The notes: generated by a model from the letters alone, not told the origin. A DNA stretch of 64,000 bases from Anaerolineae bacterium (GCA_027021705.1 JALUTT010000073.1:37993-101992), one strand, 5' to 3'; positions 1 through 64,000 are shown, numbered from the stretch's first letter. A program made the numbers and translations.

Positions 1-88
1 CCAGCACCTCGATCCGCAGCCAGAGCCGGTACTGGTTCTCCAGGGACCAGATGGCTCCCATCTGGGGGCGGGTGTAGCGGGCAAGGAT
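1..88 (-). CDS. purB: Adenylosuccinate lyase, N-terminal fragment (runs off window edge)
   Basis: Hand translation gives ILARYTRPQMGAIWSLENQYRLWLRIEVL, matching the PurB N-terminus pattern MIxRYTRPEMxxIWSxEN. SD AGGAGGT lies upstream and purA is nearby. An alternative in-frame ATG is at 118. Confidence 0.8.
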   Translation of the reverse strand, partial: MLARYTRPQMGAIWSLENQYRLWLRIEVL

Positions 89-137
89 GGTGCACCTCCT
101 TCGGGTTGTTGGGGTCATGCAGGCCGGTGACGAGGGC

Positions 138-166
138 ATTGTAACACGATCCGGGGCACAGCACAA
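138..166 (-). promoter_or_regulatory. Sigma70-type promoter for purB
   Basis: TTGTGC-17nt-TACAAT with extended -10 TG on the minus strand. Confidence 0.55.
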
Positions 167-196
167 ATTACGCTTTCCGATCGCTCCCACGGCCTG

Positions 197-231
197 AAAA
201 CGCGCCCCCGCGCAACCCATGACGCGGGGGC
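197..231 (-). terminator. Probable intrinsic terminator after the 292..1077 gene
   Basis: GCCCCCGCG/CGCGGGGGC stem followed by a short T run on the minus strand. Confidence 0.45.
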
Positions 232-291
232 TGTAGTTCTCGGTGCCTTCGCACCGCTCCAGGAACTTTTCCTGCTGTCCTCTCTCTGGGA

Positions 292-1077
292 CTACGGTGT
301 CCATCGTTCAGAGGAGGTTTGATCGTTCATCACTCCCATAGTCGCACAGCTGCCACCGCAGTCAAGCACTGCTCCCGTCCAATTCGTATGTTCGTAGTGA
401 TAGTAGTGATTGCACCCCGCGTAGGAGCGGGCCGAGGAGACCTCGTCATTCCACCCTGGGGGCATTCCCGGGGACCCGTAAGTCGAACCATCGCTACAGC
501 CGGCGGTGTGGGGCGTTTCCCACACCAGGGATTGTCCCCTGAAGTTTGAGTCCCAGTAGTCAATCCCAATAACGATGTTGCTCTGAGCTGGTGCGAGCAT
601 TTCAGGGGTCACCTCGTCGGGGCCGATGTCGGGGGGCAACCGTACCGCCCCTCGAGTCGCTGCTGAAATGGCCTCGGAGAATGTGGCGAAGCACCCCACC
701 GGCCGCACTTGTGAAGCGGACTCACCCGGTCTGATGGGATCGATCTCGAGCACACAGTGCCGATCTGCCGGGCTTTCCTCAAGATCAGCGTCAAGGCCGG
801 GCAGAGGCTGTGGCGTGGGAAGGGCATTAGCAGGGGAAGGTTGGAACGTACCAGGATCGAGGCCAATTGATCGGATTGCCTGCTCGAAGCTGCCAAAGCA
901 GATGGGTTCAGACACCTCGGACGCCTCCTGGCCAGGCTGAATGGGAGCAATCTGCACGACACAGGAGGGCTGTTCTTCGGGCAGGCTTGCGTTGGCCGGC
1001 ACTCCGTTCAAGCCGATCCCCAGAACCCCTCCGGCCAAGAGCAAAGCTGCTAAGGCGAACCAGACCATCTTCCACAT
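292..1077 (-). CDS. Secreted Cys-containing protein with a duplicated N-terminal module and a beta/gamma-crystallin-like (peptidase inhibitor I36-like) C-terminus
   Basis: Signal peptide. Two copies of CVxxIxPIxPGxxASxVxxxxCFxxFxxAI. WNDEVSS...EHTNWTG and MNDQTSS motifs. SD AGGAGGT. Confidence 0.7.
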   Translation of the reverse strand: MWKMVWFALAALLLAGGVLGIGLNGVPANASLPEEQPSCVVQIAPIQPGQEASEVSEPICFGSFEQAIRSIGLDPGTFQPSPANALPTPQPLPGLDADLEESPADRHCVLEIDPIRPGESASQVRPVGCFATFSEAISAATRGAVRLPPDIGPDEVTPEMLAPAQSNIVIGIDYWDSNFRGQSLVWETPHTAGCSDGSTYGSPGMPPGWNDEVSSARSYAGCNHYYHYEHTNWTGAVLDCGGSCATMGVMNDQTSSERWTP

Positions 1078-1123
1078 CTTACACCTCCTGAAGCCAAGGT
1101 TATCGGGCTGCCCAACTATCCCT

Positions 1124-1156
1124 AGTGTACCATAGTCGGTGTTAAATCCTTGTTAA
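1124..1156 (-). promoter_or_regulatory. OmpR-type direct-repeat site plus extended -10
   Basis: TTAACA-N5-TTAACA (1140-1156, minus strand) upstream of TGgTACACT. Confidence 0.55.
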
Positions 1157-1287
1157 GTCGTGGGGGATCCGCTTGTGGATTAGCATCTCGCCGGCCTTCA
1201 GTCGGGTTGAACTACCCGGCAGAGGCTTGAGATGCTTGGAGCGATCGGTCGTTCACCTTGGCCTGAACTGCGGAATGAGGGGGGGAA

Positions 1288-2496
1288 CTACAGGGGCAAA
1301 TACACGCTGAAGGTGCTGCCTACTCCGGGGGTGCTTTCGACCTGGATACGGCCACCGTGCAATTGGACAATGTGCGCCGTGATGGACAAGCCCAGCCCGG
1401 CACCACCTCGGTGCCGGGCGCGTGATTGGTCAACCCGGTAGAAGCGGTCAAAGATGCGAGACTGCTCTTCCGGGGGGATCCCGATGCCGGTGTCTCTGAC
1501 GCTTATGACCGCCCAATCTGCCTCACGGGAAACCGTAATCGTCACGGAACCATCCGGACGGTTGTATCGAATCCCGTTCTCGACCAAATTGCTGATTGCT
1601 CGAACCAGCAGCGGAACATCCGCCGACAGCACTACGTCGTCAGCGACCTCGAGGGCCAGGGACACCCGGTGGTCCCGGGCCAGAGGTTCGAGCTCGTGCA
1701 CTACCTCGGTTAGGAGGACCTCCAGGTTGATGGCCTCCGTTTGAATTTCCTGCTCCCCTTTTGCTAGGAGCAGGAGAGCGTCCACCAATGCCTCTAGCCT
1801 GTCCAATGCCCGTTCGAATGCGATGACCATCTCCCGATAGTCGGCCAACGTCGCATTGGGATCTTGCCGGATCACTTCCAGGTTTGTGCGAAGGACGGCC
1901 AAGGGGGTGCGTAACTCGTGAGATGCATCGGCCACAAATCGGCTCTGTTGCTCGAAGGCCCGCTCCAGGCGCTCCAACATGTCGTCGAAGGCATCGGCCA
2001 GTGCCTTGACCTCATCTTGAGGCCCATCTATGGACAATCGGCGGTGCAGAGAGTCTACCTGGATCTCTTGGACCAAGCTGGTAAGGCGGCGCACCGGTTG
2101 TAGTGCCCGTTGGGCGATCCAGTAAGCCCCCCAAGCTCCTAGCAGTGTGAAAATTCCCACGCTAATCAATGAGATGATGCGCACTTCGTGGATAGCGATC
2201 TCTTGAACCTGTCCTAGAACTAAGGGGGGTGCCGCGCCGGGGGAGGAGGCCCCTGGCTGGGATGATAATGGGGTTGGTGAAGCCATCAAGGGCAATGGTT
2301 CAGAGGAAGGGTATTGGGTCGGCAGGAGGACCTCTCTAATGGCCTGCGGCACCCTGATGCTCGCTAGGCCGCTGAGGAGCACGATTAGGCCAAAACCGAG
2401 GGCCAGGAACAGGCCGGCCGTCCAGAGCGTCAATCGCCAACGCAGGGTGAGGGATCGGGTGAAGCGGAGATGCCAGGCCCGCAGGAATCGCTTCAT
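1288..2496 (-). CDS. Membrane sensor histidine kinase (HAMP-HisKA-HATPase)
   Basis: Two TM segments. FVADASHELRTPL H-box, NLVENGIRY, DTGIGI and GAGLGL boxes. Confidence 0.95.
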   Translation of the reverse strand: MKRFLRAWHLRFTRSLTLRWRLTLWTAGLFLALGFGLIVLLSGLASIRVPQAIREVLLPTQYPSSEPLPLMASPTPLSSQPGASSPGAAPPLVLGQVQEIAIHEVRIISLISVGIFTLLGAWGAYWIAQRALQPVRRLTSLVQEIQVDSLHRRLSIDGPQDEVKALADAFDDMLERLERAFEQQSRFVADASHELRTPLAVLRTNLEVIRQDPNATLADYREMVIAFERALDRLEALVDALLLLAKGEQEIQTEAINLEVLLTEVVHELEPLARDHRVSLALEVADDVVLSADVPLLVRAISNLVENGIRYNRPDGSVTITVSREADWAVISVRDTGIGIPPEEQSRIFDRFYRVDQSRARHRGGAGLGLSITAHIVQLHGGRIQVESTPGVGSTFSVYLPL

Positions 2497-3182
2497 CCGC
2501 CTTCTTCCTCCGGCGGGAGCAGTCGGTACCCCTGGCCTGCGACGGTCTCGATGTACCGAGGGTGTTCCGCCCTGTCATCCAGCTTGCGACGCAAGGAGTG
2601 GATGTGGACCCGAACGCTGCCGGTGAACAGGTCAACATCCTCTCCCCAGACGTGCTCGATCAGTTCCTCCTGGCTGATGACCTCGCCAGGGTGACGCATA
2701 AGGTAGTGCAAGATCCCGAATTCCTTGCGGGTGAGCTTCAGCCGCCGCGTCCCCTGCCAGGCCGTTCGACTGGCCGGATCGAGTTTCAGATCACCGACGC
2801 ACAAAATCGGCTCCCGCACTCTGAGATCACGCCTCAACAGTGCCCGGATGCGTGCCGCCAGTTCCTCGAAGTGGAAAGGCTTGACCAGGTAATCGTCGGC
2901 ACCCAGATCGAGTCCGGTGACTTTGTCTTCGAGCCGGCTACGGGCCGTCAGCATCAGGATGAGCAGTTTGGGTTTGCTGGCCCGCAGACGCCTGCACACT
3001 TCCAAGCCGTCCATTCCTGGCAAGTTGAGGTCCAGGATCACCAAGTCGTAGTCGTTGATCTCGCCCATCGCCCAGCCTTGCTCACCGTCTACAGCGATGT
3101 CCACCACGTAGCCCTGCTGGGACAGTCCACGAGCCAGGGCGTTGGCCAAGTCGAGTTCGTCTTCTACGAGCAGAATTCTCAT
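2493..3182 (-). CDS. OmpR/PhoB-family response regulator
   Basis: MRILLVEDE, DLNLPGMDG, GADDYLVKPF and winged helix ETVAGQGY. Overlaps the kinase start. Confidence 0.95.
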   Translation of the reverse strand: MRILLVEDELDLANALARGLSQQGYVVDIAVDGEQGWAMGEINDYDLVILDLNLPGMDGLEVCRRLRASKPKLLILMLTARSRLEDKVTGLDLGADDYLVKPFHFEELAARIRALLRRDLRVREPILCVGDLKLDPASRTAWQGTRRLKLTRKEFGILHYLMRHPGEVISQEELIEHVWGEDVDLFTGSVRVHIHSLRRKLDDRAEHPRYIETVAGQGYRLLPPEEEGG

Positions 3183-3811
3183 TCCACCCTTTCAAGGGCT
3201 GAGGGGAAGACCTGAGCCACGGGAACCCGGAAGCCGGTCACGACTTGGGAGCGGACGATCTCCCCCAGACCGTACCGGCCGGCCAGCCGGTAGGCCTCTC
3301 CCTCCAACACGTAGACCTCAATGGTCCGAGCATCGGGGTCCACGATCCAGTACTCGGCCACCCTACCTTCCTGGTAAGCCCGCATCTTCTCCCGGCGGTC
3401 ATAGAGCCAATTGCCGGGGGGAAGGATCTCGATGATCAGGTCAGGTGCGCCCTCCACATACTGCTCCCCGAGGATCTTCAGCCGCTCAGCCCGGATGAAG
3501 AGGATGTCCGGCTGGAAGGGAACCGGCTGGGAGGGCAGACGGACGCCCGTCGGCGCGAAGAGCACCTCTCCCTTCAGAGGGGGCGGATCGTCCCGCAGGA
3601 AGGCGGTGAGCGCCTCTACGAGGCGGGCAGCGATGCGTTGGTGCAGGGTGCTGGGCGGCGGGGCCATATAGAGCACTCCGTCAATCACCTCATAGCGATA
3701 GCCGTCGTCAGGAAGCCGCAACCAGTCCTCATAGGTCCATTGACCTTGAGGCGGGGGCCAGGCCCGTTCGGAAATCCTTGCCTCCTCCTGAGCCGTTGAA
3801 GCCTTTCCCAT
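3179..3811 (-). CDS. Uma2/DUF820-family putative endonuclease
   Basis: WTYEDWLRLPDDGYRYEVIDGVL, QPDILF, GAPDLIIEIL and EYWIVDP motifs. Confidence 0.92.
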   Translation of the reverse strand: MGKASTAQEEARISERAWPPPQGQWTYEDWLRLPDDGYRYEVIDGVLYMAPPPSTLHQRIAARLVEALTAFLRDDPPPLKGEVLFAPTGVRLPSQPVPFQPDILFIRAERLKILGEQYVEGAPDLIIEILPPGNWLYDRREKMRAYQEGRVAEYWIVDPDARTIEVYVLEGEAYRLAGRYGLGEIVRSQVVTGFRVPVAQVFPSALERVE

Positions 3812-3874
3812 AGCACTCGCCTCTCGTCAGGCACGGGGACGAGTACAGAGGTCCAGCGGTAAGTCCCTGCCTCA

Positions 3875-3903
3875 ATTGTACTTGCCCCTTTCAAGGGCGT
3901 CAA
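3875..3903 (-). promoter_or_regulatory. Sigma70 promoter for the Uma2-RR-HK unit
   Basis: TTGACG-17nt-TACAAT on the minus strand. Confidence 0.7.
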
Positions 3904-3915
3904 GGCCCCGTCGCC

Positions 3916-4070
3916 CTGTGATTACCCATATCTTTGGAGATAGGGAGACGAGCCGTCCACGAATGGGACACGAATACACGAATTAAGGACCGCCTCATTC
4001 GTGCATTGGTGAGAAATTCGTGGACGGCCTGCTACGGACCACTCTCTCGCTCACTTGTGGGTAATCACCG
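3916..4070. mobile_element. MITE family A, copy 1 (155 bp)
   Basis: Terminal inverted repeats C(T/G)GTGATTACCCA...TGGGTAATCACCG. Flanking direct repeat CCCCGTCGCC at 3906-3915 and 4071-4080. Near-identical to 18037..18191. Confidence 0.88.
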
Positions 4071-4092
4071 CCCCGTCGCCCTGTCCTACTGC

Positions 4093-5382
4093 CTACCGGA
4101 CAATGGTCTGCTCCCGGCCCGGGCCGACGCCGATGAGCCGGACGGGGACGCCGGTGAGGGCTTCGACCCGCTCGACGTAGCGGCGGGCGGCAGGGGGCAA
4201 CGCCTCCCAACGCCGGGCCGTCGTCAGGTCCTCCGACCAGCCGGGTAGCTCCTCGTAGATGGGGCGACAGCGAGCCAGCACGTCGGCCTCGGTGGGGAAA
4301 TGCTCCAGCCGCTCGCCCCGGTAGTCGTAGGCCACGGCGATCTTGACCGTCTCGAAGCCGCTCAAGATGTCCAGCTTGGTCAGCGCCAGGCCGGTCAGTC
4401 CGTTGACCCGGGCCGCGTAGCGCAGGATCACCGCGTCCAGCCACCCGCAGCGGCGGGGCCGGCCCGTCGTCGTGCCGTACTCGTCCCAGGGATTCGCCCC
4501 CGTCCCCCGCAGCCGGTCCCCCAACTCGTCCGTCAGTTCGGTGGGGAAGGGGCCGGCCCCCACCCGGGTGGTGTAGGCTTTGGCGACGCCGATCACCTCT
4601 TCGACGTAGCGGGGGCCGAAGCCCAGGCTGGTCAGCGCCCCGCCGACGGTGGCCGAGGAGCTGGTGACATAAGGATAGGTGCCGTGATCCAGGTCCAGGA
4701 GCGTGCCCTGAGCCCCCTCGCACAGGAGGCGTTGCCCGCCGGCCAGCCGCTCGTTGATGAGCAGGGAGACGTCGGCCAGGTAGGGGGCCAGACGGCGGGC
4801 GTAGTCGTGGAACTGGGCGGCGATGGCTTCGGCATCCAGGGCCGGCTGGCCGTAGACGCCGGTGAGGATGGCGTTCTTGGCCTTCACCGCCTCGTAGACG
4901 CGGTCGGCAAACCGCTCCGGGTCCTGCATCATCCCGGCCCGGAGGCCGGCCCGGGCCGCCTTGTCGGCGTAGGCCGGTCCGATCCCCCGCCGGGTGGTGC
5001 CGAGGGCCTTCTTGCCCCGCTGCAACTCCATCGCGCCGTCCAGGGCGATGTGGTAGGGCAGGATGAGGTGAGCGCCGACGCTGAGCTTCAGCCGGCTGGG
5101 GCTGGCGTCCACGCCGCGCTCGGTCAGCCCGTCAATCTCGGCGATCAGGCGGGCCGGGTTCACGACCATCCCCGCCCCCAGGACGCAAAGGGTGTCAGGG
5201 TAGAGGATGCCGGAGGGGATCAAGTGGAGGGCGAAGCGCTCCCCGCCGACGGTGACGGTGTGGCCGGCGTTGTCGCCGCCGGCGTAGCGGGCCACAATGT
5301 CCGCCTGGGCGGCCAGCCAGTCCACCACCCGTCCCTTCCCCTCATCTCCCCACTGAGTTCCCACCACAATCGTCGCGGTCAT
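4093..5382 (-). CDS. purA: Adenylosuccinate synthetase
   Basis: VVGTQWGDEGKG, GGDNAGHT, EGAQG, GTYPYVTSS and GTTTGRPRRCGWLD motifs. Start moved to the SD-preceded ATG at 5382. Confidence 0.98.
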   Translation of the reverse strand: MTATIVVGTQWGDEGKGRVVDWLAAQADIVARYAGGDNAGHTVTVGGERFALHLIPSGILYPDTLCVLGAGMVVNPARLIAEIDGLTERGVDASPSRLKLSVGAHLILPYHIALDGAMELQRGKKALGTTRRGIGPAYADKAARAGLRAGMMQDPERFADRVYEAVKAKNAILTGVYGQPALDAEAIAAQFHDYARRLAPYLADVSLLINERLAGGQRLLCEGAQGTLLDLDHGTYPYVTSSSATVGGALTSLGFGPRYVEEVIGVAKAYTTRVGAGPFPTELTDELGDRLRGTGANPWDEYGTTTGRPRRCGWLDAVILRYAARVNGLTGLALTKLDILSGFETVKIAVAYDYRGERLEHFPTEADVLARCRPIYEELPGWSEDLTTARRWEALPPAARRYVERVEALTGVPVRLIGVGPGREQTIVR

Positions 5383-5398
5383 TCTCCTCCCTCCTTCC

Positions 5399-5468
5399 TC
5401 CTCACGTATCACGCATCACGCATCACGCATCACGCATCACGCCTCACGCCTCACGCACCACGCACCAC
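5399..5468. repeat. Tandem heptamer array (GCATCAC/GCCTCAC) x10
   Basis: Ten degenerate 7-bp units read directly between the ygeY-like gene and purA. Confidence 0.9.
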
Positions 5469-5508
5469 CCCAGCACCGCATAGCAGACTGCGGACTCTGG
5501 ACCGAGCT

Positions 5509-6690
5509 TCACGCCAACATCTCCACCGCCAGCGCTGCGTAGACCGACGCCGCCTTGAAGAGGTCTTCCAGCCGGAGCTGTTCGTCGGCGGTGTGAGCGT
5601 AGCGCTCCTCTCCCGGCCCAAACCCAACGGTGGGGATGCCGGCCACGCCCATCGTGTAGGCTCCGTCGGTGGAGAAGGCCCATTGGCCGATGGTGGGACG
5701 GTAGCCCAGCGTGTTGCGGATTGTCCGCGCTAACGTTTTGATCAGCGGGTGGCCCTCCTCCAGCGCCCAGGCCGGATAGTAGGCCCGCTGCCGGGCTTCG
5801 TAGCCGGTGTAGCTGGTGGCCCGGTACTCGGTGACCTCGACCTCGGCCCGCACCCCCTCCCGCAGGATGATCCCCTGGACCTCGGAGAGGGCCTTGGCCT
5901 CCGTCTCGCCCAGGGTCAGCCGGCGGTCAATGATGAAGCTGGCCCGGTCCGGGATGGCGTTGCGGCTGCTGGCGCTGCTCTCTACGTGGGTCACCGCCAG
6001 CGTCCCCCGGCCCAGGAAGGGGTCGTAGCCCAGCTTATCCGCCAGCAACTCCAGGCCGAAGATGAGACGGGCGGCAGCGTAGATGGCGTTCTCCCCCAGG
6101 TCGGGGTTCGAGGCGTGGCAGGAGCGCCCGTGGGTCGTCACCTGCATCTCCAGCCGGCCCCGGTGGCCCCGGCTGATCTGCAGGTTGGTGGCCTCGCCCA
6201 GCACCACCCAGTCGGGCCGCAGCCCTTCCTCCTCGATCAGGACCTGCATCGCCAGCCCCTCGCAGGGCTCCTCCTGGACCACGCAGGCGACGACCAGGTC
6301 GCCCTTCAGCCGGACGCGGGCCTCGGCCAGCATCTTCACGCCGTAGATCATCGCCGCGATCGCGCCCTTCATGTCGGCCACGCCTCGCCCGTAGATGATC
6401 CCGTCTTCGACCTCGCCGCCGTAGGGGTCCCGTTGCCAGGCCTCGGGGTCCGAGATGCCCACCGTGTCCATATGGCCGTTGTAGAGCAAGATGGGGCCGC
6501 GGCCGCTGCCGTAGCGCCCGATGACGTTGCCGATCCGGTCGGTGAAGACCTCTCGAAAGCCGACCCGCCGCATCGCCGCCGCAATGCGGATGGCGACGGC
6601 CTCCTCCTGGGTGGACGGGCTGGGCGTGCGGATCAGGTCCTGCAGGAACTCGACCAACTCCTCGCGATCTGAGCGCGATAGGGTGAACAT
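5509..6690 (-). CDS. M20/DapE-family metallohydrolase (YgeY-like)
   Basis: YNGHMDTV, GRGVADMKG, VQEE, GRSCHASNP and AHTADE motifs. The true start is MFTLSRSD at 6690; the longer ORF extension overlaps the upstream gene. Confidence 0.9.
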   Translation of the reverse strand: MFTLSRSDREELVEFLQDLIRTPSPSTQEEAVAIRIAAAMRRVGFREVFTDRIGNVIGRYGSGRGPILLYNGHMDTVGISDPEAWQRDPYGGEVEDGIIYGRGVADMKGAIAAMIYGVKMLAEARVRLKGDLVVACVVQEEPCEGLAMQVLIEEEGLRPDWVVLGEATNLQISRGHRGRLEMQVTTHGRSCHASNPDLGENAIYAAARLIFGLELLADKLGYDPFLGRGTLAVTHVESSASSRNAIPDRASFIIDRRLTLGETEAKALSEVQGIILREGVRAEVEVTEYRATSYTGYEARQRAYYPAWALEEGHPLIKTLARTIRNTLGYRPTIGQWAFSTDGAYTMGVAGIPTVGFGPGEERYAHTADEQLRLEDLFKAASVYAALAVEMLA

Positions 6691-6710
6691 AGCGTGGCCT
6701 CCGATGTACG

Positions 6711-8141
6711 CTAGTAGGCTCCGTCCCCGGTCAGGATCTTGGGAATGGTGCGCAGCAGGATCTTGAAATCCAGGACCGGGGACCAGTGTTCGATGTAGTA
6801 GATGTCCAGCAAGCACATCTCGTCGAAGGTCAGCTCGCTGCGGCCACTGACCTGCCAGAGGCCGGTGATGCCGGGACGGACCTCCAGACGGCGTTTGTGC
6901 CATTCCTGATACTGGCGGACCTCTTCGGGCAGCGGGGGGCGCGGTCCGACCAGGCTCATCTCCCCCCGCAGGACGTTGAAGAGCTGGGGGAGTTCGTCCA
7001 GGCTGGTGCGCCGCAGCCACCGCCCCACCCGCGTCCGCCGGGGATCGTCTCGGATCTTGAAGAGGGGGCCATCGGCCTCGTTCAGGGCGGCCAACCGTCG
7101 GCGCTCCGCTTCGGCACCGATGTGCATTGAGCGGAACTTGTAGATGACGAAGTGCCGACCGTTTTTGCCCACCCGCACCTGGCGGAAGAGGGCCGGCCCC
7201 GGGGAGTCCAGGCGGATCAACAGGGCGATGAGCCCCATCAGGGGGGAGAGCACCAGGAGGGCCAGGGCAGCCAGGGCGATGTCCATCGCCCGCTTGAAGC
7301 GCTCCTGCCAACGACCGATGAGCGGCTCTCGCACCCCGATGAGGGGGATCCCGCCCAGGTCGTCCACGTCCACCTGGCTGAGGCTCATCTGGAAGAGGTC
7401 GGGGACGATGCGGGCCCGCACCTGCTTCCGCTCGCACTCCCGGACGATGTTCATGATCTTGCGGTGATACATCCAGGGCAGGGTGATGATCACCACGTCC
7501 ACCTTTTCGCCTTCGATCACCCGCGCCAGGTTCTCCAGGTCGCCCAACCCCCGGAAGCGGCCGATGTTCTTCCGGCCCCGCTCGGGGTTGTCGTCCACGA
7601 AGCCCACGACCTGGTAGCCCAGCTCCGGGCGGGCGACCAGGGTGCGCATCACGGCCCGGCCCACCTCGCCGGCCCCGACGATGACCACCCGCTCGGTGCC
7701 GATCCCCCGTTTGCGCAGCCGGGCCTCGATCTCCCCCCGAACGAAGCGGCTGGCCCCCAGCAGAAGGATGATGAGGGCGCCGGCCTCCAGGAACATCAGC
7801 CCGGAGTAGTAGAGGGGGCGGGTGGCGAAGACGACGGCGAAGAGGATGATGATCGCCTTGGCCGTGCTGTTGACAATGGCGTACATCTGGTCGAACCAGG
7901 AGACGCCTCGGGGGCCGTTGTAGACCCCATCCAGCTTGAAGGTGATCAGCAGCAGGAGCGTCAGGCCGGCGGCGAAAGGGATGTAGACGGAGAAGGGCGC
8001 GTCGTAGCTGACCTCGCGGAAGAGGCGCAGCCGGTAGCGCATCCAGTAGGCCAGGACGAAGGCCCCGTTGATCAGGATGACGTCCGTGATCACCGTGAGC
8101 CAGAGGATCCGGCGACGAAACCGCTGGGCCATCTTACCCAT
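6711..8141 (-). CDS. Polyprenyl glycosylphosphotransferase (WcaJ/WbaP-like priming sugar transferase)
   Basis: N-terminal TMs, GAGEVG Rossmann-like segment, [26 protein letters not shown] and [13 protein letters not shown]. Confidence 0.95.
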
Positions 8142-9294
8142 CCTGCAACGCTCGCCGATAGGCCACGACGGTCTGGGAGGCCGTCTGGGCCCAGGTGAAG
8201 CGGGCGGCCTGCGCCTGACCCCGCTCTCGCAGGTGGAGGCGCAGGGCCTCGTCCTTCAGCAGCCGCGCCATCGCCCCCGCCAGCCCCTCCACGTCATCGG
8301 GGGGCACGAGGAGGCCGGCCTCGCCCACCACCTCCGGCAGGGCGCTGCTGCGGGCAGCGATCACCGGGGTGCCACAGGCCATCGCCTCCAGCAGGGGCAT
8401 GCCGAACCCCTCGTAGAGGGAAGGGTAGACGAAGAAAGTGGCGGCGCTGTACCAGAGGGGCAACTCCTCGTCGGGCACGAAGCCGGGAAAGCGCACCCGG
8501 TCGGAGAGCCCCAGGGCCCGCGCCTGGGCGAAGAGGGGGTCGTAGTACCAACCCTTCCCACCGGCGATGACCAGCGTGACCTCCTCCTCTGGGTGCTGCT
8601 CTCGGAGCCGGGCGAAGGCCCGGAGCAGGGTGGGCAGGTTCTTGCGGGGCTCCAGCGTGCCCACGAAGAGGATGAAGCGGTCGGGAAGCCCTCTGGCCTG
8701 GCGGAAGGCGGCCACCTGGGCCGGCGGGTAGGGGTGGAAGCGGGTGTGGTCCACGCCGTGGACCACGACATCCACCCGTTCTTCAGGAAAGCCGAGCAGG
8801 CGCACCACCTCCGTTCGGGTGTAGTGGGATACGGCGATGATCCGGCGGGCGCGACGGGCCGAGAGCCGAGTCATCCAGGTCAGGTAGAGCCGGTTGGCCG
8901 GGCGGAATCGCTCCGGGAAGCGCAAGAAGCTCAGGTCGTGCACCGTCACCACCGTGGGACAGGGACTCCAGAGGGGCGCGACGAAGGCCAGGGCGTGCAA
9001 CAGATCCACCCTGGCCTGGCGTAGCGCCCACGGTTGCGCCACCTGCTCCCATAGGATGCGGACCAGAGGGCGCTCGGTGGGCCAGCGGGTCGCGCGAACG
9101 GTCAGGGTGGCCTGCCGACCTGGTCCGCCAGACGGGACAGGCCGCCCGCGACCGGTGAAGACGGTGTAACGGAAGGTCGGGTCGGCCTGGGGAAGGTGAT
9201 GCAGCAGATGGTAGATGTAACCGTGAATCCCTGCGCTGCGGTAGCCGGCCTGGCCGGACAGCAGTTGAGCATTGAGACCCACGTGGCCGCGCAT
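8134..9294 (-). CDS. Glycosyltransferase family 4
   Basis: VGTLEPRKN and EGFGMPLLEAMACGTPV motifs. Start set at 9294 because the ATG at 9303 overlaps a TATAAT box. Confidence 0.93.
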   Translation of the reverse strand: MRGHVGLNAQLLSGQAGYRSAGIHGYIYHLLHHLPQADPTFRYTVFTGRGRPVPSGGPGRQATLTVRATRWPTERPLVRILWEQVAQPWALRQARVDLLHALAFVAPLWSPCPTVVTVHDLSFLRFPERFRPANRLYLTWMTRLSARRARRIIAVSHYTRTEVVRLLGFPEERVDVVVHGVDHTRFHPYPPAQVAAFRQARGLPDRFILFVGTLEPRKNLPTLLRAFARLREQHPEEEVTLVIAGGKGWYYDPLFAQARALGLSDRVRFPGFVPDEELPLWYSAATFFVYPSLYEGFGMPLLEAMACGTPVIAARSSALPEVVGEAGLLVPPDDVEGLAGAMARLLKDEALRLHLRERGQAQAARFTWAQTASQTVVAYRRALQDG

Positions 9295-9429
9295 ACCCGG
9301 CATTATACCACCTTTTGCCCGATTCTGCGAGATGAGCAGGCCCTGTCGGACAACACGAAGCGAGGCCGGGGGCAGACTCCCCCGGCCTCGTCTTCCCGCT
9401 TCCTCGCCCAGGTTGGCGAAGCAGCGTCC

Positions 9430-11496
9430 TCAGGGCTCGACGGGCGATACCGGTAGGTCGGACGTGGACGATTCGGCTTCTGGAGCGTTCGTCGAGTTCA
9501 TCGTCGGACAGCCCTCGTCCACGATGTCCTGGCCGTTGTTGCGGAACCGGTTGCCCACCTCTTGGAAGTTGGTGGCGCAGTAGAGGTAGATGCCAACGTC
9601 GTTGTTCTTGATGAGGTTCCGCTTGGCCAGGGTGTTGTCGGAGGTGTCCACCACGATGCCGTAGCCGTTGCCCAGCACCTTGTTGAAGGCCAGTCGGGCG
9701 TTGTTCGACTCCCAGAGGTAGATGCCGTAGTCGTTCCCCTTCACCGTGCTGCGCTCGAAGTTGAGATTGTGGGACTGGTAGGCGATGGCCCCGTACTCGC
9801 TGGCTTCGAGCCTCATCCCTCGGACGGAGACATCGTCGGCGAAGACAAGGTAAAGGGCGACCTGGCTATCGGTTCCACGGCTGCTCATCACCCGAGCCCC
9901 CGGCGCGTCGAGGAGCAAGTAGCCGCTGGCTGCCCAGTAGGGGCCGGTGTAGGCGATGCCGGTGACGAAGTTACCGTTGTAGATGGAACCGGTCGCGCCA
10001 AAGCCGATCTGGATGCCGTTCTGGGCGATCTTGTCCGTCGGCCCCCAACCGTAGACCCGGTTCTTCTTGATGTAGGCGATGGTGGTGCCGGTGCCGTAGT
10101 AGGAGTTGGCGGTGATGCCGTTCTTCTGGAAGTCTCTGACCGTGTTGCGCTCGATCCAGACCTTGCTGGTGCCGCCGTCCCGGCTCAACACGTAGATGCC
10201 TCCACCGCTCTGGCAGCCCTCGTAGCCGGGTGGGTGCTTGATGCCCTTGATCTTGTTCCACTGGATTTTGCCGCTGGCGTTGAAGTAGTAGATGCCGTGG
10301 AAGCGCTCATCTCCACCCACACAGCCGGGGTAGCCACGCCCATCGCCGTCAATGGTGAAGTTGCGCACGATGACGCGGTCGGCGTTCTTGACCCAGACGA
10401 TGGGGCCTTTCTGGTCAGGCACGGCCAGGATGGTCGCCTTGTAGCGGGGGCGTCCTTCCAGCGTCAGGTTCTTGCCGTCAACGACCACCTGTTCCTCATA
10501 GGTTCCCTCGTGGACGATCACCTTGCCCCCGTCGGCCACGGCATTCACCCCGTCTTGGATGGTGGCGAAGGCGTTGTAGCCGAAGATCCAGCCGGGGAGG
10601 ACCTCTTCCTTGGGCGGCGTGCCGGCCCAGTCATCGTCCACCTTGACCACGGGAGGCGCCGGCAGGGCCATGCAGCCCGTGATGGTGATGTCGGAGAGGA
10701 CGACATCGCCATAGGTGTCGTCGGGAGCCCAGAGCCCGGCGAAGAGCTGCATCCAGGCCATATCGCCCTTGAAGCTCAGGCCGGCGGGGTAGATGTCGGG
10801 CTCGTCGTCCTTCCAGCCGGCGGTGTAGAAGCCGGTGGGGATCCCGTTGACGGTGGCGAACATCGTGCCCAGATTGGCGTTGACGGCGTGATAGGAGATC
10901 TCGATGTGGTAGATGCCACCGGTGTTGTAGGTCCCGCCGTCCACCATCCCCCACATCACCGCCTGCCACGGGTCAACGCCGTCGCGGTCGAACCAGATGC
11001 CGTAGTTGTCGTAGGTACCAAAGGGGGCGACGACGGTATCGGGGTCGGTGGCATCGTAGTCGCGCTCGTCCCGTCCGCCGGAAGCGGCGAGGTTGTGCTT
11101 GTCGTCCAGGTCCTGGCTCTCAGGATCGGTGTCCAGGTCCCCGACGAGGGAGACCATCCAGCCGCCCTTGCCCCCCTGATAGGTGTCCCAGGGGCCTGGA
11201 TTGAAGTTGCTGGCTCCCAGTTCGCGGAGCCCTACCTCAGTGTATGAGGTCTGCCAGGGTCCGGGCTGGGTGATCCCCGTCATGTCAATGGTGTAGGAGA
11301 GGGTGAGATCGCATTGGGTCAGGTCCCAGACCTCGCTCCAGTTGGTTGCCGTGTAGGCGGGGCTTAGGGTCAGGGTACCGTAATGGACGGTCGTGGGGGA
11401 GGGACCACTCGCTGTGATCGGTGCCGCGAAGACTGACGTGGTTGCCAGTACCGCAATCAGTACGAGGATCCGTAGGGTTCGACTTCGCGTTGTCAT
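9430..11496 (-). CDS. Secreted protein with an unrecognised N-terminal domain and a C-terminal right-handed parallel beta-helix (NosD/pectin-lyase-like)
   Basis: Signal peptide. AFATIQDGVNAV...EGTYEEQV cap followed by GI/NxxxxN beta-helix repeats. SD AGGAGGT. Confidence 0.85.
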   Translation of the reverse strand: MTTRSRTLRILVLIAVLATTSVFAAPITASGPSPTTVHYGTLTLSPAYTATNWSEVWDLTQCDLTLSYTIDMTGITQPGPWQTSYTEVGLRELGASNFNPGPWDTYQGGKGGWMVSLVGDLDTDPESQDLDDKHNLAASGGRDERDYDATDPDTVVAPFGTYDNYGIWFDRDGVDPWQAVMWGMVDGGTYNTGGIYHIEISYHAVNANLGTMFATVNGIPTGFYTAGWKDDEPDIYPAGLSFKGDMAWMQLFAGLWAPDDTYGDVVLSDITITGCMALPAPPVVKVDDDWAGTPPKEEVLPGWIFGYNAFATIQDGVNAVADGGKVIVHEGTYEEQVVVDGKNLTLEGRPRYKATILAVPDQKGPIVWVKNADRVIVRNFTIDGDGRGYPGCVGGDERFHGIYYFNASGKIQWNKIKGIKHPPGYEGCQSGGGIYVLSRDGGTSKVWIERNTVRDFQKNGITANSYYGTGTTIAYIKKNRVYGWGPTDKIAQNGIQIGFGATGSIYNGNFVTGIAYTGPYWAASGYLLLDAPGARVMSSRGTDSQVALYLVFADDVSVRGMRLEASEYGAIAYQSHNLNFERSTVKGNDYGIYLWESNNARLAFNKVLGNGYGIVVDTSDNTLAKRNLIKNNDVGIYLYCATNFQEVGNRFRNNGQDIVDEGCPTMNSTNAPEAESSTSDLPVSPVEP

Positions 11497-12025
11497 TGGT
11501 GTACCTCCTGAGTCGGATAAGCGGGGGAGGCCCGCCCAGTACGCCCTCGGTTGTTCCCGATTCTCATCCTATGGTCATCACCCCAAGTGATCCTCCCGGC
11601 CGGTACGTGGGGCTTTTGTCAATGTGCCCAGAGTCAAACCTCTCCGGTCGTTCGATCACCTCCTTTCCGACAAAAAATAAGCCCCACCATCCACGCCGTG
11701 CGTGGCCTTGGTGTGGCTCGATCTTCCCCGGCCGACCATGACCTGCCTCCCGTCAGGGTAGGGGAGCGGTGAGGGCAGCGATGCCGGAAACCGTGATCTT
11801 ATGGAAGGCGATTTGCGCGATGATTTGGAAGAGAGTTGTCCTCGGAGGATAGTGTGGCGCAGAAGTGTTGGAAAACGGTAAGGAGAGTGTTGGAAATTGG
11901 TTAGAATCCCCATTGGTTACGGAGGGCCTGTGGCCGTGGCAGAAACGCTACCGGCCCCGGAATCCTCGATGCCGGGGCCGGCCCCAGACAGCACTCAACC
12001 AATCCACCAATGATGCCGCACCGCC

Positions 12026-15000
12026 TTACGGCCACCAGCGGCCTACATCTTGGATGGCCTGGAAGGTCCCGACAATGGCCTCTGGTCCGCCCAGGGCGTA
12101 GATAAGGGGGGCGAGGGCGCTCAGGTCGGAGAGGAGGTCCCGGCGGGTGCGCCGGGCGAGTGTGTGGAGCGTCTCCCGCCAGAGATCGTGGACGGCGTTT
12201 CGGTTCCGCTTTGCCCAGTTGGCCAAAGGGGAGGCCAGTGCCGAGAGCATCTTTCCCCGGGCACGGGTGTTCTCAACGTCCCGGGCGATCCTCAAAGTCT
12301 CCTTCAGGTCTTCTCTCGGGAGCATCTGCGGCAGGGAGGAGGCCAACTCTTCCAGTGCTTCGGCCTGTCTCTCAGCGTCCTTCTCCTCTCGCAGCGCGTC
12401 CAGAGCGTTCCGCAGAGCGTGTTCCTGCTCCGGCTCCGGCAGGTGGGGGATCAGACGGGCCAGAACCTGAACCCGCCGGGTCGGCCGGACGATCTCCTCC
12501 GTGGCCATCATAGCCTCTAGGAGTGCCTGCCTCCGTAGCGCTTCCGGCGGATGGAACAAGGCCAGTTCCCGAAGTTCCTCGGCTCGCGTGGCCGCATCGG
12601 AGATCCCTCGGATCGTGGAGAGGGCCTCCAGCCAGCGGCCTTGTCCTGCCATAAGGCGTGCAATGGCCCTCAACACGCGATCGAACTGCCTCCTGGACCC
12701 ATTGCCCCGAAGCGTTGGGGCAGCCCTCGCGACTTCCCATAGCATGGTCTCCCACGGGGAAAAGGCCGGTTCCTCTCCCATTTCCCAGAGTATTTGCTGC
12801 CGTAGGGCCGCAGGAAGGTAGGAGAGGTGAAGCAGTTCCCACACCACAGAGGCTTGGATCCAAGGGTCCTCAATCCCTCGTGCCGCTTCCCACGCTTCCC
12901 ATAGGGCCTCTTCCCGTTGCGGAGGGGGCAGGTGGGCGGCCAACACCCGCAGAGTCTGGGCTCGCAGACTCTTGTCCTCGATCTCCCCCGCCGCCGACAG
13001 AGCTTTCTGCTGGACACCTTCTCGCAGCGTCGCCTCCGGGAAGTTGTGAGAGAGCAATCTTAGCAGGGCGTCAGCTTGCTGCCATGGGTCCTCGATCTGC
13101 GAGGCCGTTTCCACAGCTTCCTGCAGGGCCTCCTGTTGTCGTGGCTTCGACTCCTGCTGTTGTGACTCCGACTCCTGTTGTCGTGGCTCTGAGAGGTGGA
13201 GAGCCAGTTGCGCCAGCAGGTTGACCCGTAGGTAGGGGTCCTGGACGTTCCGGGTGGCTTGCCAGGCGTTCTGAAGGGCCTTTTCGCGATCCTGGGCTGA
13301 GAGATGGGGGGCAATGTCGGCCAGAGTCTGTGCCCGCCGGTACTCGTTGGTGATTTCGCGGGCTGCGGCCAGGGCCTCCTGGAGGGCCGCCCCCCGCTCC
13401 CCCCCCGCCAAGTGACGGGCCAGCTCGATCAACGTCCTGGCTTGTGCACCCCTATCCCCGATGCCCTGGACGGTTGCCAGAGCCTCTTGGAGAGCCCGCT
13501 TGCGGGGGGATGGCGGCAAGCGAGGAGCCAGTTCCAGGAGCACCTCCACCCGTGTCCGGGGGTCTCGGACCTCCCGGGCCGCCGTCAACGCCTCCCGGAG
13601 GACTTGTTGCCGTGCCGATTTCGACAAGTAGTAGGAGGTAGCCAGGTGCAAGAGCGTGCGGGCCCGAACCGGCGCGTCCCGAATCTGCCGCGCTGCGACC
13701 AGCGCTTCCGTGATGTAACCCTGTCTCGCCAGGCGCCGGACTTGGGTCTGGGGTAGCTCGACAGGCATCGTCCTTCTCCGAAGCACCGAGGCGGCTTTCT
13801 GGATCGCTTGCAAAGCTTGCTCTTCCCACTTCGGTGGGAGGTGATGGCTCAGCGCCAGGAGGGTCTCTATCCGAAGATGGGCATCTTGAATGCGCTGCGC
13901 TGCTGCCAAGGCCTCTAGACTCCGGCCCTGCTGCGCCAGACCCAATGCCCGGTCCCTGAACTCCTCATCCTGCGGGTTGCCCTCGCGGAGATCCCGGGCG
14001 GCTGCCAGCGCTTCCTCCAGGACAGGGGCGTACTGGGATGCCGGCAGATACTCGATCAGGCTGAGCAGGGCTCCGGCGCGGATCCGAGCATCCCGGATCG
14101 TTCGCGCCACGTCCAACGCCTCGCGCAGCAGCGTCTCCGGGAGGTAGGGGGCCAGGGAGGCCAGGGCCTGAGCCCGTTGCTCCTCCCGCTCGATTCCCCG
14201 GGCGGCTGTCAGCGCTTCCCGGACGGCCCGTTCTCGCTGCTCGTCCGATACGTAAGAGCAGGAAGCAAGAGCCAGAAAAGCCTCGACCTGCTCTTTGGCA
14301 TCGCGGGTATTCCGAGCTACGGCCCAGGCTCGTGCTAATAAGCGCTGCTTCCACGTTTCGTTCGGCAGGTGGGGAACCAGATCCAACAGGGCTGCTACCT
14401 GATCTGGGCCTTTTCGGATACTCCTCACAGCCCTGCTCGCTTCGTGCCAGTCTCCCTGCTCGGCCCAGTGTCGGGCCAGCATCTTCAACACGTTATCCTC
14501 TAAGCTCTCTGTCTCCTGTACGGCCGCCTGTGCAACTTGTACCGCCTTGGCTCGCAACGCTTCCGACAGGTGAGGAAACAGGTCTGCAAGCGTCCGGATC
14601 CGTATCTCCACTCTCTCGATGTTGCTGGCTATGCTCAGGGCCTCTTCCTGCAGTGCTTCCGGCGAATGGGGAGCCAGGGTTCTGAGGATTGCGGCCTTCC
14701 ATTCCTCCTCCTCAATCGCCCTCACCGTGGATAGGGCCTCCTGCCAGAGGGATTCCCGTTCCGACTCGGTTAGAGCGGGACAGGTTGCGATCTCCCGAAG
14801 TGCCTGGATCCGATCCTCGGGCCATAGAATCCCTTGGGTGGCTTTCCGGGCTTTCTTCACGGCTTCTCCCTGTTGCCTATCTGGCAGGTGGGGAATCAGC
14901 TTTACGAGCGCTGACACGCGCTCTCGTTCGTCGGCAATCCGCGATGTTGCTTCCAACACCTCCTGCAGAGTTTGCTCCCGCTCCGGTTCGGGCATATAAG

Positions 15001-17695
15001 GAGCTAGGCCGGCGAGGGCCTTGATCCGGTCATCCCTGTCCTCAATCTGCCTGGCTATGGTCCATGCCCCTTGGAGTAAGGTCTCGTCCCTCTCGAGAGA
15101 AGGAGCCAGCCCGGCGAGGGCTTCTGCCCGGACCTCGGTCCATTCGATCTGCTGAACGACCGCTAGTGCCTTTGAGAAGAGGTCTTGGGACAGATGGGGG
15201 GCCAGCTTCACCAGTGCCTCCGCCCGTTGCCCCGCGTCCGGCGCCTGCCGGGCGTAGGCCAGCCCTTGGGCCGGAGGCCACTCCTTTTTCTCCACCAGTG
15301 CCGCCAGCAGTTGTGGGGGGATGTTCTTGGCCAGGCTGTTGAGGGAGGCAGTGATGAGGGCGTAGCGGCATTGGAGGGCGATGTCCTCACCCCTCTCCCC
15401 GGCCCCCTCCCCTCTCCCACCCGGTGAGAGAGGGGAGGGGGTGGCGGCGGCCGCTGTCGGGGGTTCTTCCACCAGCCCCCAGGCTCGCGCCACGTCGGTC
15501 AGGAAGCCGTCGGTGTCTCCCACGGCCTCCTTAGTCGCGTACCAGGCGTTCTCGTGCCGGCGGCGCTGGTGGGTCCGCTTCTGGCCCGGAAGTTGGCCAG
15601 GCCGCTCCTTCGGCCCAGGGCAGGTGTAGGGCACCTCCTCTTCATGCACCCATTCCACCCGCAACAGGCGATGCAGGTCCTCCCCCCGGCCCGCCCCTTC
15701 CAAGTGGGCCGCCAGGTGGCGCAGGCCGTAGCCGCCGTCCAGGTCCCGCCTCCCCGGCTCCCGCAGCCCCGGCAGCCCCGCCTCTAGCCCGCTCCAGGCC
15801 GCCAGGTACCGGTCGGCGATGCGGGCGTGGGCCTGCTGCGTGGCCGCCGCCAGCTCCTCCGTCAGGCTCCGCTCCACCTCCGTCAGCCGCTCTAGGTCGG
15901 CCCGCCCGTCCAGGAACTCCCGCAGGCTGGCGTGGTAGAGGCGGTAGCGGCGGTCCCCTGCGGTGCCCTCCACGGCCAGGAAGGGCCGCCAGGCCTCCCG
16001 CAGTAACCGCTCCAGATCAGGCCGCACCTCCACCCCGGCCAGGGTGCAGAGCCGAGGGAAGGGGAGGGCCTCTTGGGCGGCGGCCAGGGTGCTCAGCAGA
16101 GGGAGGTAGTCGGTGTACCATCGGGGATCATCCCGCCACCGACTCCAGTACTGGGCGTAGTACTGCCACACGCCCTCCGGCAGGGTCGCCAGGTCCAGGG
16201 GGGAGCGCTCCCCGCGCTCGATCTCGCCCACCACGTAGTGCAGGTAGATCCACACCCCCCGGCATTTCTCCAGCAGCGCGGCCACGAACTGCTCCCGCGC
16301 ATACCCCTGCTCGGCCAGGGCCCGGGCCACCCCCGACCAGGTGGCGGCCGCCTCCAGGTAGGCCCGCATATCGGCCCGGTTCTTCTCGCTCTGGGCTTCC
16401 AGGCGAAAGACCCGGCGCGGCCCCTCCACCCGCAGCGTCACCGCCACCGGCCGCTGGGAGATGATGAGGTAGACGCCTTGGGGGAGCACGCGCGGCAAGC
16501 CCAGGACGTTCTGGCCCGGCGGGGTTCCGGCCTCGTCCAGGCCGTCCACCACCAGGACGATTTGCTCTCCGGGCCGCACCTCGTCCCGCTTGCGGGCCGC
16601 CTCGAAGAGCAGGTTCAGGAGGAAGTGGGGGCGGGCTGCCGAGCCGGGCAGCACCCCCTCGGCCTGATGGGGGTCGAGCAGCCAGGCCCGCACCAATTGG
16701 GCGGCCAGGTTGCGTAGGCCGGTGGCGTCGTCACCGGGGGCCAGTTCCACGAAGTGGTGGATGTACCCCTGGGTCTTCACCAGGTGGGCCAGGAAGGTGG
16801 TCTTGCCCAACCCGGCGGCGGCTTCCAGGACGAACAGACCCCGGTCGTTATCCCGCAGGAAGGCGTCCACCTCGGCGGTCAGCCACTCCCGGCCCACGAA
16901 GCGGTCCAGCTTCACCCGCTCGAAGACGGACCAAGGGGGGATGTAGGCGTCCCGCAGCCGCTCGTAATCACCGACGAAGACCCGGTTGTGGTCGCCGGTG
17001 ATGAGGATGCTATGGATGGCCTGGCCGCCGATGGAGATGCTGCACTCACCGGAGGGTTCCTCGGGCTTCTCCGGCGGGTGCAGTTCCAGAGGCTCCGGGC
17101 ACAGGGCCTGCACCGTCTCGGCGGGGATGGCGTAGGCGTAGCGTACTCTGGGAGCATCCTCTTCCTCAGGACGCCTCATATCGCGGTAACGGGTGATCAT
17201 CCCGACCACGCGCCCGGTGACGATGTCCAGCACCGGCGCGCCGCTGAGGCCCCTGTCCACTTCAGGTCCCTGGACCTGGAGTAGGCGGATGGGCCAGCCT
17301 TGCACCGGCACCAGCCCACCGATCTTCGCCTGGGGCCAGCGGGCGAGCGCAGGGCCGTCCGCCGGGTAGCCCAGGGCCTGGTAGGGATGGCCGTTGCTCC
17401 CGTGGGCCGGGCCCAAGGTGGCGGGGTGTGTTCCTTCGGGCAACACCCCAACCACCCGCAGGAAGGCCACATCCTTCTCCGGTTGCCAGCCCTTGGGGAG
17501 GACCTCGGCCTCCGCCGGTTCACCTCCAACGTGGAAGGCAAGCCGCACCCGCTTGCCCGGGCAGGCTCCGGCGGCCTCGACCACGTGCACGCAGGTCACC
17601 ACCAGGTCCGGGCGCACGAGAAAGCCGGTGCCTATCGTCCGGCCCCTGGCGTTTTCGACGCGGACAACGCAAGCCTCCAGATCCGTTGCTTCCAC
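12026..17695 (-). CDS. Trypsin-like serine protease + STAND/NACHT-like NTPase + long TPR/HEAT-like repeat protein
   Basis: Protease triad TCVHVV / DVAFL / GLSGAPV. FVGREWL, Walker A AAAGLGKTT and Walker B VVDGLDE. About 1000 aa of RAxALxxLAPHL-type helical repeats. Confidence 0.9.
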   Translation of the reverse strand: MEATDLEACVVRVENARGRTIGTGFLVRPDLVVTCVHVVEAAGACPGKRVRLAFHVGGEPAEAEVLPKGWQPEKDVAFLRVVGVLPEGTHPATLGPAHGSNGHPYQALGYPADGPALARWPQAKIGGLVPVQGWPIRLLQVQGPEVDRGLSGAPVLDIVTGRVVGMITRYRDMRRPEEEDAPRVRYAYAIPAETVQALCPEPLELHPPEKPEEPSGECSISIGGQAIHSILITGDHNRVFVGDYERLRDAYIPPWSVFERVKLDRFVGREWLTAEVDAFLRDNDRGLFVLEAAAGLGKTTFLAHLVKTQGYIHHFVELAPGDDATGLRNLAAQLVRAWLLDPHQAEGVLPGSAARPHFLLNLLFEAARKRDEVRPGEQIVLVVDGLDEAGTPPGQNVLGLPRVLPQGVYLIISQRPVAVTLRVEGPRRVFRLEAQSEKNRADMRAYLEAAATWSGVARALAEQGYAREQFVAALLEKCRGVWIYLHYVVGEIERGERSPLDLATLPEGVWQYYAQYWSRWRDDPRWYTDYLPLLSTLAAAQEALPFPRLCTLAGVEVRPDLERLLREAWRPFLAVEGTAGDRRYRLYHASLREFLDGRADLERLTEVERSLTEELAAATQQAHARIADRYLAAWSGLEAGLPGLREPGRRDLDGGYGLRHLAAHLEGAGRGEDLHRLLRVEWVHEEEVPYTCPGPKERPGQLPGQKRTHQRRRHENAWYATKEAVGDTDGFLTDVARAWGLVEEPPTAAAATPSPLSPGGRGEGAGERGEDIALQCRYALITASLNSLAKNIPPQLLAALVEKKEWPPAQGLAYARQAPDAGQRAEALVKLAPHLSQDLFSKALAVVQQIEWTEVRAEALAGLAPSLERDETLLQGAWTIARQIEDRDDRIKALAGLAPYMPEPEREQTLQEVLEATSRIADERERVSALVKLIPHLPDRQQGEAVKKARKATQGILWPEDRIQALREIATCPALTESERESLWQEALSTVRAIEEEEWKAAILRTLAPHSPEALQEEALSIASNIERVEIRIRTLADLFPHLSEALRAKAVQVAQAAVQETESLEDNVLKMLARHWAEQGDWHEASRAVRSIRKGPDQVAALLDLVPHLPNETWKQRLLARAWAVARNTRDAKEQVEAFLALASCSYVSDEQRERAVREALTAARGIEREEQRAQALASLAPYLPETLLREALDVARTIRDARIRAGALLSLIEYLPASQYAPVLEEALAAARDLREGNPQDEEFRDRALGLAQQGRSLEALAAAQRIQDAHLRIETLLALSHHLPPKWEEQALQAIQKAASVLRRRTMPVELPQTQVRRLARQGYITEALVAARQIRDAPVRARTLLHLATSYYLSKSARQQVLREALTAAREVRDPRTRVEVLLELAPRLPPSPRKRALQEALATVQGIGDRGAQARTLIELARHLAGGERGAALQEALAAAREITNEYRRAQTLADIAPHLSAQDREKALQNAWQATRNVQDPYLRVNLLAQLALHLSEPRQQESESQQQESKPRQQEALQEAVETASQIEDPWQQADALLRLLSHNFPEATLREGVQQKALSAAGEIEDKSLRAQTLRVLAAHLPPPQREEALWEAWEAARGIEDPWIQASVVWELLHLSYLPAALRQQILWEMGEEPAFSPWETMLWEVARAAPTLRGNGSRRQFDRVLRAIARLMAGQGRWLEALSTIRGISDAATRAEELRELALFHPPEALRRQALLEAMMATEEIVRPTRRVQVLARLIPHLPEPEQEHALRNALDALREEKDAERQAEALEELASSLPQMLPREDLKETLRIARDVENTRARGKMLSALASPLANWAKRNRNAVHDLWRETLHTLARRTRRDLLSDLSALAPLIYALGGPEAIVGTFQAIQDVGRWWP

Positions 17696-17921
17696 CGCTC
17701 AACCCTATCCCTTGTTTTGTCCGTGCTGTCTCAAAAGCATTGATGAGCTTATGCCGCATTTGCGCAATGATCGGCTCCTCATCTGCTCCAGATCATCGGA
17801 GAACACCGCGCCTTTTGGGGGAGGGAGGAGGATGTGGGCAACTAAGCTGACGGACAAGGGGCTCTTTCCAGGAATGCCTTCCCGCGCATCCTGGATGGCG
17901 CCATCACTCCTGTCATCGGCC

Positions 17922-17950
17922 ATTGTATGACAACTGGTCAGAAAAGTCAA
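17922..17950 (-). promoter_or_regulatory. Sigma70 promoter for the protease-STAND gene
   Basis: TTGACT-17nt-TACAAT on the minus strand. Confidence 0.7.
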
Positions 17951-18036
17951 GGAATTTACGCAACAACACAGTACAAATCCCCCAAGATACGCGATGCGCA
18001 ATACGTGTCACACAATGCGACGCGACACGATTTCCC

Positions 18037-18191
18037 CGGTGATTACCCATATCTTTGGAGATAGGGAAACGAGCCGTCCACGAATGGGGCACGAATACAC
18101 GAATCAAGGACCGCCTCATTCGTGCATTTGTGAGAAATTCGTGGACGGCCTGCTACGGACCACTCTCTCGCTCCCTTGTGGGTAATCACCG
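18037..18191. mobile_element. MITE family A, copy 2 (155 bp)
   Basis: Perfect 13-bp TIR CGGTGATTACCCA. 9-bp target duplication CGATTTCCC at 18028-18036 and 18192-18200. Confidence 0.92.
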
Positions 18192-18202
18192 CGATTTCCC
18201 TC

Positions 18203-18231
18203 TTGACACAGAACAAATGTTCTGGTATCAT
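18203..18231 (+). promoter_or_regulatory. Sigma70 promoter with a LexA (SOS) box in the spacer
   Basis: TTGACA-17nt-TATCAT with extended TG. The spacer contains CAGAAC-AAAT-GTTCTG (18209-18224), i.e. GAAC-N4-GTTC. Confidence 0.82.
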
Positions 18232-18293
18232 GTAGCCAGCCCCTTCCACCGCGTGACAGGCAACCCGCCATACGCATCGCCCGAGGTGTTCCG

Positions 18294-19319
18294 ATGGCCC
18301 GCAAGACCAACCGTCAGCTCCTAGAGCTCCAGGCCGATCGCATCGAGATGGTCCTGGCCCGGCACAGGGCTCCCGCTCGCGTCGCCGGCGGTGTCGTCAC
18401 CCCCCGCTGGGTCCGCTTCCACCTGCTCCCCGCCCTGGGGACCTCCCTGGCCCGCATCAAGCGCCTCTCCGAGGAGCTGGCTCTCGCCCTGGGTGCCCCC
18501 GCCTGCCGCATCAGTCGCCGGGGAGAGCAGTTGGCCCTGGAGGTTCCCCGTCCCGACCCCCAGCCGGTGCGGCTGCTCCCTTTGCTCCGCTCCCTGGCCC
18601 CCCTCCCCTTTGGCACGGCCCTGCTGGGGCTGGCCGAGGATGGCGCTCCCCTGCTGCTCCGCTTCCCCTCCCCCGACGTGACCCACGTCCTGGTGGCCGG
18701 CACCACGGGGTCGGGCAAGACGGCCCTCCTGCGGACCATCATCCTCTCCCTGGCCCTGAGCCACCGGCCCCGCGAGTGGGGCTTCGTCTTGGTAGATCCG
18801 AAGGGCCGGGCCTTCGAGGGGCTGGCGGGGCTGCCCCACCTGGTGAGGCCCATCATTCGGGAGGTGGACGACGCCCAGAGCGTGCTGGAGGAGGTGGTCG
18901 AGCTGATGGAGCGGCGAGATCGGGAAGGGGTGGCGGAGCCCCGGCTGCTGGTCGTGGTGGACGAACTGGCGGACCTGCTGCTGGTGGGGAGACGGGGAGG
19001 GAGGGGACAGCCATCGGTGTTGCCCCTCCTGGTGCGGCTGGCCCAGCGAGGACGGGAGGCCGGGGTACACCTGCTGGTGGCGACCCAGAAACCGTCGGCG
19101 GCGGTGGTGGGGACGCTGTTGCGGGCCAACTTCCCGGTGCGGCTGGTAGGACGGGTGGCAAGCTCGGAGGATGCGCGGGTGGCGGCGGGGCGCGGGGGCA
19201 CCGGGGCGGAGCGGTTGCTGGGACGGGGGGACTTCCTGGCGGTGGCAGGCGGGCAGGTGGTGCGCTTCCAGGCAGCCTACGTAGGGCAGGACGAGATTCG
19301 CCGGTTCGGAGGTGCGTGA
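18294..19319 (+). CDS. Minimal FtsK/SpoIIIE-family ATPase (alpha + motor domains; no TM anchor or gamma domain)
   Basis: FtsK alpha-like N-terminus (LALALG...LEVP), HVLVAGTTGSGKT, LVDPKG, VVVDELADL, GREAGVHLLVATQKP and GAERLLGRGDFL. Confidence 0.9.
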   Translation: MARKTNRQLLELQADRIEMVLARHRAPARVAGGVVTPRWVRFHLLPALGTSLARIKRLSEELALALGAPACRISRRGEQLALEVPRPDPQPVRLLPLLRSLAPLPFGTALLGLAEDGAPLLLRFPSPDVTHVLVAGTTGSGKTALLRTIILSLALSHRPREWGFVLVDPKGRAFEGLAGLPHLVRPIIREVDDAQSVLEEVVELMERRDREGVAEPRLLVVVDELADLLLVGRRGGRGQPSVLPLLVRLAQRGREAGVHLLVATQKPSAAVVGTLLRANFPVRLVGRVASSEDARVAAGRGGTGAERLLGRGDFLAVAGGQVVRFQAAYVGQDEIRRFGGA

Positions 19320-19382
19320 TGAGCATCCTGGGCACGCCACGCAATGCGCCTGGCGCGACTGGAATAGGAGGCGTAACTGTTC

Positions 19383-19479
19383 ACCCTCCCGCAGGCTGGG
19401 CGCGTTTCCGACGCGAAACCGTGCTTCAAATAGCCCATCGGGGCTGCAAGCGCCCTCGACCGGTGACCTGCGGGAGGGT
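19383..19479. repeat. Inverted-repeat element family B, copy 1
   Basis: ACCCTCCCGCAGG...CCTGCGGGAGGGT ends, shared with 40047..40141 and 54333..54428. Confidence 0.75.
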
Positions 19480-19508
19480 AGGCTGAATAGATACGAGGAG
19501 GCGGTGCG

Positions 19509-19889
19509 ATGAAGGTGAGCCACTGGCTGGCATTGATGGGCCTGGCCTTCGCCCTGGCCCTGGGGGTAGTGGCGGGGATGCGGATGGAGCAGGAGGCACT
19601 GACGGTGATGATGGGGGTGGGGTGCGGGGTGGGGGCGGGGATCCCCACAGGATTGCTGGTGTGGATGGTCGCGCGAGGGCGGGAACGGCGGGGGGAGCGG
19701 GCTACCTTTCCGGCGGCTCCGGCGTCGCCGCCGGTGGTGGTGATCGCGCCGCCGGGGGGACAGCCACGGCAGTCCCGGACAAACTGGTCCGATGGCTATC
19801 CGGCGGCCTACCCGGAGACGCCGTCCTCAGCCCCTCGCCAATTCCTGGTCATCGGTGAGGACGAGGAGGTGGAGCCATGGGTGCGTTGA
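19509..19889 (+). CDS. Small membrane protein (2 TM, Pro-rich linker, acidic C-terminus)
   Basis: SD GAGGAGG. Two hydrophobic helices, PPVVVIAPP and terminal PRQFLVIGEDEE. Confidence 0.75.
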   Translation: MKVSHWLALMGLAFALALGVVAGMRMEQEALTVMMGVGCGVGAGIPTGLLVWMVARGRERRGERATFPAAPASPPVVVIAPPGGQPRQSRTNWSDGYPAAYPETPSSAPRQFLVIGEDEEVEPWVR

Positions 19890-20131
19890 TCCGTGTCGGA
19901 TGGATGTGGGTGGACAACCGCCGGGATCAGAACTTGCAGGAGAAGGTGCTGGCTGGCGCCCAGCGCTACCGGAGCAAGTTCGGACGGTCTCCCAATATTT
20001 GTTATGTCAATGCCTCGCTCCTCAACCAACCGGAGGTTGAGTGTCAGGGCGTGCGGATCATTGGAGCTTCCAACATCCCTCGCCATCACTTCTGGATGGG
20101 CGTAGTGGAAGAAGAGTCTGTGGCTCATTGA
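19877..20131 (+). CDS. Hypothetical protein (84 aa)
   Basis: Overlaps the upstream stop, has a SD and a globular-looking composition (WMWVDN...RYRSKFGRSPNICYVN...HHFWMG). Confidence 0.72.
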   Translation: MGALIRVGWMWVDNRRDQNLQEKVLAGAQRYRSKFGRSPNICYVNASLLNQPEVECQGVRIIGASNIPRHHFWMGVVEEESVAH

Positions 20132-20163
20132 TGCTGCTGGGAACCCAGGGAGGAGGGTGAGAC

Positions 20164-20778
20164 GTGCCCAAAACCGACTTTAAGAGGGAGATGAAGCACC
20201 TTTACAGGGCCTCGGCAAGGCGGGTCTCCGTTGTCGAGGTGCCCCCCTTGAACTTCCTAATGATAGATGGCCGTGGTGATCCCAACACCTCGCCCGAATA
20301 TGCCGAGGCCATCGAAGCCCTATACGCCGTCGCCTATGCGCTCAAGTTCAGGGTCAAGCGGGGCCGAGGCGTTGATTACGTCGTGATGCCCCTGGAGGGG
20401 CTCTGGTGGACCGATGATCCGGCCCACTTCGATATGGACAACCGAGAGATGTGGAACTGGACGGCGATGATTATGCAGCCGGAGTACGTGACCGAGGAGA
20501 TGTATGAGGAGGTGGTGGCGGAAGTGAGGAAGAAGAAGGCCCTCGGAGCCTTGGACAGGATGCGGCTGGAGACCTACCACGAGGGGTTGTCCGTGCAGGT
20601 CCTGCACGTAGGCCCCTACGCGGCTGAGGGTCCGACCATCGCCCGGCTGCACGCCTACATCCGAGAGCAGGGCTATCGGCCCAGCGGGAAGCACCACGAA
20701 ATCTACCTGAGCGATCCCCGGAGGACGGCACCGGAGAGGCTGAAGACGATCCTCCGGCAGCCCGTCCAGGTGGGGTGA
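20164..20778 (+). CDS. GyrI-like small-molecule-binding domain protein
   Basis: FLMIDGRGDPN, YVVMPLEGLWW, HVGPY and HHEIYLSDPRRTAPERLKTILRQPV motifs. Confidence 0.9.
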   Translation: MPKTDFKREMKHLYRASARRVSVVEVPPLNFLMIDGRGDPNTSPEYAEAIEALYAVAYALKFRVKRGRGVDYVVMPLEGLWWTDDPAHFDMDNREMWNWTAMIMQPEYVTEEMYEEVVAEVRKKKALGALDRMRLETYHEGLSVQVLHVGPYAAEGPTIARLHAYIREQGYRPSGKHHEIYLSDPRRTAPERLKTILRQPVQVG

Positions 20779-20808
20779 GGGAGTCCACCTGCTTTCGCGA
20801 TCGGGTCC

Positions 20809-21471
20809 TCACCCTAGCAGGTTCAGGACGAGGACGGAGAGGGCCGGCACTGTCAGGTTGTCCACCCCCCAGGGGGACAGGGCTTCGGTGATGGTGGCGA
20901 CCAGGGCGGTCACCGCCGCTGCCCCTAGCGCCGCGCCCGCGGAGAGGGTCGAGGCGGGAAGCCCCCAGAGGGGCAGGAAGGTGGCTACCAAGCTGGCCAG
21001 GAACATCGTCAGGGAGCCCTCCAGCGTGCGCCGGCGGCCCAGGACGGTGTAGACCCGCTGCCCCCTCCGCTGACCGACGACGGCGGCCAGGGCATCTCCC
21101 CAGGTCATCGGCATCAGCGAGGCCACCAGCAGGTGGGGCTGCTCCCACAGCAGCCAGATCACCGCAGCAAAGGAGAGGGGGAAGTAGATCGTCCCCAGTT
21201 GCCCCCGCTCCCCCGTCTCCATCGCCTTGAAGGTTTGCTGACGGTAGGAGATGGCGTTGATGACGACGAAGGAGAGGGGCGGGATGATGGCCCAGGCCCG
21301 GTCGGCGAAGAGCCAGACGGTGCCGTAGGCCCACATCCCCACACCGATGTGGATGAACTTGCGGGTGAAGTCGGTGGAGTAACCCCGGGCGCGCCGCAGT
21401 AACTCACCCAGGCCGATGATCCCGAAGACGTAGACGTAGGAGAGGATCAGCGCCAGCAGGTTTTGGTTCAT
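20809..21471 (-). CDS. SEC59/DGK1/VTE5-like polyprenol (phytol/dolichol) kinase family membrane protein
   Basis: TRKFIHIG, WGDALAAVVG, RTLEGSLTMF and DNLTVP motifs. Multi-TM. Confidence 0.85.
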   Translation of the reverse strand: MNQNLLALILSYVYVFGIIGLGELLRRARGYSTDFTRKFIHIGVGMWAYGTVWLFADRAWAIIPPLSFVVINAISYRQQTFKAMETGERGQLGTIYFPLSFAAVIWLLWEQPHLLVASLMPMTWGDALAAVVGQRRGQRVYTVLGRRRTLEGSLTMFLASLVATFLPLWGLPASTLSAGAALGAAAVTALVATITEALSPWGVDNLTVPALSVLVLNLLG

Positions 21472-21482
21472 TGGGCCTCCCC

Positions 21483-22433
21483 TTAGATGACCAGCTGGTC
21501 ATAAAGTTTCTCTAGGCTCAGTTCCGGGTAGACCGTCTCGCGGCACTGGAGGGTGAGGGCGGCGGCCGAGACACCCAGGCGGACGGCCTCGCCCACGGGG
21601 AACCCCTCCATCAGCCCGAAGATGACAGCCGCGGTCAACGCATCCCCGGCTCCTGTGAAATCCACGACCTCGATGTCCAGGGCAGGGATGTGGCCGCTCT
21701 CGTCGGAGGTGGCATAGCAGAGCCCCCGTTCCGCCATCGTGATGATGGCTAGGTCCACGCCCATAGCGACCAGCCGTTGGGCGGCAGCGATGGCGTCGTC
21801 CCGGCCCTGGATGGGACGGTCCTGGAGCAGGGCTTCGGCTTCGGTGACGTTGGGGGTGAGGATGAAGAGTCGGTCCAAGTAAGGGTGCAGGCGGGGGGCC
21901 AGCCCCACGGCCGTTGGGTCGGCGCAGACGGGCCGTTGGTACTGCTCCGCCAGGCGGAAGAGGGTCTTCAGCGCGGCGGGTGTCAGGTTGGCATCCACCA
22001 CCACCAGGCTGGCGTCCCGGAAGAGACGGCGGTGGTCGTACAGGTAGCGGGGGGTCAGTTGCTGGAGGATGGCCATATCGTCAATGGAGAGGACGGGCAG
22101 CCCCCGCTCGTCCAGGACGGCCAGGTAAGCCCCGGTGCGGGCATCGGGGGCGATGAGGACGTGGGAGGTGTCCACACCGCTCTGAGCAGCCTGGTTGATC
22201 AGTCGGCGGCCGGCCTCGTCATCGCCCACTGCTGAGAGGAGCACCGTGGAGACGCCCAGCCGGGCCAGGTTCTCGGCGATGTTGCGCCCCACCCCACCGA
22301 CGCTGGTGCGGATGCGCCCCTGGTTGGAGGTACCGGACTGGAGGGGGCCGGCGGCGTAGCCCTTGATGTCCAGAGCGGCCGCGCCGACCACCAGGACGTG
22401 TCCATCCCGATCCAGCATCTCTGCGCTCTGCAT
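21483..22433 (-). CDS. PfkB-family carbohydrate kinase (pseudouridine kinase-like)
   Basis: GGVGRNIAENLARLG, VGDD, PNVTEA and VDFTGAGD motifs. SD-preceded ATG at 22433. Confidence 0.9.
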   Translation of the reverse strand: MQSAEMLDRDGHVLVVGAAALDIKGYAAGPLQSGTSNQGRIRTSVGGVGRNIAENLARLGVSTVLLSAVGDDEAGRRLINQAAQSGVDTSHVLIAPDARTGAYLAVLDERGLPVLSIDDMAILQQLTPRYLYDHRRLFRDASLVVVDANLTPAALKTLFRLAEQYQRPVCADPTAVGLAPRLHPYLDRLFILTPNVTEAEALLQDRPIQGRDDAIAAAQRLVAMGVDLAIITMAERGLCYATSDESGHIPALDIEVVDFTGAGDALTAAVIFGLMEGFPVGEAVRLGVSAAALTLQCRETVYPELSLEKLYDQLVI

Positions 22434-22630
22434 CCTCTTCTCCTTGCGGATGAGCCAATGATCCTTGGCTTGGTTGGCGGTGCCATTGAGCCGGCACAAT
22501 ATCAAGGACTTCGGCGATCTAGTTCCGTTTAGAACGGAAAAGCCCCAGGTGCTTTCGTGCTAGCATACTTCTTGAGAAGGTGTTGAGAACAGGGTAAGAC
22601 AGCATCTGTTGTCGGATCGGGAGGTAAAAG

Positions 22631-22951
22631 GTGAACGTTCCCGTTATTGAGAAAGAAGAGGTTAGGAACCTACTTCTAGCCATTGAAGGGGCTGCCCGGC
22701 GTCTAAGCGAGATCGCCCCTACCTCACCAGAAGTTGCGTTCTATCTGGAGGGGTTCCGCGCCGCATTGATGCTGGTCGCTGTAGGTTTGGGGATTCCCCT
22801 GGACTTTCCCCAGCCTGCTCCTATGTCAGAGCGTCTCTGGCAGGAGGTGGTCACCGTCCTTACTCCACCGGATGGGGGGAAGACAGTCCGGTTTAAGGAG
22901 GGCACATCTCCTTCTCGAGCCGAGGAGCTCCATAGCAAGGGCGGGGAATGA
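22631..22951 (+). CDS. Hypothetical protein
   Basis: SD GGAGGT before GTG. 106-aa ORF in an otherwise empty interval. Confidence 0.6.
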   Translation: MNVPVIEKEEVRNLLLAIEGAARRLSEIAPTSPEVAFYLEGFRAALMLVAVGLGIPLDFPQPAPMSERLWQEVVTVLTPPDGGKTVRFKEGTSPSRAEELHSKGGE

Positions 22952-22996
22952 TGCAGCTCTGTGCGCTGGGTGCAATTTGTCAAGCCGTCTGTCGGG

Positions 22997-24088
22997 TCAG
23001 CCTTGTCCCTCTAAGGCAAGATGGATGTGCTTTAAAGTCTCCACAGGGAGGTAAATCTTCGTGGCCGGGTCCTTGGCAATCGCCTCCAGGATCTCCAGAG
23101 CCCGGATGCGCACGATATTGTCCATAGCCTCTTCTCCGGCTCGCCCTTGCGCCTGCAGCAATCGGGCTATGGCGAGAGTGTTCTCCTGCCATGCCCTAGC
23201 CTGCCATTGAGCAGCCCAGGCTTCAACGTAGCGCCGCACCGCTGCATCCGGTATCTCCAGCGTTCCGAAAGAGACAAAGAGCACTTCCACTCCTAGTGGG
23301 CGGACAGTCCTGTAGACCTGTGCTCTCAGTTCCTTCATAAAACGTGGGCGCGGGGGGGTTCCCTGGCGAGATGGATCGTAAAGCTCGTCAAGGGTGTGTT
23401 GGGCGATCAATTCTCGTACAGTTCCCTGGACAATCTTGATCACTCGTTCATGCCAAGGGGAGGGGCCAGCGTCGGTCACGCTCTTGCTGTAGACTGCCTG
23501 CAAGACAGCCCGCCTAGAAAAGGGGTAAAGTCCTTCGTCCGTTGGGTTCCTGCCCCCCCGGGCGATGCGGAATCCCACGGCACAATCTACTTTCACTGGG
23601 ATGCCGTCCCGTGTCGTCGCTTTTACCTTGTCGGTGCGAACCTGCTGCCGCAGGTCCACCGCCTCGATGATCTGCTCCCCAGGAGCCAGGAAGTGAGAGC
23701 CCGGCCCTCGGACGTTGGGCTTCCCCCCCTTCTCCGTGACCACGGCGGTGTCGGCGGCGACTTTCATTATGCCTGGTCCTCCCATCTTGAGCATCGGCTT
23801 GTCCTTGGCCGGCTGGGGAAGCTTTCCCTCCTTTATGGATAAGGTGGCGAACTGGATGTTGTAAAGGAAGGAGAGCAGGGCTCGAAACGCATAGGTCCGC
23901 TTGGGCAGATCAAAGGCGTGGTAGATGAACTGGGAGCACCAGAAGACCGTGCCCAGCCAGACGACCGGCACCAGGATACCTCCTATCAATCCGTCCGTCT
24001 TCGCCCCAAGCAACGTTAGGCCCACCAGCGTTGAAACAAGGAAGAGATACCCAGGTCCTTCCAGGAGAGTGCGTATGATCTTGAACAT
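22997..24088 (-). CDS. SPFH/band-7 domain membrane protein
   Basis: N-terminal TMs, VRGPG, VDLRQQVR, TRDGIPV and a coiled C-terminus. Confidence 0.85.
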   Translation of the reverse strand: MFKIIRTLLEGPGYLFLVSTLVGLTLLGAKTDGLIGGILVPVVWLGTVFWCSQFIYHAFDLPKRTYAFRALLSFLYNIQFATLSIKEGKLPQPAKDKPMLKMGGPGIMKVAADTAVVTEKGGKPNVRGPGSHFLAPGEQIIEAVDLRQQVRTDKVKATTRDGIPVKVDCAVGFRIARGGRNPTDEGLYPFSRRAVLQAVYSKSVTDAGPSPWHERVIKIVQGTVRELIAQHTLDELYDPSRQGTPPRPRFMKELRAQVYRTVRPLGVEVLFVSFGTLEIPDAAVRRYVEAWAAQWQARAWQENTLAIARLLQAQGRAGEEAMDNIVRIRALEILEAIAKDPATKIYLPVETLKHIHLALEGQG

Positions 24089-24166
24089 TACCTCACCCCC
24101 TCTCGTGCGTCCCGAATAGGCCCTCTGGTTGAAAGAAGCTGGCTATATATTACCACTGAATGCGTC

Positions 24167-24199
24167 AAAAGAAAAGCCGCCCCTCCCGGAAGGGGCGGC
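24167..24199 (-). terminator. Intrinsic terminator
   Basis: GCCGCCCCT/AGGGGCGGC stem followed by TTTTCTTTT on the minus strand. Confidence 0.75.
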
Positions 24200-24296
24200 C
24201 CATCTGGCGGCGACGTGAAGGGATCGTTGTCCTGTTGGCAATCCCGACTGACCATCCCCGCTCTGGTGACCTCCGTGGTTTGCCCTTCTGGCTTGT

Positions 24297-24500
24297 CTAG
24301 AGGACCAGCACGAGGGTCAGGGCGACGACCAGAACGGTCAGTGCCAGGATACCCAGAACCCCTGGTTCTCCACCCGCTTCGGCCATCCTCTCATCGGCAT
24401 CGGCGACGAAGGCGTCAAAGCACGCTGACGGGATGAATCGAGGCAGGGTGACTGACAGGATCGTTAGAATCCCCGCGAGAATCCACACGGACCCAGCCAT
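24297..24500 (-). CDS. Small two-TM hypothetical protein
   Basis: Strong SD AGGAGGT, two hydrophobic segments and a downstream terminator. Confidence 0.6.
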   Translation of the reverse strand: MAGSVWILAGILTILSVTLPRFIPSACFDAFVADADERMAEAGGEPGVLGILALTVLVVALTLVLVL

Positions 24501-24815
24501 TCTTGACCTCCTTAGCCTACACGACCTACACGCGATTCTACCTGTTCAGTCAACCTATGGAAGCCTCATCTCCTCTAGGGATGATTCTAACTCAATCGCT
24601 GTCCACAAGATATGAGCCGAATCATCCCAATCTCTTGATCTCCTTCACTATTTTAACAGAAGCTTTGAAGACAGTCCTGGCATTTCGTAGGCATCTGTCT
24701 GCCAGAAGCCTGGCATCCCTGGCATCCCAGGTCATCGGACCGACGCCGGATAGGACCGGGGCTGGGCAGAGAGGTGCTTTCTGGGTATAATGGTCGGGTC
24801 AATGGGGGAGAGGAG

Positions 24816-25688
24816 ATGGAGTCCTGGCTGACCTATCATCGGATCTTCTTCGATTGTGATAGTACGCTGACGGCGATCGAAGGCATTGATGAACTGGCCC
24901 GGATGCAGGGCAAAGAGGCCGAGATCGCAGCCCTCACCCAGCAGGCGATGGAGGGGAAGATCGCCCTGGAGACGGTCTACGCCCGCCGGCTGCGGCTCCT
25001 CCGCCCCACCCGAGGCCAGCTCCGGGAGGTGGCTGCCCTCTACAAGCGCCATCTGGTGGCCGATGCAGAAGCCACTGTCGCAGCGCTCCGGTTCCTGGGA
25101 TTGCAGCCCTGCATCGTCAGTGGTGGGTTGATCGAGGCGGTGGTTGCCCTGGGCCGACACCTGGGCATCCCATCGGCCTGTGTCCGGGCGGTGGAGATCG
25201 AGTACGACCAATTGGCCGGCCGCTGGTGGGCCCCCTACCTCCATCCGGGTGGGGTGAACCTCGATGAACGGTATCTGGACCACCGAGAGGGCCCGCTGAC
25301 GAAGACGGAGGGCAAGTCAGAGGTGGTTCGCCGGATGGCTCGACCTTGGGAACGGACGATGTTGATAGGCGATGGAGTGTCGGACCTGGCCGCCCGCTCC
25401 GCCGTGGACCTCTTCGTGGGATTCGGCGGGGTTGTCCGACGAGAACGGGTTGCTGCCGAAGCGGCAATCTACATCACCGCTCCCAGCCTGGCCCCTGTGC
25501 TGCCCCTGGCTGCCGGCCCTCGGGGCTACCTCCGCTGTCGGAATACGCCACACCAGGAGGTCTTCGAGCGGGGGCTGGCGATCATCCGGGACGGAGGGGT
25601 GATCTTCAACGAGACCCGGTACCGCCGTCGGTTCGCGAGGGCCTACGCGGACGTGCTGGGGGAGAGAACACTGCGGGAGCGGCCGTGA
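24816..25688 (+). CDS. HAD-IB phosphoserine phosphatase-like protein
   Basis: FDCDSTL, EGIDELA, VSGG and IGDGVSDL motifs. SD GAGGAG. TATAAT at 24786. Confidence 0.88.
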   Translation: MESWLTYHRIFFDCDSTLTAIEGIDELARMQGKEAEIAALTQQAMEGKIALETVYARRLRLLRPTRGQLREVAALYKRHLVADAEATVAALRFLGLQPCIVSGGLIEAVVALGRHLGIPSACVRAVEIEYDQLAGRWWAPYLHPGGVNLDERYLDHREGPLTKTEGKSEVVRRMARPWERTMLIGDGVSDLAARSAVDLFVGFGGVVRRERVAAEAAIYITAPSLAPVLPLAAGPRGYLRCRNTPHQEVFERGLAIIRDGGVIFNETRYRRRFARAYADVLGERTLRERP

Positions 25689-25718
25689 GCCGCCCAAGGA
25701 ATTCGGCAGGAGGATGCG

Positions 25719-27065
25719 ATGGCGGATGGGGTGTTGCGGGTGCGTCCGGGCCGACCGCTGGTAGGGCAACTCACCCCACCGGGGGACAAGTCCATCTCCC
25801 ACCGGGCGGTGATGCTGGCCTCTCTGGCCTCCGGCGAGAGTCGGATCCGAGGATGGCTGGACGCCGGCGACACCCGGGCGACGCTGGAGGCGCTGGAAGC
25901 GATGGGCGTTCCCATCGCCGTGATCCGGCGTGCGGCCGGCGCGGCCGACCTGACGGTGCAGGGGGTGGGGTTGCGGGGATTGCACCCCCCTGCACGGCCC
26001 CTTCACTGCCGTCGCTCGGGCACGACGATGCGGTTGCTGGCCGGCCTCCTGGCCGGTCAGCCTTTCCCCAGCCTGCTCGACGGCGATCCCCAACTGCGCC
26101 GCCGGCCGATGCGTCGGGTCACTTTGCCCTTGCGCCAGATGGGAGCCGAGGTCCAGGACGAGGAGGGGCACGCCCCGCTGCGCATCCGAGGAGGACGTTT
26201 GCAGGGTATCACCTACGCGATGCCGGTGGCCAGTGCCCAGGTGAAGAGCGCCCTGCTCCTGGCCGGCCTCTACGCCGACGGCCCCACCACCGTCCACCAG
26301 CCCGGCCCCAGCCGGGATCACACGGAACGGATGCTGGCCGCGATGGGCGTAGAGGTCCAAGTCGCCGGCCTGACGGTGACCCTCTACCCGCCGACGGCTC
26401 CCCTGGCCCCTCTGGACCTGACCGTGCCCGGCGACTTCTCCTCGGCCGCCTTCCCCCTGGTGGCAGCCCTCCTGGTGCCCGGTTCCCGGCTGCTCCTGCA
26501 GGGGGTGAACCTCAACCCCACCCGGACGGGGCTGCTGGAGGTCCTGCGGGAGATGGGGGCCGAGATCGTCGAGAGGGCGGTGCGCCAGGAGGGCGGGGAG
26601 CCTGTCGCCGACCTGGAGGTCCGGCCCTCGCCGCTGCGGGCGACCACGGTGGCCGGTGAGCGGGTCGTGCGCATGATTGACGAGTTCCCCATCTTCGCCG
26701 TGGCCGCCACCCAGGCCCTCGGGGAGACGGTGGTCCGGGATGCGGCCGAGCTCCGGGTCAAGGAGGTGGACCGGATCGCCGTCCTCGTCCGGGAGCTGCG
26801 CAAGATGGGAGCGGCCATCACCGAGCGGCCCGACGGCTTCATCGTGCGGGGACCTGCGCCGCTGCGGGGCGCTGAGGTGGACAGCCACGGCGACCATCGG
26901 CTGGCGATGGCCTTAGGGGTGGCCGGCCTCCTAGCCGAAGGGGAGACAATCGTCCGGAGGGCCGAGGCCATCGGCGATAGCTACCCCGGCTTCGTCGAGG
27001 CGATGCAAGCCTTGGGGGCTGGGATGGAGAGACTGGGATGGAGAGACCCTGAAGGAGGCGGTTGA
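25719..27065 (+). CDS. aroA: 3-phosphoshikimate 1-carboxyvinyltransferase
   Basis: PGDKSISHRA, SAQVKSA, SRDHTERML, ELRVKEVDRI and DHRLAM motifs. Confidence 0.97.
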   Translation: MADGVLRVRPGRPLVGQLTPPGDKSISHRAVMLASLASGESRIRGWLDAGDTRATLEALEAMGVPIAVIRRAAGAADLTVQGVGLRGLHPPARPLHCRRSGTTMRLLAGLLAGQPFPSLLDGDPQLRRRPMRRVTLPLRQMGAEVQDEEGHAPLRIRGGRLQGITYAMPVASAQVKSALLLAGLYADGPTTVHQPGPSRDHTERMLAAMGVEVQVAGLTVTLYPPTAPLAPLDLTVPGDFSSAAFPLVAALLVPGSRLLLQGVNLNPTRTGLLEVLREMGAEIVERAVRQEGGEPVADLEVRPSPLRATTVAGERVVRMIDEFPIFAVAATQALGETVVRDAAELRVKEVDRIAVLVRELRKMGAAITERPDGFIVRGPAPLRGAEVDSHGDHRLAMALGVAGLLAEGETIVRRAEAIGDSYPGFVEAMQALGAGMERLGWRDPEGGG

Positions 27066-27430
27066 TGCGGGACTACATCGAGGTCCACGACCTGCTGGTG
27101 CGGATGGTCATCGGCGTGAGCGAGTGGGAGCGCCGGGACCGCCAGGATGTGCTCATCAACCTGCGCCTCTACACCGACACCCGGCCGGCCGGCGAGAGCG
27201 ACGAGATCGAGAAGGCGCTGAACTACCGCACGGTGACCAAGCGGGTTATCGCCCTGGCCGAATCCTCCCGCTTCTTCCTGGTGGAGGCGCTGGCCGAGGC
27301 CATCGCCCGCCTCTGCATCCAGGAGTTCGGCGTGCCTAAGGTCCGGGTCCGGGTGGAGAAGCCGGGGGCCCTGCGCTTCGCCCGCTCGGTGAGCGTGACC
27401 ATTGAGCGAAAGCGGGAGGATTACCGGTAA
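27065..27430 (+). CDS. folB: Dihydroneopterin aldolase/epimerase
   Basis: IGVSEWER, LNYRTV, LVEALAE and VEKPGAL motifs. Confidence 0.93.
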   Translation: MRDYIEVHDLLVRMVIGVSEWERRDRQDVLINLRLYTDTRPAGESDEIEKALNYRTVTKRVIALAESSRFFLVEALAEAIARLCIQEFGVPKVRVRVEKPGALRFARSVSVTIERKREDYR

Positions 27431-27447
27431 GAAGTCGGGGGGTCAGG

Positions 27448-27987
27448 ATGTCTAAAGCGGTGGTGGCCTTCGGGTCGAACATCGAACCCGAGCGGTTCCT
27501 TCCGGCGGCGGTGCGGGAGCTGGCCCGACGGGTGCGCCTGCTGGCCGTTTCGCCCGTCTACCAGACGCCCCCCGTGGGGGCGCCGGGGACGCCGCCCTTT
27601 CTCAACGGAGCCTTGCTGGTGGAGACGTCCTTGTCTCCCCACGAGCTGCGTTGGCAGGTGCTCCGTCCCATCGAAGCGACTCTGGGCCGAGTTCGGGGCG
27701 AGGACCCCAATGCCCCACGCACCATTGACCTGGACCTGGTCCTGTATGAAGGCCGGGTCTGCGCCGAGCCTGATCTGGAACTGCCGGCCCCCGACTTGCT
27801 GCGCTATGCCCACGTCGCCCTCCCCCTGGCCGATCTGGTGCCTCACTGGGTCCATCCGGTGACGGGGGAGACGATGGCCCAGATCGGCGCCCGCTTCGCG
27901 GCGGTCGGCGCGGCTTTCCGCCGACGAGACGATGTGGCCTCGCTGCTGCGTGCTCTAGTCGTTCGGCCAGGTCCTGCGGAACCGTGA
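27448..27987 (+). CDS. folK: 2-amino-4-hydroxy-6-hydroxymethyldihydropteridine diphosphokinase
   Basis: AFGSNI, SPVYQT, FLNG and PRTIDLDL motifs. Confidence 0.95.
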
Positions 27988-28102
27988 TCCGTCTTGCCCC
28001 GCTCTTCGGGGCTCTTGCGGATCGCCGGTCCGCTGGGAGGTGAGGAGAGGGAGCGTCTGCCAGTCGGTCCTTAGATCAGCCAAGGGAAAGGATGGAGAGC
28101 AG

Positions 28103-28720
28103 ATGAAGAGCAACGGAAGAATGACGATCGAACGGGTGCAAGCGCCAACGAGTTGGCCTACAGAACCGATGGAGGCGCTGGTTCGGGACTGGCTTCGGCT
28201 CATCGGTGAGGATCCCAACCGGCAGGGGCTGAAGCGGACTCCAGAGCGTGTGGCCCGAATGTACGCTGAATTGACCGAGGGCTACCGGGTGGACCCGGTG
28301 GCGCTGGTGAACGAGGCCCTTTTCGACGTTGCCTACGACGAGATGGTGCTGGTCAAGGAGATTGAGTTCTACAGCCTGTGCGAGCATCATATGCTGCCCT
28401 TCTTCGGCCATGCCCACGTTGCCTACATCCCCGATGGGCGGGTCTTGGGCCTCTCCAAGATCCCGCGCATCGTCGAGATGTTCGCCCGCCGTCTGCAGGT
28501 GCAGGAGCGGATGACGGAGCAGATCGCCCAGTTCCTGGACGACCTGCTGCACCCCTTGGGGGTGGGGGTGGTGATCGAGGCGGCCCATATGTGTGCAATG
28601 ATGCGGGGCGTGAAGAAGGCTAACGCCCGGATGGTCACCAGTGCGATGAAGGGGAACTTCAAGCAGGACGAGCGTACCCGGATGGAGTTCCTGAGCTTGA
28701 TCGGGCGCGGGGGCTCATAG
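28103..28720 (+). CDS. folE: GTP cyclohydrolase I
   Basis: [40 protein letters not shown] and HMCAMMRG motifs. Confidence 0.97.
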
Positions 28721-28764
28721 GCCACAAGGTGGCCTGCTCGGCGGGCTTTCAAAGGGGGAGGCAA

Positions 28765-28793
28765 ATCGGCCCGGTGCTGAGCACCGGGCCGAT
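28765..28793. terminator. Perfect palindrome between convergent genes (probable terminator)
   Basis: ATCGGCCCGGTGCT-G-AGCACCGGGCCGAT. Confidence 0.6.
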
Positions 28794-28822
28794 CTCTGTC
28801 AGGAGCGTATCGGGAGCGGCGA

Positions 28823-29410
28823 TCAGGGCTCGATCTTCGTCCCCAGCACCTCTAGGAACTTGGCGATCCACTCGGGGTGGGCCGGCCAGGCCGGGGCGGT
28901 GACCAGATTGCCGTCCACCACGGCGTTGCTGAAGGTCTTGTTGACCTCGCCCAGGGTGGCCCCGGCGAGCTTCATCTCCGGCATCACCGCCGGATAGCCG
29001 ATGGCCGTCTTACCCTCCAGCACGCCGGCGGCCGAGAGGACCTGGACACCGTGGCAGATGGCTGCGATGGGCTTGTTGGCCTCGGCGAAGTGGCGGGTGA
29101 TCTCCAGGACTTTCTCGTCCAGGCGGAGGTACTCCGGGGCGCGTCCGCCGGGGATGACCAGGGCATCATACGACGCCGGGTCCACCTTGTCGAAGTCGTA
29201 GTTGAGGGTGAAGTTGTGGCCGCGCTTCTCGCTGTAGGTCTGATCCCCCTCGAAGTCGTGGATGGCTGTTCGGATCTGCTCGCCCGCCTTCTTGCCGGGG
29301 CAAACGGCGTGCACGCGGTGGCCTACCATCAGGAGCATCTGGAAGGGCACCATCACCTCGTAGTCCTCCGCGTAGTCACCGACGAGCATCAGGATCTTTT
29401 TAGGAGCCAT
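28823..29410 (-). CDS. DJ-1/PfpI family protein
   Basis: [44 protein letters not shown] and AWPAHP motifs. Start at 29410. Confidence 0.95.
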
Positions 29411-29473
29411 CTCTTCCTCCTTCCTTCCCTTTTGGATAGAAGTATGAGAAGCTATCGGAGACATTACACCGAT

Positions 29474-29502
29474 AGTGTATATCAAGAGATTGCCCCTGTC
29501 AA
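29474..29502 (-). promoter_or_regulatory. Sigma70 promoter for the PfpI gene, with an overlapping palindrome
   Basis: TTGACA-17nt-TACACT. TACAC-N5-GTGTA at 29465-29479. Confidence 0.7.
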
Positions 29503-29596
29503 TAGGGTTTCGGGGCCGCTCAAGCAAAACCCATATTCCCGAGGGCTCCGCGAGGTGACCTTCGTGGGTGCTCATCCTCTTGCGTTCGTCTCGTTC

Positions 29597-29731
29597 CGGT
29601 GATTACCCATATCTTGGAGATAGGGAGACTAGCCATCCACGAATGGGGCACGAATACACGAATTAAGGACCGCCTCATTCGTGGACGGCCTGCTACGGAC
29701 CCCTCTCTCGCTCACTTGTGGGTAATCACCG
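29597..29731. mobile_element. MITE family A, copy 3 (135 bp, internal deletion)
   Basis: Same TIRs and interior as copies 1 and 2. Lacks the segment between two ATTCGTG repeats. No clean TSD. Confidence 0.85.
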
Positions 29732-30041
29732 CACGCACTGACTTGACATGATGGATTATGGGTTATCACCGATCTCGTTGACTTGCGCGACACGATTTCG
29801 GGTGGGATGCCACAGGGCTCTCGTCATAGCATCATCATAGGTGTGGTCATAGGTCTCCTCTAGCCTGGAGGTGGCTTGGCAGTCGGCCTGTCGCCTGTCG
29901 TTCCCCAGGCGAGGCCGATCTCTGAACTATGTATGCGCAGTTTCCGGGTTGCTGCCGATCTCCTGGCTGCCAGGCTTCGTTTCGTGTTGGGCCTAGCGCC
30001 GGTCAGGGATGGCAATGGTGTCTCCTAGGAGAGGAAGCACG

Positions 30042-30281
30042 ATGTCCTACCAAGCCCTGGAGATGCTGGTTGGTGAGGCGATTATTGATCAGGAGTTCCG
30101 GTCCCGTCTCCTCAACGGCCAGCGCCCCCACATTCTACAGCAGTACGATCTGACTCCCGAGGAGCGCCGGATGCTCCTGAGCATCCAGGCCAATTCTCTG
30201 GAGGAGTTTGCCGCTTGCATTTACCATTGGCTGCAGACTCAGACTCACCCTGGCGGGGCAACGCCCTGGCTGGCCGCGTAA
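30042..30281 (+). CDS. Small NHLP-clan (Os1348/Franean1_4349-like) protein
   Basis: LVGEAIIDQEFRSRLL...YDLTPEE motif. SD AGGAGAGG. Confidence 0.7.
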   Translation: MSYQALEMLVGEAIIDQEFRSRLLNGQRPHILQQYDLTPEERRMLLSIQANSLEEFAACIYHWLQTQTHPGGATPWLAA

Positions 30282-30293
30282 CCGGGGAGCGAT

Positions 30294-30704
30294 ATGGCCG
30301 CTCGTATCCTCATTGCCGACGACGACCCCGACATGCGTCACCTGCTCCGGTTAATCCTCCGACGGCGAGGGTATCAGATCATCGAAGCTCAAGATGGCAA
30401 AGAGACGCTGGCGCGGGCGTCGGAGGAGAGACCTGATCTGATCCTGTTGGACATTATGATGCCCCGGATGAGCGGTTTCGAAGTCTGTCGCCGACTTCAA
30501 GCTGACAAGGGAACAATGCACATTCCCATCATCTTCCTCACAGCCAAGAGTGATCCCGTCAGCCGCAGCGAAGGACTTCGGTTAGGAGCTCGGGACTTCA
30601 TTAGTAAGATGGTTGGTCCTAAGCAGCTGGTTGAGCAGATCGAGCGGATCCTGAGTCCGTGCCGGGACGATGCTGCTCATGCTTCTCTGGCCAGCCAGGC
30701 GTAG
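30294..30704 (+). CDS. Single-domain response regulator
   Basis: ILIADDD, PDLILLDIMMP and IIFLTAK motifs. Confidence 0.92.
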   Translation: MAARILIADDDPDMRHLLRLILRRRGYQIIEAQDGKETLARASEERPDLILLDIMMPRMSGFEVCRRLQADKGTMHIPIIFLTAKSDPVSRSEGLRLGARDFISKMVGPKQLVEQIERILSPCRDDAAHASLASQA

Positions 30705-30727
30705 TCCCTGCCCTTAAGGTGAGCAAG

Positions 30728-30755
30728 CCCTTCGCCAAGCTGGCGAAGGGTTTCC
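30728..30755 (+). terminator. Hairpin, possible terminator
   Basis: CCCTTCGCCA/TGGCGAAGGG stem followed by TTTCC. Confidence 0.5.
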
Positions 30756-30773
30756 TCTGTTAATGGGGGTTCT

Positions 30774-31892
30774 GTGGACACCTTTCAGGTTCTCTATGCA
30801 ACGGACTTCCTTGAAGTTGCCCGATCTACCCGGCAGCGCCTGAACGTCTACATCCCCTCTTTGAAAATCCACCTAGTCAGTCCGGCTCATCAGGCCCTGA
30901 CGTGGCTTGACGCGAGACCTTTTCACGTGCTTCTGTTGGAGCCTTCCTCCTCCGAGGAGGCTCTGTCTCTGTTACAGACCCTTCGACGCCAGTTTCCTGC
31001 TCTCCCCGTCATCGTCCTGATAGAACCGGCCTCTCCCCAGGTTGTCGAAGCGTTCCTGAGGGCTAGCGCTTACGATTGCCTCCCTCGGAAGGAAGTTCTC
31101 CCCTCCCGGTTGGCTTCTCTCTTAAAGCATGCTGGTCATTACGCCCAACTGCTCCGCCAGCAGAGGGAGCTAAACACCTGTCTGGATACCAATCGTCTTC
31201 AGATCGAGACGTTGCGCCAGCAACTGAGCAGCCTGATTCACGATCTACGCACCCCACTCTCCAGTATCAAGCTTCACCTCACGCTGCTCCAGCGGGGGAA
31301 GGAGGAACGGCGCGAGGACTATCTGGCGACGCTGAGGCGGGAGGTGGAGCGGCTGGAGAGCCTTGTCCAGACAGCTCTTGAGTCTGCCCAGCCGGACCCT
31401 TCCGCCTCACCGGCGGCAAGGCAGACGTGCGACATCAACCAGGTGGTTCAAGCTTTGGTGAGGGATCGCCAGGAGATGGCTCATCAACGGGGGCTACGCT
31501 TCACTTGGCATCTGGCGCCTTACCTTCCCCCGGTGACCGGCAATGGGCCGATGATTGCCCAGGCCATAGACAACCTCATCATCAATGCCCTCAACTACAC
31601 GCCTGCGGGCGGGGAGGTTGCCGTCTACACGATGGGGCACCACTTAGGCGAAGAGAGGTGGATCACCATCACGGTCAGCGACACAGGGCTGGGCATCGCT
31701 CCTGAGGAGATCTCCCACCTCTTTGATCGGTACTACCGGGGAGAAGCAGCCCGACAGACGGGAAGGCCAGGCAGTGGGCTGGGCCTGGCGCTCAGTCGGG
31801 AGATCGTGGAAGCCCACGGGGGACGTATTGAGGTCGAAAGTCAGCTTGGGCAGGGAAGCTCCTTCACCATCTGGCTACCGGCGATCTCCTGA
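30774..31892 (+). CDS. Cytoplasmic histidine kinase with a degenerate N-terminal receiver
   Basis: HDLRTPL, NLIINALNY, DTGLGI and GSGLGL motifs. The N-terminal receiver-like segment lacks the conserved Asp residues. Confidence 0.88.
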   Translation: MDTFQVLYATDFLEVARSTRQRLNVYIPSLKIHLVSPAHQALTWLDARPFHVLLLEPSSSEEALSLLQTLRRQFPALPVIVLIEPASPQVVEAFLRASAYDCLPRKEVLPSRLASLLKHAGHYAQLLRQQRELNTCLDTNRLQIETLRQQLSSLIHDLRTPLSSIKLHLTLLQRGKEERREDYLATLRREVERLESLVQTALESAQPDPSASPAARQTCDINQVVQALVRDRQEMAHQRGLRFTWHLAPYLPPVTGNGPMIAQAIDNLIINALNYTPAGGEVAVYTMGHHLGEERWITITVSDTGLGIAPEEISHLFDRYYRGEAARQTGRPGSGLGLALSREIVEAHGGRIEVESQLGQGSSFTIWLPAIS

Positions 31893-31901
31893 AAGGGCGT
31901 T

Positions 31902-32615
31902 TCACTCCAGGGTGAACTCCCCCTGGGACTGGACCAGCCGGTAGCCCACCCCACGCTCGGTGATGATCAGCTTGGGATGGGAGGGGTCCTCCTCGATCTT
32001 CTGGCGGAGGTACCAGATATAGAGTTTGAGGTATTGGCGCTCTTCCTCGTAAGCCGGCCCCCAGACCTGGCTGAGGAGGAAGCGGTGGGTCAGCACCTTT
32101 CCCTCGTTGCGGATCAGGGTGGAAAGCAGTTTGAACTCGATGGGGGTCAGGTCCACCGGTTTGCCATTCACCCGCACTTCCCGGCTTTCCAGGTCCACCG
32201 TCAAGGGGCCATTCTTGTAGACCCGGGCTTCAATGCCCGTTCCCCCTCCCTGGCGGGCTCGACGCAGGACCGCCTCGATGCGCGCCAGGAGCTCCCGAGG
32301 GCTGAAAGGCTTCACCAGGTAGTCGTCGGCCCCCATCTCCAGCCCCCGCACGATGTCTGCCTCCTTCCCAATGGCTGTGACGAAGATGATGGGCACGTCG
32401 GAGAGCTCGCGCAGCCGTTCGCAGACGGTCCAGCCATCCATATCCGGCATCATAATGTCCAGCACGACCAGGTCCGGTTGCCAGGCATAAGCCTGCCGCA
32501 ATCCCTCAGCGCCATCGTGAGCCACGATGACCTGGTAGTCCTTTGCCTCCAGCTGCAACTGGATCAGCGAGGCAATGGCAGGATCATCCTCCACGACCAG
32601 GATGCGGGTTGGCAT
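31902..32615 (-). CDS. OmpR-family response regulator (KdpE-like)
   Basis: DIMMPDMDG, GADDYLVKPF, LRQKIEEDPSHP and TERGVGY motifs. Confidence 0.95.
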   Translation of the reverse strand: MPTRILVVEDDPAIASLIQLQLEAKDYQVIVAHDGAEGLRQAYAWQPDLVVLDIMMPDMDGWTVCERLRELSDVPIIFVTAIGKEADIVRGLEMGADDYLVKPFSPRELLARIEAVLRRARQGGGTGIEARVYKNGPLTVDLESREVRVNGKPVDLTPIEFKLLSTLIRNEGKVLTHRFLLSQVWGPAYEEERQYLKLYIWYLRQKIEEDPSHPKLIITERGVGYRLVQSQGEFTLE

Positions 32616-32686
32616 ACCTTCTCCTCCCTCTCACCACACAAAAGGTCCGGCTCTCCCCATTATACTACCCTTGAAGCAGAACTTTG

Positions 32687-33775
32687 TCAACGCCTTTCCG
32701 CAATTTCCGAGCGCCCCCGACGCTCTCTCACCTTCCGCCAGTGCCGCCAGCGCATCCAGGCCAGCAGGCGGGGCATCACCGTCGTGTAAAGCCTGTAGAG
32801 CAGGGGCCTGGCGGGGTAGTCGTAGGCCCCGATGTGGGGCACGAAGGTGCCGCCAAACCCCTGCTTGAAGCGGTAGACCCCCCACATCGGGTCATCCTCG
32901 TCCAGCCGATCCGGCGCTCCCCACAGGTCGTACTCCAGGCACCCCTGGCGCTTCGCCCAGCGGATCGCCTCCCACTGGAGCAGGTGGTTGGGCATCCGGT
33001 TGCGGTGCCGGCTGCGGGAGGCCCCGTACAGGTACCAGGCCCGCCCTCCGAAGCGAAAGAGGATGACCATCGCCAGGGGCTCCCCTTCGTACTCGGCGAT
33101 CAGGGGTTGGGCCAGCCCCGCCTGGATGAAACGGCCCCAGGCGTCCTGGTAGTAGGCGAAGGGACGGATGACGAAGCCATCGCGGTGGGCCGTCTCCTCG
33201 TACATCTGGTAGAGAAGCGGAAGGTCTTCCAGCCCGCCCTGGCGGACCGTCACCCCTTTCCGCCGGGCCAGCCGGATGTTGTAGCGCCACTTGCTCTTCA
33301 TTGCCGCCAGCAGCGCTTCCTCGTTGGGCCGCAGGTCGAGGACCATCGTATTGCGGAACTGGACCTGCTCCGGCGAGAGCCGCCATCCCCGCTGGCGCAG
33401 CAGGGCCACGACCGCCTCCCCTTCCGCCGTGTCGGTCCGCACGTCGGGGTCTATCTTGACGAAGATCGCCCGCACCCGGCGCGCGAACGCCTCCAGGTGC
33501 CCCAGGACCCCCTCCAGGACGGGAAGGTCTCCGTAGTCCAGGATGGGGCCTTTGGGGACGTAGAGCACCGAGAAGGGCAGGGGGGAGGCCTGCCGGTGCA
33601 GAACGAGGGCGGCCGCCTTGGGCGCTCCTCCTTCGCGAAAGAGCCAGTAGGTCGGCTGCCAGCCGTGACGCCCTTTGAAAGCGCCCCACTCCCAGCTCTG
33701 CAGCAGGTGGGGGTGGGGCAGTGACCGGAGGGCCTGGTCCCAGGTTGCCGGATCGGCGATGGTCTCCCCGCGCAT
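32687..33775 (-). CDS. FemAB/FemX-family peptidoglycan bridge aminoacyltransferase
   Basis: LQSWEWGAFK, YVPKGP, KWRYNIRLA, PNHLLQWEAI and GVYRFKQGFGG motifs. Confidence 0.92.
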   Translation of the reverse strand: MRGETIADPATWDQALRSLPHPHLLQSWEWGAFKGRHGWQPTYWLFREGGAPKAAALVLHRQASPLPFSVLYVPKGPILDYGDLPVLEGVLGHLEAFARRVRAIFVKIDPDVRTDTAEGEAVVALLRQRGWRLSPEQVQFRNTMVLDLRPNEEALLAAMKSKWRYNIRLARRKGVTVRQGGLEDLPLLYQMYEETAHRDGFVIRPFAYYQDAWGRFIQAGLAQPLIAEYEGEPLAMVILFRFGGRAWYLYGASRSRHRNRMPNHLLQWEAIRWAKRQGCLEYDLWGAPDRLDEDDPMWGVYRFKQGFGGTFVPHIGAYDYPARPLLYRLYTTVMPRLLAWMRWRHWRKVRERRGRSEIAERR

Positions 33776-33781
33776 CCTTCC

Positions 33782-35338
33782 CTATTCCCACTCGATGGTG
33801 GCCGGCGGCTTGCTGGTGATGTCGTAGACCACCCGGTTGACGCCGGCCACCTCGTTCACAATCCGGTTGCTCACCCGGGCCAGCAGTTCCAGGTCCAGCC
33901 GCGCCCAGTCGGCAGTCATAAAGTCCTCCGTCGTCACAGCCCGCAGGGCGACGGTGTAGCCGTAGGTCCGCTCATCGCCCATCACCCCTACGCTGCGCAC
34001 GGGTAGCAGGACGGCAAAGGCTTGCTGGGTCGCCTCCCGCAGCAGTCCCGCCGCCTCCAGTTCCTCCAGGAAGATGGCGTCGGCCTGGCGCAGCATGGCC
34101 AGCCGCTCTTCCGTCACCTCCCCCAGGATGCGGACGGCCAGCCCCGGCCCCGGGAAGGGCTGCCGCCAGAGGATCTCCGGGGGCAACCCCAGCGCCTCCC
34201 CCACCGCCCGCACCTCATCCTTGAAGAGGTAGCGCAACGGCTCGATCAGTTCAAAGGCCATCTCCTCCGGCAGCCCCCCCACGTTGTGATGGGTCTTGAT
34301 GCGAGCCGCGCTCTGCCGCTCCGGCCCCCGGCTCTCGATCACGTCGGGGTAGAGGGTCCCCTGGGCCAGGAAGCGGAAATGGCCCAACCGGCGGGCCTGC
34401 TCCTCGAAGAGCCGGATGAAGGTCTCTCCGATGATCCGGCGCTTGGCCTCCGGGTCGGTCACGCCCCGCAGGGCCTCTAGGAAGGTGCGGCGGGCGTCTA
34501 CCGCCACCAGCTCCATCCCCATCCCTTCGCGGAAGGTGCGCACCACCTGGGCCGGCTCCCCTTGCCGCAGGAGGCCGGTGTCCACGAAGACGCTGACCAG
34601 CCGGTCTCCGATGGCCCGGTGGACGAGGGCGGCTGTGACCGCCGAGTCCACGCCGCCGCTGAGGGCGCAGAGGACCCGGTCCCGCTCCCCCACCCGCTCC
34701 CGGATGGCGGCGATCTGCTGCTCGACAATGTTGCCCGGCGTCCAGGTGGGCCGACAGCCGCAGACCTGCAGGGCGAAGTTGCGCAGCATCACGCCCCCGT
34801 GGGGGGTGTGGACGACTTCGGGGTGGAACTGGACAGCGTAGAGCCCCCGGTGGGGATCGCCCATCGCCGCTACAGGCGAGTTGACCGTCCGGGCCAGGAC
34901 CTGGAAGCCGGGGGGCAGCCGCTCCACCCGGTCGCCGTGGGACATCCAGACGGGCAGGCCCTCAGCCGGGGCGGGGAGGCCGGTGAAGAGCGGGGCCTCG
35001 GGCTCGACGACGGTCAGCCGGGCGGGACCGTACTCCCGTTGCCGGGCCGGGGCCACCCTTCCCCCCAGGGCCTGGGCCAGCAACTGCATCCCGTAGCAGA
35101 TGCCCAGGACCGGCCGGCCGGAGGCGAGGACGTAGTCGGGCAAGGTGGGCGCCTCGGGGGCGTAGACGCTGGCCGGCCCCCCGGAGAGGATGAAGCCCCG
35201 GGGGCGCAGGGCCAGCACCTCCTCGGCCGGCGCATCCCAGGGGAAGAGCTCGCAGTAGACCTGGGCCTCGCGCACCCGCCGGACGATGAGCTGACTGGTC
35301 TGGGAACCGAAGTCGAGAACGATAAGGGTATTGGGCAT
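33782..35338 (-). CDS. guaA: GMP synthase (glutamine-hydrolysing)
   Basis: [36 protein letters not shown] and KPPATIEWE motifs. Confidence 0.98.
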
Positions 35339-35345
35339 GGTTGCA

Positions 35346-35450
35346 GTGAGGTGTGAGGTGTAAAACGTAAGGTGTGAAACGTGAAATGTGAAACGTGAAA
35401 CGTGAGGCGTGAAACGTGAAGCGTGAGGTGTGGAACGTGAAACGTAAGGC
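35346..35450. repeat. Heptamer array (GTGARRY) x15
   Basis: Fifteen 7-bp units between the four-helix-bundle stop and the guaA start. Confidence 0.92.
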
Positions 35451-35451
35451 G

Positions 35452-35901
35452 TTACTCCAGTCGGTAGGTGATCTCAGCTTCGCGCAAGGGGCGTCCCCGT
35501 TGCTGAGGGATCATCGTCAGCAGCAGTCGGATAATCTCGCTGAGCAGCGTCAGCCGGTGTTCGAGGATCTCATCTCCCAAGACGTAACGGGCTTTGAAGT
35601 ACCAATCACGGCTCTCGCGGGCCGACCCCAGAGCGTACTCGTAAAAGCGTGCGCGATCTCTGCCCGTGCCACGCGAATATCCTTCCGCCAGGTTGGCGCT
35701 GATGGAGCCCACCGCCCGGTATAGCTGGTCGGCCAAGGCTCTCGTCCGCCGGTCCCCGATCAGCCGAGTGACGTCCCGCCACCCCAGGTCACCCAGAAAC
35801 AGGGCCCGCCTGTACGCCTGCATCCTCCAAAGCGAATCTTTCTTGATCGCTGCCGGCACCTGGGCCTCCCACTCGGCGTATGTTCTCCAAACGCTGTTCA
35901 C
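35452..35901 (-). CDS. Four-helix-bundle protein (23S rRNA IVP / bAvd-like family)
   Basis: [19 protein letters not shown]...[15 protein letters not shown] signature. GTG start after an AGGAG-rich SD. Confidence 0.92.
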
Positions 35902-35911
35902 CTCCTCCCTC

Positions 35912-36037
35912 CTTTCACGCCTCACGCCTTACGTTTCACGCTTCACGTTTCACGCCTCACGCCTCACGCCTTACGTTTCACGCTTCACGTTTCATGCCTC
36001 ACGCTTCACACCTCACGCCTCACGCTTCACGCCTCAC
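35912..36037. repeat. Heptamer array (GYYTCAC) x18, inverted relative to 35346..35450
   Basis: Eighteen 7-bp units including a duplicated five-unit block. Confidence 0.92.
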
Positions 36038-37207
36038 ATTTTCCGCCCCCATCTCCCGATAAACCCCTACCAGCTTCTCCTGAGCCATTTGCCAAGTGAA
36101 CTCCCGGCGCACCCGCTGGTAGGCCGCTTCGGCCAGCTGGTCGGCCAAGGCCGGGTCGTCCAGGAGGCGGAGCACCACGCGGGCCAGGTCGCTGGGGTCA
36201 TCGGGGGTGAAGAGGAGGGCATCCACACCCTCCCGCATCAGTTCGCGCACGACGGGGAGGTTGGCGGCCACCACGGGCCGGCGGCAGGCCATATACTCCA
36301 GCAGCTTGATGGGGCTGCACCCCTGGGTGACGTTGCGGTCGTTGTAGCCCAGCGGAGCCAGGCAGATGGTGGCCCGGTTGATGAGGTCGGGGATCTGATC
36401 GGGAGGCAGTGGCCCTTCCAGGCTCACCCAGTCGGCCAGCCCCTGCTTGCGAATCCGCCGGCGCAGCATCTTGAGGCGGACCTTGCGCCCCCCGCCGACG
36501 ATGCGCAGCCGGACGGGGCGCTCGGCCAGGATGTGGGGCATCGCGTCCAGCGCCGTCTCCACCCCTTGCCAGGAGGCCAACGTCCCCACGTAGAGCAGGG
36601 TCGGCGGCTCCGTGGGCTCGACGGGCCGGGGGGCGAAGCGGGTTGGGTCCACGCCGTTGGGGATGACGACGATGCGCTCCGGGGGGATGCCCAGGCTGCG
36701 GATGTACTCCCGGGTCACCCGGCTGGGGCAGAGGATCCGGTCGGCCCGGTGGAGGGTGAAGACCTCCTGCTGGCGCAGCTTCTCCAGGAGAGGCTGGTGG
36801 CGCAGGGCCGGGTAGTGGTACTTGAGCTCGATGCTGGGAAGGCCGTTGACCTCGTAGATCGTCCGGTAGGGGGGGCGCCGTCCATCACCGGCCCGGACGG
36901 CCGGCAGCCCGCTCCAGATGGAGCGGAAGTGCACCACGGCGTAACCGGGGTGGGTCGCCAGATGACGGGCCACCATCTCGGAGAAGGCCATCGCCCGCCG
37001 CAGGAAGTTCGTGTCTTGGGAATGGAAGCGCCAGATGCGTGCGCCTTCGTAGGTCCCTTCGGCAGGAAGGCCAGGCGTGCCGGCCGTCAGGAGATGGACC
37101 TCATAGCCGGCCTGAACCAGCCCCCGCACGAAGTAGGTGATGTGGGTGCTGGCTCCCTTGGGACTGGGCACGACATCGAACGCGGCGTAGAGGACCGTTG
37201 GGTTCAT
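36020..37207 (-). CDS. Glycosyltransferase family 4
   Basis: IPNGVD, YVGTLASWQG and PIKLLEYMACRRPVV motifs. Confidence 0.92.
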   Translation of the reverse strand: MNPTVLYAAFDVVPSPKGASTHITYFVRGLVQAGYEVHLLTAGTPGLPAEGTYEGARIWRFHSQDTNFLRRAMAFSEMVARHLATHPGYAVVHFRSIWSGLPAVRAGDGRRPPYRTIYEVNGLPSIELKYHYPALRHQPLLEKLRQQEVFTLHRADRILCPSRVTREYIRSLGIPPERIVVIPNGVDPTRFAPRPVEPTEPPTLLYVGTLASWQGVETALDAMPHILAERPVRLRIVGGGRKVRLKMLRRRIRKQGLADWVSLEGPLPPDQIPDLINRATICLAPLGYNDRNVTQGCSPIKLLEYMACRRPVVAANLPVVRELMREGVDALLFTPDDPSDLARVVLRLLDDPALADQLAEAAYQRVRREFTWQMAQEKLVGVYREMGAENVRREA

Positions 37208-37264
37208 CCGAGGGATCGGTCTACAGGGCAGGGAGGTGACGGGTCGGCGCGGTGGACCGTGGGC

Positions 37265-39937
37265 TCACGGGGCTTCCTCCAGCAGCCCGTAGAGACGGTC
37301 CAGGGCGGTGCGCAGGACCGGACGCGGCGGCCATTCCATCAGGGCCTCCTCCAGGGCGACCAGGGCGTCGGGCAGGGCAGTCCGGTCCTGGTCCATCGCA
37401 ATGGCCTCTTCCAGGAGGGCCAGCCCCTTCGTCTCCTCCCCCCGCAGGAGCCAGAAGTAGGCCCGGTAGAACTGGTGCGAGGCCTGACGGGGGCTGGTTC
37501 CCCACTCGCGCTCCCCGTGCTCGATGGCCCGCTGGTAGGATTCCAGGGCTTCGTCCTGACGGCCCGCCTTCTCCAGCACGATCCCCCGGTAGGCCCAGGC
37601 CCAGCTCCGGTTGGGGATCAGGCGCAGCACCTGCTCCAGACTCTCCAGCGCTTCGTCGTAGCGCCCCATCAGGGCCAGCACCCGGCCCCGCCCCTCCCAG
37701 GGCCAGTAAGAGTCCGGTTCCAGGTGAAGGCGGTGGTCGAAGGCGTCCAGGGCCTCCTGCAGGCGGCCGGCCATGCGCAGCGCGTTCCCCAACTGGCTCC
37801 AGGCCCATCCCCAAGAGGGGGCGAGTTCGGTCACCCGCTGGAAAGCCTCGGCCGCTTCGGGATACCGCTTCATCGCCGCCAGGGCTTCCCCTTTGCTGGC
37901 CCACACCCAGTCGGCGTCCGGCGTCAGGGCCAGCGCCCGGTCGAAGGCCTCCAGGGCTTCCTGGTAGCGTCGGGCGAAGCGAAGGGTCTCCCCCAGTTGG
38001 GCCCAAGCCCAGGCGTACTGGGGCTTGAGCTCCAGGGCGCGGTGGAGGGCGTCCAACGCTTCGTCGTAGCGTCCCAATTGCTGGAGGGTGCGCCCCAGGT
38101 GGGCCCACCCCCAGGCGTAGTCGGGGAGCAGCTCCAGCGCCCGCTGAAAGGCGTGGCGGGCGTCGGCCGGCCGATCGGCCAGGCGCAGGGTCTCCCCCAG
38201 TTGGGCCCAGGCCCAGCCGTACTCCTCGTCCAGGTGGATGGCCCGCTGGAAGGCGGCGATGGCCTCATCGAAGCGGCGGAGCTGGAGCAGCGCCTGCCCT
38301 TTGCTGGCCCAGGCCCAGGCGTAGTCGGGGTCAATCTCCAGGGCGCGGTCGAAGGCATCCAGCGCCCCCTCGGGGCGTTCGGAGAGCCGGAGCGCCTCCC
38401 CCAGGTGGGCCCAGGCCCATTCATAGGCTTCGTCCAGCTCCACAGCCCGTCGAAAGGCGGCGATGGCCTCGTCGAAACGGTCCAGCAGGGCCAGGGTCTC
38501 CCCCTTGCTGGCCCAGGCCCAGGCGTAGTCGGGCAGCAGTTCCAACGCCCGGTTGAAGGCGTCCAGGGCCCTCTCGAGATCGCGGCTCAGCCGGAGGGTC
38601 TCCCCCAGTTGGGCCCAGGCCCAGCCGTAGTCGGGGGCGATCTCCAGGGCCCGCTCCAGAGAGGCACGGGCGGCATCGTAGTAACCCATCCGGCGCTGGA
38701 GGGCCCCCTGTCGGGCCCAGGCCCAGGCGTAGTCGGGGGCTGCGGTGACCGCCCGGTCGAAGGCGGAGAGGGCATCCTCGTAGGCTCCCTGGTCTCGGAG
38801 CGTCTCGGCCATCCGTCCCCAGGCCCAGGCGTACTCGGGATCAAGCCGGACGGCCTGCTGGAAGTCGGCGAGGGCCTCATCGTAGCGTTGCATCTGGTGG
38901 AAGGCTTCGCCCCGGCTGGCCCAGGCCCAGGCATCCTCGGGGTCCGCGTCCAGCACCCGGCTGAGGACGTTGACCGCTTCGGGCAGCCGCTCGGCCAGGC
39001 GCAGGGCTTCCCCCAGGTGGGCCAGCGCCCACTGGTAGTCGGGGTCCAGGGCGACGGCCCGCTCCAGAGCGGAGACCGCCTCGTCGTACCGCTCCAGGTC
39101 AATCAGCGTCACCCCCAGGTGGGCCCAGGCCCACTCGTAGTCCGGGTCCAGGGTCACCGCCCGCCGGAAGGCACGGCGTGCTTTCTTCGCCTGTCCGTGG
39201 AGGCGGTAGGCCTCGCCCAGGCTGCCCCAGGCCCAGGCGTATTGGGGGTCCAGTTCGACGGCCCGCTTCAGGACGGGGATGGCTTCCTCGAAGCGGTTCA
39301 ACTGGTTGAGGACCTCTCCCAGCCGGCCCAAGGCCCAACTGTAGTCGGGGTTGAGGGCTACGGCCTGCTCAAAGGCTTCTCGGGCTTCCTCGTAGTTGCG
39401 CTGGAGGCGCAGGACCTCGCCCTTGTGGGCCCATGCCCAGGCGTACTCGGGGTCCAGGGCCAGGGCCCGATCGAAGGCGGCCAGAGCCTCTTCGGGCTGT
39501 CCCGACCGGGCGTGGGTCTCCCCCAAGCTGCCCCAGACCCACGCGATGTCGGGCTGCAGGTCAATGGCCTGGTACAGGTCGGCCAGGGCGTGTTCCAGGT
39601 GGTTTAGGAGGAGGTAGGTCTCGCCCCGGTGGGCCAGGGCCCAGGCATAGTCGGGCATCAGGGCCAGGGCCCGGTTGAAGGCGATGAGGGCATCCTCAAG
39701 GCGACCCAGGGCCAGCAGGGCCTCGCCCTTGTGGGCCCAGGCCCAGGCCGACCCTGGTACCAAGGCGATGAGTTCTTCGAAAGTGGACAGGGCGTCTTCC
39801 AGGCGTCCCTCTTCTCGCAGCCGGTGTCCCTCTTGGGCCAGATAGGCGGCGGTCTCCGGCAGCGGGCCTGCTGACGGCTCCCAACCCGCAGCTTCATCCT
39901 CTACGATCCGTCCCTGGTGAGAAGGTTTCTCCGCCAT
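37265..39937 (-). CDS. Tetratricopeptide-repeat protein (more than 20 TPRs, YAWAW type)
   Basis: 34-aa repeats of the form LDPDYAWAWAxLGExLRxxxRYxEALxAFDRAL. Confidence 0.95.
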   Translation of the reverse strand: MAEKPSHQGRIVEDEAAGWEPSAGPLPETAAYLAQEGHRLREEGRLEDALSTFEELIALVPGSAWAWAHKGEALLALGRLEDALIAFNRALALMPDYAWALAHRGETYLLLNHLEHALADLYQAIDLQPDIAWVWGSLGETHARSGQPEEALAAFDRALALDPEYAWAWAHKGEVLRLQRNYEEAREAFEQAVALNPDYSWALGRLGEVLNQLNRFEEAIPVLKRAVELDPQYAWAWGSLGEAYRLHGQAKKARRAFRRAVTLDPDYEWAWAHLGVTLIDLERYDEAVSALERAVALDPDYQWALAHLGEALRLAERLPEAVNVLSRVLDADPEDAWAWASRGEAFHQMQRYDEALADFQQAVRLDPEYAWAWGRMAETLRDQGAYEDALSAFDRAVTAAPDYAWAWARQGALQRRMGYYDAARASLERALEIAPDYGWAWAQLGETLRLSRDLERALDAFNRALELLPDYAWAWASKGETLALLDRFDEAIAAFRRAVELDEAYEWAWAHLGEALRLSERPEGALDAFDRALEIDPDYAWAWASKGQALLQLRRFDEAIAAFQRAIHLDEEYGWAWAQLGETLRLADRPADARHAFQRALELLPDYAWGWAHLGRTLQQLGRYDEALDALHRALELKPQYAWAWAQLGETLRFARRYQEALEAFDRALALTPDADWVWASKGEALAAMKRYPEAAEAFQRVTELAPSWGWAWSQLGNALRMAGRLQEALDAFDHRLHLEPDSYWPWEGRGRVLALMGRYDEALESLEQVLRLIPNRSWAWAYRGIVLEKAGRQDEALESYQRAIEHGEREWGTSPRQASHQFYRAYFWLLRGEETKGLALLEEAIAMDQDRTALPDALVALEEALMEWPPRPVLRTALDRLYGLLEEAP

Positions 39938-40046
39938 TCGCTTCCACCGCTCCTATCGTCTGACCAAACAACGACTTTCTGAACGGGAAGTGTACCACAA
40001 GTTGCACGGTAACCCAAGGCCTTTCAGGGCTCCATCCCTCGCAGTG

Positions 40047-40141
40047 ACCCTCCCGCAGGTGCCCCCCGCAGCCTGAAGCGGTCGTAGGCAGCCTCCGATA
40101 AGCCTTGCTATCGCCGGGCACCGCGGGACCTGCGGGAGGGT
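40047..40141. repeat. Inverted-repeat element family B, copy 2
   Basis: ACCCTCCCGCAGG/CCTGCGGGAGGGT ends. Interior alignable to the reverse complement of 54333..54428. Confidence 0.8.
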
Positions 40142-40182
40142 GATGTTGAGGCCCTGGCGGTAACCCAAGGACCCTGGCCGCT

Positions 40183-40797
40183 TCATTCCCCTTCGCTGAT
40201 TTCCCCTCCTATCCCTTCGCCGATCGCCTCCAGCAGGGCCGTCAAGGTGGGGTAATCGTCCCGCAGCAGCGTGGTCAATTCGGTGATCACCTGCATCCGC
40301 CAGGTGGGGCCGGCATCTGCCCAAGCTGCCTCGGCTTGGCGCAGGTGGGCGGCCAGCAACTGAGGGAGGGGGAGGTCCCGGGCGGTCAGGAGCAGCCGCA
40401 GGTAGCCCACCTCTTGGGTGAAGGTCCGCACCTCTTCGGGGTTGCAGAGGAGGACCTGGTCCAGACTCAGAGGGGGACGTGGGGGCAGGAGATGGTGGAC
40501 CCGTCCGCGCTCGTCCCGGTAGCCGACGGTGACGATTTCCATTTCGATGGGGACACGCCGGTTGCGCCGCTGATCTTCGATGACCTCGGGGGAGACGTCC
40601 TGGGCAACCACGAGCTGGCGCACCAGCGGGTCATCCTCGATGTGGATGTCGGCGATGAGGCCGTAGACTTGGTAGCCCCCGTCGCGAGGAATGGCTTTGA
40701 CCAGCGCGCCCAAGGCCGGCCCGGCCAGCTCGGTGACCCGACAGCCAACGGCGAAGGCAGTTGTGCTGGCCCGCAGGATTCGTCCGATCACGTCCAC
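40183..40797 (-). CDS. HAS-barrel domain protein
   Basis: IGRILRASTTAF, PALGALVK, VYGLI and LPPRPPLSLDQV motifs. Confidence 0.7.
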   Translation of the reverse strand: MDVIGRILRASTTAFAVGCRVTELAGPALGALVKAIPRDGGYQVYGLIADIHIEDDPLVRQLVVAQDVSPEVIEDQRRNRRVPIEMEIVTVGYRDERGRVHHLLPPRPPLSLDQVLLCNPEEVRTFTQEVGYLRLLLTARDLPLPQLLAAHLRQAEAAWADAGPTWRMQVITELTTLLRDDYPTLTALLEAIGEGIGGEISEGE

Positions 40798-41005
40798 GAG
40801 CCCCTCCCCCTTCCTGCCGAAAGCAGGAGAACCTGATCTTCCCCAACAGATGCTCCGGTTCAGATTATACCCTACACTCCCGCTCTTGCCCAGCCCCCCT
40901 TGCCTTTCCCTGTTATCTGTGTTAAACTACCGGGCGCTCTGAGAACCCGTTGATCCGACCTCTGAAGTCTCGAAAGGGTCCTGTCGGCGGCGAAAGGGAT
41001 GGTTC

Positions 41006-41791
41006 TTGGCTCACCCCTTGAAGCCTTCAGAGGTCCAGAAGGACGCGATGGTCGAGGGAATGGCATTGGGCAGACGAACGCTCCCTGTGGGGATACTCCT
41101 GCTGGTCCTGATCACGGTTGGGCTCCCCGTCCACGCCAGCCCGCTCCTCCAGGCCGGCGGCGTGGCAGAGATCACCTCCCCCAAGAATGGGGAACGGCTG
41201 AGCGGCGTGGTCCAGATCATCGGCACCGCCACCCATCCTCAGTTCCAGCGCTACGAACTCCACTTCGGCCCGGTGCCCAACAACACCGATCAGTGGTACG
41301 GCATCGGTGACCCGGTGCCCACCCAGGTCGAAAACGGCTTACTGGCCGTGTGGGACACCACCTACATCCCTGACGGCACCTACGCCATCCGGCTGAGGGT
41401 GGTGCGCCAAGACGGCAACTACACCGAGAAGATCGTCCAGGTGGTGATCGTCAACAGCGAGCCGACGCCGACGCCGACGCCGGCCGAGCCGACGGCGACG
41501 CCCCTGCCCACGGCGGTGGCGGCCACCCCCACGCCGGTGCCCATCGAACTGCCGCCGACGGAGACCCCCCGCCCCTCGCCGACGCCAGGCGGTCCCCCCA
41601 CCCTCACCCCCACGCCTTCCGCCTCGGTCCTGGCTGCCGTCAACTTCCGGGGCTGGCGGGATGCCTTCTGCAATGGCGCCCTGCTGACGGTGCTGCTCTT
41701 CGCGGTCTGGGGCATTCTCCTCTTCTTGCGGGAGGCGATCCGCTTCCTCCTGCGCCGGGGGCGCGAAGACCAACTCCTCCCCCCACCCTGA
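41006..41791 (+). CDS. Exported Ig-like domain protein with a Pro/Thr linker and C-terminal membrane anchor
   Basis: Signal peptide (likely start 41060). ITSPKNGERLSG...WDTTYIPDGTYAIRLRV, PTPTP repeats and a C-terminal TM. Confidence 0.85.
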   Translation: MAHPLKPSEVQKDAMVEGMALGRRTLPVGILLLVLITVGLPVHASPLLQAGGVAEITSPKNGERLSGVVQIIGTATHPQFQRYELHFGPVPNNTDQWYGIGDPVPTQVENGLLAVWDTTYIPDGTYAIRLRVVRQDGNYTEKIVQVVIVNSEPTPTPTPAEPTATPLPTAVAATPTPVPIELPPTETPRPSPTPGGPPTLTPTPSASVLAAVNFRGWRDAFCNGALLTVLLFAVWGILLFLREAIRFLLRRGREDQLLPPP

Positions 41792-41852
41792 TCCCGCCTC
41801 GGTGGTTGCCCACCGGGAGGCCATTTACCCAATTGCCCTACTTCCTGTGGCT

Positions 41853-41881
41853 TTGGCTCTTCTCCCCATCCGAAGTATAAT
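41853..41881 (+). promoter_or_regulatory. Sigma70 promoter
   Basis: TTGGCT-17nt-TATAAT. Confidence 0.6.
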
Positions 41882-41961
41882 CCCTGTATCGGAGCCTGGT
41901 GCTTCGTCAAACGGATTCAGAATCCCCTTGATGGACTGACCATACCTGGAGGGGCCGGTCC

Positions 41962-42501
41962 GTGGTGACGCCTGTTGAGTTGATTCCCTATCGAACGACC
42001 AGCGACGACTACAGGCTGACCGAGGATCTCAAATCCCGCTTCGCACGCCTACGCCTGCAACGTCGCCCTTTGTATCTGACCTGTGATGAGTTCGACCAGA
42101 TTTTGAAGTGGAAACTGGGAAGGCAGTATGGTAGACAGCGGGAAAGGCGCAAAGCCAACACAGAAGAGGTGATACGTACAGTTACAAGCGCCGCGTTTGC
42201 CATCGAGCATCCCGATGAAGAGTACGAATTGGAACTACGGATGAGCATTCTTTGCTCGTTGCGTGGGGTAGGCGTACCTGTCGCTTCTGCCGTTCTGGCG
42301 CTAGTCTTTCCCGAAAAATATGCGGTGATTGACTTCCGAGGATGGAGACAGGTGTTTGGCGAAGAAAAGAGGATCTTCTCCATCCCGGATTACAAACGGT
42401 ATCTTCGCGAAGTGCGGCGACTGGCCGATGAGCTGGGATGGCCTGTTCAGGAAGTTGATCTGGCGATCTGGGAGTATGACCGAGCAAATTCAAAAAGGTG
42501 A
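41962..42501 (+). CDS. Hypothetical protein with a helix-hairpin-helix glycosylase-like motif
   Basis: ILKWK, LRGVGVPVASAVL, YAVIDFR and VDLAIW motifs. Visibly AT-richer than the flanks. Confidence 0.75.
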   Translation: MVTPVELIPYRTTSDDYRLTEDLKSRFARLRLQRRPLYLTCDEFDQILKWKLGRQYGRQRERRKANTEEVIRTVTSAAFAIEHPDEEYELELRMSILCSLRGVGVPVASAVLALVFPEKYAVIDFRGWRQVFGEEKRIFSIPDYKRYLREVRRLADELGWPVQEVDLAIWEYDRANSKR

Positions 42502-42533
42502 ATTTCTAGGATGTTCGAGGTAAGGCCTAAGAG

Positions 42534-43124
42534 GTGATCGCGCACGAGCCTTGCTGGCTTATCGTCGGGCTGGGGAATCCCGGTCGTCGGTACGCCCGCC
42601 ACCGCCACAACATCGGCTTCCGCTGCCTGGACCGGCTGGCCGCCCGCCACGGCCTGGTCTTCGACCGGGTGCAGAACCGGGCGTTGCTGGCCACAGGCCG
42701 CATCGCTGACCGGGCCGTTGTCCTGGCCAAGCCCCAGACCTTTATGAACGAGAGCGGGCGGGCCGTTGCCCCCCTGGTCCGTGCCTACCACGTGCCGCTG
42801 GAGCGTCTGCTGGTCGTCTACGACGACCTGGACCTGCCCCCGGGCACCATCCGCCTCCGGCCCGAGGGGGGAAGTGGTGGCCACCGGGGGATGCGCTCCG
42901 TCATCGAGGCCCTGGGGTCCCAGGACTTCCCCCGCCTGCGGGTGGGGATCGGGCGGCCACCGGGCCGAATGGACCCGGCCGACTATGTGCTCCAGGACCT
43001 CTCGCCGGAGGAAGAGGAACGCTTCGACCGGGTCTGCGAGCGGGTGGCCGAGGCCATCCACTGCTGGCTGACAGAAGGGATCGTGTTGGCGATGAGCCGG
43101 TACAACGGGCCGGCCATCCAATGA
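42534..43124 (+). CDS. pth: Peptidyl-tRNA hydrolase
   Basis: LIVGLGNPG, RHNIGF, KPQTFMNESG, DDLDL, GGHRG and RLRVGIGRP motifs. Confidence 0.97.
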   Translation: MIAHEPCWLIVGLGNPGRRYARHRHNIGFRCLDRLAARHGLVFDRVQNRALLATGRIADRAVVLAKPQTFMNESGRAVAPLVRAYHVPLERLLVVYDDLDLPPGTIRLRPEGGSGGHRGMRSVIEALGSQDFPRLRVGIGRPPGRMDPADYVLQDLSPEEEERFDRVCERVAEAIHCWLTEGIVLAMSRYNGPAIQ

Positions 43125-43151
43125 TTCTGAGATGCCTAGGAGGAAAGAGAA

Positions 43152-43376
43152 ATGAACCGGGAGAAGGTTAAGGAAGCTCGATTGCTTGGCCGTTATCTTA
43201 TCGCTGACCCAAGGGTCTGTCACGGTCAGCCAACTTTTCGTGGCACGCGCGTCTTGGTGTCGGACGTGCTCGAACAGGTTGCCAATGGAATGGCCTGGGA
43301 GGCCATCATTGAGGAATGGAATGGTAGCATCACCGAAGAGGCCATTGCCGAAGCTGTCCAATTGGCCATTGTATGA
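43152..43376 (+). CDS. DUF433 domain protein (antitoxin-like)
   Basis: IADPRVCHGQPTFRGTRVLVSDVLE motif. Confidence 0.88.
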   Translation: MNREKVKEARLLGRYLIADPRVCHGQPTFRGTRVLVSDVLEQVANGMAWEAIIEEWNGSITEEAIAEAVQLAIV

Positions 43377-46300
43377 ACCTCTCGCCTCTGCTTGCTTTGA
43401 TCGCCCAAGCGCCGGGCTATGCGGAACTGAAGAGCACGTTGCAGTCGGAGAAGGAGTCGGCACTCCGGCGCGGCCGGCCCCTGGGCCTGCTTCGGGCAGC
43501 CCGACCGGCGCTGCTGGCGGCCCTGGCCCAGGACCTCTCCCGTCCCCTCCTCGTCGTCGTCGCCACCGCCGAACGCTCCCGCGCCCTGACCGAGAGCCTC
43601 CGGGCTTGGATGGCCGATCCGACCCGCCTCCACCGCTTCCCGGAGCCCAACGCCCTCTTCTACGAACGCGCCCCCTGGACCCAGGAGGTGGTCGTCGGCC
43701 GGCTCCAGACCCTCGCCGCCCTGCTGGAGCCCGGAGACCGCCCGCCCATCGTCGTCACCTCCGTCCGCGCCCTGATGCAGGTCACCCTGCCCCCGCGCCA
43801 GTTCCGGCTGGGCACCCGGACCCTGCGCCAGGGCCAACTCACCTCGATGGAGAAGCTGGTGGCCGCCTGGCTGGGGCTGGGCTACCGGCCGGCCACCGTC
43901 GTCGAAGTGCCGGGCCAGTTCAGCCGCCGAGGCGGCATCCTGGACGTCTACCCACCTACCGACGAAGGACCGGTGCGCATCGAGTTCTTCGGCGACGAGG
44001 TTGAGAGCCTGCGTCGCTTCGACCCGGCCACCCAGCGCTCCCGAGAGCGGCTGGAGCGGATCACCATCCCGCCGGCCAGCGAAGCCCTTCCCCGCCTCGG
44101 CCCCGCCATCGCTCCGAAGCTGACCCCTTGGGACCTCTCCCGGCTTCCCAAGGACGAGGCGGAGCCGCTGCGCCGTGACCGTCAGCGGCTGGCGGAGGGC
44201 AGCTTCTTCCCGGAGCTTCCCTTCTACCTGCCCTACCTCTACGCCCCCACCCCCTCCTGGCTGCTGGACTACCTGCCCCCGGAGGGGCTCATCGTCGTCG
44301 AAGAGCCGGAGGCGCTGCGTGACGCTTGGGCCGACCTGGAGCAGCAGGCCCACCGCCTGCGGGAGGAGGCCACCCGGCAGGGCCGGCTCCCCCCCGGCTA
44401 TCCGCCCCCCTACCTCCCTTGGGAGCGATGGCAAGAGGCCCTGACCCGCCGTCCCTGGTTGAACCTGGGCTACGGGGAAGAGGAGGAAACCCATCCCCAT
44501 CCGCTCTCCAACGCCTTCATCCCCGGCCCCCGCTTCGGCGGCCAGATCAAGCCCCTGCTGGGCCACCTGCGGAGTGCCCAGGCCGTCGGGGAGCCGGTCA
44601 TCCTGATCAGCCGCCAGGCCCCTCGGCTGGCCGAACTGTGGACCCAAGAGACGGGCCAGGACGCGCCGCTCCAGGACGCGCTCCCCATCGCCGACGGCCT
44701 GCTCCCCCCGCTCACCTTCGTTCAGGGTGTTCTGGAGGAAGGGTGGAGCTTGCGCACGGAGAGGAGGGGAGGAGCCCCGGCCCGGACGATCCACCTCTTC
44801 ACCGACGCCGAGCTTTTCGGATGGCGTCGGCCGGCCCCCCGTCGGCGTCCCCGCCCCCGCCCCATCGCCCCCGAATCCCCCTTCACCGACCTGGAGCCGG
44901 GCGACTACGTCGTCCACATCGAGCACGGCATCGGCATCTTCCGGGGCCTGACGACGCTGCACAGCAACGGCAGCGAGCGGGAGTACCTGGTCATCCAGTA
45001 CGCCGGCGAAGACCGGCTCTACGTCCCCATCCACCAGGCCGACCGGGTCAGCCGCTACATCGGGACGGAGGACCGTCCGCCCCGCCTCCACCGGCTGGGG
45101 ACCGCCGAGTGGGACCGGGTGAAGCGGCAGGCGAAGCAGGCCGTCGAGCAGGTGGCCCGGGAGTTGCTGGAGCTCTACGCCGCCCGCGAACTGGTCCCCG
45201 GCCACGCCTTCTCCCCCGACACCGACTGGCAGCACGAACTGGAGGCCGCTTTCCCCTACATCGAGACGGAGGATCAGATCCAGGCCATCGAGGCGGTGAA
45301 GCGGGATATGGAACGGCCCCGCCCGATGGACCGGCTCATCTGCGGCGACGCAGGGTACGGCAAGACGGAGGTGGCCCTGCGGGCCGCCTTCAAGGCGGTG
45401 ATGGACGGCAAGCAGGTCGCCTTCCTGGTGCCCACCACCGTCCTGGCCCAGCAGCACTACAACACCTTCCGCGAGCGGCTGGCCCCCTTCCCCGTCGAGG
45501 TCGAGATGCTCTCCCGCTTCCGCTCCCCCCGCGAGCAGCGGGAGATCCTGGAGCGGCTGGAGGCCGGCCAGGTGGACATCGTCATCGGCACCCACCGGCT
45601 CCTCAGCCCCGACGTCCGCTTCAAGGACCTGGGCCTGCTCATCATTGACGAGGAACAGCGCTTCGGCGTGACCCACAAAGAGCGGCTGAAGCGGATGCGG
45701 ACCCAGGTGGACGTGCTGACGATGACGGCGACCCCCATCCCCCGCACCCTCTACATGGCCCTCACCGGCGTGCGGGAGATCAGCACCATCGAGACGCCGC
45801 CGGAGGAGCGGCTGCCGGTGACCATCCACGTGGGGGAGTACGACCCCAACGTCGTGCGCCACGCCATCCTGCGGGAACTGGAGCGCGGGGGGCAGGTCTT
45901 CTACGTCCACAACCGGGTCCAGACCATCGCCACGGTGAAGCGGCGGCTGGAGCGGCTGGTGCCGGAGGCCCGGATCGCCATCGCCCACGGCCAGATGCGG
46001 GAGGCGGACCTGGAGCGGGTGATGCTCCGTTTCGTGGATGGCGAGGTGGACCTGCTCCTGACGACGACCATCATCGAGAGTGGGCTGGACATCCCCAACG
46101 CCAACACCATCATCGTCGAGGACGCCGATCGCTTCGGGCTGGCGCAACTCTACCAGCTTCGGGGCCGGGTGGGGCGCGGCGCGATGCGGGCCTACGCCTA
46201 CTTCTTCTACCGTCGGGGGCGGATGACGGAAGAGGCCCGACAGCGGCTGGAAACGATCCGGGAGACCGGGGGGAGGCTGGGGGCCGGCTTCAACATCGCC

Positions 46301-46930
46301 ATGCGCGACCTGGAGATCCGGGGCGCGGGGGAGCTGTTGGGCGTCCGGCAGCACGGCCACATCGCCGCCGTGGGCTTCGACCTCTACACCCGGCTGCTGG
46401 CCCAGGCGGTCCAGGAACTGAAGGCCCGACGGGGGGAGACGCTCCGAGAGCGGGAACGGGGGATGCCCACGTTGCCCCCGTTGGTGACCATAGACCTGCC
46501 CCTGCCGGCCTACATCCCCGAGGCCTACGTGTCCGACCAGACGCTGCGGCTCCGCCTCTACCGGCGGCTGGCCCAGGTCGCCCGGCTGGAGGAGGTGGAG
46601 GCGATGGCCGAGGAACTGGCCGACCGCTTCGGCCCCCGGCCCCAGGAGGTGGAGAACCTGCTCTTCCAACTGCGGATCAAAGTGCTGGCCGGACGGGCCG
46701 GCGTGCGGGCCATCCGGCTGGAGGCGGGCAAGCTGGCCGTCTACTGCGACCGGCTGGCGGAGGTGAACCGGCCGGGGCTGCAACGACGGCTGGGCCACGG
46801 CATCCGGGTGGGTCGGCGGGCCATCTGGATCCCCTGGCTCTCCCGAGAGCGGGCCTGGGCCGGGAAATCGGCGATCTCCTGGCAGGAACTGCTGGTGCGG
46901 GTGCTGGAGACGCTGGCGACGGAGCGGTGA
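43373..46930 (+). CDS. mfd: Transcription-repair coupling factor
   Basis: [62 protein letters not shown] and a TRCF C-terminal domain. Confidence 0.98.
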
Positions 46931-46933
46931 GCG

Positions 46934-48034
46934 GTGCGCATCGGCATAGACGCTCGGCTGCTGGCCTACCGGATGGGGGGGATCAGCCGCTACACCTGGC
47001 ACCTGATCCAGGGCTTCGCGGCGATGGCGACGCCCCATCAGTTCGTCGTCCTCCAGAGCCGGAAGCAGCGCTCTTCCCTGGTCGAAGCGCCCCAGGTGCA
47101 GACCGTCTCCCTCTGGACCCCTCCCCACCACCGCTGGGAGGGATGGGCCCTCTCCCTGGAGCTCTGGCCCCGCCGTCTGCACCTCCTCCACAGCCCCGAC
47201 TTCATCCCCCCCCGTTACGGCTCCTTCCGGCGGGTCATCACCGTCCACGACCTGAACTTTCTCTACTACCCCGAGTTCCTCACCGCCGAGAGCGCCCGCT
47301 ACTACGGCCAGATTGACCGGGCCGTCCGGCAGGCGGACCACATCCTGGCCGACTCCCACGCCACCCGGCGGGACCTGATCGAGCGGCTGGGGGTGCCGCC
47401 GGAGAAGGTGACGGTCGTCCACCTGGCCGCCGACCCCCGCTGCCGACCGCTGGCGCCGGCCCAAGCGCGGGCGGTGGCCGACCGCTACGGGCTGCCGGAG
47501 CCCTTTCTGCTCTTCGTGGGGACGCTGGAGCCCCGCAAGAACGTGCCCACGCTGCTGGAGGCGATCCACCGGCTGCGACAGACCGGCCTGGAGGTGCCCC
47601 TGGTCCTGGTGGGCCGGCGGGGCTGGCTCTACGATGAGATCTTCGCCCGGCTGCAGGCCCTGGGGCTGGAGGGGCAGGTCCGCTTCCTGGAGGGGGTCTC
47701 CGACGAGGACCTGGTGGGGCTCTACAACGCGGCCCGCTGTCTGGTGCTTCCCTCCTTCTACGAGGGGTTCGGGTTGCCGGCCCTGGAGGCGATGGCTTGC
47801 GGCACGCCCGTCGTCGTCTCCGACCGGGCCTCGCTGCCCGAGGTCGTGGGGGAGGCGGGGCTGCTGGTGGACCCGACCTCCCCGGAGGCGCTGGCCGAGG
47901 CCATCGGGCGGGTGTGGGAGGACGAGGCGTTGCGCCGGCGGATGCGTCGGCAGGGGCTGGCCCAGGCGGCCCGCTTCTCCTGGGAGCGGGTGGTGCGGGA
48001 GACGTTGGCCGTCTACGAGGATGTGGGGCGGTAG
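46934..48034 (+). CDS. Glycosyltransferase family 4
   Basis: MRIGIDAR, VGTLEPRKN and EGFGLPALEAMACGTPV motifs. Confidence 0.94.
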   Translation: MRIGIDARLLAYRMGGISRYTWHLIQGFAAMATPHQFVVLQSRKQRSSLVEAPQVQTVSLWTPPHHRWEGWALSLELWPRRLHLLHSPDFIPPRYGSFRRVITVHDLNFLYYPEFLTAESARYYGQIDRAVRQADHILADSHATRRDLIERLGVPPEKVTVVHLAADPRCRPLAPAQARAVADRYGLPEPFLLFVGTLEPRKNVPTLLEAIHRLRQTGLEVPLVLVGRRGWLYDEIFARLQALGLEGQVRFLEGVSDEDLVGLYNAARCLVLPSFYEGFGLPALEAMACGTPVVVSDRASLPEVVGEAGLLVDPTSPEALAEAIGRVWEDEALRRRMRRQGLAQAARFSWERVVRETLAVYEDVGR

Positions 48035-48149
48035 AGGGCAGCCACCGATGCCCCCTCCGGTGGTCTCCCCATAGACGTTGTCCGCCGGGCCCTCCTGGCC
48101 CCTTCACCTTGGTGTGAGGAAATCCACGTCTCGTCCGTGAATCCATCCA

Positions 48150-48178
48150 TAGACAAACCCGCCCTGGCGTGGTACTCT
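48150..48178 (+). promoter_or_regulatory. Sigma70 promoter for the tRNA-like gene
   Basis: TAGACA-17nt-TACTCT with extended TG. Confidence 0.55.
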
Positions 48179-48193
48179 GGGTCCGAGCGCGGA

Positions 48194-48268
48194 GGTCAGG
48201 TAGCTCACCGGCAGAGCGCACGTTGAACGATCGTGAGGCAGTGGGTTCGATTCCCACCCTGACCACCA
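48194..48268 (+). tRNA. Atypical tRNA or tRNA-like RNA (nominal anticodon AAC; identity undetermined)
   Basis: Acceptor stem GGTCAGG/CCTGACC, D stem GCTC/GAGC, T arm GTGGG-TTCGATT-CCCAC and encoded ACCA end. Anticodon arm is irregular. Confidence 0.8.
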
Positions 48269-48307
48269 TCGAGGTTAGCGACGAGGGGTGGGGGATCAAG
48301 AAGCATC

Positions 48308-48331
48308 GGGGCGACCCAGAGGGGTCGCCCC
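48308..48331. terminator. Hairpin between convergent transcription units
   Basis: GGGGCGACCC-AGAG-GGGTCGCCCC. Confidence 0.65.
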
Positions 48332-48348
48332 AATGGTTTGGGGTTTTC

Positions 48349-49149
48349 CTACACCTCGGCGGACCTCAGCAGCTCGATGGCGATGGTCACCACTAGGCTG
48401 GCGATCTCGCCCTGGTGCTGGTCAATCTGTTCGTAGATGCGACTTCCCCATCCCCTCTGGGCGGCCTGCTCCCGCAGCACCGCCTTCAGCGCCTCGGAGG
48501 ACTCCCCGCCCCCTCGAGCCCGCTCCAGGACATCGTCCAGCCCTTCCAGGATCGGGTCGGTGATCAGGGCCTGCAGCCTGTCTACCAGGGTGTAGTACTG
48601 GGTTCGGTAGCTCTTTTGGAGCTGGGTGTATCGCCCCACGTCTAGCAGGCCCTGATCGTACTGCCGTCGGGTCTCGTTCAACACATCGTCCAAGGCTCGG
48701 AGTTCGGCGTAGAGCTGGCTCAACCGCTCTACCGTCTTCGCCCGCGTGACTTCTCGCTCGCCTCTTGCTAGGGTAGTCGTGACCACCTCTTCGAAGTAGG
48801 GGATGTCGAAACGGTTCTTCTCGATGAAGTCCACGATCTGGAACTCTTTGAAGGCGACCCGAACCACCTGGATGGTCCCCCGACCGCTGACGATGATGCA
48901 GCGGGTGTTCTCGTGGTGGTGGCGGATGTGGTTGAGCAGACGCTGCCCTTCCAGGAGGGGCGTGGCCGCATCCAGCTCTAGGTCCAGGATGACGAGGGAG
49001 AAGGGGGAGACCTCTTCGAGGGCCTGTCGGGCCTGCTGATAGGTGCTGGCCAGGCTCACCCGGTATCCCAGGTCTTCCAGAATCTCCCGCAGGATCGCCT
49101 GCCACTTAGGGTCGTCTTCCACGATCAAGATTCGCGGTGCCTCGCTCAT
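48349..49149 (-). CDS. Receiver domain fused to an unrecognised helical domain
   Basis: ILIVEDD, VILDLEL, IIVSG and DFIEKNRFD motifs. About 135-aa helical tail without an HTH. Confidence 0.85.
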   Translation of the reverse strand: MSEAPRILIVEDDPKWQAILREILEDLGYRVSLASTYQQARQALEEVSPFSLVILDLELDAATPLLEGQRLLNHIRHHHENTRCIIVSGRGTIQVVRVAFKEFQIVDFIEKNRFDIPYFEEVVTTTLARGEREVTRAKTVERLSQLYAELRALDDVLNETRRQYDQGLLDVGRYTQLQKSYRTQYYTLVDRLQALITDPILEGLDDVLERARGGGESSEALKAVLREQAAQRGWGSRIYEQIDQHQGEIASLVVTIAIELLRSAEV

Positions 49150-49161
49150 CGAGGTCCTCTC

Positions 49162-50454
49162 TCACAGGGCTCGGAGGGCGGTGGCCATCTCCCCGGCGGT
49201 CTGGTAGCGCTCCCCCCGGCGCTTAGCTGCGGCCTTGAAGATGATCGTCTCCAGGGCGGGTGGAATGGCGGGGTTGAGCTGGCGGGGAGGCGGCAGAGGC
49301 TCAGAGATGTGCTTGATCGCCACCGCCACGGGCGTGTCCGCCTGGAAGGGTACCTGTCCGGTCAGCATCTCGAAAAGGACGATGCCCAGCGAGTAGATGT
49401 CGGCCCGGTGATCCACCGGCTCTTCCATCGCCTGCTCTGGTGACATGTAGTTGAAGGTGCCCACGATCCCTGTCCGGGTCAGTTGCGGCCCTTCCACCAG
49501 CTTGGCGATGCCGAAATCGGTGATCTTCACCTGATCGCCGGGCAGAAGGATGACATTGGAGGGCTTGATGTCGCGGTGGATCACCCCTTGTTGGTGGGCG
49601 TAGTCCAGGGCATCGCAGATTTGGATGGCGATCTGGACGCTCCGTTGGACGGACAACGGCCCCTCCCGTTCGATGACCGTCGCCAGGGTGGGGCCGTCCA
49701 AATACTCCATCACCAGGAAGGAGGTTCCCCGGTCCTCCGCCGCGTCGAAGACGATGACGATGTTGGGGTGGACCAATCGGCCCGCCGAACGGGCCTCCCG
49801 TCGAAAACGCTGTTGCAGTTCCGGGTGGGCGCTAAGGGCCGGATGGAGCACCTTCAGGGCCACGATGCGGTCAATGTTGGGATCACGGGCCTTGTAGACG
49901 ATCCCCATGGCCCCCCGGCCCAGCTCCTCCAGGATCTCGTAGCGCCCGATGTAGCGTCCATCGGCCCGTTGCTCCTGCCGTTGGGCTTCCATCAGGGCCT
50001 TGTAGACGATCTCCCGGAACTCCTGGAGGTCGAATTGGTCCTTGGTGATGAAGTCGAAGACGTTGTAGCGTTTGAAGAAGTCCCGCACCTGCATCGTGGA
50101 GATGTCGGGCCGGCCTGTTACCACGATGCAGAGGGCCTGGGGGTAGTGCAGGTTGACGTAGTGGACAATGCGCTGCCCTGCCTTGACCTGAGGATACGAG
50201 GTGCCTTCGATGTCGGATACGCTGCCTCCTAGATCGGGCAGGCCGATGTCCACGGTAACCAGGTGGAAAGGGCGTCCCTCGTCCTGGGCTCGGGTCAGGG
50301 CTCGCTTCGCCTCTTCGTAGCTGGAGGCCAACTCCACCTCGCAGGTGTCCTCTAGCGTCTCCCGCAGCACCTGCTGCCAGTAGTGTTCATCCTCCACCAC
50401 CAACACCCTACCCCAGTGCGCCGAGGCGTTCTCTTCTCCCGTCATCATCTTCAC
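49162..50454 (-). CDS. Receiver domain fused to a Hanks-type Ser/Thr protein kinase
   Basis: Receiver motifs VVEDE and VTVDIGL, then GRGAMG, VALK, HRDIKPSN, DFG and YMSPE. Confidence 0.95.
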   Translation of the reverse strand: MKMMTGEENASAHWGRVLVVEDEHYWQQVLRETLEDTCEVELASSYEEAKRALTRAQDEGRPFHLVTVDIGLPDLGGSVSDIEGTSYPQVKAGQRIVHYVNLHYPQALCIVVTGRPDISTMQVRDFFKRYNVFDFITKDQFDLQEFREIVYKALMEAQRQEQRADGRYIGRYEILEELGRGAMGIVYKARDPNIDRIVALKVLHPALSAHPELQQRFRREARSAGRLVHPNIVIVFDAAEDRGTSFLVMEYLDGPTLATVIEREGPLSVQRSVQIAIQICDALDYAHQQGVIHRDIKPSNVILLPGDQVKITDFGIAKLVEGPQLTRTGIVGTFNYMSPEQAMEEPVDHRADIYSLGIVLFEMLTGQVPFQADTPVAVAIKHISEPLPPPRQLNPAIPPALETIIFKAAAKRRGERYQTAGEMATALRAL

Positions 50455-50835
50455 CTAATACAACACTTGATGCAAAATGGTGATGTACTCGAGGAGGTCA
50501 AACCGGCTCTTATCCAGGAAGGCGAAGGGATGGAAACGCTGTACGCTGGCCTGGGTCACCTGGCGCGATCCGCTGACCACGATGGTGGGAATAGCGCGGC
50601 CCGATCGCGCGATGTACTGCAGGACCCTCTCGCCATCCCGATTGCCTTGAATGCCCGTCAGGTTGATGTCCACGACGGCCAGGTCGAAGGGCTGGGCCTC
50701 CAACGCGGCGATTGCTTCCTGGTAGCTGCGGGCGGTGGTGATCAGGTGGCCCTCTTCTTCCAGAGGCTCCCTCAGGATCTGCTCCCGCCATTCCTCGTTG
50801 TCCTCGACAATCAGGATTCGGCGCTGCTTGGTCAT
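50455..50835 (-). CDS. Single-domain response regulator
   Basis: ILIVEDN, AVVDINL, IVVSG and FLDKSRFD motifs. Confidence 0.9.
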   Translation of the reverse strand: MTKQRRILIVEDNEEWREQILREPLEEEGHLITTARSYQEAIAALEAQPFDLAVVDINLTGIQGNRDGERVLQYIARSGRAIPTIVVSGSRQVTQASVQRFHPFAFLDKSRFDLLEYITILHQVLY

Positions 50836-50838
50836 CCT

Positions 50839-53800
50839 TCACCTCTCCTCTCCCGCGCCTGCCTCCCTGTCTTCCGTGCTCCCCTCCCGGCCTGGGGAGA
50901 CTTTACGGATGGGTATGCGCACGATGAAGGTGCTTCCCTTCCCGACCTCGCTCTCTACCAGGATGTCCCCCCCCAACCGTCGCATAAACATCCGTGACCA
51001 CCAGAGGCCGTAGCCCAGTCCTCCCTTCTTCGTTGTGGTCCCCATACGGAAAATTTCCTCTTGCTGGTCCTTAGGGATACCCGGTCCGGTGTCGGAAACG
51101 TAAACGCTCACCCAGTTTTCGTCGGTCTGCTCCGTCCGTATCCGCAGCGTGCCCTCATCCCCCATCGCCTCCAGCGCGTTGGTGATCAGGTTTAGGAAGA
51201 CTTCGCTCAGTTGAGGGGTGGCCATCACTGGCGGCAGGTCCTCGGCGTACTCTTTGATCACGGTGATGCCCGGTGGCATCGAAGGGATCTCGGTCCAGGC
51301 CCGGATGATGGCGCTGTTCACCTGGATCGGCTCCAGCGTCATCGGCTGGAAGGGGCGGCGGATCCGTCGGGCGATCTCCAGCGTCTGTTCGGCGTTCTCC
51401 CGGATGGCCTGGAGCTTGTCCCGCAGGTAGGCGTTGGTCAGGGTGCCCTGCATCATCTTCAACTCGATCTGCTGGAGCATGGCCCGGATGGCCCCCACGT
51501 TGTTGTTGATCCGGTGGACCATGTTGCCGGCGATGTCGGCCATCGCCGCGATCTTCTCCGCTTCCATCTGCCGCCGTTGCGACTCCCGCATCGCCTCCAG
51601 GTAGCGGGCGTTCTGGATGGCGATGGCGGCCTGGCTCGCCAGCGCCTCCAGCAGCCGTTGATCGTCCCGAGTGAAGGCACCGGGCTTAGGGCTGCCGATG
51701 TTGATGACGCCGATGGGCTCTCCCTGAGGGCCGCCGAGAATGGGGACCGAAAGGGCTGACCGGGCCTCGGGGATGATCTCTCGATACCAATCGGCCCAGC
51801 GCCAGCTTTGCCAGGGGGGACGGGTGACGTCAGGCACGATGGTGGGCCGCTTCTTCTCGATCAAGCGGGTGACGCCCGTCTCGTCCAGCTTCAGCCGGAT
51901 GGTGCTCTTGCTCAGCCCCCGACCGACCTTGGAGACCACCTCACCGGCCAGCCGGTCCAGGAGCATAATGTTGCCGTAGGGAGCCCCGATGATGTTCAGT
52001 GCACCTTCTAGGATCCGGTCCAGCACCCGGTCAATGTCCAGCGTGGAGGTGATCGCCTTGTCAATCTTCTGCAGTTCTTCCAGTTCCCGAATCTTACGGT
52101 GCAGCTCCGCGTTGGCCCGCTCCAGTTCCAGGTTGGCCTGGAAGAGGTCCTGGTTGAGCTTCTCGAAGAGGCGGGACTTGTCAATGACCAGCGCAGCCTG
52201 GTTGGCGAAGATCCGCAGGGTGGTCAGTTCGTCCTCGCTGAAGGGGTGGGGCTGCCGGAAGTTCACGTAGAGGATGCCTAGGGGGTGGTCGCCCACGGCC
52301 AGGTGGAAGCCGGCAAAGGCCCGGATCTGCTCCCGGGCGATGAAGGGCGTCTCCAGCAGTTCGGGCGCTTCCCGTTCCAGGTCCTCATAGCAGAGGATGC
52401 CTTCCTGGCGGACCCGGTCGGCGGGATCGCGGACTGCCGTGCCCCCTTCCGTCAGCGAGAGGGGATAGCGGGTCCCGTAGGTGGCGACGTTCTGCACGTC
52501 GTAGACGTCGCCCCGGCCGGAGACGTAGGGGTAGATAACGGCACAGTCGGCCCCCACCACCTCACACGCCCCTTTGACGATCTGCTCCAAGACCCGCTTG
52601 GGGTGCTCCGAGACCGCCTGGGTCACCGCCTGGCCCACCTCCAGGAGCGTTTCCATCTCCTGGATGCGTTTGCGTTCTTCGTCGAAAAGGCGGGCGTTCT
52701 CCACGGCGACGGCCACGGAGGCGGCCACCAGCCGCAGCAGGTCCTCGTCCTCCTGGTCGAACATCCCCCCGATCTTGTTCACCACCTCGATGACGCCGAT
52801 GACCTCCTTGCGTCCGATCAGGGGGACGCAGAGAAGGGATTTGGTCTGGAAGCCGGTCATCTGGTCCAGTTGGGGCGAGAAACGCTCGTCCCGCTGCACA
52901 TCCGGGACCAGCGCGGGCTCGCCCGTCTTCACCACCCAGCCGGCGATGCCCTCGCCCACGGCCAGTTGGATGTCGGGGCACTGGTTGCCCAGGCCGGGGG
53001 AGTGGGCGGCGACCAACTGGAGGACCGGCGGTTCCCCGCCTGGTTTGGGGGTGGTCAGCCAGATAGAGATCCCCTCGACCGGGAGGATCTCTCGGACGCC
53101 CTGGAGCACCCGGTCGAGCACCGCTTCCCGCTCCAACCGGGAGGTGAGCGCCTCGCTGATCTGGTGGAGTGTCTTGAGGCGCTGGAGGAGACGGGCGTTC
53201 TGGATGGCGATCCCCCCCTGGGCGGAGAAGATCTCCAGCACCCGTCCGTCGGCCTCGGTGAATCCCAGGTTGTCCCGCTTGTTGGAGACCTGGAGCACGC
53301 CGATGGGGGAGCCGCCGGCCCGGATGACGGCCAGGATGGTGGAGCGGACCCCCACCCGGCGGGCCAGGTGATCCAGGCGCATAGCCCGCACCATGGGATT
53401 GGTGGAGACGTCGTTGATGATCAACGGAAAGCCGGCCTGCCAGGCTCGCCAGATCTGGATGTTCCTCCGCAGGGGAATCTGGTAGTCCTGGAGAGCTTCG
53501 TCCGGCACCCCGTACCCGGGGGGGTGGTAGACCAGGCGCTCCTGCTCGGCGTCGTAAAGCAGGATGGCGGACATCTCTGCGTCCAGGAGGGTGGCTGCCT
53601 GTTCGTTCAGCTTTCGGTAGATGTCCTCGATGGCCGTTCCCAGGCTCATCTGGCCCAGGCGCAGGGAGATCTGCTGCAAGCGCGTCAGCTCCTCCACCCG
53701 CTGTTCCAGCTCCTCGAAGAAGGCATCCCGCTCCTGGCGCAGGCGGGCCTCTCCCAGGACTTTGCGCACGGCATTCAGCAGATGCTCCAGGGATTCGAAG

Positions 53801-54156
53801 GGTTTTTTGATGTAGTCTCGCACGCCCAGTTGCAGGGCCTGGATGGCGATCTCCTCGTTGCCGTAGGCCGTGGTGATGATGGTCGGTGGGGTGAAGCCGT
53901 AGCTGCTGAGGGCCTGTAGGAGCGAGATCCCCAGGAGTTTGGGGCTGCGGTGGGGGGAGGGAATGCTATCGGCGGGACCGGGGGGGATCCGCAAGTCCAG
54001 GAGAAGCAAGTCGGGGCGTTCGTGGAGCGCCTTTTCTAGCCCTTCCCTCATATTGTGCGCGATGACAACTTGATAGCCGTTCTGCTCGAGCCAGAGGCCC
54101 ACCATACGGGCCTGATCCACCTCATCCTCGACGATCAGAATCTTCTCACCAGTCAC
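50839..54156 (-). CDS. Hybrid histidine kinase (REC - 4x GAF - HisKA - HATPase)
   Basis: N-terminal REC. Four GAF repeats ending in FxxxD...AIxNARL-like motifs. H-box MVHRINN, NLITNALEAM, DTGPGI and GLGYGL. Confidence 0.93.
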   Translation of the reverse strand: MTGEKILIVEDEVDQARMVGLWLEQNGYQVVIAHNMREGLEKALHERPDLLLLDLRIPPGPADSIPSPHRSPKLLGISLLQALSSYGFTPPTIITTAYGNEEIAIQALQLGVRDYIKKPFESLEHLLNAVRKVLGEARLRQERDAFFEELEQRVEELTRLQQISLRLGQMSLGTAIEDIYRKLNEQAATLLDAEMSAILLYDAEQERLVYHPPGYGVPDEALQDYQIPLRRNIQIWRAWQAGFPLIINDVSTNPMVRAMRLDHLARRVGVRSTILAVIRAGGSPIGVLQVSNKRDNLGFTEADGRVLEIFSAQGGIAIQNARLLQRLKTLHQISEALTSRLEREAVLDRVLQGVREILPVEGISIWLTTPKPGGEPPVLQLVAAHSPGLGNQCPDIQLAVGEGIAGWVVKTGEPALVPDVQRDERFSPQLDQMTGFQTKSLLCVPLIGRKEVIGVIEVVNKIGGMFDQEDEDLLRLVAASVAVAVENARLFDEERKRIQEMETLLEVGQAVTQAVSEHPKRVLEQIVKGACEVVGADCAVIYPYVSGRGDVYDVQNVATYGTRYPLSLTEGGTAVRDPADRVRQEGILCYEDLEREAPELLETPFIAREQIRAFAGFHLAVGDHPLGILYVNFRQPHPFSEDELTTLRIFANQAALVIDKSRLFEKLNQDLFQANLELERANAELHRKIRELEELQKIDKAITSTLDIDRVLDRILEGALNIIGAPYGNIMLLDRLAGEVVSKVGRGLSKSTIRLKLDETGVTRLIEKKRPTIVPDVTRPPWQSWRWADWYREIIPEARSALSVPILGGPQGEPIGVINIGSPKPGAFTRDDQRLLEALASQAAIAIQNARYLEAMRESQRRQMEAEKIAAMADIAGNMVHRINNNVGAIRAMLQQIELKMMQGTLTNAYLRDKLQAIRENAEQTLEIARRIRRPFQPMTLEPIQVNSAIIRAWTEIPSMPPGITVIKEYAEDLPPVMATPQLSEVFLNLITNALEAMGDEGTLRIRTEQTDENWVSVYVSDTGPGIPKDQQEEIFRMGTTTKKGGLGYGLWWSRMFMRRLGGDILVESEVGKGSTFIVRIPIRKVSPGREGSTEDREAGAGEER

Positions 54157-54263
54157 CGCTTCCTCCCGTTCCTATGCAGATGACCTGGAGGGCGGAACCT
54201 CAAGCCTGCCACCCCCGGCAGATGTGGCAGACATCCCGCCCAGGTGCGAGGGGGGCAGGGACC

Positions 54264-54292
54264 ATTATACCCCGAAGCCAGGGGGTTGGCAA
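54264..54292 (-). promoter_or_regulatory. Sigma70 promoter for the kinase operon
   Basis: TTGCCA-17nt-TATAAT on the minus strand. Confidence 0.72.
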
Positions 54293-54332
54293 TGGAGCTC
54301 GCTGTGATGCAGGCTTTCGGTGCTCTCTTGTC

Positions 54333-54428
54333 ACCCTCCCGCAGGTCCTGCGATGTCCGGCGACCGCTATGGTGTATCGAAGGCTCCCTACGAGGTGCTT
54401 CAGGCCGTGGGGAGGGCCTGCGGGAGGG
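54333..54428. repeat. Inverted-repeat element family B, copy 3
   Basis: ACCCTCCCGCAGG...CCTGCGGGAGGG. Homologous in reverse orientation to 40047..40141. Confidence 0.8.
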
Positions 54429-54476
54429 CTTCTCTCAAGGGGTAGAGCGCTGAAAAACCCTGGCTGCGATGGCGGT

Positions 54477-55802
54477 TTATAGCGCCTCCAGCCGGACCAT
54501 CAGGAAGGGGACCAGCATCTCCTCAGGGGTCAGGCTGCCGTGGTGACCCCGCAGCAGGTGGGGTTCCTCTTCCCGCCGCTTGACCATCAACTGGGCACCA
54601 CCCTGGGCCAGGGCCAGCAGGTCGCCGATGCGCCGGGGCACCCCGCGCGCCCACCCTTCGGAGCCGTTCCCCCGACCGAAGAGGCCAGCCTCCAGGGCTT
54701 GTGGAGCCTCGACGACGACGAACTGGTCAGCCAGCCGCTCCTGGAGGTAGGCGCGGACCTCCTCTACCGCCCCCTGCCGGGCGTGCAGGTAGGCGGCCCG
54801 AGCCTCCCCCGTCGGTGGGATGAGAAGCATCTCCTCCAACTCAGGGTGGTCCTCCATCCAGACGATGGCCTCCGGCGGCGTGCTGACCTGGCCGTGGTCG
54901 GCCATGAGGATCAGCAGCGTGCCGGCCCGCTCCGAAAGAGAGAGGTCGCGCAGCAGCTCCCTTTCCAGCACCCAGGAGAGGCTGCGCAGCTCGGCCTCCC
55001 ACTGGGGGGAGTCGGGGCCGTAGAGGTGCCCAATGCTGTCCGGCCCGGCCCAGTAGACGTTGAGGAAGAGGGGAGCGTCTTGATGGGCTGCCAACATCTG
55101 GCGCAGGTCCACCCACATATCGGTGGCGTGGAAGTAGCCCACCGAGTCGGCGACACCCCGCAGGAAGAGCTCGTTCAGCCCGCCCTCCAGGTAGCCGACG
55201 TAGGTGAGGGAGTGGGTGACGATGCCCCGCTCTTGGAGGCGCTGGCCCAGCCCCGGGACGGGGACGAAGTGGTCCAGCTTCAGCCCCCACTGGAGGAGCA
55301 GCCCCGGCACCTTGGTGGCGGCAGGACTCAGGCGGATCATATCGCCCACAGCTCCCTGCTCGTAGAGCCAGAGCTTGGTGCCCAAGTAGCCGTGGACGGC
55401 CGGCGGCTGTCCCGTCCAGAGGGTGGTTAGGGCGGCCATCGTGGCCGAGGGGAAGGTGGAGGTGAGGGGGATGAGGCGACCGGCCTCCACGAGCCGGTGG
55501 AAGACGAGGCTCCCGTCGTCGTCCAACGCCTGGAGAAAGGCCCGATAGCCCACGGCGTCCAGCAGCACCAGGACGATCCGGCGCACCCCCTCGGCCAGGT
55601 CGGCCCAGAGTTCCTGGGGCAGGGGCGGGGCCAGATCGGGGAAAGGGGCGCCCAGCATCATGGCGACGGTGGCGGGGACGTTGGCGATGGAGAGGCCGTC
55701 GTAGTGGGGCATCAGGAAGCCGTCGGCCAGCAAGGGCTCCAGCCCGGCCAGGCGGTGGCGGTGCAGCCGGGCTTCGATCTCCAAGGTAAGCGCTTCGTTC
55801 AT
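54477..55802 (-). CDS. Alkaline-phosphatase-superfamily nucleotide pyrophosphatase/phosphodiesterase
   Basis: LLDAVG, STFPSAT, DSIGHLYGP, ADHGQ and GHHGSLTPEEMLVP motifs. Start MNEALT at 55802. Confidence 0.9.
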   Translation of the reverse strand: MNEALTLEIEARLHRHRLAGLEPLLADGFLMPHYDGLSIANVPATVAMMLGAPFPDLAPPLPQELWADLAEGVRRIVLVLLDAVGYRAFLQALDDDGSLVFHRLVEAGRLIPLTSTFPSATMAALTTLWTGQPPAVHGYLGTKLWLYEQGAVGDMIRLSPAATKVPGLLLQWGLKLDHFVPVPGLGQRLQERGIVTHSLTYVGYLEGGLNELFLRGVADSVGYFHATDMWVDLRQMLAAHQDAPLFLNVYWAGPDSIGHLYGPDSPQWEAELRSLSWVLERELLRDLSLSERAGTLLILMADHGQVSTPPEAIVWMEDHPELEEMLLIPPTGEARAAYLHARQGAVEEVRAYLQERLADQFVVVEAPQALEAGLFGRGNGSEGWARGVPRRIGDLLALAQGGAQLMVKRREEEPHLLRGHHGSLTPEEMLVPFLMVRLEAL

Positions 55803-55860
55803 CCTACTCTCCTCTTCTCGTGTGCTTCGTGTCCTTTGTGTCTTTGGGTCCTTGGTTCCC

Positions 55861-58800
55861 TTACGGTACGGTGAACTCTCCCACGATGACCCGGTCTCCC
55901 GTCGCGCGGCCCTCCCGATCCACCACGGGCAGCCGCTGGAGGGTGGCGAGCAGGTACCAGCCCACCTCAACCTGGTAGCGCCCCGGCGGGGCGTCAGGCA
56001 TAAGGGGAACTTGGTAGGGATCGTCCACGACCACGCCGGGTGTCCACCGGCTGGTGGGCAGCGTCCCCTGGACCGGCCAGGCGTCCACCTGGCCGTGGAG
56101 CCGTCCATCGGGGCCCAGCAGGTGGACGAAGACGGTGTAGTCCTCTTCCATCGTCTGGAGCCCCTGCCAGCGCAGCACCACCGGCAGGGCCTCGCCCGGG
56201 CGCAGGCTCGTGGCCCCCACCTGGGCCTCCAGCAGGAGGATGCGGTTGTCGAAGTTGGCCAGGGCAGAGGCAGCCCGTTCCTCGACCCGGAGGCGGGCCA
56301 CGGCGCAGCCGGTCCATGGCGGCCCCAGCCGCAGCCAGCCGCAGCGGGCCGGCAGCAGCTCCCCCGCCTCGTCCTCCAGCCCGACCCAGAGGGTGTAGCG
56401 CCCCGGCTCGGCAGGCGCGGTGAGCTCCAGCCGCTCCGACCAGGGCCGGCCCACCGGCCACCGGGCCTCCCGGTGGGGGGCGATCTGCCAGGTCCAGCGC
56501 GCCTCCTGCTGCTCCGGGCCCCGGAGCAGCCGCTTCCCGGCCCCCTGCTCCCGCCCCCAAGTCACGACGACCGAGGTCGCCCGGCCCTCCCCGCCCCACT
56601 GCTGCCAGGTCAGCGTGACCTCGACGGGGCCGCCGGCAGGAACTACCTCCGGCACGTCGGCGCCCAGCAGGAGGCGGGTGGTCCCAAAGGCGGCCCGCAG
56701 GGGACGGGCCGGGGGCGGCGGGGGCGGCGGTTCCGGGGAGAGGTCGAGGAGGGAGGCGTAGACCCCACCGCCCGGCAAGACCTCCAACCCCTCCTCGCTG
56801 AAGGGCGGGAAGAGGCCCACCTCCAGCCGGTAGGAGCCGATGGGCCGGGCCGGGTCGGGGGGCAGCTCGTGATAGTCGGGCACGATCTCACCCGGCTTCC
56901 AGGCGATGGTGGGGTAGAAGTTGTTGGCCGGATGGCGGCCCTCCTCCTCCCACCAGACCTGTCCCGTCCGGTCCACCAGCCGCAGCCGAACGTGGTAGAC
57001 GGCCCCGACGGGGGCGTCCGCCTGCCAGTAGAGGGTGATCCCCAGCCCCCCGTTGGGGCCGGGCGCCGGCCCTTCCACCCCGCGCAGGCGGATCACCTCC
57101 CCGAAGCGCCAGGGGAGGGGCCGGGCTGTGGGCGGAAGATCGGTCAAGGGGGCCGTACCGACCTCCGTCAGGGGGCCGAGGGCACGCAGGTGGTAGCTCC
57201 CCTCCAGGCCGGGCAGGTAGCGGGCCAGGTAGACGGGCTGCCCCTCCCCCAGCCGGCGGGTCAGCTCGGCCCGGTAGAGGGCCTCGTTGCCCAGCACCAG
57301 CAGGTCCAGATCGGGCCGCACCCCCTCGATCCGCTGGAGGTAGTAGAGGGGGGCGATCTTCTCGCTATCGGCCAGGATGGCCGCGCCCGGGGGGATGGGC
57401 AACTGGAGCACCCGCCGGCCCCAGCGGTAGGCCGCCCGTTGGCCGCTCTGGTCTACCGCCGGGCCGTTGGTCCAGAAGAGGCTAAGGGGGAGCAGGGCGA
57501 AGCCGGTCAGGAGGAGGGCGCGGAGGGTGGGCCGGTGGGCCAGAAGGTGGGCGAGGGCGCCGAGGGCCAACCCGATCCAGAGGGCGAGCACCAGATGGGC
57601 GGGCAGGAGGAAGACGGCGATGTCGGGCACGTAGTAGCTGAGGCCGTACCAGGCGTAGGCCAGGAAGAGGAGCAGCGTGGCCAGGGCCATCGGCCAGCGC
57701 CGCCGGAACAGCCAGAGCCAGCCCACCAGGGCCAGGAGCAGCCCCGGCCGGCCGAAGGGCTCCGCCAGCAGCCGCCCCACGATGGCGTAGCGGGTCGGGT
57801 CGGTCCGCCAGGCCGCCGGTTGGAAGGCCCCGCTGAACTGCTGGCCGGTGACGTAGGCCCAGAACTGGCCCGGCGACATCCAGACCCCCTGGTGGAGGGC
57901 CGGCCAGCGCAGGGGGATGTAGAGGTAGAGGCTCAGCCCCAGAGCGAGGAGGCCGATGGCGACGGCCCCATCCCGCCAGCGCATCCGAGGGGGGGCGAGG
58001 ACCAGGGCCAGGAGCAGGGCCGGCAGGAGCAGCGCCGTCGTCAGGTGGTTGGCGAAGCTCAGCCCCACCAGCAGCAGCATCCCCTGCCACAGCCGCACCC
58101 GCTTCCGCGCCCCCTCGTCCTCGTCCTGATCCGGCGTCCCCGGCGGTGCGGCGGCAGGGGCAGCCCAGCCCTGGGGGCGGGGGGCTTCCTCTCGCTCCCG
58201 GCCGGGGGATGGGAGGAGGGAGGCAAGCCCGGTCAGCAGGAGCACGACGAAGAGATTGTGCAGGGCGTAGACCTCGGCGACGATGGCTTGGGACCAGAAG
58301 GTGCGGGAGAAGGCGAGGGCGAGGGCGGCCAGCAGCGGGGGGAGCCAGCCGGTTGCCTCCCCCTCCCGGCGGATGAGGCGGTAGAGCAGCACGACGGTGG
58401 CCGTGGCGAAGGTGGCCGAGGTGAGGTTGACCCGCCAGGCGACGTGGCCCACGGGGAGGCGGGAGAAGAGCCAGCCCAGCAGGATGTAGAGGGGGTAGCC
58501 GGTGGGGTGGGCAACGCCCAGGGTGGGGGCGACGACCTGGAACTCGAAGGTGTCGGCCTGGCCGACGGTGGGGCCGAGGGTGCGCAGGTAGACGGCGAAG
58601 GTGAGGGGGGCCAGCAGCCAGGGCACGGCCCGTCCTGTCGCGATGACCTCCCAGGCCGGGAGGACCGTCAGGAGGAGCCCGGCGGTCACCAGCGTCCAGC
58701 CGGCCAGCAGGTCTACGCGGGGCCAGAGGGCGTAAAGGCCGGCCAGGAGCAGGGGCAGCGGGAAGGTGGGGGTGGGGGGCCGGCTGAACCGGGCCACCAT

Positions 58801-58977
58801 TCCGGCGGTGACGGCGGTCAGCCCCAGGACGAGGAGCAGCGGAGGGATGAACCAGGTCCTGGCGGGGAAGCTCTCCACCAACACCCGTCCCAGCCCCAAC
58901 CCGAAGACCAGGCTGCCTCCCAGGAGGCCGGCATAGGCCCGCCACCGCCCTGTCCGGTGCCCGCTTACGTAGTCCAC
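55861..58977 (-). CDS. DUF2723 (TMEM260-like GT-C) membrane glycosyltransferase with C-terminal Ig-like domains
   Basis: DTFEFQ...LGVAHPTGYPLY, FWSQAIVAEVYAL, NHLT and DYTVFVHLL...PPGRYQVEVGWY motifs. Confidence 0.88.
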   Translation of the reverse strand: MDYVSGHRTGRWRAYAGLLGGSLVFGLGLGRVLVESFPARTWFIPPLLLVLGLTAVTAGMVARFSRPPTPTFPLPLLLAGLYALWPRVDLLAGWTLVTAGLLLTVLPAWEVIATGRAVPWLLAPLTFAVYLRTLGPTVGQADTFEFQVVAPTLGVAHPTGYPLYILLGWLFSRLPVGHVAWRVNLTSATFATATVVLLYRLIRREGEATGWLPPLLAALALAFSRTFWSQAIVAEVYALHNLFVVLLLTGLASLLPSPGREREEAPRPQGWAAPAAAPPGTPDQDEDEGARKRVRLWQGMLLLVGLSFANHLTTALLLPALLLALVLAPPRMRWRDGAVAIGLLALGLSLYLYIPLRWPALHQGVWMSPGQFWAYVTGQQFSGAFQPAAWRTDPTRYAIVGRLLAEPFGRPGLLLALVGWLWLFRRRWPMALATLLLFLAYAWYGLSYYVPDIAVFLLPAHLVLALWIGLALGALAHLLAHRPTLRALLLTGFALLPLSLFWTNGPAVDQSGQRAAYRWGRRVLQLPIPPGAAILADSEKIAPLYYLQRIEGVRPDLDLLVLGNEALYRAELTRRLGEGQPVYLARYLPGLEGSYHLRALGPLTEVGTAPLTDLPPTARPLPWRFGEVIRLRGVEGPAPGPNGGLGITLYWQADAPVGAVYHVRLRLVDRTGQVWWEEEGRHPANNFYPTIAWKPGEIVPDYHELPPDPARPIGSYRLEVGLFPPFSEEGLEVLPGGGVYASLLDLSPEPPPPPPPARPLRAAFGTTRLLLGADVPEVVPAGGPVEVTLTWQQWGGEGRATSVVVTWGREQGAGKRLLRGPEQQEARWTWQIAPHREARWPVGRPWSERLELTAPAEPGRYTLWVGLEDEAGELLPARCGWLRLGPPWTGCAVARLRVEERAASALANFDNRILLLEAQVGATSLRPGEALPVVLRWQGLQTMEEDYTVFVHLLGPDGRLHGQVDAWPVQGTLPTSRWTPGVVVDDPYQVPLMPDAPPGRYQVEVGWYLLATLQRLPVVDREGRATGDRVIVGEFTVP

Positions 58978-59105
58978 AGTCCGCAGTCCGCAGTCCTCAG
59001 TCCGTCGCTAAGCCGGCTAGGTCGCTTGGTCGGGTGATCCTTGCCCCCCACCCCTTACCCCCTGCCCCTTGCCCCTTGTCCCTTGCCCCCTGCCCCTTGC
59101 CTCCT
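58970..59105. repeat. Mosaic of short tandem repeats: (CAGTCCG) x5 and (GCCCCTT) x9
   Basis: Read directly at 58970-59004 and 59043-59105. Confidence 0.85.
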
Positions 59106-59112
59106 TGGTCGC

Positions 59113-61134
59113 TTAATCACTTGCTCCTTGCCCCTCCCCCGTCCCCTTCTCGGCCCGTTGGAAGTAGTAGCTCAGGATCTCTTGGGCGATGGGAGCGGCG
59201 GTGGCGGACCCCTCCCCTCCGTTGAAGACCCAGACCACCAGGGCGATCTCCGGCTTCTCCACCGGGGCGAAGGCGGTGAACCAGGCGTGGGTGGGGAGTG
59301 GCGGTCCCATCCGGCAGATGCCCGCCTTCTCATCGTCGGGGCCGCAGAAGAACTCGGCGGTACCCGTCTTGCCCGCCACCCGTATGCCCGGCACCTGGGC
59401 CTTCTGGGCTGTGCCGTAGGCGACGGCGGCTTCCATGCCCTGCCGAACCAGGGCCAGGTTTTCGGGAGAGACGGGGACCTGGCGGATCACCTGGGGCTGG
59501 AAGGCGTATAGGACGTTGCCCTCTACGTCGGTGATCTGGTAGAGGAGCTGGGGACGGTAGAGGATCCCGCCGTTGGCCACCGCCGCCGTGGCGTTGAGGA
59601 TCTGGAGGGGTGTCGCCAGCAGGAAGCCCTGCCCGATGGACATATTGTAGGTGTCGCCGGTAGACCAGGTCTCGCCGTAGGTTCGGCGCTTCCAGGTGGG
59701 GTCGGGGACCAGCCCGGCAGCCTCGGCCGGCAGGTCTATCCCCGTCGGCTCCCCCAGTCCGAAGAGGCGGGCGTACTCGGCCAGCTTCTGAATCCCCAGC
59801 CCCTCGATCTCCTGTTCCTCGAAACCTCCGCCGACCTTGTAGAAAAAGATGTCGCAGGACTGGGCCAGGGCGTCCACCACGTTCAGGGGGCCGTGGGAGC
59901 CGCCCCGGTTCAGGTAGATCCAGCAGACGAACTTCTGGGCCCGGCCCGGGTCCTTGGGGTAGTACTTGTTGGGCAGGTAGACGACCCCCTCGCCCTGGAT
60001 GATGGTGCGCTCGTCTATGACCCCTTCCTGAAGGGCAGCGGCGGCGGTGACGATCTTGAAGGTGGACCCCGGCGGAGGCTGATCTCCGATGGCGTGGTTG
60101 AGGAAGGGGTGGTGAGGGTCCTGGAGCAGGGCCTGATAGGTCTCCGGCGGGATCCCCTGGGTGAAGAGGTTGTTGTCGTAGGTGGGCAGGCTGACCAGGG
60201 CCAGGACTTCGCCCGTCTGGGGGTTCATCGCGATGACGACCCCCCGGCGGGCACCCACCTTCTCCATCCCCCGTCGCAGGGCCATATAGGCCGCCCGCTG
60301 CAGGTCCAGGTCCAGGGTGAGCACGACGTTGTGGCCGGGGACGGGTTGGATCGGCTCACCCAGAGTGCGGATGACCTGCCGCTGGACGTTCTCCTCGACG
60401 TAGCGTCGCCCTTTGGAGCCCCGCAGTTCCTTCTCGTACTGATACTCGATCCCCGTCAGCCCCACCAGATCGGTGTCGGGATCGTACCCCAGGGCTTCGT
60501 AGGCGTCGGCCTGCTCCTCGGGGATGCGCCCCACGTAGCCGATCGCGCTGGCGGTGAGGGGACCGGTTGGGTAGGCCCGACCGGGGGCCACCTGGACGTA
60601 GACGCCGGGCATGGTCAGGGCCTCTTCCAGCAGGATCATCGCCGTCTCTCGATCCACGTTCCGCTTGAGGACCACCGGTTCGTAGGGGACCAGCAGTCCT
60701 TCGTTGACCCGCTCTCGGATGCCCTTCTCCCCGGCCCCCTGGGGGGAGGTGGTGGCCGTGCGGTTGGTGACGGGGATCTCCAGCAGTTCGCTGAGCCGGC
60801 GGTAGATGCGGTCGAGGGCTTCTTCGTCGTCGGGTAGGTAGGCGGGGACGACGGCTACCTCGAAGGAGGGGACGTTGCGCACCAGGGGCCGGCCGTGGCG
60901 GTCGTAGATCAGCCCCCGAGGGGCCTCAATGGGGACCACCCGCAGCCGGTTTAGGGTCGCCGCCAACTGGTACTCCCCGCCTTCGAGGATCTGGAGCTGC
61001 CAGAGCCTCACGATGAAGATGAGGAGCACCGCCAGCATCACCCCACCGATAAAGAGGATTCGGTGGGAGGAGCGGCCTGCGTTCTCCGGTGGGTTCTCCC
61101 GTTCTGCCTTGAGCGGTAGCCGATTGAGGATCAC
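59113..61134 (-). CDS. mrdA: Penicillin-binding protein 2
   Basis: PRGLIYDR, PPGSTFK, SCD and KTGTAE motifs. Follows mreD. Confidence 0.96.
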   Translation of the reverse strand: MILNRLPLKAERENPPENAGRSSHRILFIGGVMLAVLLIFIVRLWQLQILEGGEYQLAATLNRLRVVPIEAPRGLIYDRHGRPLVRNVPSFEVAVVPAYLPDDEEALDRIYRRLSELLEIPVTNRTATTSPQGAGEKGIRERVNEGLLVPYEPVVLKRNVDRETAMILLEEALTMPGVYVQVAPGRAYPTGPLTASAIGYVGRIPEEQADAYEALGYDPDTDLVGLTGIEYQYEKELRGSKGRRYVEENVQRQVIRTLGEPIQPVPGHNVVLTLDLDLQRAAYMALRRGMEKVGARRGVVIAMNPQTGEVLALVSLPTYDNNLFTQGIPPETYQALLQDPHHPFLNHAIGDQPPPGSTFKIVTAAAALQEGVIDERTIIQGEGVVYLPNKYYPKDPGRAQKFVCWIYLNRGGSHGPLNVVDALAQSCDIFFYKVGGGFEEQEIEGLGIQKLAEYARLFGLGEPTGIDLPAEAAGLVPDPTWKRRTYGETWSTGDTYNMSIGQGFLLATPLQILNATAAVANGGILYRPQLLYQITDVEGNVLYAFQPQVIRQVPVSPENLALVRQGMEAAVAYGTAQKAQVPGIRVAGKTGTAEFFCGPDDEKAGICRMGPPLPTHAWFTAFAPVEKPEIALVVWVFNGGEGSATAAPIAQEILSYYFQRAEKGTGEGQGASD

Positions 61135-61634
61135 GGCAGGAACCCTTGAGGTGCCGATCGCCGATGGACCCAGAGCAGGAAGCCGTAGAGGATCGGCATA
61201 GCGAACCCGTTGACCAAGAGTAGGGGGGCTACCACCCGAAACATAGCGTAGCCCCAGTTGACCGGATAGCCCAGCACCTGCAGGAGGAGCAGGAGGAGCG
61301 TGTGAAAGGTGACGGTGGCGACGGTAACGCTCAGGACCAGGAGCAGCGCGTGACCCCGGAAGAAGCGCCCCTCGTCCAGCCCCGTCAGCAGGCTGACGGG
61401 GAGCAGGGCCAGGGCGGAGATGCCGAAGGGGCCGGCCGAGAGGAGGTCCAGCCCCATCCCGCCGATGACCGCCCAGACTGCTCCCTCCCGTGTCCCTCGC
61501 AACAGACTCCAGCTCAGGACGGCCAGGGTGACCAGGTCGGGGTGGACGCCCAGGGGCCGCACGTAGGGGGAAAGGGTCGTCTCCAGCATGGCCAAGAAGA
61601 GCAGGAAGGGAACGGTGAAGTAGAAGCTGATCAC
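61131..61634 (-). CDS. mreD: Rod shape-determining protein MreD
   Basis: HPDLVTL and GMGLDLLSAGPFG motifs. Hydrophobic. Lies between mreC and mrdA. Confidence 0.92.
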   Translation of the reverse strand: MISFYFTVPFLLFLAMLETTLSPYVRPLGVHPDLVTLAVLSWSLLRGTREGAVWAVIGGMGLDLLSAGPFGISALALLPVSLLTGLDEGRFFRGHALLLVLSVTVATVTFHTLLLLLLQVLGYPVNWGYAMFRVVAPLLLVNGFAMPILYGFLLWVHRRSAPQGFLP

Positions 61635-62524
61635 GGTCCTGTTCCCTCCTCGGCGGGCGGTTCTTCCGGCGACACCGGCGTGAAGTCGGTGATCACCAGC
61701 ACCATCTCCACCCGGTTGAAGTCCACCGCCGGACGCAGGCGGGCGCTCTGGGCCAGCTCGATCTCCTGTCTCTCGACGGCGATTACCTGACCGATGATCA
61801 GGCCACGGGGTAGGTTGCCCCCCAGACCCGACGTCAGCACCAGATCGCCGATCTGGACCGTCTCCTCCTGGGGGATCCAGACCATCCAGAGGCTGCCATC
61901 GGGGCGACCTTCCACCGGGCCGGTGACCCGGGAGCGCTGGATGAGGCCGCTGACCCGGCTGCTCGGATCGGTCAAGAGCTGCACCTTGGCCCAGCGCAGC
62001 CCCACCTGGGCTACTCGCCCGACGAGGGTCCCGCCTTCGGTGACGACGGGCATCCCTACCGCTACCCCATCGGTCTCCCCTCGGTCAATGATCAGGTAGC
62101 GCAGGTAGGGGTTGGGATCGCTGCCGATGACATCCGCTACCTCGACACCGGCCTCGGCCCGGTCAATCACCTCGCTCCCCAGCACCCGGTAGGTGGGGTG
62201 GGCCTGGGCGAAGCCGAGGAGTTCCCGCAGCCGTCGGTTCTCCTCGCTCAGCCCTTGGAGCCGCAGGTTCTCGGCCACCAGGTTGTTATTCTCGGCCTGC
62301 AGCCGGGCGATCTCCTCCTGGAGAGCTTGGATGTCCCGCGAGGTCTCGAAGAGGCTGCTGAGCCCCCCCACGGCGTCGGCCAAGGTTCGCTGGAGCGGGC
62401 TGATGACCAGCAGGGCCAGGTTCTCCAGGGGTTGTAGCTGGCCCGCCTCGTGGAGCGCCAGGCTGAGGACGGTCAGCAGGGTCAGGAGCAGCAGGGTCCA
62501 GGTGCGGCTACCGGAACGGTTCAT
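61631..62524 (-). CDS. mreC: Rod shape-determining protein MreC
   Basis: Coiled coil ENRRLRELL, IDRGETDGV, LVGRV and TSGLGG motifs. Confidence 0.95.
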   Translation of the reverse strand: MNRSGSRTWTLLLLTLLTVLSLALHEAGQLQPLENLALLVISPLQRTLADAVGGLSSLFETSRDIQALQEEIARLQAENNNLVAENLRLQGLSEENRRLRELLGFAQAHPTYRVLGSEVIDRAEAGVEVADVIGSDPNPYLRYLIIDRGETDGVAVGMPVVTEGGTLVGRVAQVGLRWAKVQLLTDPSSRVSGLIQRSRVTGPVEGRPDGSLWMVWIPQEETVQIGDLVLTSGLGGNLPRGLIIGQVIAVERQEIELAQSARLRPAVDFNRVEMVLVITDFTPVSPEEPPAEEGTGP

Positions 62525-62661
62525 CGGACCTGTCTGACGAAACGAGAGCCCGATCCAGGACCGGGCTCAGGCAGCAGGAGGGGCTGGACGGGATCGGTTT
62601 CTCGAATCTCAGGACGGGAGAGTCGGGCCGGACGGCGCCGCGCTCTCAGGGCCGACCGATG

Positions 62662-63774
62662 TCACAGGCCGGTGGGATAGCCGGAGTAACGGGCGTAGGG
62701 AGAGGGGGCCATCGCGCCGCTGTGGCTGCGCCGGTCAGTCCCCACCAGAACCTGGCGCAGGGAGTCCAGGTCCTCCAGGACCTTGTTGGCCCCTCGGGCG
62801 ACGCAGGTCATCGGGTCTTCCGCCAGCCAGGCGCGTATCTTCGTCTCCTCGGAGATGCGCTGGACCAGGCCGTGGAGCTGGGAGCCACCGCCCGCCATGG
62901 CGATGCCCGTTTCCATCAGGTCGGCGATCAGCTCCGGCGGTGTCTCGTCAAGCGTGCTGCGCACCGTCTCGACGATGGTGTTCACCGAGTTGGAGAGGGC
63001 CTCGCGGATCTCGATGCTGCTGACCTCGACGGCATCGGGTAGACCGGTGACCAGGTTCCGGCCTCGCAGCACCATCGTTTTCTCCTCGGGGAGAGGGTGA
63101 GCCGAGCCAATGGCGATCTTGACCCGCTCGGCCATACGCTCGCCGATGAGCAGGTTGTACTTCTGGCGGGCGTACTGCATGATCTCCTCGTCCATCTCAT
63201 CGCCGGCCACCCGGATGGAGCGGCTGACGACGATTCCCCCCAAGGCGAAGACGGCCACTTCCGTCGTTCCGCCGCCGATGTCAATGATCATGCTGCCCCG
63301 GGCCTCGGTGATGGGGAGGCCGGCACCAATGGCCGCCGCCATCGGCTCTTCGATCAGGTAAGCTTCGCGGGCTCCGGCGGAGAGGGCGGCGTCGTAGACG
63401 GCCATCTTCTCCACCTCGGTGACACCACTGGGGATGCCCACGACGACCCGAGGGCGGGGGATGGGGATCAGCAGGTGCTCGTGGGCTTTGGTGATGAAGT
63501 AGCGGAGCATCGCTTCGGTGATCTCGAACTCGGAGATCACCCCATCGCGCAAGGGGCGGATGGCGACGATGTGGGCCGGCGTCCGTCCTACCATCTCCTT
63601 GGCCTCTGCTCCGATGGCCAAGGGCTGGCGGGTCTTCTTGTTGATGGCGACCCAGGAGGGTTCGTTGATGACGATCCCTTTTCCCCGGACGCTGACCAAG
63701 GTGTTCGCCGTGCCCAGATCAATGCCGATGTCCAGGGAGAACAACCCCAGGAGGGCGTTGATAGGGTTCCACAC
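62662..63774 (-). CDS. mreB: Rod shape-determining protein MreB
   Basis: IGIDLGTANTLV, RPLRDGVI, EEPMAAAIGAGL and DIGGGTTEVA motifs. Confidence 0.98.
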   Translation of the reverse strand: MWNPINALLGLFSLDIGIDLGTANTLVSVRGKGIVINEPSWVAINKKTRQPLAIGAEAKEMVGRTPAHIVAIRPLRDGVISEFEITEAMLRYFITKAHEHLLIPIPRPRVVVGIPSGVTEVEKMAVYDAALSAGAREAYLIEEPMAAAIGAGLPITEARGSMIIDIGGGTTEVAVFALGGIVVSRSIRVAGDEMDEEIMQYARQKYNLLIGERMAERVKIAIGSAHPLPEEKTMVLRGRNLVTGLPDAVEVSSIEIREALSNSVNTIVETVRSTLDETPPELIADLMETGIAMAGGGSQLHGLVQRISEETKIRAWLAEDPMTCVARGANKVLEDLDSLRQVLVGTDRRSHSGAMAPSPYARYSGYPTGL

Positions 63775-63837
63775 AGATCGCTCCTTCGCTGCGCAGACCT
63801 GACGGCGTCAGGCGCGTGGGCTTTTGACCAGCCGATG

Positions 63838-63866
63838 ATTATACCACAAATCCAGGGGAGAGCCAA
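63838..63866 (-). promoter_or_regulatory. Sigma70 promoter for the mreB operon
   Basis: TTGGCT-17nt-TATAAT with extended TG. Confidence 0.7.
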
Positions 63867-64000
63867 AAAGGCAATGGCGACCGTCACGAGTTTGGGACAT
63901 CATTCTGAGTTGCCTCCAAAGGCCAGACAACGCTCAGGCCGGCGCAAAGGGAAGCCATCGGCACCTGGCTGATGTCGTAGCCGGCCAACTCCAGCGGGCA

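Follow-up and report, generated by a model that had tools for sequence, protein, structure and literature searches.

A candidate LexA-repressed operon for a motor-only FtsK paralogue and its putative membrane partner in Anaerolineae

The stretch of DNA analyzed here (the window; 64,000 nt from an Anaerolineae bacterium, GCA_027021705.1 JALUTT010000073.1:37993-101992) contains, between positions 18203 and 20778, a group of genes that we tentatively read, as its most plausible explanation, as a LexA-repressed SOS operon for a membrane-tethered dsDNA translocase module. The genes encode a soluble FtsK-type motor, a small protein with two hydrophobic, presumably transmembrane segments (2-TM protein), an 84-aa protein (p84), and, in this genome, a GyrI-like protein. 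LexA-type regulation of the module is well supported in silico. Judged from its relatives, the operon appears to have been kept by much of the class Anaerolineae sensu lato, and the module looks like a previously undescribed part of the DNA damage response of Chloroflexota; full-text literature searches returned no description of it. A first-pass annotation of the window had proposed that these genes form a unit; every feature it described was found at the positions given, and the gene linkage computed directly for homologous loci is that of a conserved module, not of a chance neighborhood.

Promoter and operator

Transcription would start from a sigma-70-type promoter on the + strand at 18203..18231, TTGACA(18203)-cAGAACAAATGTTCTGg-TATCAT(18231), in which the -35 hexamer TTGACA (18203-18208) and the -10 hexamer TATCAT (18226-18231) are separated by a 17-nt spacer (18209-18225). 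This promoter matches 11 of the 12 consensus positions and features an extended -10 (TG-n-TATCAT); scanning the region 17600-21600 yielded three promoter-like sites, compared with 0.4 ± 0.8 in shuffles. Within the spacer lies the 16-nt palindrome CAGAAC-AAAT-GTTCTG (18209..18224, symmetrical with respect to strand), a putative LexA operator whose GAAC-N4-GTTC core (18211-18222) is the sole such box in the window. The near-consensus promoter with this palindrome between -35 and -10 had been described by the first-pass annotation and was found exactly there. By chance, 0.52 GAAC-N4-GTTC boxes are expected per window, and at least one was present in 39 of 100 shuffles; the box in the window alone is, thus, not significant, and the weight for LexA control comes from the comparison with relatives instead of from this single occurrence. 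When the whole genome (5.19 Mb) was ranked with an operator matrix built from 49 boxes, all of them taken from relatives, the window site came first with 30.6 bits (runner-up, 23.1 bits).

Forty relatives were sampled, one per genus. Full-length orthologues of the motor (45-63% identity) were present in 26 of them and, at a threshold of E ≤ 1e-60, missing in the other 14; in a phylum-wide sample, only 4 of 301 genomes contained one. Both numbers indicate that the module is not a universal SOS function. A perfect GAAC-N4-GTTC box preceded either the motor gene or a directly upstream lexA in 29 of 30 module loci, and the 30th, lacking a perfect box, contained two boxes with one mismatch each. 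In 18 of the 30 loci, lexA was an immediate neighbor with the same orientation; in each of the remaining 12, the box was situated within 140 nt of the motor gene. Across 290.6 kb of loci, 48 of 50 perfect boxes fell into promoter zones, which cover 26.4 kb (1.82 boxes per kb versus 0.008 per kb elsewhere), and the layout TTGACA-operator-TATAAT, with the operator in the spacer, recurred in 24/30 related loci. The conservation of the box bears out the earlier assignment of a LexA-type operator, and the prediction that box and motor/2-TM linkage would be kept in homologous loci proved correct.

Most of the adjacent lexA genes (13/18) are of a divergent "type 2" form, and wherever two lexA genes stood in tandem (five of five loci) the order was canonical lexA, type 2, module. 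A type-2 lexA was found neither at the locus in this genome nor, by a genome-wide search for the LexA DNA-binding domain, elsewhere in it. The conserved core of the module appears from these comparisons to be the motor and the 2-TM protein, with p84, a DUF6504 protein, a Cys-rich protein, and a small helical protein as its apparently variable members.

The promoters of lexA (TTGACA-taGAACGTCTGTTCacg-TATAAT, accompanied by a second box) and recA (TTGACA-gcagaGAACGTTTGTGC-TAAGCT) in this genome have the same layout as that in the window; the recA site scored low with the relatives' matrix (11.8 bits). Altogether, 41 perfect GAAC-N4-GTTC boxes occur in the 5.19 Mb. The window operator matches the organism's own lexA autoregulatory site and is placed to occlude the promoter. 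That the palindrome is bound by another regulator or by none, and that the unit is not damage-inducible, is scarcely credible by comparison. Such a reading could point to palindromes resembling GAAC-N4-GTTC that precede a TetR-family gene of this genome (C59:69196 and 69216), which may be the sites of another regulator, but the same motif is found at the same position before lexA, both here and in 18 related loci, and its presence before lexA itself implies autoregulation, the signature of LexA. Also speaking against it, the LexA sequence of this genome contains an Ala-Gly site, a Ser (GDSM), and a Lys, which we take to be the residues expected for self-cleavage. LexA control of the operon is, on these sequence grounds, very probable. 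In an undamaged cell, LexA would occupy the palindrome between -35 and -10 and block RNA polymerase; upon DNA damage, RecA-stimulated self-cleavage of LexA would free the promoter. Among the sequencing runs on record, the stretch occurs in three DNA runs and in no RNA run.

The FtsK-type motor and its predicted membrane partner

The first gene (18294..19319, + strand) encodes a protein of 341 aa that matches FtsK_SpoIIIE (PF01580; E 1.4e-36) and, over residues 4-85, FtsK_alpha (PF17854; E 1.4e-7). Its best family match in NCBIfam, Pfam, and PDB profile searches was FtsK proper. Aligned with FtsK from P. aeruginosa (2iuu; E 1.9e-41), the protein spans the alpha and beta domains and ends with beta, residue 338 of 341 corresponding to residue 459 of the 2iuu chain; the gamma (winged-helix) domain is absent. 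At its other end, the motor starts ∼10 residues before the alpha domain (the 2ius alignment covers residues 10-209), and no hydrophobic or membrane segment was detected in it (maximum 19-residue Kyte-Doolittle mean, 1.44). Hydropathy and the 2iuu alignment are, therefore, in agreement with the earlier description of a 341-aa FtsK without membrane anchor or gamma domain. No variation of Walker A (GTTGSGKT) or Walker B (DE) occurs among 40 members of the motor family. The SOS-linked motors constitute one clade (SH-aLRT 95), apart from the clade of long FtsK proteins (98) and also separate from other short FtsK-like proteins, including those of mobile elements. Some members of the SOS clade possess an extra C-terminal region of ∼100 aa, which looks like a winged helix.

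What the freed promoter would supply is a soluble FtsK-type alpha/beta ATPase which, judging from homology, is expected to form a hexameric ring and to pump dsDNA. The gamma domain of FtsK reads KOPS and activates XerD; a motor without this domain cannot read KOPS-like polarity signals. The direction of pumping would instead be set by the site at which the motor is anchored.

A candidate for this anchor is encoded downstream of the motor gene, at 19509..19889 (+ strand). The 126-aa protein contains two hydrophobic segments and is encoded separately, as the first-pass annotation had noted; no match to it was found in Pfam, NCBIfam, or PADLOC, and the ESM Atlas returned clusters without names, with all structural matches below TM 0.5. 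In the structural model, helices 3-25 and 28-63 form a hairpin, followed by a disordered, Pro-rich tail which is predicted to be cytoplasmic and ends with ...PRQFLVIGEDEEVEPWVR. The family alignment contains two conserved motifs, PPVVV and PRxFxVIGE(E/D). Through this tail with its PRxFxVIGE motif, the hairpin protein would tether the motor to the membrane; p84 would be supplied by the same operon.

The 2-TM gene was located downstream of the motor gene in 25/27 loci. A profile search of 1.84 billion representatives yielded 1811 representative clusters of 2-TM relatives, and the best 150 of these 1811 all stand alone, with lengths of 101-258 aa. A real fusion that joins motor and 2-TM protein was considered and rejected: the two fused ORFs encountered are both singletons, the linkers of which resemble translated spacer, and no long match occurred among the best 150 of the 1811. 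When the motor was submitted to complex prediction together with the tail of the 2-TM protein (three runs and three controls), the score was 0.41 (0.41, 0.40, and 0.47 in the individual runs; best of the three controls, 0.01), which passes a mark reached by 116/157 solved complexes and 2/215 mismatched pairs, in a range (≤0.60) that comprises just 18 of the 157 solved complexes plus both passing mismatches. The runs shared at least 39% of their contacts, and the pLDDT of the partner, whose fold is uncertain, was at least 38. The prediction weakly suggests that the 2-TM protein binds or tethers the motor. This weak pass and the conserved adjacency of the genes are in line with the first-pass idea of a split anchor, and it is rather likely that motor and 2-TM protein are partners.

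An anti-phage defense system was also considered as the identity of the gene group and rejected, because PADLOC matched the motor only through the generic FtsK domain of SspH (8.2e-39) and mad8, and matched none of the other three proteins.

A pump tethered in this way would move or clear chromosomal DNA at the membrane or the septum during repair, the DNA in question being that of damaged, unsegregated, or dimeric chromosomes. Rescue or clearing of chromosomes is the likeliest of the cellular roles considered, albeit a somewhat doubtful one. We consider it improbable that the module mediates damage-induced transfer of dsDNA between neighboring cells, as a chromosomal, LexA-controlled cousin of the TraB-type translocases by which multicellular actinomycetes conjugate, working like the archaeal Ced/Ups systems. 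With similarly small likelihood, the cells of a filament would, after DNA damage, pump chromosomal dsDNA across their shared septum, in either direction, to serve as intact templates for recombinational repair; the module would then be a domesticated relative of such conjugative translocases, with its four variable members (p84, DUF6504, and the Cys-rich and small helical proteins) as accessory parts. Among Anaerolineae sensu lato, many are filamentous, which speaks for such transfer. The winged-helix-like C-terminal extension of some SOS-clade motors points in the same direction, as does a related gene set in a plasmid- or ICE-like locus (L169) with DnaB and ParA and without a LexA box. Its members are a p84-like gene (HMM E 4.4e-14), a short FtsK-like gene of 477 aa, a gene encoding a small membrane protein, and one for a protein homologous to the small helical protein (86.7 bits). 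The motor, however, is by sequence an FtsK and neither TraB nor CedB: it scored 32.8 bits with NCBIfam TraB NF041214 (cut-off 800) and 20.4 bits with CedB NF041017 (cut-off 700), which leaves the TraB and Ced analogies of the first-pass annotation unbacked by sequence. Moreover, the analysis turned up neither clt-like repeats nor Spd-like gene sets nor a multi-pass channel protein, and the short FtsK-like proteins encoded by mobile elements fall outside the SOS clade.

Small proteins and genomic surroundings

The third gene, p84 (19877..20131, + strand; 84 aa, no Pfam family), overlaps the 2-TM gene by 13 nt, as the first reading of the window had it. Invariant in its alignment are G8, W11, D13, Y31, K34, G36, P39, C42, H71, and G75, and the AlphaFold2 model (pLDDT 86.8) adopts a beta-alpha-beta4 topology. 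Foldseek against the PDB gave a best E of 1.0 and nothing at E ≤ 0.001; the best match in a wide VIA-align search, to HK97-type capsid proteins (Z 5.2, rmsd 5.4, 79 aligned), is below a meaningful level, and the ESM Atlas contained Chloroflexota clusters without names and nothing else. p84 is linked both to the module and to LexA boxes: it occurs in 12 of the 30 motor loci, and where no motor gene could be detected (29 of 64 p84 loci), 16 of the 29 had a perfect box of their own within 300 nt. Bellilinea caldifistulae pairs p84 with an FtsK-like protein of 273 aa that has lost Walker A, so ATP-driven pumping is not required in every version of the module.

These properties of p84 bear on the possibility that the operon serves as a division checkpoint, with the 2-TM protein and/or p84 as effectors that delay septation, as the small SOS-type proteins YneA, ChiZ, SidA, and SulA do, and with the FtsK-like protein as an accessory or scaffold. 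We regard this as unlikely, despite the fact that p84 is evidently an SOS-box gene in its own right, even in motor-less loci, and that its Bellilinea partner lacks Walker A. LexA also seems to touch division in this organism, as the second-best box in the genome lies across the start codon of mraZ, which heads the division cluster, and the gene for an 86-aa membrane protein is likewise positioned behind an operator-in-spacer promoter. On the other hand, the invariance of the catalytic motifs throughout the motor family argues for an active enzyme under selection, the 2-TM protein and p84 match no known inhibitor family and contain no LysM domain, and p84 is present in merely 12 of the 30 motor loci.

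A gene for a 204-aa GyrI-like protein (20164..20778, + strand; PF06445, E 1.8e-18) begins 32 nt after p84. No terminator-like site was found between the two on the + strand (20131-20164), and the gene is probably co-transcribed with the operon in this genome. The sbmC gene of E. coli is SOS-induced, and the GyrI-like gene was considered as a conserved member of the module by this analogy; it was rejected because none of the other 29 module loci contains it (and only 1 of 80 p84 loci does). The doubt expressed in the first-pass annotation about whether it belongs to the unit was, thus, justified. DUF6504, considered as a possible pointer to the imuA-imuB-dnaE2 cassette, was dropped as a lead to such a cassette, as there are no polymerases beside the DUF6504 gene of this genome; it adjoins genes for an L,D-transpeptidase and prmA. 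Profiles of DUF6504 and of the Cys-rich protein searched against the PDB gave nothing below E 0.3.

The motor and 2-TM genes are set apart by a gap of 189 nt, which contains a 98-nt repeat element (CACCCTCCCGCAGG...CCTGCGGGAGGGT; 19382..19479, + strand), which is represented by 97 paired copies in the genome. The RNA of the window copy folds with -54.3 kcal/mol into a long hairpin inside the presumed transcript, which could attenuate read-through into the 2-TM gene.

Two families of short repeats flank and interrupt the unit in the window. This fact, together with the cousin locus L169 and a short FtsK-like gene of this genome that resides in a mobile-element-like region (C124) next to a second ssb and a RelE-like gene, would fit a mobile-element fragment, domesticated or in decay, with an SOS control that benefits the element and not the host, as in prophages and some ICEs that are induced by damage. 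Such an identity is nevertheless highly improbable. Among the 17 neighboring genes scanned (4-35 kb, including purA, glycosyltransferases, a pfkB kinase, aroA, folB/K/E, and guaA), no integrase, relaxase, or replication gene was present within ∼14 kb on each side, in keeping with the first-pass statement that none is adjacent; the genomic context is chromosomal and of housekeeping character. Synteny extends across many families, with lexA upstream in 18/30 and holA downstream of the module in 9/30 loci, and the motor clade is monophyletic across one-per-genus genomes, which fits vertical inheritance. The concern raised earlier that homologues might always lie in larger prophages or ICEs is answered by the same loci, which adjoin lexA and holA in chromosomal context.

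Comparison with known systems and implications

According to the statement in PMC4080785 (citing Wang & Lutkenhaus, 1998; Dorazi & Dewar, 2000), ftsK of E. coli is SOS-induced from the dinH promoter, a precedent that the first-pass annotation does not mention. As far as that statement goes, the likeness is that an FtsK-family dsDNA translocase is under LexA, and more motor would be made after damage. The FtsK of E. coli, however, is single, essential, and full-length, with a 4-TM N-terminal domain, a linker, and the gamma domain, whereas the motor in the window is an extra, motor-only paralogue of 341 aa beside two long FtsK genes, is encoded together with a separate 2-TM protein and small proteins, and belongs to a module that often shares an operon with lexA. 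SffA, an FtsK-like protein of Streptomyces, reaches the septa through the small membrane protein SmeA, as summarized in PMC6428758; the resemblance, as far as this summary conveys the layout, is that of a small membrane protein and an FtsK-like motor in one operon. There, control is developmental (sporulation) and not exerted by LexA, and smeA comes first, which reverses the gene order compared with that in the window.

Among soluble translocases, SftA of Bacillus subtilis, which helps to clear DNA from the closing septum, resembles the window motor in being an FtsK paralogue without membrane segments. SftA retains the gamma domain; to our knowledge, it is encoded without a dedicated membrane partner and has not been described as a LexA target. 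TraB of Streptomyces plasmids and the archaeal Ced system, the latter of which is damage-induced, resemble the proposed module in that an ATPase of the FtsK/HerA superfamily moves dsDNA at the membrane, but the window locus is not a plasmid and contains no CedA-like channel protein. In lexA2-imuA-imuB-dnaE2 mutagenesis cassettes, a divergent second LexA paralogue heads a damage-response cassette, much as type-2 lexA does in relatives (13 of 18 adjacent lexA genes); the cargo differs, being a translocase module and not polymerases, and no type-2 lexA was found in this genome.

We know of hardly any studies on the SOS regulons of Chloroflexota. In the present genome, the strongest LexA-type site precedes not a repair gene but a motor-only FtsK paralogue with what appears to be a private membrane partner, and in many relatives the module is joined to the operon of lexA, in which a second LexA paralogue often precedes it. 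This points to an unrecognized, lineage-wide way of handling the chromosome after DNA damage in bacteria that are often filamentous, and it provides a first functional context for p84, the 2-TM family, DUF6504, and the Cys-rich protein. If motor and 2-TM protein are partners, the module would be a natural split FtsK that lacks a gamma domain and has its anchor encoded apart from its motor, and could serve to study pump direction given by anchoring alone. Should the improbable exchange of DNA between cells turn out to be its function, the module would represent a new form of damage-induced DNA sharing in bacteria, a counterpart of the archaeal Ups/Ced systems.

Promoter and operator of the FtsK unit

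A consensus scan of the promoter region (cTTGACAcaGAACAAATGTTCtggTATCATg) placed a −35 hexamer, TTGACA, at position 18203 and, after a spacer of 17 nt, a −10 hexamer, TATCAT, reaching to 18231 and carrying a TG extension, so that 11 of 12 consensus positions were matched. Between 17600 and 21600, the scan returned three promoter-like sites (0.4 ± 0.8 in shuffles). The spacer contains a 16-nt palindrome, CAGAAC-AAAT-GTTCTG (18209-18224), that is, a LexA-type box of the form GAAC-N4-GTTC. This box occurs only once in the 64-kb window; since 0.52 per window are expected by chance, and 39 of 100 shuffles contained at least one, the site taken alone is no proof of LexA control. The genome of the organism (5.19 Mb, 66% G+C) contains 41 perfect boxes. 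Its lexA gene, located on a different contig from the unit, has the promoter TTGACA-taGAACGTCTGTTCacg-TATAAT, with another box, GAACAGACGTTT, after it, and one recA copy reads TTGACA-gcagaGAACGTTTGTGC-TAAGCT. As judged from the layout of the lexA promoter, the promoter in the window shares both the motif and its placement with the autoregulatory site of the organism. When the genome was scored with a matrix built from 49 boxes of relatives, with the window site excluded, that site ranked first genome-wide (30.6 bits; the next were 23.1, 22.7, and 22.5 bits); lexA and recA scored 18.6 and 11.8 bits, respectively.

Among 40 relatives, chosen as one per genus, 26 had full-length orthologues (45-63% identity, E values from 1e-62 to 1e-123) of the motor, the 341-aa FtsK-type protein encoded at 18294-19319 (+ strand). 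A 27th relative contained two motor fragments at contig ends, and the other 13 had long FtsK genes only, or no match at threshold. From the 26 genomes, 29 loci were obtained, which together with the window locus constitute a set of 30 (each with 5-kb flanks). In 29 of these, a perfect box preceded either the motor gene or an immediately upstream, co-directional lexA gene; the remaining locus had two boxes with one mismatch each before lexA. These locus counts are not independent events because the genomes are related, although many families are spanned. Where lexA was not adjacent, a box was always located no more than 140 nt from the motor gene (12/12), and the TTGACA-operator-TATAAT layout was found at 24 of the 30 loci. 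Over the 290.6 kb covered, promoter zones (26.4 kb) contained 48 of the 50 perfect boxes, corresponding to 1.82 per kb versus 0.008 per kb elsewhere. In the 18 loci where lexA adjoins the motor gene, 13 of the adjacent lexA genes were of a divergent second type without the PPT(I/V)REI motif; this type lies directly upstream of the module (the motor/2-TM core with its variable members) in loci L038, L047, L051, L056, L057, and eight others. In each of the five loci with tandem lexA genes, the canonical gene came first, and the second type stood between it and the module.

Further strong LexA-type boxes were located on other contigs of the genome (C28:56137, C10:38292, C59:15798, C52:147, and C36:42838). 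With gene names assigned by reading translations, one overlaps the start codon of a putative mraZ gene, the first in an mraZ-rsmH-ftsL division cluster, one lies within a putative greA-lysS promoter, and one is 45 nt upstream of a putative ssb; another follows the −10 hexamer of a 460-aa ORF, and another has the operator-in-spacer layout upstream of an 86-aa membrane protein.

The region next to the unit also contains a MITE-like repeat of 153 bp (18038-18190; another copy at ∼3917 of the window) with the terminal inverted repeats GGTGATTACCCA...TGGGTAATCACC. At least 94 matches to it were found in the genome, 75 of them full copies, of which 46 were flanked by target duplications of 6-12 bp (GATTTCCC for the window copy). 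A −35-like TTGAC/GTCAA was present within 32 nt outside an end in 47 of the 75 (background 2.1%), with a peak at 12-13 nt; the SOS promoter begins 13 nt beyond the window copy. Insertion of the element seems to take place just upstream of promoters.

The motor and its gene neighborhood

Downstream of the promoter, four genes follow in one direction, each with a plausible ribosome-binding site as read from the sequence. The motor contains an FtsK_SpoIIIE domain (E 1.4e-36) and an FtsK_alpha domain, and it aligned with FtsK from P. aeruginosa (2iuu, E 1.9e-41) over the alpha domain and the beta domain, ending where beta ends. No hydrophobic segment was found in the hydropathy profile of the 341-aa protein. 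Walker A and Walker B were invariant in 40 of 40 members of the motor family. Lack of the gamma domain is probably not universal in the family, as some members (the SOS-linked proteins P0049, P0052, P0069, P0087, P0095, and P0103) have a C-terminal extension of ∼100 aa, which in P0052 and P0103 reads like a winged-helix, gamma-like domain. Among family models, FtsK was the nearest to the motor (127.8 bits). The motor scored far below the cut-offs of the TraB (32.8 bits; cut-off 800) and CedB (20.4 bits; cut-off 700) models. Membership in a PADLOC defence system was rejected, as only the generic FtsK domain matched.

A quick maximum-likelihood tree was computed from 53 motor domains. In it, the 30 SOS-linked motors formed one group (SH-aLRT 95) and 18 long FtsK proteins a separate one (SH-aLRT 98), with five other short FtsK-like proteins outside both; as the tree is unrooted, no direction of descent is claimed. 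The organism itself additionally encodes two long FtsK proteins and a 424-aa FtsK-like protein, the gene of which is located on contig C124, in a region (11-22 kb) that looks mobile, plasmid- or ICE-like, and that also contains a RelE-like toxin gene and a second ssb. A comparable setting was observed in a relative at locus L169 (G013:C119), where a short FtsK-like gene lies beside DnaB and ParA genes. It is accompanied by one gene resembling p84 (HMM E 4.4e-14), one encoding a small membrane protein, and one whose product is homologous to the small helical protein (86.7 bits). No LexA box was found at this locus, the gene content of which indicates that the module has a mobile-element cousin. 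Around the unit itself, a scan of 17 other genes, located between 4 and 35 kb of the window, returned housekeeping genes and no integrase, relaxase, or replication gene.

The gene for the 2-TM protein (126 aa, no family match; 19509-19889, + strand) was found downstream of the motor gene in 25 of 27 loci (E ≤ 0.01, 1.5-kb flanks), and in 23 of 30 under stricter clustering (E ≤ 1e-8). In the window, it overlaps by 13 nt with the gene for p84 (84 aa, no family match; 19877-20131, + strand), which was present at 12 of the 30 loci. Other recurrent members encoded a DUF6504 protein (PF20114; 8/30, E 2.6e-9 to 4.8e-5), a small helical protein (6/30), and, between lexA and motor, a Cys-rich protein of ∼130 aa (6/30). 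Downstream and convergent, a putative holA, assigned from reading sequences, was present at nine of the 30 loci, and beside it a gene with the motif HALEHATIH at seven. The GyrI-like gene (204 aa, E 1.8e-18; 20164-20778, + strand) starts 32 nt after p84, without a terminator-like site in the gap according to the scan, and may be co-transcribed with the unit in this genome; it was not found in the other 29 module loci and was near p84 in one of 80 p84 loci.

A second repeat family, its unit about 98 nt long (CACCCTCCCGCAGG...CCTGCGGGAGGGT), is represented by 97 paired copies genome-wide; the window copy (19382-19479) takes up the greater part of the 189 nt separating the motor and 2-TM genes. 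Given its predicted RNA fold (−54.3 kcal/mol), it may alter read-through or transcript stability. Divergent from the SOS promoter region is the gene for an 1889-aa protein (12026-17695, − strand) that combines a trypsin-like protease domain at the N terminus with a NACHT/STAND NTPase domain and long helical repeats; its resemblance to Avs1b in PADLOC (E 2.8e-17) makes it a candidate antiviral STAND protein.

The 2-TM protein as a possible partner of the motor

The predicted structure of the 2-TM protein is a hairpin of two helices (3-25 and 28-63) followed by a disordered tail (pLDDT 53-71). In an alignment of 22 sequences, F14, G23, G36, G40, P46, P74, R110, and G116 were invariant, and the tail carried the motifs PPVVV and PRxFxVIGE, the latter reading PRQFLVIGE in the window protein. 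At E ≤ 0.001, the family comprises 1811 representative clusters; the 150 best-scoring of these were all between 101 and 258 aa long, which argues for a stand-alone protein. Two ORFs fusing motor and 2-TM protein were dismissed, both being singletons with linkers resembling translated spacer.

A complex was predicted from the motor alignment and residues 56-126 of the tail. It scored 0.41 (0.41, 0.40, and 0.47 in the individual runs), as against 0.01 for the best of three controls; at least 39% of the contacts agreed between runs, and the pLDDT of the partner was at least 38. Of 157 solved complexes, 116 passed the score mark used, as did two of 215 mismatched pairs; passes at 0.60 or under were limited to 18 of these complexes and to both mismatches. 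The model thus lends weak support to binding of the tail to the motor. Together with the conserved adjacency of the genes, the score raises the odds of a partnership modestly, and no further.

Range of the module, p84, and a proposed role

A motor orthologue (E ≤ 1e-60) was present in four of 301 genomes of a phylum-wide sample, the organism itself included. In the protein database, 4146 relatives at E ≤ 1e-30 were found among 8000 candidates scored; the named ones were annotated only as "DNA translocase FtsK" and came from Anaerolineae, Thermoflexia, and Thermoflexales. A p84 profile retrieved 173 relatives from species genomes, and the 80 loci retained belonged without exception to Chloroflexota (Anaerolineae, Caldilineae, Thermoflexales, Promineifilaceae, Bellilinea, Leptolinea, and others); in the class sample, 17 of 41 genomes had p84. 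For 64 p84 loci, the sequence available upstream extended over 2.5 kb or more; among these, an FtsK-like gene was located upstream in 35 (scoring at least 300 bits in 20), lexA was present in 24, the 2-TM gene in 20, DUF6504 in 12, and a perfect box in 47. In the other 29, an FtsK-like gene was not detected, and 16 of them had a box of their own. The confident p84 model (pLDDT 86.8) has a predicted beta-alpha-beta4 topology, for which no match among solved structures was found; its invariant residues include D13, C42, and H71, which, from the alignment, could form a catalytic or metal site.

A reduced module was observed in the cultured Bellilinea caldifistulae GOMI-1 (locus L125, 4100-5261), where the promoter TTGACA-aaataGTACATATGTTC-TATAAT precedes an FtsK-like gene and then p84. 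The operator, GTAC-ATAT-GTTC, has one mismatch and again lies inside TTGACA-N17-TATAAT; the FtsK-like protein (273 aa) has lost Walker A, which is replaced by SDPEAGKM.

LexA regulation of the module is as well supported as sequence alone allows: the operator and the core of the promoter overlap, the motif agrees with the autoregulatory site of the organism, and the clade has retained it, often with the module joined physically to the lexA operon. As to mechanism beyond regulation, we infer that the module may be a split, membrane-tethered DNA pump produced on demand, which would be the simplest reading of an intact motor without anchor or gamma domain beside a hairpin protein with a docking-type tail. 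This pump-centred reading is weakened by the frequent occurrence of p84 on its own, the degenerate ATPase of Bellilinea, the repeat hairpin (−54 kcal/mol) between the motor and 2-TM genes in the window, and the weak complex score. No description of the module, and nothing on DUF6504, was found in full-text literature, the coverage of which stops short of subscription journals. Precedents exist for both aspects: ftsK of E. coli is described as SOS-induced from dinH (PMC4080785), an SOS-controlled FtsK, and in Streptomyces, SmeA is described as bringing the FtsK-like SffA to septa (PMC6428758), a small membrane recruiter with an FtsK-like motor.
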